This document shows positions 1 through 31,772 of a stretch of 31,772 nt of DNA, one piece after another (the first letter of the stretch is position 1; every line of letters begins with the position of its first letter). The notes beneath the pieces were generated by a model. That model had not been told where the DNA came from. It ran no database searches and saw only the letters and a list, made by a program, of their open reading frames with translations. The position numbers and the translations under genes are program-made. The stretch is from Macrostomum lignano (taxonomy: Eukaryota). Where the stretch lies: NCBI GenBank assembly GCA_002269645.1, contig NIVC01004911.1, positions 1 to 31,772 on the forward strand. Reading direction: 5' to 3'.

Positions 1-52
1 GGTCCGGTATGCCGCCAAGGTCTTTCAGTCGGTTCTCCTCGACGTGCAACTC
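1..52 (-). CDS. LRRC9: LRRC9 exon (5th in window; gene continues past the left edge)
   Basis: Acceptor ttctatcag| then ELHVEENRLKDLGGIPD, an LRR in phase 0 with the previous exon. Confidence 0.8.
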
Positions 53-269
53 CTGATAGAAGTAAAGTTGCACTGTTTGGTAGTATTTTGATTGAAGTTA
101 TCTTGGCAAATTAATTTTGTAACCAACTCTCACAGGGTTGACTACGTTCCTAACCTCATCGCTACGACAGGTCAAATTTACGAGCAAGAAATCCGATTTT
201 AAGGCTTCATGAAAGGTTGCACTCCAAATTACAATGCGACCAAATTGAGTTACGTGTGGAGAGCCATAA

Positions 270-445
270 AAGTTCTCCATCGGTAATCAGCAGGAATACA
301 AGCGGTTATGCCTAATCCAGGGTGAACATCGTCCTTAATTTCTCATTGTCAGGCAATGCACATAAACCGTAATTTCACTGCTCACGGAATTGAACCCAGG
401 TACTTTAGACGGATAAGTTTCGTCTGAGCTGCTCTGTCACTGACA
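270..445 (-). mobile_element. Possible second tRNA-related SINE family in an LRRC9 intron
   Basis: Minus strand gtgacagagcagctcAGACG-aaacttatc-CGTCTaaagtacctgGGTTCAATTCC: anticodon-like stem plus B box, no acceptor stem. The 3' limit is a guess. Confidence 0.4.
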
Positions 446-546
446 ACTTCAATACGTTTTTAACTCTACACAATGTAACTTCAAAGAATATCAGCAGTAG
501 TGGCAAGAATAATCGGTCAAGATCGGTGCGCACAGTCTGCTCTCAC

Positions 547-1734
547 CTGCACGTAGGGACACCCGCTCAGGTTAATTGTTCTCAGCTTGTTCCGATCCAG
601 CACGAGCTCCCGCAGTTGACCTGACTGCAATCCGTCCGTCGTTTGCAGCTCGTTGCCCTGCATAAACAGAGTGCGCAGCGACGGCAGCCGGTGCAGCTGT
701 AACGACGCGGCGTCCTTGATCCCATTGTAGGCGAGGTGCAGCACCTCCAGCGTGGGCAGAAGGCTGCCAGTGCCCGAGGCCAGAGACTCGATGTGGTTGT
801 GGTTCAGGCAGAGAACGCGAAGAGACGGCAAGCTGGCGATTCCGTTGAGCGTCGTCAACGAGTTGGACTCGAGATTGACGCTGCGCAGGTTGATGAAGCG
901 ATCGTGGAGGTTGAGCTCAATAGTCCGCAGGTTGCTGCGGGACATGTCCAGCTCTTTGAGATCGTAGAATCGGTCGTGACCGAACTTTTCAATCAGCAGG
1001 TCAGTCGTCAGCTTGCCGCCCAGCAGTTGAACGGCGCTCTGAACCTCGTCCTGCTCAACTGGGACGCCGTCGAGTGAGCACAGCGATCGCAGGTGGTAGA
1101 TGACAGTCGTCCGATAGTTGTGCGAGTTGGACGCGATGGGGTTCTCGCCGAGATCGAGAATCAGGAGCGACTGCAAAGATTTGAGGTAGAAGAGCTCGCG
1201 AGTGTCCTGGATGCGGTTCAGGCCGATGAAGAGCTGGGCCAGGCTGCTGTGCTTGTCAATGCCGGCCAGGCTGGACACGTGGTTGTTCAACAGGTTGAGG
1301 CTGGTCAGGTTGGGCGCCAGCAGCCCCGTGCCAATCTGTTCGATGCAGTTATGCGCCAAGTTCAGGTGGCGCAGGGCCGGATATGTGCCTGTAGGCATTG
1401 TGCCAATCAGATTGTGCGTTGCCAGCAGTTCCTCCAGCTGCGAGCAGGAGTCAAGGCCTTCAATGCGGGACACGTGATTGTAGTTGATTGACAGCCAGCG
1501 CAGGTTGAAGCAGCGCTCCAGACCGGTTATTCGAGTCAGGTTGAGTCCGTCCAGGTTGAGCATGCTCACCTGGGCGAACAGCTCAGGCGGCTGCACTGGC
1601 AAGAATTGGGTCGGCGACTCCAAACTGATGTATTTGGGCGTGCCGGTCACGTGAGCAGCGTAGCTGAGAAGGTTGAACCGGCCTGGCATTGAGGCTGTGA
1701 CTTCCTCCTCTGTGACCGGCTGGCCATCCAGTAC
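547..1734 (-). CDS. LRRC9: LRRC9 exon 4, SDS22-like LRR array
   Basis: ttgtgcag|GTA acceptor at 1734 and CAG|gtgaga donor at 547; 396 codons of LxxLxLxxN repeats with an LRRcap (YRTTVIYHLRSLCSLDG). Confidence 0.9.
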
Positions 1735-1989
1735 CTGCACAATTTGTGAAATGAGACTATTGTGTTAGGATATGAGCAAGGCAACGCAAATTTGCATAAT
1801 AGGCATATCTGGTCTTCTTTACTATCTGTGCTGAGACCCTGACTAAGATAAAATATTTAAATTGCATTCGAGCAAACACTAAGGCACGGGGTTGACTGAG
1901 ATTTTTGCGTGGACCCAAGTCCCCTTTTATAAATGTTTTTATGCCTGAAATTCAAGTCTGATGACGCATAGAACTCCATGTAAACAAAC

Positions 1990-2986
1990 CTTCAGCTCCT
2001 TCAGCTTATTGATGACGATGACTCTGTAAGCCACCTTGTACCGATGCCAGGGATTTCCCTCCAGACTGAGGCCAGTCAGCATTGCCGTGTGCTTCCGCAT
2101 GTGGCTGAGCTCGTTTCTCAGGCAGGTGAGTCGATTAAACGCCAGCCGGAGACTTCTGAGCTTCCCGACGTGCTTGAGACCGTCGATGGAGACGATTCGG
2201 TTCCAGGACACGTCGATCTCTTCAACTGGTAGTCCGGCCAGGTCCTCCAGACCGGTGAGCAGATTTGAACGGGCGTTCAGCGTCCGCAGAGAGTGCAGCG
2301 AGTCGAGGCCTCGGAGCCGGGTGAGGCCGAGCGCCTCGATCTGCAGCTCGGCCAGGTTCTCGTAGGGTGCCGTCACTGGCGGCGCGGGCTCGAGGTCAGG
2401 CGTGGGCGCAGCCGGGCCACCGCCGCACACGACCTGGTGAAACGGATTGCTGGTCCGCCTGCCCGAGTACTCCAGCTCCACCAGGAACTCCGGAACAAGG
2501 CAGGCGTTGTCTAGAAAGTACCAGGTGCACTGGCGGCCGAGGCATTCGCACGAGTAGCCTTCGCTGGTGGAGTCGGCCATGCGGAACACGGCGGTCAGTT
2601 GTCGCTTCGGCTCTTCATCGCCTGACTCCTGCGACAGTTGCTCGCCTCCGTTTGCAGCCGCAATGATCGTCTCGACCTCCTCCAGTGATGCGACCGCCTG
2701 CACCGACTTGCCGATGTAGGCCTTCACCAGCAGCAGCCGCGACCGGCCGACGCCAGTTTCCTTTGCGCAGTCGCAAAGTGTCGCCCCATCGGCGATGTTG
2801 ACGCTGTTGGACAGCACCGCCGGCCGGCTGGTGACGCCGCGCTCTAGGCAGTCCAGCAGACTGTCGTTGTCGCCTTCGGGCCAACGGTAGAACAGATAGT
2901 CCTGGTACTTCTTTGCCACCATGTCCAGAGAGCAGTAGGTGCTCCGGGCAAGGGTTTGCAGACGCGGCAGACACGCCTCCTGGTAC
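1990..2986 (-). CDS. LRRC9: LRRC9 exon 3 (ART/PARP-like region plus LRRs)
   Basis: ccatccag|G acceptor (phase 2) and AAG|gtttgt donor; YLFY...LLLVKAYIG...VPEFLVELEY followed by LRRs, colinear with LRRC9 as I recall it. Confidence 0.88.
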
Positions 2987-3010
2987 CTGGATGGCGGTGT
3001 GGTTGATAAG

Positions 3011-3165
3011 GACTGACTGACTGACTAACTGACTGACTGACTGACTGACTGACTGACTGACTGACTTTCTCACTGACTTTCTCACTGACTGACTGACTGA
3101 CTGACTGTCTCACTGACTGACTGACTGACTGACTGACTGTCTCACTCACTGACTGACTGTCTCAC
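3011..3165. repeat. (ACTG)n microsatellite with interspersed copies of the splice donor
   Basis: Read directly; fills LRRC9 intron 2987-3165. Confidence 0.95.
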
Positions 3166-3476
3166 CTGGCCGCCAGCACTGGCAGGTGCAATCGGTGCAC
3201 TTTGTCCACCTTGCAGGCGGTGACGCCGCTCTGCCGATGCTGTGACGAGCAGAACCTCGAGCTGACAATGTCGGCCACCAGTTTGTGCCAGTCTTGCCCG
3301 GTGCCCAGCTCGCAGCGAACGCTGCCGCCGCTCTCCAACTCCATGTTGAGCAGGTTCCAGGCCAGCTCTCTGTCCATTTCGATCTTCTTCAATGCCTCGG
3401 TGAAGAAGCCACGCGTTGTTGGCCAGGCGGCCTCCAGCTGGCTGAAGTTTCCTGCTCCAGTTTCGACGAGGCGAGC
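3166..3476 (-). CDS. LRRC9: LRRC9 exon 2
   Basis: tttcttcaacag|GCT acceptor and AG|gtgaga donor; LLNMELESGG...DW...SSRF matches the LRRC9 LLIELET..N...DW...SRF segment. Confidence 0.85.
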
Positions 3477-3512
3477 CTGTTGAAGAAATGGTCGGTTAAA
3501 TTTAGGTATCTC

Positions 3513-4672
3513 AGATCCTTGGTCCCAGATCCTTGGTCCCAGATCCTTGGTCCCAGATCCTTGGTCCCAGATCCTTGGTCCCAGATCCTTGATCCCAGAT
3601 CCTAAATCCCAGATCCTAGATCCCAGATCCCAGATCCTAGATCACAGATCTTAGATCCCAGATCCTTGATCCCAGATACTTGATCCCAGATCCTTGATCC
3701 CAGATCCTTGATCCCAGATCCTTGATCCCAGATCCTTGATCCCAGATCCTTGATCCCAGATCCTTGATCCCAGATCCTTGATCCCAGATCCTTGATCCCA
3801 GATCCTTGATCCCAGATCCTTGATCCCAGATCCTTGATCCCAGATCCTTGATCCCAGATCCTTGATCCCAGATCCTTGATCCCAGATCCTTGATCCCAGA
3901 TCCTTGATCCCAGATCCTTGATCCCAGATCCTTGATCCCAGATCCTTGATCCCAGATCCTTGATCCCAGATCCTTGATCCCAGATCCTTGATCCCAGATC
4001 CTTGATCCCAGATCCTTGATCCCAGATCCTTGATCCCAGATCCTTGATCCCAGATCCTTGATCCCAGATCATTGGTCCCAGATTCTAGATCCCAGATCCT
4101 TGATCCCAGATTTGTGATCCCAGATCCTTGATCCCAGATTTGTGATCCCAGATCATTGATCCCATATTTGTGATCCCAGATTTTTTATCACAGATCCTTG
4201 ATCCCACATCCTAGATCCCAGATCCTAGATCCCAGATCTTAGATCCCAGATCCTTGATCCCAGATCCTTGATCCCAGATCCTTGATCCCAGATCATTGGT
4301 CCCAGATTCTTGATCCCAGATTTGTGATCCCGGATCCTTGATCCTAGATTTGTGATCCCAGATCCTTGATCCCAGATTTTTTATCACAGATCCTTGATCC
4401 TAGATTTGTGATCCCAGATCCTTGATCCCAGATTTTTTATCACAGATCCTTGATCACACATCCTTGATGCCACATCCTTGATCCCACATCCTTGATCCCA
4501 CATCCTTGATCCCAGGTTTGTGATCCGATCCTTGATTCCAGATCCCTGATCCCACATCCTTGATCCCACATCCTTGATCCCAGATCATTGGTCCCAGATC
4601 CTTGATCCCACATCCTTGATCCCAGATCTCTGATCCCACATCCTTGATCCCACTTCCTTGATACCACATCCT
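3513..4672. repeat. 14-bp minisatellite (CCTTGATCCCAGAT)n, about 80 units
   Basis: Read directly; fills LRRC9 intron 3477-4680 and explains the DQGSGIKDLGSRIW pseudo-ORFs. Confidence 0.97.
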
Positions 4673-4680
4673 CAACCCAC

Positions 4681-5526
4681 CTTGTGGTACTCGGCCAGGC
4701 CAATTGTCACCCTCCGGCCGAGACAAGCGCTGGTCCGCTCAAGAACCTCGGCTCGCATGGCGTAGTACATTCGTTTCTTCAATACTGTGCTGTCCGCCAG
4801 CTCAAACGGCAGCCGGCTTGAGCAGTCGAACGTGTCCAGGTTGAGCAGCCGGGGCATGTGGTACAGGATGAAGATGGAGTAGTTGGATAGCTGGGTGACT
4901 GGGCAGGGTCGGTACTGCGGGTCGCGAAGGCAGAACCGGCGCAAAGACGGCAGAGCCGCCAGCGACACAACATCGCGAATGGAGGCCAGCGGGTTGCCCG
5001 ACAGGTTCAAGCTCTCCAGGCTGGCGTTCTCCGTGAGGCAGCCGGCCACTTCCGTGATGAAGTTCTGCGCCAAATTGAGCTCCTTCAGGTTGGACAGTTT
5101 CTCGAAGCCAGCGAGTTCGCGCAGCTGATTGTTGGCCAGCCACAGAACCTCCAGCGAGCCGCCGAGATGGTCGAGGCCGCCGTTTATCGTCGCTATGGAG
5201 TTGCTATGCAAGTACAGCTTCTTGAGTCGGTGATTTGCAGACAGGCCAGAGATTTGAGTCAGCCTGCAGTCTGAGACCCAGAGCACCTCCAGCAGGGGGC
5301 AGCTGTCCAGGGTGCTGATCTCGGTCAGGCTCTGCTCCACAATGATGAGCTCGCGGAGATTGGGGAACAGGCTGAGGTGAGCAAAACGGGGATAGCCGCC
5401 GAAGAAAATCTCCAAGGTGGCGGTCTCGGCGGCCTCCGCCTGCAGTTTTTCCCGGTCCTCCGGCAGGCCATTCGACGAGCAGATCTCGCGCAGAAGGTCC
5501 GCGTCGCTCACTGCGATCTCGGAAAT
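4681..5526 (-). CDS. LRRC9: LRRC9 first visible coding exon, N-terminal LRRs; true start codon unresolved
   Basis: LREICSSNGL...LEIFFGGYPR...LSLFPNL...DPQY...KKRMYYAMR is the LRRC9 N-terminus; AAG|gtgggt donor at 4681. The ORF-track start at 5556 is TTG, not ATG; 5526 is a candidate cag| acceptor. Confidence 0.85.
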
Positions 5527-5587
5527 CTGCGGCGTTTTATTTTTCGAAGAGCTCAATCGAAAGAATGTGTGGCCTTGCAGTTTCCAT

Positions 5588-6796
5588 TTAATGCTTTAAA
5601 AATAACATTTACCTCACCTATTTGTAAAATAGTAAATTCTAATGTCTATGAGAAAACTACTGACCAAAAGCTATTGTATAGAAAATAAACAGTTCCCAAA
5701 AAAATTATACCACTGCTTCAAATACTTTCACAAATTAAATTTGGCAAAAACTTTTGGTTACAAGTACTTCAATGAAATATGGCATGGCATAGCAATATAT
5801 ATGGTAAAAAACTTAGTGTTATTCTACACATAATAACAATAACACAGCGTTATGCATTAGCCAATATATAAAATTTTAGTATAAAAAATTTAGCATTTCA
5901 GTTGCTTATTCGAAGCATTTAAAATATTTCCACTCTATACATTTGACAGAATATTATTTTTTTAAATCTAAAAAAGCTGCAAATATAACTTGCAAGAATT
6001 ACAAACAGACTAAAGTTCAAGTTTTTAAAGTATAACAATTCTAAAAACATTTTCGTGCAGAAAAAACTTATAGAAAAATTCTAGCTAAGAACAGGTCTTG
6101 CTGCAACTATTCTACTCTACCCTAATGACCAAATCTACCCCTGCAACTAAGTCTGGTCAAACTGAAACTAAAAGCGAATACGCTAAATTCTAATAGCAAT
6201 GCAACTCAAAAGATTTTAAAAGTTAAAAATTAAAATTAAATTTCAAAGTCATAGAATCAAATAGCCTGAGTTTTTCTTGTGAGCTGAGGTAAGTTTAGTT
6301 TAGTATGCCTGTAAAACCTTCTTACTATAGCAATAAACTCCTATTCCATTTAGTATACGTATTTTTAACATTTTTGTCTTTTAAAAATCTGTTTCATTTC
6401 TAATAGTATAAAATATCGAAACGAAATTAAGAATCGCTGCATATGACGCCTTTGCTGAACAGGACAATGTTGTGTTGCCGGAAATATTGCCATATTTCTT
6501 ACAGTTAAATTTAAAGACGCGGTAGCAACAGAAATCTTACTTTGAAAACATAGCAGTGTTTTTTCTTAAAAAAAGCTTTTTGAAAGCAATAACTTTATGT
6601 CATAGAGCATTAAAAATAAGTGTTAAGTTTATATGATATTTGTGAATGTACATAGTTTTGTTATTGTTTGATATGTGTTTTTTTAAAAACAAAGTTTTAT
6701 AAGAAACCTATTACGAATTTTACAATTTACAGTTACAATTCTCGAATTTTTATTGCTCAATTCGACTTTTGACAGCTATATTTAATTGATTGATAA
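5588..6796. promoter_or_regulatory. Probable bidirectional promoter and 5' UTR region between LRRC9 and GPAA1
   Basis: Divergent genes about 1.2 kb apart; AT-rich but retains CpGs; no TSS evidence available. Confidence 0.45.
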
Positions 6797-6953
6797 ATGA
6801 CAGGTAAAATAGAAACCACAATCAAGGTATTCCTGTCCTACCATCGGTTCGTAGGAATATTGCTGATTGTTGGTGCAATCGGCTATATGGTGATGCTAAG
6901 CGATCCGCAGTTTAATAATCGATGCTATATCTCAGAGAAGGCGCTTTCACCAG
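6797..6953 (+). CDS. GPAA1: GPAA1 (GPI transamidase subunit) exon 1
   Basis: ATG at 6797: MTGKIETTIKVFLSYHRFVGILLIVGAIGYMVMLSDPQFNNRCYISEKALSP(G), i.e. TM1 plus the Y.SE.AL.PG motif; G|gtattt donor. Not in the ORF track. Confidence 0.85.
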
Positions 6954-9247
6954 GTATTTTATTAACTTGATTTTTGGTAACTTATGTTTATAAATGACTA
7001 CTACTATCAAGCTTATTTCTTAATCTCTTGCTCTTGTATAGATCATTATAACTTCTGGCACAATTGCAATATCAAAAACTTATGGCATGATGGCATATCA
7101 TCCATGCTCAGGAAGGTGGCAGAGGCACGCCGGAATCGAAGATGAGCAAAGCTACCAATTCACGCCAAGCACGCCAAAATTTTAATGACCCTTTTTACTA
7201 TATATGTCAAATATACTAGGCCTTACATTTTCAGCCCTACTTTGCTGACTACCTCCATACTGCTATCTTTAGCTTGAGCATTTTATTAGCATATTAGGCC
7301 TATAATTATAAAGTGCTCAAATAGACTAAATGAACCTTTGTGATACTAGGGAGCATTTAGCATGCCAAATGAATGCCATGCAACATTGTAAAGCTGCAAC
7401 TGCAACTGCAAGATGATCAGCTTGATCGCCACTTTTCATCTTTGTGAATTGTGCTAATGTTAATGTATTCTAAGAAAAGAAAGTTTCAAAAATCATTCAG
7501 TACATTTTACAAAAAATAATATTTTTAACTAAGCTTTTTACTAGACTATAAATACAACCATGTCCACATGACCACAATGACAACCATAACTACAATATTA
7601 AACTTCAAAATTCAAAGTTTTGATGCATGCCAATCATTCATGCCATATTTTTAGCTTTGCCTTGAGCACACCAATTATGCCATATTTTTATAATTGCTTT
7701 AAGCATGCCAAAAAATCTGGCATACCAGAAAATTCTGGCATATCTGCCACCTTCCTGATTATGGTATATCATTATACACCCATATTGATTAGGCCTATTA
7801 TTCTATTCTATGCCTAACACTATGAGGCCTAGGCCTACCATGTCATTTTAATACAGGCATGACCTTAACATTAAGTATATAATTTTTTTTTTCATTTTAA
7901 TTTGTATATTTGTATTTTATATATAATATTAGTCATTAATTACTTGTTAAGAAAATAAGAATATTATAAAAGGAATGTTTTTATTTATAATTCATTTAGT
8001 TTAATTAATTTAACAAATATTTTAATGTGATTTTTTGAAATTTTATTTTGTTGTATTTTAAAGTTTATTTTGTTTGAATGGCAGTCATCTCATTGAAGGC
8101 CAAGGCCTAAAGAAACTAGTGGTAGCACTACCTATGCTACTAAGGCCTAAATCAAGAAGAAAACAGCAAACACCTTATTGGTTGCAGCAGTGGGATTTAA
8201 AGACCTACTAGGCCATCCTAAGACAACTTTCTATACCTTATAAGTGTGCACAAAATGAAAAAATATTAGCATTAAAAAGTTTTTAGACTGAAAAAAGCAA
8301 AACAGTATAATAAAAAAAGTTAAAACACTATTATTAGCTAAAATATATAAGAAACATTGTTATAATGAAAAAAAATTGTAAGTTTATAACAGTTGTGAAG
8401 TTAATATTTGTAGCTTTTGTAAATTTACTAATTTTTGTACCATTTTACTAATGCCAATTGCCAATTTCACCAATTGAGACAGATACAGACTTTCTTATAC
8501 TAACTAAAATAATTCTTGATTAGTCATTGATATGGATATGGTAAAATTTTGGTTTAAGTAGAGCATTGGTTAAATCTTTCTTTTTTATATCAAATAACAT
8601 ATTCTTAAACCAAAATTTTAACCAAAAATTAAATAATCATACAGTAAGGAATGCAATTTTAATACTGTTTCACAATCTAATTGGTAGCATTTAGCCCTCT
8701 TTTAATGTTTAAATTTCATAAATAGTATCAAGCATTCTGTAAAAGATGTGAATAGCATAGAGGGTTTAAGAACATCTGCTATATTATAGGCTGGGGCTAG
8801 AGTATAGGGCCAAAATATATTAAGGTAATAGTAAAACTATGAACTAAATTGTCATTTAAATTTAATTGCTATTTTATACATTTTATATAAGAAATATTGC
8901 TGCAATTCTAAAAGATGCAAAATATAAAGTTTTGTGTTATATGCTACTATGATAACTAGCATGGTGTCTATAACATTCTAAATAAAATTTTTATTTTGGA
9001 CTTTCAGCCAACTTCTAGTTGTAATAGAACTGAAAAACTCATAGTATATTGTAACATTTATGATTTTTCCTATTGAATATTATTATAGAAACCATGTTAT
9101 TTTGTATTGTGCTTTGGCCTTTATTGCATATGCTTGGGACCCTTTGCTTGCCAATGAAGATTAGTTTCTATACAAGAAAATTTTATTTTATGGTATTTTA
9201 AATTAATACTATCCATGATGTTATTCTTATTGCAATTCAATTTGTAG

Positions 9248-9338
9248 GAGTTGTTGAGGAACAATTTAATCAGGTCAACTTCATCAATGATTATTATGCT
9301 GAGGTGCAAAAGATGTACACTGTGAAGAACCTTGAGAG
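9248..9338 (+). CDS. GPAA1: GPAA1 exon 2
   Basis: tttgtag|GA...AG|gtacgt; reads GVVEEQFNQVNFIND, matching GPAA1 VEEQF; phases fit both neighbours. Confidence 0.85.
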
Positions 9339-9412
9339 GTACGTCACCTGGGTTTTTTTTATTTAATTATGTTTATTTATTGTTTTAACATTTTCCTTAT
9401 ATTTATTTTTAG

Positions 9413-9515
9413 TGGAAAATTTCAAAAGTGGCTTGAAGAGGAAATGCAAAAAATTGGCCTGCACGCCTACACTCAGAACTTCACCTTTAGCTATCCGCTC
9501 ATTCTGGGAGAAAAG
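9413..9515 (+). CDS. GPAA1: GPAA1 exon 3
   Basis: ttttag|T...AAG|gtgaat; KWLEEEMQKIGLHAYTQNF matches GPAA1 WLE..M...GL..YTQ.F. Confidence 0.88.
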
Positions 9516-9610
9516 GTGAATTTTTTATATTGTTAGATTTGGGTAGTTGTGCAGCTTGATTTGAAATTTATGGTACATCTTCATTTCCTCTTCGCTTCAC
9601 ACATCCGCAG

Positions 9611-9782
9611 AAGCTGCAGGGCATCAATGCTGTTGGCATTTCTCGAGCCTATCGCGCGGCGCGCACCGAGGCGCTGGTTCTCATGACTCCTCTGCGCGCC
9701 GCCGATTCTGGCGCCGCCTCCCACGAGCGTCGGACGGACGGCAGCGTGGCGCTGATGCTGGCGCTGGCGAAGTTCTTCAGGC
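9611..9782 (+). CDS. GPAA1: GPAA1 exon 4
   Basis: ccgcag|AAG...C|gtgagt; GINAVGISRAYRAARTEALVL...ALMLALAKFFR. Confidence 0.88.
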
Positions 9783-9842
9783 GTGAGTCTGTTGTAGGGG
9801 CCGAAAGCCGACAGTTTACTTTATTTAAATTTGTGTTGTGAA

Positions 9843-10255
9843 GGTTGTATGTAGCCTAGTTGTTAGAGCGTCGTACTAACGACTGAAAGGTCGCGGGTTC
9901 GATTCTTGACACACTCGAAACAATTTGTGTCCTTGAGCAAGATACTTAACTCTGCATTGCTTCAGCTCACACAGCTGTAAATTGGGTGCCAGCATTAGCT
10001 GGGATAATTGAGGGTGTGTGTGGCGACCCCCCCCCCCCTTAGTCCATGGACTGAGCAGCCGTACGCAGCCTTCAGATGCGCCGCGCAATAGCTGCGGCTG
10101 AGCTGCATACAAGCGCGCCAATGCTGTACGCAGGCACGCACTGATGCACCCGCTCACACAGGGTGTACAGCGGTCCTGACTTTTCACATCGTCAGTCATG
10201 TACACTCTGACCCTTGGGGGGGGGTCTGATAGCCCCAGTAAGGGTATTGTATTGT
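9843..10255 (+). mobile_element. tRNA-derived SINE copy 1 (GPAA1 intron 4)
   Basis: A box tagcctagttg and B box ggttcgattc; centre tgtgtccttgagcaagatacttaac...cagctgtaaattggg shared with copies 2 and 3; own 3' tail ending tattgtattg. Confidence 0.8.
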
Positions 10256-10261
10256 TCTGGA

Positions 10262-10742
10262 ACCGGTATCCTACTGCCCAGTACCGGTATCTGATCGTCC
10301 AGTAACGGTATCTTATAGTCATCACCGGTATCTCTAGTCCATCACCGGTATTTTACAGTCCATCACCGGTATCTTATAGTCCATCACCGGTATCTTATAT
10401 TCATCACCGGTATATTTAGTCCATCACCGGTATCTTATAGTCATCACCGGTATCTCTAGTCCATCACCGGTATTTTAAAGTCCATCACCGGTATCTTATA
10501 GTCCATCACCGGTATCTTATAGTCCATCACCGTTATCTTATAGTCCATCACCGGTATCTTATAGTCATCACCGGTATCTTATAGTCTATCACCGTTATCT
10601 TATAGTCCATCACCGGTATCTTATAGTCATCACCGGTATCTTATAGTCATCACCGGTATCTTATAGTCCATCACCGTTATCCTATAGTCCATCACCGGTA
10701 TCTTATAGTCCATCACCGGTATCTTATAGTCATCACCGGTAT
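10262..10742. repeat. 20-21-bp minisatellite (CACCGGTATCTTATAGTCCAT)n, about 23 units
   Basis: Read directly; GPAA1 intron 4, starts right after SINE copy 1. Confidence 0.95.
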
Positions 10743-10749
10743 CATACAT

Positions 10750-10905
10750 GCGCAACTTTGGGAATCACCCGGCCGTTTCTATTGGCAACACACACATGTA
10801 AGTCGCTATTGGCTGAGAGCGGTCACGTGACTACTATTCCGTCCAATAGCGACTTACATGTGTGTGTTGTCAATAGAAACGGCCGAGAGAATCCCAAGGT
10901 TGCGC
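10750..10905. repeat. Foldback or MITE-like inverted repeat, 63-bp arms and 30-nt loop
   Basis: 10750-10812 pairs with 10843-10905 without gaps (58/63 Watson-Crick); the loop contains GTCACGTGAC. Confidence 0.9.
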
Positions 10906-10990
10906 CCAAGCATGACCGGTATCTAGGTGATACTATTATGGAATAGCAACTGCTCAGCTCTGCACTTACCCGCCCCCTGCACCCGGACAG

Positions 10991-11343
10991 GCCAGACGCA
11001 CTGGGCCAAGGACACCATCTTTCTGTTCACCGAGATGGAGACGGTCGGCCTGCAGGCCTGGCTGTACGCCCACCATGGCGAATCCAGCCTGCTGAAGCCC
11101 AGCATCTCGGTGTCCGATCCGCCCCATCGCTCAGGCAGCATCCAGGCCGCTGTGGCTCTGGAATTTGCTGGCGTGTCCGGCTGGCAGCGGGCCAGGCTGC
11201 ATGTGGAAGGCGTGAACGGCGTGCTGCCGAACCTGGACCTGGTCAACACTGTGGTGCGCATCGCTGGCAAGCATGGGGTGCGCCTGGAACTTCACGGCTC
11301 CGACAGGCAGCCCGCGCTGCTGCTGCGCTCTCTGCTGTACCAG
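10991..11343 (+). CDS. GPAA1: GPAA1 exon 5
   Basis: ggacag|GC...CAG|gtgaga; WAKDTIFLFTE...GSIQAAVALE...EGVNGVLPNLDLVN, the GPAA1 signature. Confidence 0.93.
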
Positions 11344-11532
11344 GTGAGATCAGCTGACTCGCTCTGGGATTGATTCGGTCATTTTCTTGGGTCTTTTAAG
11401 TCATTTGAGTCAAGGTGTTCGTTTTGGGTCAGTTGTGGGTCAATGTGTTTTTTGGGTTGTGAGAAAGTGTTTTGTTTTGGGTCAGATCTTGTTTTTGCAA
11501 TGGGCTTCTTATATTATATTTTGGTCAATGGG

Positions 11533-11866
11533 TTCAGTGAGTCATTCGTCGCTTCAGTGAGTCATGTCTAGGTTCAATGGGTCATACTCCTAGGTACATT
11601 CAACGAGTCATGAGTAGATTCAGTGAGTCATGGATAGATTCAGTGCGTCATGGGTAGATTCAGTGAGTCATGAGTAGATTCAGTGAGTCATGGCTAGAGT
11701 AGATTCAGTGAGTCATGAGTAGATTCAGTGAGTCATGGCTAGAGTAGATTCAGTGAGTCGTGAGTAGATTCAGTGAGTCATGAGTAGATTCAGTGAGTCA
11801 TGGCTAGAGTAGATTCAGTGAGTCATGAGTAGATTCAGTGAGTCATGAGTAGATTCAGTGAGTCAT
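11533..11866. repeat. 20/25-bp minisatellite (GAGTAGATTCAGTGAGTCAT +/- GGCTA)
   Basis: Read directly; GPAA1 intron 5. Confidence 0.95.
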
Positions 11867-11897
11867 GTTCGCTACTCTTTGAACCGCCACCCCACAG

Positions 11898-12389
11898 GCC
11901 AGCGGCAGCCCCGCCTCCCTCCACGGCCTGTTCCTGCCGTTCGACATTCCCGCCGTCGGGCTGAGCGGCGAAGGTCGTGCCGCCGCCTCCTCCTCGGCCA
12001 CCCGGACGGCCGGCGCCGTCGTGGAGGCGATCTGGCGCTCGCTGAACAACCTGCAGGAGCGGTTCCACCAGTCCTTTTTCTTCTATGCCCTGCCGGCGAT
12101 CGATCGGTACGTGAGCATCGGCGACTACACCCCGCCACTCGGTGTCGTACTGCTCGCCCTCGCCCTCGCCGCTATCGACTCTCTGGTTGTCGGTTTCGGC
12201 GATGGCGACGCGTCGACAAAGCCGAAAAGCGCCGGCGGCGGTGTGGTCGGCCCGGTGGCCCGGCTGTGCGTCATGGCCGGCTGCTTCGGCCTGCTGGCGT
12301 TGGTGGCACCGGCATACTTCATCAGGACCGCCGCCGCCTTCCGCATCGACCCGGGCGCCGGCATGCTGATCGGCCTGCTGGCTGTGCAG
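11898..12389 (+). CDS. GPAA1: GPAA1 exon 6
   Basis: cccacag|GCC...CAG|gtgggg; ASGSPASLHGLF...RSLNNLQERFHQSFFFY...RYVSIGDY, then TM helices. Confidence 0.92.
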
Positions 12390-12396
12390 GTGGGGT

Positions 12397-12686
12397 GTGG
12401 GGAATTTTCGGGCTGTGGGGAATTTATGGGATGTGGGGAATTTATGGGATGTGGGGAATTTATGGGATGTGGGGAATTTATGGGATGTGGGGAATTTTTG
12501 GAATGTGGGGAATTTATGGGGTGTGGGGAACTTATAGGATGTCGGGAATTTATGGGGTGTGGGGAATTTATGGGATGTGGGGAATCTATAGGGCGTGGGC
12601 AATTTATGGGGTGTGGGGAATTTATATAATCTAAGGAGTTTCTAAGTTGCAGGGAATTTTGTAAGGTGTGGGGTACTTTTTGAGGG
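12397..12686. repeat. 18-bp G-rich minisatellite (GTGGGGAATTTATGGGAT)n, about 13 units plus degenerate ones
   Basis: Read directly; starts 7 nt into GPAA1 intron 6. Confidence 0.95.
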
Positions 12687-12724
12687 TAAATAACTGCTCT
12701 GTAATATTTCTGGTAGTTCGGTAG

Positions 12725-13200
12725 ATCAATTAGTCAATTCGGTACATCAATTAGGCAGTTCAGTACATCAATTAGGCAGTTCGGTACATCAATTAGGCAG
12801 TTCGGTAGATCAATTAGGCAGTTCGGTACATCAATTAGGCAGTTCGGTACATCAATTAGGCAGTTCGATAGATCAATTAGGCAGTTCGGTACATTACTTA
12901 GGCAGTTCGGTACATCAATTAGGCAGTTCGGTACATCAATTAGGCAGTTCGGTACATCAATTAGGCAGTTCGGTACATTATTAGGCAGTTCGGTACATCA
13001 ATTAGGCAGTTCGGTAGATCAATTAGGCAGTTCGGTAGATCAATTAGGCAGTTCGGTAGATCAATTAGGCAGTTCGGTAGATCAATTAGGCAGTTCGGTA
13101 GATCAATTAGGCAGTTCGGTAGATCAATTAGGCAGTTCGGTAGATCAATTAGGCAGTTCGGTAGATCAATTAGGCAGTTCGGTAGATCAATTAGGCAGTT
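12725..13200. repeat. 21-bp minisatellite (CAATTAGGCAGTTCGGTAGAT/ACAT)n, about 22 units
   Basis: Read directly; 3' half of GPAA1 intron 6, ends just before the branch point and acceptor. Confidence 0.96.
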
Positions 13201-13228
13201 TAGTCCGCTGACCTCTGCCCTCCTGCAG

Positions 13229-13759
13229 GCGATGGCCGCCGCCTTTCCGCTGATGTTCCCCAACATGATCGTCGCCTGCCACCCTGGCGCGCTCCGCCTC
13301 GCTGCCTGCCTGTCGCTGGGCCTCAGCCTTGGCGCGGTGTCGCTGGTGAACTTCGGCCTGGCCTTCCTCTCCGCCCTGCCCCTGGCGCCCGTCTGCTTGC
13401 TGGCTGCCGGGCCCGACAGACTGCCGGCAGTCCTTCGGTTCGGCATCGGCACCGTTGCCTTGGCGGCAGCTTCGCCAATCGGCCTGTTGCTAGGCGGTTG
13501 CTATGCCGCCGGCGGAGCCAGAAGCTTAGTGTCGGCGTGGACCTGCGCCGAGTACGGCGCTCTGCAGGGCTACGTTGAAGGCCAGCTGTTGGGCAGCTTC
13601 ACCTACCGGCTGAACTGCCTGATGCTGCTGCCCTGCTGGCTGCTGGCCTGGTGCCAGCTGTTCGCCCGCGCCTGGCCGCGTCCGGCCGCCCCCGCAGCCG
13701 CCGCCGCTGCTGCTGAGGAGACTTCGACCGAGAGTGAGGAGCCAGCCAAAGATAAATAA
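13229..13759 (+). CDS. GPAA1: GPAA1 exon 7 (C-terminal TM helices, stop)
   Basis: tcctgcag|GCG; SLVNFGLAF motif and hydrophobic helices; TAA at 13757-13759. The seven exons total 1899 nt = 632 aa. Confidence 0.88.
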   Translation, partial: AMAAAFPLMFPNMIVACHPGALRLAACLSLGLSLGAVSLVNFGLAFLSALPLAPVCLLAAGPDRLPAVLRFGIGTVALAAASPIGLLLGGCYAAGGARSLVSAWTCAEYGALQGYVEGQLLGSFTYRLNCLMLLPCWLLAWCQLFARAWPRPAAPAAAAAAAEETSTESEEPAKDK

Positions 13760-14777
13760 GATTTAACCTGGCTGAGTAAGTTAAGGCGGCTCTTCTCGAT
13801 GCTTAACCAACTGTCTATGTGCAAATCTGATTTCTTCTTTGTTGCTTTTCTCTTTTTCTCTTGTTTTGACTTTTTGATTAGTTTTCATAATAATAGCTTT
13901 TTGCAGCCTATTTGGGCTTTAAACGCATTGAAATTAACAGTAGAACTTGAGGCAATCTGTTGCTACCTGTTGAAGGTCCAGAAGCTCCGCCTGGGTGAAG
14001 GCCAGTGACAAGCGGAGTCAAAGCTGATGCAGACACGTGTGGACTTTCGACCACAGACAAAATTTCGGCAGGTATGATAGTGCCCGTATGTTTGTTAAAG
14101 TCAAGGAGCTTTTGTCTATGGTAGCAATTGGCTGGTATTTGATTTGGTCACTAAAATTCTCTTTTTGAATTTTTGTTACAGTTGAGTAGATGGCATTTTA
14201 TTGACGTCACCTTATCAGTACAGTGAAATCTGCTCAAATATATTGCATCACACAGCTATCACTCACGAGTTGGCTTTCACAGCCGCTATGGACCAAGTTA
14301 AATGCTTCTGTCTTAAGCCCAAATAGGCTGCAAAATGCTATATAGCAATGTTCCTTGTGCGCTATACTTGTTGTTACATAACTTTTAGCCTGTTAGTCGC
14401 CTGTCTTACAAGACCTGTTTCCAGCTGTGTCAATGCGAGCTCTGACCTTCTTTGTTCCCCCTAATTTTTACCTACTTTCGCGAGACGTAAAATACATTCG
14501 ATATAAACTTTCTCATTGTGTTTCAAAGTTTTTACTGTTGTGCGTTAAAAGCTCGAAAAAATCAAATTTAATTCTTGTTTTTGTGTTCGTTTCTTTGATT
14601 CGATGCACTTGACGGGGTCCTATATTTGCTCAGCAAGCGCTCAGCAAGCTGTGGCAGCAGCATCTCCAACTGCGAGACTGGAAGGTCGCTGTCGACAGCA
14701 ACTTTGCTGAGTAGTTGGGGGGGGGGGGGGCCGTGACCTGACGGAAGTCGGTGAAATTAATTTGTACCGACCGCGTA

Positions 14778-14960
14778 CAATATCTGCTCATATCTCGCAG
14801 ATTAAACTAAAATATCTGCTCATATCTCGCAGATTAAACTACAATATCTGCTCATATCTCACAGGTTAAACTACAATATCTGCTGATATCTCGCAGATTA
14901 AACTACAATATCTGCTCATATCTCGCAGATTAAACTGCAATATCTGCTCATATCTCGCAC
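14778..14960. repeat. 32-bp tandem repeat (CAATATCTGCTCATATCTCGCAGATTAAACTA), about 5.7 units
   Basis: Read directly; no spacers between units. Confidence 0.93.
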
Positions 14961-16439
14961 ATGAAGTTCGGGAAATTCAGCATTCTTAATTATTCGCTTT
15001 TAGAGTCTAAAGACAATGTTCACTAGCCGACATCGTCTGTGGAACCTGATAGCTGAGAATTCTGCCGTATGAAGCTGTGGAATGATCAGGACAGCTGTAC
15101 ACATACTTGTAACTGCATCAGGCGATAGTCTGGAGGCTGTTGGCATCGTAGCTGTTTCGAGTTCAATCCGAAACGGGATTTTTATGAATGCAACTGAAGC
15201 TGTCGATCTGCTTCATCGGATGCTGTGGGCATCGCGTGAAAATATCCCTTCATTTACTGCTATTCACTGAATGAGATGAGGTGTAGGTCATTATAACTAT
15301 TTCATAAATAGATTCTATATATTTTTATGGTTAGAAGCAACCCTGTGTCACAAACAACAATATACGGTAATCAAATACAGTAAATTTCTACGCTCGTAAT
15401 AAAAGCGTCCTACTTAGTGTACCACTATACGGAGCAAGTTAAATGCATAAGTTTGGACCCTAAAATAATCAAATGCATTAAATAAAATCCTATATAAAGA
15501 CGGTAGCGAGCAGGTGATCAAGAGACTCGTCGTCAATAGAAGTTGAAAACCCTTGTCCTCGCGCTACATTCCCTATTTTAGAGCAATTTGTCAACGCTTT
15601 TCTTATCTTTCAGGGCCTCTGCTTGAGTCCTTACTGTACGGGACTTTGCAAGATGCACTGGTTTCACCCGGTCAAGTTCAAAAGTTGAGTTCATCCAGGA
15701 TCCCCCATAGTATATCAACTGGGAAAAATAACTCAATATGGACTTGCATTTGCAGAGACCATTTCTCACCATATTTGTATTTCAGTAATTTCATAATCTT
15801 TACAATGGAAATCGAAGTTAAATCAATAACTGGAGTTTAAAAACGGTTCAATGACAATTTTAAAGCAAAAGAGCCCAAGTGTTGAAAAGTATTGAATGAA
15901 AAACAATCCATGAACTACTGTTGTAAGGCTTATATGGGTCCAAATTCTCTTAAAATTCGATTTTTAATAATGCGGGAATTGCTCAAAGTTTCTCCCTACT
16001 CGCTCAACTCCGCGTCATCCGTCGATGCGAGTTCCTGAGGCCGCAGTAACACCGGAGCCTTCATTGCGTGCGAGCAGTCGCAGATGCTCTCCGAAACTCC
16101 TCCTTCGGAGACGTGACATCCCGCTGGAATTGCACATCAGGACTCTTGCCGCAGCTGGCGCACTTCAACAAGAACTTACATCGAAAACGGACTCCAACCC
16201 GCGAACTCTCTGGTGCAGGTGAAGTCCAGTCGGGCACTCTTTACGAGCGTAAGTTCAACCCCCCCCCCCAGACACGGTAATTTCAATGAGATCCATATCG
16301 GTACAAATCTGGCTAGAAATCTGAAAAATTTAGATTTTTCAAAATTTAGATTAAAAAAAAAGTCTAAGTGGCTTAGACTTGATGTTTTGCTTTAGCGGTT
16401 GTATCCTTCACTACTCTCACCTGTCGTCGTAAAGCTTAG

Positions 16440-16690
16440 CTAGACAGCTCGATTCCGACTCCGTCGATGAGCGCTGAACCCAGTCAGAGCGCTGCCAAGG
16501 ATACCCCTGGGCACCTGAACTACCAGCGAGTCTGGTAGCTGACTCTCCCCGCTGATCACGCCTAGAACGAAGTGCTCACAGTTGTTGGTCAGCGGGTTGT
16601 AACTGGCCTTGCCAACTTGGTAGAGACACTCCTTGGACTACCTGAGAGCGTTTCTTCGCGCTGAATTTGCAGTTGTACACTCGAATGGTT
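16440..16690 (-). pseudogene. LRAT/PLAAT (H-rev107)-like NlpC/P60 fragment, frame disrupted
   Basis: 16637 to 16440 reads SKECLYQVGKASYNPLTNNCEHFVLGVISGESQ...GILGSALTGFSAHRRSRNRAV* (NCEHF catalytic motif). The preceding IRVYNCKFSAKKRSQVVQ is in another frame, and an in-frame TAG lies at 16638-16640. Confidence 0.6.
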
Positions 16691-17667
16691 CATTCTAAAT
16701 ACATAATTCATTCTAAATACATAAGCAATTTATAATCGTATATTTGGATAACAAATTTTAGCACACTTGCTGCACTGTCAATATGATAAGTAACAAAATT
16801 GGGCCCTTTTGCTATGCTATCAAAAAGACTACTCATACTTTACTACTAACTTGAATATTTAGTAGTAACTTATTCACTGCTTATTTAAAGAAGAGTGGCT
16901 CTGTGAAACCCCGCGGCGGTGAAACAAGCGAAAACAACCACCCAATTACCTGGCAAAATGCACCATCTGTCAAAGCTCAAGATTTGAGTAGATTGACAAT
17001 GCGCTAAAAAAGAGTAGAACACAGCAAGCTGCTTTATGAAGAATGACCTTACACGTTCCAGACAGTCTGTCGCTCTGAGTTGAGCTCGCTTATGTCTCCA
17101 CTGGACGAAAGACTGCAGCTGGACAAAAAAATTGTTAATATGTATACTTATTTAATACAAGCTACATTAGCCTCTACTTATAAAAACTCCAAATTGCAAT
17201 ACTCGTATTTTAAACAGCCGCGGTGCACTTTTACTCTTGTTGACAATAATTTTACTGCTTGCTATCTGCCTGCAAAGGCTTTCAAAGACAAGCAAAAATA
17301 CAAGTTGTGCGCGTTAGCCGCAGATGCGCATTCGAAAGCGATCAGAGATTCCAAAATAAATACCGGAATCAGTGCTAATAAGCGTTCTCCACTCAGTGGT
17401 TAAGCCATAGGATCAGTCTCTACCTAGAAATAATAACTCCATCACGGTCTTTATCCATAGATTCAGCACGATGACTGTTCATCATCTAAGATACGTTTAT
17501 TAGAGATTCTATTCTGCTATTCAAAAACTAGTAGGCAAATACCAAAAAGTCCTCAACACACCCTGAGCTATTTTTAGCCCAAATCTGCATAAATACTCGA
17601 GCCCACCCACTCAAATTGGGGCTTGTGAAAGCTACGCTCTAACGAGCGCAAACGCGACAGCAGACGA

Positions 17668-18287
17668 ATGGACAAGAATGTCAGTCAGCAAAAGTCTTCG
17701 ATCGGCGAGATCAGCTGCCGAAGACATGGAATTCGTCAGATACTTCTGGAAGAAATTCCATCGGAAAACTGCACGCCGCCAACCGAATCCGAGCTGAGGC
17801 TTTATGCTCTACACGAGTTGGGCATCGATCTTGACCAGGAGCCCGAGTTGAGAAGCCTGGCCCTTGCTGGACTGACATCCCCTCTGCCTCCAGGCTGGCA
17901 GGCTGTTCAACTGCTTTTACCAGTTGACGAGGTTGGTAAAACGGCGGACCCGGAGCCAGGCTGGGTGCTCTATTACTTCAACAGCAGCAGCGGACAGTCC
18001 ACTTGGGAGCACCCGAGCAACGCCAGGTTCCGCCGTCGGGTCGCAAAGCAAAGGCGACGACTTGCTTCAGCCGAGACTGCAGCAGCGGCCGGAGCGACAA
18101 ACGCCGAAGCCGAGTTGCCTTGTCGGGTGGCCCAGTATTTTCGACGTCGTGGACTTTCCATTGAAACTTCTACCAGTCACAATGGTGACGATCGGACGAT
18201 CCACAAGGAGGCTTCAGTGAAGTGTGGATATGACAAACGAGCTCGCAGCCAGCGACCTTCTGTTAAACCGCAAAATTTATCAGCGAG
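17668..18287 (+). CDS. CEP164-like N-terminal WW-domain protein, exon 1
   Basis: QILLEE...PTESELRLYALHELGIDLDQEPEL..LA..GL.SPLPPGW...YYFN...GQSTWEHP is the CEP164-type N-terminal module; AG|gtaagc donor. Confidence 0.85.
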
Positions 18288-18445
18288 GTAAGCAAAAAAC
18301 CAAAGCTAAAAGATCCACAAGATCCGTTTCTGAATATAAATGATACGAGCGTAGCAATCGTAGTAGAGGATGAGCTGACGAACTTCTCAATGAAACAGAA
18401 CTAGGGACTTTTAATTTTACATCTACTTCCCATTTTTCCCCGCAG

Positions 18446-18640
18446 GTGCTCCTCCAGCTCAGCTCTTCCCGATGGCGCGCACTCATCCAGCTTGTGCTCC
18501 GCGGACCTTCACGGGCAGCATCGTCAACAGTACGCCAAGCAGCAACAGACACCGCAAGGTCGACAGCGTCGCAAAAGTGTAACAACAACAACTTCGTCGG
18601 GAGCTGTTGACTCGGTTGACTCTGGCTTTACGAGTAGCAG
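18446..18640 (+). CDS. CEP164-like protein exon 2 (Ser/Gln-rich)
   Basis: tttttccccgcag| acceptor and AG|gtgaga donor; open in the required phase. Confidence 0.7.
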
Positions 18641-18725
18641 GTGAGAAGCGAAATTAATCTACCACATAGTATAGAAACTCATGCTTAATACAGTAAAATA
18701 AAACTGCGAATTTCCACTTTTCCAG

Positions 18726-18879
18726 CGACCAGTTAGAAGCTGAGAGTGGATGTCGGTCGAAAAAGCAGCAGTTCGGTGGTCGAAATCGCCCACTGCTTGA
18801 CTGGTCCCGAGTTTCTCAACGCACGAAAGTCCAGCTTCCACCCAGTGGCTGCAAGCTGGCCAAGAAACATTGCTGCTGA
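18726..18879 (+). CDS. CEP164-like protein exon 3, ends KLAKKHCC*
   Basis: cacttttccag| acceptor with phase 2 continuity; TGA at 18877-18879; total 322 aa. Confidence 0.6.
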
Positions 18880-19775
18880 AGCTGCTTGTCTGTAGACAAC
18901 GCGCGTCTTTTCAAATCTCAATGCAGCAAAACTGGTCTTTGAATGCACCCCTACTTTGCTTGTTAAGTAATTCTCGTAATGAGCTGTCGAATAATGCATT
19001 GCACTCTACTGATAGTACAAATTAAATGTTTATAGCATCGCTATTAAGCATCGTTGTGCATCATTGTTTAAACTAATAAACTGCCTTAAAAAATATATTT
19101 TTCCGCTTTGTCTAAGATTTTAACTTTTAAACTACATGCAATTCAAAAAGCTGCACCAGCATGGAGCAGCCATTTCTTGTATATTAACTGGCCATATTTA
19201 TTCCAAGATCCAGCTCACTTTCCCGCAGGAGACAGACTCTCCCGAATCGCTCTTAAAAGTAACCCACCTTCGTCCCGGGCCCGCTGGTCTGGAAGCAGGA
19301 TGTCACAAGGAATGAAGCAGTGAGGCGGGTGGCCGGTCGGTCCTCCGTCTTCCCAATACTTGTTTCCTCTCCACACTCTCCCGCTCTTCCCCGCTGCAGT
19401 TTCTCTGTCTCACTCCTCGCTCAATCTCGTCTCCTCTTACCTCCGTCCCGCTTTTCCCAAACCGGAGTCGCCGCGTTAACCTCATTCGTCCCCGCGCCTC
19501 CTCACGACTCGGCTCTGGCCCAGCCTCCCCGCCCAGCCTCATCTCAACCCACCCAAAAAGCGAGTTTCGCTTCCCCTCGAGGCCAGACGCGAGAAGCGCT
19601 GCAGGATTAGGGATTATCTGGGTATGGGAGAGAAATCGAAGTCCTCTTCAATTCCACCCCAGTTGGACGAGACATCACGGATGTGAAAAAGCAAGGCAGG
19701 TAAAACTAGGTTCGAATCCATTGCCCAGCTTGAGAGTCCCCGATTCACTCTCAAATTCTGGTTGAAGAATCGCGA

Positions 19776-20133
19776 ATGGAGCAACTTCAGACAGCTTTGA
19801 AGGGCCGGCTGCAGCAGCTGAGCGGCCCGAAGTCGGTCGGGCCTTCCGGAGGCTGCGGTCACGTCAACATCGCCATGGAGGCCAGCGATGCATCGTCGGC
19901 CGCTTCCGACGCGGAAAGTACTGGCAACGATGACGATGACGACGGGGAGAAGCGCGATCGCCCCGCCAAAGACAGCCAAGCTGATGATGGGCAGCTGGGC
20001 GACTACCAGAAACACATGCCAGGTGATTTGGCAGACGTGCAGGACGACGCGGAAGAGTTAAGTGACGCTGACAATAGCAGCCTGTCAATCTCCGGATCGA
20101 TGGGCCCGTGGCGGATCGTTCGGGCTCTGCTAG
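19776..20133 (+). CDS. RNF217: RNF217-like RBR E3 ligase exon 1 (acidic, disordered N-terminus)
   Basis: ATG after an in-frame TGA; CTAG|gtatgc donor in phase 1, matching the next acceptor. The start is inferred. Confidence 0.65.
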
Positions 20134-20356
20134 GTATGCTCAGTGAATTATTTAAGTTTAAACTTCTTGGGGTTGGTCTATGAAGCGTGTCCTGTACAGC
20201 ATGATGCCGGGTCGTCAATAGACTCACAACGAGTTCTGTGCTTGGTTACCTTACCAACCGTCACAAAGTTTAATAGTGCATTTTTCAGACGCTTCTCAAG
20301 CTATCATAAAAATATTTTTCCAACCAAACGAATGCAGTCCAACATTTTATCTTTAG

Positions 20357-21318
20357 GCAGTCGGTTCTATGCTGACACTGCTGCGGATAACGACGACACA
20401 GAAGCTGCAGTAACAGCAGCGGCAGCCGCAGAAGCGGCTCAGAGGTTCACCGCCTGGTCCCGTCGCCTCTGCTGGCGACAGTTTCATCGCCTGCGGCACC
20501 GCCAAAATCGTCGGTTCGCCGGTTTCGAGTCCGGATTGCTCATAGATCTGCTGTGTGTCTCCGCTGTGGCCGACACGGCTGGCCAGCGAGACCGTCTGGC
20601 TGTCCTCAAGGCAGCCATTCAAGCGGATGTCAATTCCGATGACATTGGAAACGACGCTGAAACCGACGGCAGTGACCGTGCTGGCAGCGGCCGAATCTTT
20701 CATCTGTGCCTGCGCGCTGCACTGAACGATGTCGACTGCTGGCTGTCGTTGTGGACAACAGCTCTCGCTGATGAGTTGACAGCCCGACTGTCTCTGCCAG
20801 AGGGACTGGGAGTCCTGGCCATCGGTACCTGCGATCGAGTCTGTCTGGAGCCCGGACGACCACTGGCTTTGACTCCTTGCTGCCGCCAGCGGGTCTGCCT
20901 TGCATGCCTCGCTGACCATGCTCGCTCGCGCCTGCTGGAGGGCCGGCCGCAGCCGCCGCCGTGTCCGCTCTGCCCTGCCGAGGCCGTTTTCAGCGTTGCT
21001 CAGCTGCGCTTTCTGTTGGCCAACTGCTGCAGTGGTTACTATGGCGACAATGGTCCGATTTTTAACCGGCAGCTGCTGACGCTGCTTGATCGTCGGCTGG
21101 CAGACCAGGCGGTGGGCTCGGACAGCCGGACCTGCCCACACTGCGGCCTCCTGACGCCTCGACCACCACCAACGCCTTCGCAGCAGACGCAGCCCCCGAT
21201 GGGGGCCCTTCAACAGCAGCCAACTACTGGTGCCGAGTCGGTACCAAATCCTAGCGGTGAAGACACTGACGATGTCTCCACAGTTGCCTGCACAGTTGCC
21301 TGCCAGCGTTGCTTTCAG
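20357..21318 (+). CDS. RNF217: RNF217-like exon 2 (RING1 and start of IBR)
   Basis: atctttag|GC and CAG|gtaact; RVCLEPGRPLALTPCCRQRVCLACL...CPLC resembles the RNF217 RING1. Confidence 0.88.
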
Positions 21319-21479
21319 GTAACTGCATTGACCTTGTATACCAGCTCTGGAGTGCATTAGACTCACCAAGCCGTTGCACGACCAACAATAAAACCAATTT
21401 GGTTAGAATACTTTCCTGCATGTGCAACAACATATGCTCACCATCTTCATTTACAAACACACAATTACCAAATCCACAG

Positions 21480-22410
21480 GCCTGGTGTTTCGACTGTCAC
21501 GCTCCGCTCCACGCAGACCGCAGCTGCGCCAACTTCCGGCGCAGCCAGGACCAGCTGCTGGCGCAGTGGTGCAATGTAACCTATTCGGAGAACGGGCAGA
21601 TTCTACGACGAGCTCAACGCTGCCCCCGATGCTGCGTCCTGATTGAGAAGGACTCCGGCTGCAACCACGTCATCTGCTCGCGCTGCGGTTACGAATTCTG
21701 TTACGCCTGCAGAGCACCACACCACGCTGGTGACTGCGTTCCCCTGGACCTCGCCGAGGCAGCTGCCCAGCGTTCCCGGAACGCTCGACTCTGTCGACAG
21801 TTTCGCTTCTGGGAAGAGTTCAATCGTTCAGTGCCGCTAGCTCGGCCCTGCCCCGGCCCGTCTTGTCGCTACTTCGTTGCCCTGCCTGAGACGTCAGTGC
21901 GCCGAACTCCCTACGATTGGGAAACTCGCTGCGATCTGTGCCAGGTTGTTTTCTGCTACCTGTGCGGCACCCGGTCACACGTGGGCCTGCACTGCCCGAT
22001 TGTGAAACGCCGGTTAGAGGAAATGACCACCGAGATGGTCACCGATCCGGTCAGTGGACTGCAGCTGTCCCGATCCCGACAGTGTCCCCGATGTTCCGCC
22101 CTGGTTCCACTGCCGCTGGGCCTCGATCTGCATCACCAGCAGCAGCAACAGCAGCAGCAACAGCAGCTACAACCGGCGCAGCACCAGCAAGAAGAGTTCT
22201 GCAGCCGCTGTCTCGAGTGCTCGCACGTCTTCTGCTATCGCTGCGGCGAGAGCTGGTCGCCGGAGTTGAGCTGCTACTTGCTGATGTCTCAACAGCACGT
22301 CGAGTCAATCTTTGGCGGTCACACTGACGCGCTAAGCGTGTTCGGATGCCGCTACATCTACCAGAGGGACCGACCCGCGCTCAGGCGCACAATGCGAGGC
22401 CTTCGACTGC
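21480..22410 (+). CDS. RNF217: RNF217-like exon 3 (IBR end, RING2, second IBR, degenerate RING2)
   Basis: ccacag|GCC and C|gtgaga; WCFDCH..H, AQRCPRC..IEKDSGCNHVIC..C..FCY.C, then the RNF217-type tail GHTDALSVFGCRYIY..RP.LRR..RG. Confidence 0.9.
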
Positions 22411-22534
22411 GTGAGAGTTTTCACTGAGTCTAGGTGGATTTTTTAGTCGAAGATCAATCGTAAATTATCTGGTACAATCATTACCTGATTTATGACTCAT
22501 TGTCAACCGGATTTATTGCTCCCTCTCTTTTCAG

Positions 22535-22677
22535 TCGGCATTGTTCTGCTACTAATAATAGCCGTGGCCCTACTGTCGCCATTCATCGTGGCATTCCTCG
22601 CCATCGCTGTTATTGTCGTAGTTGTTGCCGGAATTTTCATCCTGGCCTACAAAATCTTCCGTCGATTGGGAAGATGA
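22535..22677 (+). CDS. RNF217: RNF217-like exon 4 (C-terminal transmembrane hairpin)
   Basis: ctctcttttcag| in phase 1; LGIVLLLIIAVALLSPFIVAFLAIAVIVVVVAGIFILAYKIFRRLGR*, as in membrane-anchored RNF217. Total about 797 aa. Confidence 0.85.
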
Positions 22678-23729
22678 CGTTCAAGGACCACACGAAGTTA
22701 CTGTTAACTAGAAGTGGTCCTTGATGACGGCATCGGGGGAAGAATACGTCGACTGCCGATTACTGTACTGCGGTAGTTGCTCTGTTCGCTTTGTTGCAAG
22801 AAACTTTCTTGAACTTCTTGAACTTGAACAGTTGCAGCTGCACCTTATGATGAACCAATAGCTAGTAGCCCTTGCTCGCACCTCGTTGCACCAATTATTA
22901 TTAAGCAAGGCTCACTTGATGTTATTGATTTTGAATCAAATTTTAAAGATTTGAAGGACGAAAACCCAGTGCCACGGATCAGTCAACTACGAGCGTAGCC
23001 TACTAGCTTAGTCTATCGCGTCACTAATTTGATTTTGCATGTATTTTCTGCAAAAAGTACAAAAAATATACACGTGTAAGCGTACATCCTGCAGATTTCG
23101 CTTTTACGAGCCGTAGTTTTTTCAATCAGTTTTAAGCAGTCTTTAACTGGGGCAAAGCAACGGGGGCCGTAAGCGGGAAATCACACGCCTTGGTAGACTG
23201 TTGGCCCTGCTGTAAATCATTGGGTGGATGGTTGCTCCTACTGGTAGCATCCCAGCAAGTTAGTCACAAGTGCAAATGAAAGCACCCAAGTGAACTGCAC
23301 GATTTTCAGACACTAGAGTTTTCTTCAGACAGTCACAAGCTGTTGGTTTAGTATCCTTAAGGGGCTGCTCAAAACAGACAGACTGGATACATCGACCGAA
23401 GCCAGCAGCAGCAACAGCAACTGCGACAAAAGGAATTTCTCACACCTTATTTCTTCTGCAAAGAGCAGAGCAGAATTCCTGACTCAAGTTGAGTCTCGCA
23501 CACCTGCGGCTTTTACTTAAGAGTGCTGCAGAAGTGTCTCACACTCAGGCTTGCAGCAGAATGGCGGTCGATAATCGATGTCTCTGAAGATGAGATGCAT
23601 CCATGCGAGCAAGTATTCATGCTTTATGGCAAGATGCCTTGAGTTTCTTTTTCCTCAGTGTTGTTCCCCACTTTGTCGCAATAATAAATATTAACTGGTT
23701 AATAGTGCACCTGCGTTTATGAATGTAAC

Positions 23730-24717
<988 letters not shown>

Positions 24718-25816
24718 GTTTTTTAGGTGCTGAACTCCCCAAGGGGATCACGACACTATGCTCAGCCGGCTTAGCAAAGCAAGAAAGGATAATGACAAAG
24801 CCATAGGTATTAAGATGCTAGAAAAGGAAAGACAAAAACTGGCTGAAACAGGATACTGCATGAAGAGTTGCGGTGAATATCAATATGCCCTAAATCGAAT
24901 ATGTGCGACCACGCCCATGTATAATGCTTCTAGCATAATTCTTAGATACTTGAGTAGAGGTGGGCAGACAGCATAAGACTATCTAAATGGCATGCCGCAG
25001 ATTCTACAGAATTATTGTTGGCATTTTATTTGAATACAAAAGCGCCGTGTGGCCTGCAACCTATAATTAACTGGGCGTAGTTTTCTTAGGCGTATGTTGA
25101 CAGAGCATTAGATGTGTCAGACAGATGTCAAAGAGGCAACTCCGTAGGCAAATGTTCGCCTTATAACACGGCGAGTCGCCGTCGTAGTAGCTTAATTCTA
25201 AAACAGGACGGATGAGTGCGCCATCGGGAAATGTCGGATACGAATTATCAAGCTGTCATCCTGGCTGCCTTGCAAATCATGGCGCGGCAGTGGGGAATGC
25301 GAACACTATATATACACTGCAGTTAGTGCTAGAATCTCGGCAAGACTCGCGTGTGTGTTGGACCAACTGCTAGCAACGCAAATATTGGAAAATGCATCTC
25401 AAAGGAACAGTTGCTCAAATGCTTCTGCTGTTCAGCATCTGCACCTTCACAGTCTGCCTGCTGTCTGCTGGCAGAGCAGACGCCCTGCCCAGATCCGTAA
25501 GTTATTTGTGCAGTGTAATTGATATGTTTCACTTGGTCTACTTCCAGTAGCATGCATTTCTTCATGGGATATTTTATTGGGCAAAGCAGCTCTGTACTTA
25601 ATTACGCTTCTGGTTCTAATCGCGCCGAAGTACCCAAGTTCGATTTCGAGCGAGGCCATTTGGTACTTTTGCACAGAAATTGCCCTGTGGCTTGCCTAAT
25701 TCTCCCAATTCAGGGTATGCCTCTCCGTGTGCCTGCGGATGCTTCTTGCTAAAGCCTATGGAAACTAATTACTTGAAAATGCTATAAGAATGCAAGCTTT
25801 ACTTCTTATACTTCAG

Positions 25817-25972
25817 AGCGACAAAGGCGACCTGCAGAGCCTGATCGACAAGCTGGTCAATGAGGACTCCAGTCCAAGCGAAGCTCGATCCCTGCAGCCG
25901 AGCTCCAGCGACCTTCAAAAGTACAACTGGCTGCTCAACAAGTACGGGCCCTACGTTCAGTACGGCAAGTGA
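25817..25972 (+). CDS. Orphan coding-like exon, unknown product (possible neuropeptide-precursor end)
   Basis: ttatacttcag| acceptor and strongly C/G-ending codons; SDKGDLQSLIDKLVNEDSSPSEARSLQPSSSDLQKYNWLLNKYGPYVQYGK*. No upstream exon identified. Confidence 0.4.
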   Translation, partial: SDKGDLQSLIDKLVNEDSSPSEARSLQPSSSDLQKYNWLLNKYGPYVQYGK

Positions 25973-26177
25973 AGCCAGCCGAACAAAGACAATGGCGAGT
26001 GAAGTCGAAATTGCATGTGAACTGCTAGATTCTATCATTTTAGAAGGTGAAAATGATTCAGTGTCGCCATGAAAGATATTTATTAATGACAAATTTTATC
26101 AACAGAAAAATATACCAGAACAAGAATTTGACTATTTAAGTTTCTACCGTTGAATTATCAATTTTGCATTCTTTTAC

Positions 26178-26470
26178 CAGGGGTTGCAGCCTACTAGTGG
26201 TTAGAGCGTCGAAGTCACGACTTGAATTTCGGGGTTCCCGGATTCCCGATTCCACTGGAACAATTTGTGTCCTTCAGCAAGGCACTTAATTCTGCATTGC
26301 TTCAGTTCACCCAGCTGTAAAATGGGTGCCAGCATTAGCTGGGGTAATTGAGGGTGTGTGGCGACCCCACAGTCCTTGGACTGAACAACCGTACGCAATA
26401 GCTGTGGCTGAGCTATCCGTGTTTGCACATCCGACCAAATTTGGCGCAAGAGGTAATCTATTATTATTTA
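26178..26470 (+). mobile_element. tRNA-derived SINE copy 2
   Basis: Degenerate tRNA-like head, same central domain, (att)n tail. Confidence 0.82.
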
Positions 26471-26867
26471 ATATTAATATCAATTCTATTAATATTAGTA
26501 TAATTATTACATATACAAAGAAAACATACTACTATGAAGATACAATTGTCAGTAGTGTAAAATACAGTTAACAAAGAAGAATAAGCAGGCCGAAATAAAG
26601 CAGTGCATGCAGTGACGAACACAAATATTCTGAACTAGAAGGGGCTGAAGTAAAAGTTTGGACAGGTCAGTCTAAGTCCAAAATTCACTTGTCAATTTTT
26701 TATGCTTAACGAAGGTTCAGCAAGGAAATATTTGGTAAACTTATAGCATCCGTGCGTTTGAAGATAGCGTAGCCAAAGTTATTCTGCAGTGGGCCTAGTA
26801 ACTTTAACAAACCGCATTTCTTAGAATTAGCTAGCCAACAAGTTTTGCTATTAAATATTAAAATTAA

Positions 26868-27191
26868 CAATAATAATAATTGATTACGCCTGCCCCAATA
26901 GCCAGATGTAAAACCGACAGCTCGGCCGCAGCTAGGGCGCCGCAGCGCCGGATCTGAAGGCTGCGTACGGCTGTTCAGTCCAAGGACTGTGGGGTCGCCA
27001 CACACCCTCAATTACCCCAGCTAATGCTGGCACCCATTTTACAGCTGGGTGAACTGAAGCAATGCAGAATTAAGTGTCTTGCTCAAGTGTCTTGCTCAAA
27101 GTCACAATTGTTCCGAGTGGGTCCGAGAATCGAACCCCCGACCTTTCAGTCGTGGGTCCGACGCTCTAACCACTAGGCTACAACCCCCTGA
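26868..27191 (-). mobile_element. tRNA-derived SINE copy 3 (inverted relative to copy 2)
   Basis: Reverse complement ggggttgtagcctagtggttagagcgtcgg...ggttcgattctc (A and B boxes), same centre with a 13-bp internal duplication, (att)n tail. Confidence 0.85.
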
Positions 27192-27349
27192 GGCTGAAAC
27201 TCCCTGAGGCTACAACCCCCTGAGGCTACAACCCCCTGAGGCTACAACCCCCTGAGGCTACAACCCCCTGAGGCTACAACCCCCTGAGGCTACAACCCCC
27301 TGAGGTTACAACCCCCTGAGGCTACAACCCCCTGAGGCTACAACCCCCT
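27176..27349. repeat. 16-bp minisatellite (GGCTACAACCCCCTGA)n, about 11 units, derived from the SINE 5' end
   Basis: The first unit is the 5' terminus of SINE copy 3. Confidence 0.93.
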
Positions 27350-28006
27350 TTGCCAATAAACAATCAACTTTACAAAAATTCGAAATCTAGATCAGATCCT
27401 AAACGAACGGACCATCGACGGTTCCTGTAGGAAAGTTCCTGTAGCCTGTAGCTGTCGGACACAGGACCTACGGAGAAGCTGGAGTACTCAGCACAGCTCT
27501 CCATACCGTTTCACAGCTTCATCAGGCTCAGAAGTGTCTTTGGGCCACTTTTAGTGAAATAATTAATAGCGTCAAGACCTTATATACAACGATTCTCAAC
27601 AATGTTAAATTCTAACTGATCTTATAGATTCACCGATCCAGTAGTATCGGTGAGTAGTAGAGTGAAAAGTAATCTGCACTCACATTGTTCTTAGTTGCCT
27701 AATTTTTAGTATATAGGATAAGAGGTTCCACAGCTCTATGAGTCAAATTTCTCTAAAGTTAATTAAAAAATCGAGGTCATTAAAAGTGGGTTGCAGAAGT
27801 ATCCGGTTAATATTTATTTATTTTTCATATTAAATTGGTTAACAATCGAGTTGTCACTGTAATATGCTCTGTCTTTAAGACTCCTAGAATATTGAGTTTT
27901 TTGCGTAGCGTTGCAGCGTTGGCGTTATAGTTCCGTAACGTTGCATACGAATTTAGTCATTATTCATTTCAAATTGACGTAGATGTCAGCCAAATCCCGG
28001 ACAAAA

Positions 28007-29110
28007 TCACGGACTCTGGCCCCGGGGCGCAGCGTTTGGGTTGGCAGCTTCGAGGCCTCGAGCTGATCTGCTGCTGCAGCCAAAGATCTCACGGAATGCC
28101 CGACGAAATTGACGGCTCTTCCACAGCAGAACAATCCAGTTCACCGACTGATTGAACAGCACAAGAACTCTTCCGATATCGACAATGCCCCAAAGCATCT
28201 TCTGGAAGGCAATTGAAGTCTCTGCGCCAATGATTGTCAGTGTCATGTTGATGAGGTTGCCCAAGACAGTTGGTATCGAGCAGACAAGCAGCACAGCGGA
28301 CAGGGCCACACAAATAATGGTGTTGGTGAGCTTGTTCTCACCTGATCCCGCTCGAATCTTAGCCTGCTCAGCCACAATATCCCTCATCTTGCAAATGAGG
28401 AATCCATTTGCTATCAAAATTATGAAGAACTCAACAGCCGCTGGGAGAACAAAAAGGCTTACATAGGTGTAAAACACCGTGTACTGCCAGCCTTCAAGGG
28501 AAAAGAAGCAAACAGTCGAGTCGCCCCAAATAACCCAACGAAACTGCGAGCCGTAGGGAGCAGCCAGAGCCGCGCTGAGGATGGCAGCAAAGAGACACAC
28601 CTTCATCGAAGTCTTCGCCGATACCGTCTGGAACTTCAACGGGAAATACACTGTCAGACACCTGTCAACCACCATCACAAGGAACAGAACGCTGGAGCTG
28701 ACGCTGAACAGTGCTTCAAGATGGCGCACAATGGTACAGGCAGCATCGGACGCGTTCACATGAAAGAAACCAATTCTAGCGCCGCTGACCCAAGGCAGAC
28801 CCTTGGCCAAGAACATCCACATTAATCCAACAATGAAGAGGTGGAAATTGTCAGAGATGGCGATGACACTGAAGTACACACCTTGACGCGTCAGAGGCCG
28901 CAGCTTCTTCAGGTAGATATAAGTAGTAAGACTGTTCCCGACGAATCCGCCTACCAAGAAGATTGGGAGAATGATTCCGGACAGGAATCCCAGCACGGTG
29001 TTGATCCTGCAGAACGACACAGCCTCGGGAGCATTGCTCCAGCAGTCGATAAACAGAAACTGCAGGCTATCGATGAACTTCCGCGGCTTGTCAATCGTAT
29101 CGTTCGACAT
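28007..29110 (-). CDS. Intronless class A (rhodopsin-like) GPCR, peptide-receptor-like orphan, 367 aa
   Basis: Seven hydrophobic segments: TM1 GN (GFVGN), TM2 AISD, TM3 VDRC...FPL, TM6 CSIP, TM7 SVNW, helix 8 FRRAF. First ATG (MSNDT, N-glycosylation sequon) is at 29110; the track start at 29209 is TTG. Confidence 0.9.
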   Translation of the reverse strand: MSNDTIDKPRKFIDSLQFLFIDCWSNAPEAVSFCRINTVLGFLSGIILPIFLVGGFVGNSLTTYIYLKKLRPLTRQGVYFSVIAISDNFHLFIVGLMWMFLAKGLPWVSGARIGFFHVNASDAACTIVRHLEALFSVSSSVLFLVMVVDRCLTVYFPLKFQTVSAKTSMKVCLFAAILSAALAAPYGSQFRWVIWGDSTVCFFSLEGWQYTVFYTYVSLFVLPAAVEFFIILIANGFLICKMRDIVAEQAKIRAGSGENKLTNTIICVALSAVLLVCSIPTVLGNLINMTLTIIGAETSIAFQKMLWGIVDIGRVLVLFNQSVNWIVLLWKSRQFRRAFREIFGCSSRSARGLEAANPNAAPRGQSP

Positions 29111-30171
29111 TTCAAAGGCGTGTTGATGGGATCCCGGCGATGTGAGATCGGCCGGTTCACCTCGATGTGTATTTATTTCCTGCGCAGATCGCAGAAAATG
29201 ATCGGCCAAGGGGGATCTGGGGTCACGCGCATTTTTTCCTTTTGAATAAATTGCAAAAGCATTTGTGCAAAAATATTGGGTGATCGCCTATCAGTGGATG
29301 TGGCTCTTCCACAGCATCAAGTGATTCAATATCGTAATCAAGCACGATACCCGTTTGCGATCATTTAAACGCTTTGCTCTCTCAATCAAATAATTGACAT
29401 TCCGGAATTCGTCTCCTTTAATTATTATTTTTCAGTTGAATGAACAGAGCCGCAAAAGTGAGTGCATTAAATTGCCTCAATTGCTTTCCTGTGGTTGTTA
29501 AAATCTTCTGCATGAGCGTCACTTTTCGATCAGTGTGGGCTGGTCATAGCATTGGTATAGTCGATTATTATGGACATTGTTATTTGGGAATCTCGTGCTT
29601 TTTCAAGCATTCTCGAGTCGGCTCGAGTGCTGCAACGTCCGCATACAAATAGCGTCGATGTCTCAGCACCAGGATGCTACGCCATAACGCTTGATAGTCC
29701 GGAAGCTGTGTACGGTGCTTATATCGCTGCTGCTGCCTAATGTTTGTCCCGCTTGTGACTTCTCGTGAAGCCATCTTGCTGGAAGTTTGTGAACTGCGCT
29801 CGTATGAGAATCAGTGAAGTTAAGCTACGTAGCTTAAGTAGCTTAATACTAGTAGTTCAATACCTAATGTTAAGTATTAGGTAGTCGCCGGGCAAAGCCA
29901 TCGGCAGTCCAGTCTTCTCTTGCACTTCTCTAAGGGCGGAGATCACCGCATAAAGAGGTGTAGCCCACGCAGAGGGGGCCAGGTGGGCCGCGGCCTCTTT
30001 AGTCGCCCCACAAAGTCGTGCTCCCAAAAAAACTCAGTGAAAGAGAAAACCAAGCTAGACAAATGACAGGAGCTCAACTTTTATCACTTGAAAAAAGACA
30101 TGGCATGCACCGGCCTAGAAGATAGCTAGGGCGCGCCCATCAAGAGACTGACCAAGCGCCACAAGAGCCAC

Positions 30172-31036
30172 GGCAGAGCTGCGCCGTGGGCAGCTCAGCG
30201 GTCGGAAATTTATTTTTCACTCTGACAGCCAAGCAGCCCTTCGGGCCCTCTGCCGCAGCACCACCAGCTCCAGATTTGTCCTGGACTGCAACGCCCAGCT
30301 CAATGGGCTTGCGCTAGGCAACCAGGTGGAGCTCAGATGGATCCCGGGCCACGCTGCTTTCCTCGGCAACGAGCGCGCTGACCTGCTGGCTAAGGCTGGC
30401 TCCGCCGACGCGCTGCTGGGGCCGGGCCCGGGAGCCCCCATCCCGGCCTCAGTGATCAACTCCCGCGTTAAGCGCTAGGCTGATTCCGAGCATCTCCGCA
30501 GATGGCGCGACACCCGGAATTGCAGAAAATCCCGTGCTGCCGTCCCCTGCCCCTCTCCTCTCCTGCGTAGAGCCCTCCTCAGGCTCGCCAGCAGCCTGGG
30601 CGTAGAGACCTCAGAGAAGTTAGTATGGCCCCCTCCGGCATGGCTGCTTCTCTCGCCACCGCCTCTTCAGGGCCAGGTACCCGAGGAGCGGTGCCCCTTA
30701 TGCGCTCAGGTAGTGAAAACGCTGAGCACTTCATCTGCCACTGCCGGTTTTCACCAGGGCCAGGCTCACTCACCTCGGGCCGAACCCGGTTCTTTCCGAC
30801 GTTTGCAGGCCCGAGAGCATCCCGCTGCTCGCCCGTACCTCAGGGACACGGACGAGCTGACTTCTTCCTACCGCGGGTGAGGAGGACGGCGCTGCAGGCG
30901 AGACCGACGGGTCCCCCTGAGCGACATCGCTTCGATGGTAGTCTTTGGTCGCCAGGGGCTAGTGGAATGGGCGGTCTCCTCCGCCTCCTCGCTGCATCCG
31001 CCGGACGCCCCTGCAGCTATGTCAAGTTAAGTCAAA
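30172..31036 (+). mobile_element. 5'-truncated, decayed non-LTR retrotransposon (RNase H plus CCHC knuckle; I/Loa-like group)
   Basis: HSDSQAALRAL...VELRWIPGH...GNERADLLAK (RNase H), a TAG, then a frameshifted SGH..F..H...CPLC...ENAEHFICHC; tcaag/ttaag tail; candidate TSD gccac(c)aagagccac at 30158-30171 and 31037-31051. Confidence 0.85.
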
Positions 31037-31772
31037 GCCACCAAGAGCCACTGACAATGTCCGCGGGCTGGTCAATCGCATTGAAGAAGTCGGCCAGACT
31101 GCTGTAGAAATTCAAAACCGCTCCCTTTCCGCTCCTCGAAACTTTTTATTCACACTGTTGGGCTGTAGGCAGAAGATGGCAGTGGTGAGACCCAGCTCTG
31201 AGTGGGCTCACCACCTGACTCCGCATTGTTCATAGTTTAACTTCTCTAGTTTTTTCGTAACCACTTCCAGCTGCTGTTGTGGTTAAGGAATACGCATTTC
31301 TGACCTGACTCAGGGGATAAGTCCACATTTTCCAATGATGCTAGTTTGACGATATCAACTTTAGTTTGAATTGATTTAGCGGTAGATGATTTAGGTTTAT
31401 ACAACCAGTCGCAGCATGCGTATGCAATTGCAACTTTTAGACCAAAACTACTTGGTGCAGTTGCATTATTGGTCTTGCGTGTGGGCATTAAGCAGCAGCA
31501 AAACACTATATTCCGTGTGAGCTATAAGTGAGCTTTTTCCGCCAGGATGCTTTTACAATACAAAAGCATTATATTGTAACTATTAAGCACTAAATGTTGA
31601 ATGTACGCTCGTAACATTTGAAATTAAAGTGGCTTCTTATCCAAGTTCTAGTTATCAAGGTACACCTGTTTTTGTATAAGGGCTTTTATATTGGGTTTCA
31701 GATTCTGCCTGCTGGGAGGCCAGACGACAAACTTTGACAGACGACAGAATATTACTGAGAGATTACGGCATC

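Follow-up and report, generated by a model that had tools for sequence, protein, structure and literature searches.

We report a gene of Macrostomum lignano that probably encodes a lineage-specific paralogue of RNF217 in which the IBR–RING2 unit was duplicated within the gene, giving a ligase with one active Rcat and two non-catalytic zinc domains. Judging from sequence comparison and a predicted structure, we put the probability of this reading at roughly 0.6. Descriptions of RBR ligases normally show a single RING1–IBR–RING2 unit, and none known to us has a Cys-less second RING2 behind an active one. The predicted domain order is RING1–IBR1–RING2a–IBR2–RING2b–tail–hydrophobic anchor, in which we refer to RING1–IBR1–RING2a as module a and to IBR2–RING2b as module b.

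Gene Model

The gene lies on the + strand at positions 19776–22677 of the window (the whole stretch of 31,772 nucleotides that was analyzed) and comprises four exons encoding 797 amino acids, the first exon being tentative.

19776–20133, + strand: exon 1 (tentative), start codon ATG and an acidic N-terminus of low complexity
20357–21318, + strand: exon 2, encoding the N-terminal region, RING1, and the initial part of IBR1
21480–22410, + strand: exon 3, end of IBR1, RING2a, IBR2, RING2b, and tail (310 codons, uninterrupted)
22535–22677, + strand: exon 4, hydrophobic anchor, with the stop codon TGA at 22675–22677

All four exons have an open frame and canonical GT–AG sites. For exon 1, the donor CTAG/GTATGC (the slash marks the exon border) and the pyrimidine-rich acceptor TTTTATCTTTAG/G at 20357 form the sole good in-frame pairing, and no homologue supports its placement. 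Exon 2 is open up to the donor CAG/GTAACT, exon 3 is flanked by the acceptor CCACAG/G and the donor CTGC/GTGAGA, and the acceptor CTCTTTTCAG/T of exon 4 maintains the frame. The M. lignano UniRef fragments are identical to the sequence of this window, and one of them (P0152) exactly spans the junction of exons 2 and 3 across the intron within IBR1 (21319–21479). The AT content is 0.38 in exon 3 versus 0.59–0.63 in the three introns. As neighboring coding sequence, the window also holds a GPCR open reading frame (ORF) and an upstream WW-domain exon, which as a protein query retrieved one 1-kb Logan contig only (59% identical).

The first-pass annotation of this DNA had proposed five zinc domains in a single reading frame, and RING2a, IBR2, RING2b, and the tail do share one exon. 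This matters for the possibility that the gene model is wrong at module b, with 21714–22307 partly spliced out or the transcript ending early, so that a single-module or truncated protein results. The public annotation of the gene consists of fragments of 171 and 197 amino acids only, both ending at …ARPCPG (about 21857), just within IBR2, and the overlapping fragment P0002 shows predicted alternative donor use. On the other hand, the point at which the fragments end is no splice donor, and the sole in-frame GT…AG candidate (22049/22218, donor GTCAGT) is weak, encloses sequence with an AT content of 0.38 (versus 0.59–0.63), and would halve RING2b rather than restore a canonical protein. Without module b, moreover, the join between RING2a and the tail would not be family-like. 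We thus regard a wrong model as very unlikely.

Module a, Tail, and Anchor

The first three domains form an RBR triad in the usual order and are followed, at the far end of the protein, by a family-specific tail and a membrane anchor.

20830–20973, + strand: RING1, aa 278–325, RNF217-type with an adjacent CC pair
21133–21527, + strand: IBR1, aa 379–456, split by the intron 21319–21479 and carrying a Pro/Gln-rich loop of ~50 aa
21621–21737, + strand: RING2a (Rcat), aa 488–526, intact
22308–22400, + strand: RNF217-family tail, aa 717–747, IFGGH…SVFGCRYIY…RPALRRTMRG
22537–22650, + strand: hydrophobic anchor (after an intron), aa 750–789, ~40 uninterrupted hydrophobic residues

RING1 and the start of IBR1 lie upstream of position 21160, at which the first-pass annotation had let its feature begin; the motifs that it quoted were all found in place. 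By alignment, every family-invariant core residue of module a is retained, including the catalytic Cys501. In RING1 these are C278, C282, C294, C295, C300, C303, and C322, of which the CC-x4-C-x2-C group (C294, C295, C300, C303) aligns to positions where 39 of 41 relatives also have Cys; the first knuckle is unusual in being C-x3-C (C-x2-C in the family). IBR1 keeps C379, C382, C435, C438, C443, C446, H451, and C456. RING2a keeps all its invariant Cys residues and scores 45.1 bits against Pfam IBR_1. Its catalytic loop GCNH (21657–21668; Cys501 codon 21660–21662) fits the family pattern G-C-[DN]-H as G500-C501-N-H, the column of Cys501 being Cys in 41/41 relatives, and its second zinc site is closed by a compact C514-x2-C517-x3-HH-x3-C526. 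The best sequence match in the PDB is the IBR–RING2 of ARIH2 (E 1.4e-9).

All 56 aligned sequences share the tail residues G, H, S, G, C, R, and R; the tail itself adjoins RING2b, not the catalytic RING2a. In the anchor, 19-residue Kyte–Doolittle means reach 3.4, basic residues flank both sides, and relatives align here; the segment would fit either a hairpin or a pair of helices. Among the top matches are proteins named RNF217 from Latimeria, Xenopus, and Lethenteron, next to an RNF217-like protein of Ptychodera. With these names and the conserved RING1 CC pair, tail, and anchor, the earlier assignment to the RNF217 type holds.

Module b: A Second IBR and a Cys-less RING2

Between RING2a and the tail lies an insert that carries the second copy of the unit.

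21714–22307, + strand: insert of 198 residues, aa 519–716, with IBR2 and RING2b
21783–21830, + strand: linker helix ahead of IBR2, aa 542–557
21849–21995, + strand: IBR2, aa 564–612, CPGPSC…CDLC…FCYLC…H…C
22083–22349, + strand: RING2b, aa 642–730, Cys-less and Rcat-like, predicted ligands C642, C645, C684, C687, C692, C695, H721, and C730
22119–22130, + strand: G-L-D-L in place of G-C-[DN]-H (Leu655 codon 22122–22124)
22131–22202, + strand: Gln-rich insert HHQ10LQPAQHQQEEFC, 24 residues, aa 658–681 (Q10 run 22137–22166)

Merely 80/20000 shuffles leave the 198 codons of the insert open, and its motifs, as read from the sequence, exceed chance expectation. Scored alone against Pfam IBR (PF01485; curated cut-off 24.3 bits), IBR2 reaches 35.3 bits (E 1.2e-8) and RING2b 25.2 bits. 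The same profile matches four stretches of the predicted protein (E 2.7e-18) versus two in its paralogues P0003 (Mlig029351) and P0004 (Mlig030936). IBR2 has all eight predicted zinc ligands, its first knuckle being C-x4-C versus C-x2-C in the family. RING2b (CPRC…H-H-Q10…EEFCSRCLEC…FCYRC at 22083–22244, then the tail) is collinear with the RING2 and tail of P0003 and of vertebrate RNF217, and an alignment with 55 RNF217 relatives shows that 8/8 ligand columns are kept, the last two (H721 and C730) being the family-invariant His and Cys supplied by the tail. Altogether, module b retains 16/16 zinc ligands at roughly 28% overall identity.

Each of the two modules aligns collinearly to the one IBR–RING2 that P0003 has, with E values of 2.5e-18 and 5.6e-13 in tblastn and of 2.4e-30 and 2.8e-18 in blastp. 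An assembly duplication artefact was rejected, as the two modules are only about 28% identical in amino acids. A foreign origin of module b, with IBR2–RING2b brought in from another RBR family by gene fusion, could be read from the first knuckle of IBR2, whose C-x4-C is typical of Ariadne-like IBR domains and unlike that of RNF217, and from nearly equal IBR2 profile scores (23.9 bits for RNF217 versus 25.3 bits for non-RNF217). Two added residues in one knuckle are a small change, however, and the linker ahead of IBR2 aligns to the pre-IBR linker of RNF217. RING2b, moreover, has the family motif FCYRCGE, finds its best match in P0003 (40.4 bits), and is contiguous and collinear with the RNF217-specific tail and anchor. 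Fusion thus seems highly improbable to us, and we keep to duplication within the gene. The first-pass annotation had called RING2b the ancestral copy. This label is reasonable because RING2b is contiguous with the tail that supplies its family-invariant ligands; strictly speaking, however, the copies of a tandem duplicate are equally old.

The Altered Catalytic Loop

In the catalytic loop, the 55 relatives have Gly and Cys throughout (55/55 each), Asp in 43/55, and His in 46/55. RING2b has Leu in both the Cys and the His column and keeps Gly and Asp, so the earlier claim that this domain lacks the catalytic Cys was right, the aligned residue being Leu655. That annotation had, however, taken Glu for the residue at the catalytic position and Cys for the one at that of the His, using a register obtained by counting back from the C-terminal side. 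The alignment does not reproduce these identities; what stands is that neither register leaves a canonically spaced Cys.

The Gln-rich insert that follows occupies columns that are gaps in 55/55 relatives and ends in an extra Cys (Cys681, 22200–22202), two residues ahead of the zinc ligand C684. We rejected the insert as an unrecognized intron, given that it has no good donor or acceptor and an exon-like composition. Cys681 raises the question of whether RING2b could be catalytic through F-C-S-R-C, making two active sites or a relay; it sits in the loop just ahead of C684, and the register of the first-pass annotation would put it at the loop His. Solved RBR structures have the catalytic Cys 9–10 residues behind the C-x2-C knuckle and four ahead of the zinc ligand that comes next, a spacing shared by all 55 aligned relatives; for Cys681, these distances are 35 and two. 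Furthermore, the G-L-D-L of RING2b is recognizably the G-C-[DN]-H loop, in which Leu has taken the place of Cys as well as of His. Catalysis by Cys681 therefore has a very slim chance, and RING2b is best read as non-catalytic, although the closeness of Cys681 to a zinc ligand leaves a slight chance of some residual, non-canonical chemistry.

The idea that the domain is tunable by CAG-repeat length finds no support: the ten Gln codons read (CAG)3 CAA (CAG)3 CAA (CAG)2, so that CAA interrupts them and no pure CAG run exceeds three. The long uninterrupted CAG tract of an unstable CAG/polyGln locus is absent here.

Predicted Structure

An AlphaFold2 model of module b has a mean pLDDT of 77.7, which is moderate confidence, with values of 81–94 in IBR2, 87–88 in the RING2b core, 88–92 in the tail, and about 60 in the Gln-rich insert. 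All top PDB matches of the model in Foldseek (E ≤ 0.1) are RBR ligases, namely the IBR–RING2 parts of ARIH2, HOIP, ARIH1, parkin, and HOIL-1. IBR2, the RING2b core, and the tail are thus predicted with confidence and the insert with low confidence. The fold result partly restates homology because the alignment behind the model consists of RNF217 relatives. In a sequence search of the PDB, module b alone had no significant match; it was recognized by the fold search only. On both the sequence and the model, RING2b answers the description of a BRcat/IBR-type domain, having a predicted Rcat/IBR fold and two predicted zinc sites without a catalytic Cys.

Uniqueness of the Architecture

An exhaustive HMMER search of 1.84 billion representatives was compared through the 150 matches listed, 91 of which are RNF217-like and bear the tail. 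In 91/91 of these, hardly anything separates the match to RING2 (query 431–518) from the match to the tail (from query 717 on), the gap being typically about 8 residues. The 198-residue insert is therefore unique to this gene among the matches listed, in which no RNF217-like relative has it; only here does the tail not stand close behind the catalytic RING2. An architecture already common in invertebrate RNF217 would have spoken against the first-pass annotation; among these matches it is not common.

No full-length protein, transcript, or orthologue with module b was found in the searched sequence collections. A word-index protein search from RING1 to the end gave one weak plant RBR only, probably because polyGln and hydrophobic words swamped the query; module b plus tail without the polyGln gave only P0002. 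Module b had no relative in a metagenome scan, and exact-product look-ups (P0002, the exon-3 ORF, and the neighboring GPCR ORF) returned no record.

Conservation Versus Decay

M. lignano has been described as a recent polyploid with many redundant paralogues, so this gene could plausibly be a redundant, decaying RNF217 copy in a neopolyploid genome, with module b as a functionless relic and weak or no expression. At least two other RNF217-like gene groups of standard architecture are present in M. lignano (P0003 and P0004). The gene is the most divergent copy (35% identity to P0003 over RING1–RING2a), carries Pro/Gln-rich inserts in IBR1 and RING2b as well as a 12-bp microduplication, and is publicly annotated as fragments only. 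Against decay speak the four open exons with their canonical splice sites and the retention of all zinc ligands of module b, together with all invariant core residues of module a, at about 28–35% identity, a pattern that fits selection for the fold rather than neutral decay. We consider decay unlikely.

We favor, instead, an IBR–RING2 duplication that yielded a working ligase. RING1 would bind E2~ubiquitin, and the ubiquitin would be passed to Cys501 of RING2a and then to lysines of membrane-associated substrates. As folded, non-catalytic "BRcat-like" zinc domains, IBR2 and RING2b would lengthen the distance between the active domain and the membrane anchor by ~200 residues compared with every other RNF217, and they may add a protein- or ubiquitin-binding surface. 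The allosteric or ubiquitin-binding role that the first-pass annotation had offered for the pseudo-domain is conjectural. A bolder version, which we find rather improbable, sees the gene as a snapshot of how the IBR (BRcat) arose, as an Rcat copy without its Cys, with module b recruited as a regulatory surface. Lying between the membrane and the active site, this surface may, for example, serve as a second ubiquitin-binding platform or as an auto-inhibitory one.

If expressed and conserved, the gene would be a natural example in which an Rcat has become a BRcat-like pseudo-domain, with zinc ligands kept and the chemistry alone lost. This would bear on the origin of the IBR and on the distance by which a membrane-anchored RBR can have its active site moved from the bilayer; should the IBR-origin version be true, no natural RBR before it would have had a pseudo-domain of Rcat origin downstream of an active Rcat. 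M. lignano is amenable to transgenesis and RNAi, which makes the question testable. Critically speaking, the wider importance is limited so far, as this is one fast-evolving paralogue in one recently polyploid genome and may be seen as a lineage-specific curiosity.

Comparison With Known RBR Ligases

The closest known system is RNF217 (IBRDC1), a transmembrane animal RBR. The gene shares with it the adjacent CC of RING1, the C-x2-C knuckle and WCF.CH of the IBR, the G-C-[DN]-H of RING2, the tail FG.H…S.FGC…RP.LRR.VRG, and a long C-terminal hydrophobic anchor. It differs in the 198 residues (IBR2 and the Cys-less RING2b) between the catalytic RING2 and the tail, and in RING2a, whose second zinc site is closed by its own C-x2-C-x3-HH-x3-C, not by the tail His and Cys.

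In RNF144A/B and RNF19A/B, the RBR core precedes a transmembrane segment at the C-terminus (PMC7458406). They are thus membrane-anchored like the product of this gene, but each has only one RBR module, their tails differ, and a pseudo-Rcat is absent. Ho et al. are said to have found in 2015 that RNF144A activity depends on self-association via the transmembrane segment.

More than one IBR/RING2 per polypeptide is likewise seen in predicted multi-RBR proteins, namely Ariadne-like arrays of Caenorhabditis brenneri and RSL1-like doubles of Bidens. These predictions, which may be fused models of tandem genes, repeat the whole RING1–IBR–RING2 with intact G-C-x-[HFY] loops and the Cys kept; none is RNF217-like, and no Cys-less copy occurs among the copies examined.

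Finally, Spratt, Walden & Shaw (2014, PMC3940038) define the BRcat by an Rcat fold that lacks both activity and the catalytic Cys, a definition that RING2b fits. Compared with the IBR/BRcat of RBR ligases, however, RING2b is still recognizable as a former Rcat of the RNF217 type by its G-x-D loop remnant, FCYRCGE, and tail ligands, and it is placed behind the active Rcat rather than between RING1 and Rcat.

Gene model and domain layout

The ligase gene lies in a region of eukaryotic coding DNA on the forward strand. We derived a four-exon model from reading frames and splice signals, in which every intron is GT-AG, the frame is kept and the predicted product counts 797 residues. Below, module a denotes RING1-IBR1-RING2a and module b denotes IBR2-RING2b.

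Features of the RNF217-like RBR ligase gene and its predicted product
19776-20133, +, exon 1 (tentative; splice logic alone)
20357-21318, +, exon 2 (frame and splice signals)
21480-22410, +, exon 3 (frame and splice signals)
22535-22677, +, exon 4 (frame and splice signals)
20830-20973, +, RING1 (residues 278-325)
21133-21527, +, IBR1, intron-split (residues 379-456)
21621-21737, +, RING2a (residues 488-526), GCNH Cys501 codon at 21660-21662
21849-21995, +, IBR2 (residues 564-612), zinc ligands C564, C569, C591, C594, C599, C602, H607, C612
22083-22349, +, RING2b (residues 642-730), zinc ligands C642, C645, C684, C687, C692, C695, H721, C730
residues 717-747, +, RNF217-family tail
residues 750-789, +, hydrophobic stretch of about 40 residues

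The intron at 21319-21479 is confirmed by the M. lignano UniRef fragment A0A1I8FXZ3 (197 aa), which is identical to the window over its full length and reads continuously over the 21318/21480 junction (...CFQ/AWC...). A second M. lignano fragment, A0A1I8FYR1 (171 aa), equals the window sequence except for one skipped segment of 26 residues that contains two IBR1 zinc ligands. It joins ...TTGAES straight to AWCFDCH, as if an alternative donor, GAGTCG/GTACCA (21239/21240), were used, and is explained either by a predicted alternative isoform or by an error in the gene model. The two fragments both begin with QAVGSD and end with ARPCPG (~21857), an end point without a splice donor.

Module a has some peculiarities of its own. 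The first RING1 knuckle (20830-20844, residues 278-282) is C-D-R-V-C, i.e., C-x3-C, versus C-x2-C in 39 of 41 relatives. Between the first and second IBR1 zinc knuckles lies a Pro/Gln/Thr-rich loop of ~50 residues (21145-21300, residues 383-434), about twice as long as that of vertebrate RNF217; given the Gln-rich insert of RING2b, both IBR-fold modules have thus gained low-complexity loops. IBR1 also carries a perfect 12-bp tandem duplication at 21279-21303 (CACAGTTGCCTG x2.1), encoding TVAC-TVAC and bringing one extra Cys immediately before the third zinc ligand.

A second IBR-RING2 module

The first-pass annotation had proposed a second IBR and a second RING2-like domain, and both are indeed present. 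Pfam IBR matches four separate stretches of the protein (E 2.7e-18) and two apiece in P0003 (Mlig029351) and P0004 (Mlig030936), M. lignano RNF217-like paralogues of standard architecture; by themselves, IBR2 reaches 35.3 bits and RING2b 25.2 bits (curated cut-off 24.3). The 198-codon stretch encoding them is open in just 0.4% of composition-matched shuffles, and its AT content of 0.38 is exon-like (introns 0.59-0.63). The two domains are more than chance. A transcript without module b might arise through the lone in-frame cryptic intron candidate, but this is weak, its removal would not give a normal protein, and module b shares one exon with RING2a and the tail, making such omission improbable.

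AlphaFold2 modeled module b plus tail from a 56-sequence alignment with a mean pLDDT of 77.7 (IBR2 81-94, RING2b core 87-88, Gln-rich insert ~60, tail 88-92). The best Foldseek matches in the PDB, up to E ~0.1, are exclusively RBR ligases (ARIH2, HOIP, ARIH1, parkin, and the HOIL-1 IBR-RING2 fragment), with low TM-scores, which a beads-on-a-string arrangement would be expected to give; a PDB sequence search with module b did not detect RBR ligases. The predicted fold supports the sequence argument without being independent of it, because the input alignment supplied the homology.

Catalytic state of the two RING2 domains

In module a, the residues invariant across the family are retained in RING1, IBR1, and the core of RING2a, Cys501 included. 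Aligned with 55 relatives, module b has 16 of 16 zinc-ligand columns present. Its RING2b catalytic loop, however, reads G-L-D-L where the relatives have G (55/55), C (55/55), D (43/55), and H (46/55), and is directly followed by a 24-residue insert, HHQ10LQPAQHQQEEFC, present in none of the 55. The earlier claim that RING2b lost its catalytic Cys holds, as there is no Cys at canonical spacing in either register. Its assignment of Glu to the Cys position and Cys681 to the His position, obtained by counting from the C-terminal end of the domain, is disfavoured: alignment with the family points to Leu655 as the catalytic position. Leftover catalysis by Cys681, a cysteine still inside the domain yet off that spacing, is very improbable.

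Structural ligands are thus kept at ~28% overall identity while both chemistry residues are gone, a "signature" pattern from which we infer that selection maintains the fold of the domain rather than its catalytic activity. We give a probability of roughly 0.6 to a functional gene with a single active site and a non-catalytic module b. A redundant paralogue in decay would suit a neopolyploid genome, but is an unlikely reading next to the complete set of zinc ligands.

The codons of the Gln tract run (CAG)3 CAA (CAG)3 CAA (CAG)2. Short interrupted CAG tracts are not the type known for ready length change. The suggestion that CAG-repeat length tunes the domain is therefore unsupported, the tract being both short and CAA-interrupted.

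Origin of the two modules

In tblastn, the single IBR-RING2 of P0003 is collinear with both modules (21483-21710, E 2.5e-18; together with the tail, 21924-22400, E 5.6e-13), and the modules align with each other (28% identity, E 4e-5) over the IBR end, linker, and RING2 start. These alignments fit an internal tandem duplication of an IBR-RING2 unit. RING2b is still joined to the family tail and retains FCYRCGE, and RING2a reads FCYACRA and completes its final zinc site through a short C-x2-C-x3-HH-x3-C of its own. IBR2 has a C-x4-C first knuckle versus the family C-x2-C and scores equally with RNF217 and non-RNF217 profiles, which do not separate the two possible ancestries. A foreign origin of module b, for which this knuckle leaves some room, is nonetheless highly unlikely beside the collinearity with P0003.

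Family and rarity of the architecture

Searched exhaustively with HMMER against 1.84 billion cluster representatives, the exon-3 product had 1716 matches at E <= 0.001. Besides the window's own fragment, the top matches are RNF217 (so named in Latimeria, Xenopus, and Lethenteron; RNF217-like in Ptychodera), and the closest among the matches listed are two M. lignano gene groups of ordinary architecture. The ligase and its RNF217 relatives share the RING1 'CC', the IBR WCF.CH, the G-C-[DN]-H loop, the tail FG.H...S.FGC...RP.LRR.VRG, and a hydrophobic C-terminus. Names and motifs together bear out the original RNF217-type assignment.

We realigned the best 150 of the 1716 matches to the full ligase model. 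All 91 tail-bearing RNF217-like relatives among the matches listed show an IBR1-RING2a match (query 431-518) followed by a tail match (query 717 on), typically ~8 residues apart. Since they go from RING2 almost straight to the tail, residues 519-716 are an insert found here alone among these matches, and the five-zinc-domain architecture is not common (0 of 91). A five-domain relative would be expected to outscore single-module ones; none did so among the 1.84 billion representatives, which supports the insert as unique. Module-b-directed searches gave no further match in a 5.8-billion-protein index or in metagenome contigs, and no other gene copy, sister-species orthologue, or module-b transcript was found by protein index, exhaustive search, exact-product look-up, or metagenome scan.

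Other features of the window

517-5556, -, three large LRR-rich ORFs/exons (LRR_4, LRR_8, LRR_9), probably parts of one or two multi-exon LRR genes
13232-13756, +, ORF for the Gaa1 C-terminal part (GPI transamidase component; Pfam PF04114, E 5.5e-12), adjoining satellite arrays
17668-18288, +, exon weakly matching a WW domain, 1.5 kb before the start of the ligase gene
28007-29110, -, single-exon rhodopsin-family 7TM receptor ORF (Pfam 7tm_1, E 4.9e-10; 367 aa from the first ATG)

The exact product of the receptor ORF has no record in the gene-position index. The sole database relative of the WW-domain exon is a 303-aa product (59% identity) encoded on a Logan contig of 1084 nt (run SRR28338163). 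We found no annotation of this exon in M. lignano, so public protein sets seem to cover this part of the genome poorly. Satellite arrays are dense (3508-4672, 23732-24717, 12715-13200, 10262-10743, 11594-11867, 12391-12625, 27175-27349, and 3011-3159), with units including 14-bp x84, (TATC)x246, 21-bp x23, 62/82-bp, 18- and 20-bp, 16-bp, and (GACT)x37. Several yield long spurious ORFs, e.g., 'IYLS' and 'IWDQGSGIKDLGSR' repeats.

Proposed mechanism and comparison with known systems

In RBR ligases, RING1 recruits E2~Ub, and Ub passes to the Cys of the catalytic RING2 (Rcat) and then onto the substrate (PMC3940038; PMC7458406). Here, RING1 would likewise recruit E2~Ub and hand Ub to Cys501 of RING2a, from which it would be discharged onto the substrate. 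IBR2 and RING2b would lie between the membrane anchor and the active Rcat as two additional zinc domains of BRcat-like type, acting as a spacer that alters reach and possibly as an extra binding or regulatory surface. Mammalian RNF217 reportedly targets ferroportin (PMC8295296); the present data hold nothing on flatworm substrates. The importance of the ligase is modest until its expression and conservation are established.

In short, the ligase is a variant of the known RNF217 kind. Multi-RBR predicted proteins do exist, for example the Ariadne arrays of Caenorhabditis brenneri and an RSL1-like double in Bidens, but these are non-RNF217-like and repeat the whole unit with its Cys intact, from which the ligase differs.
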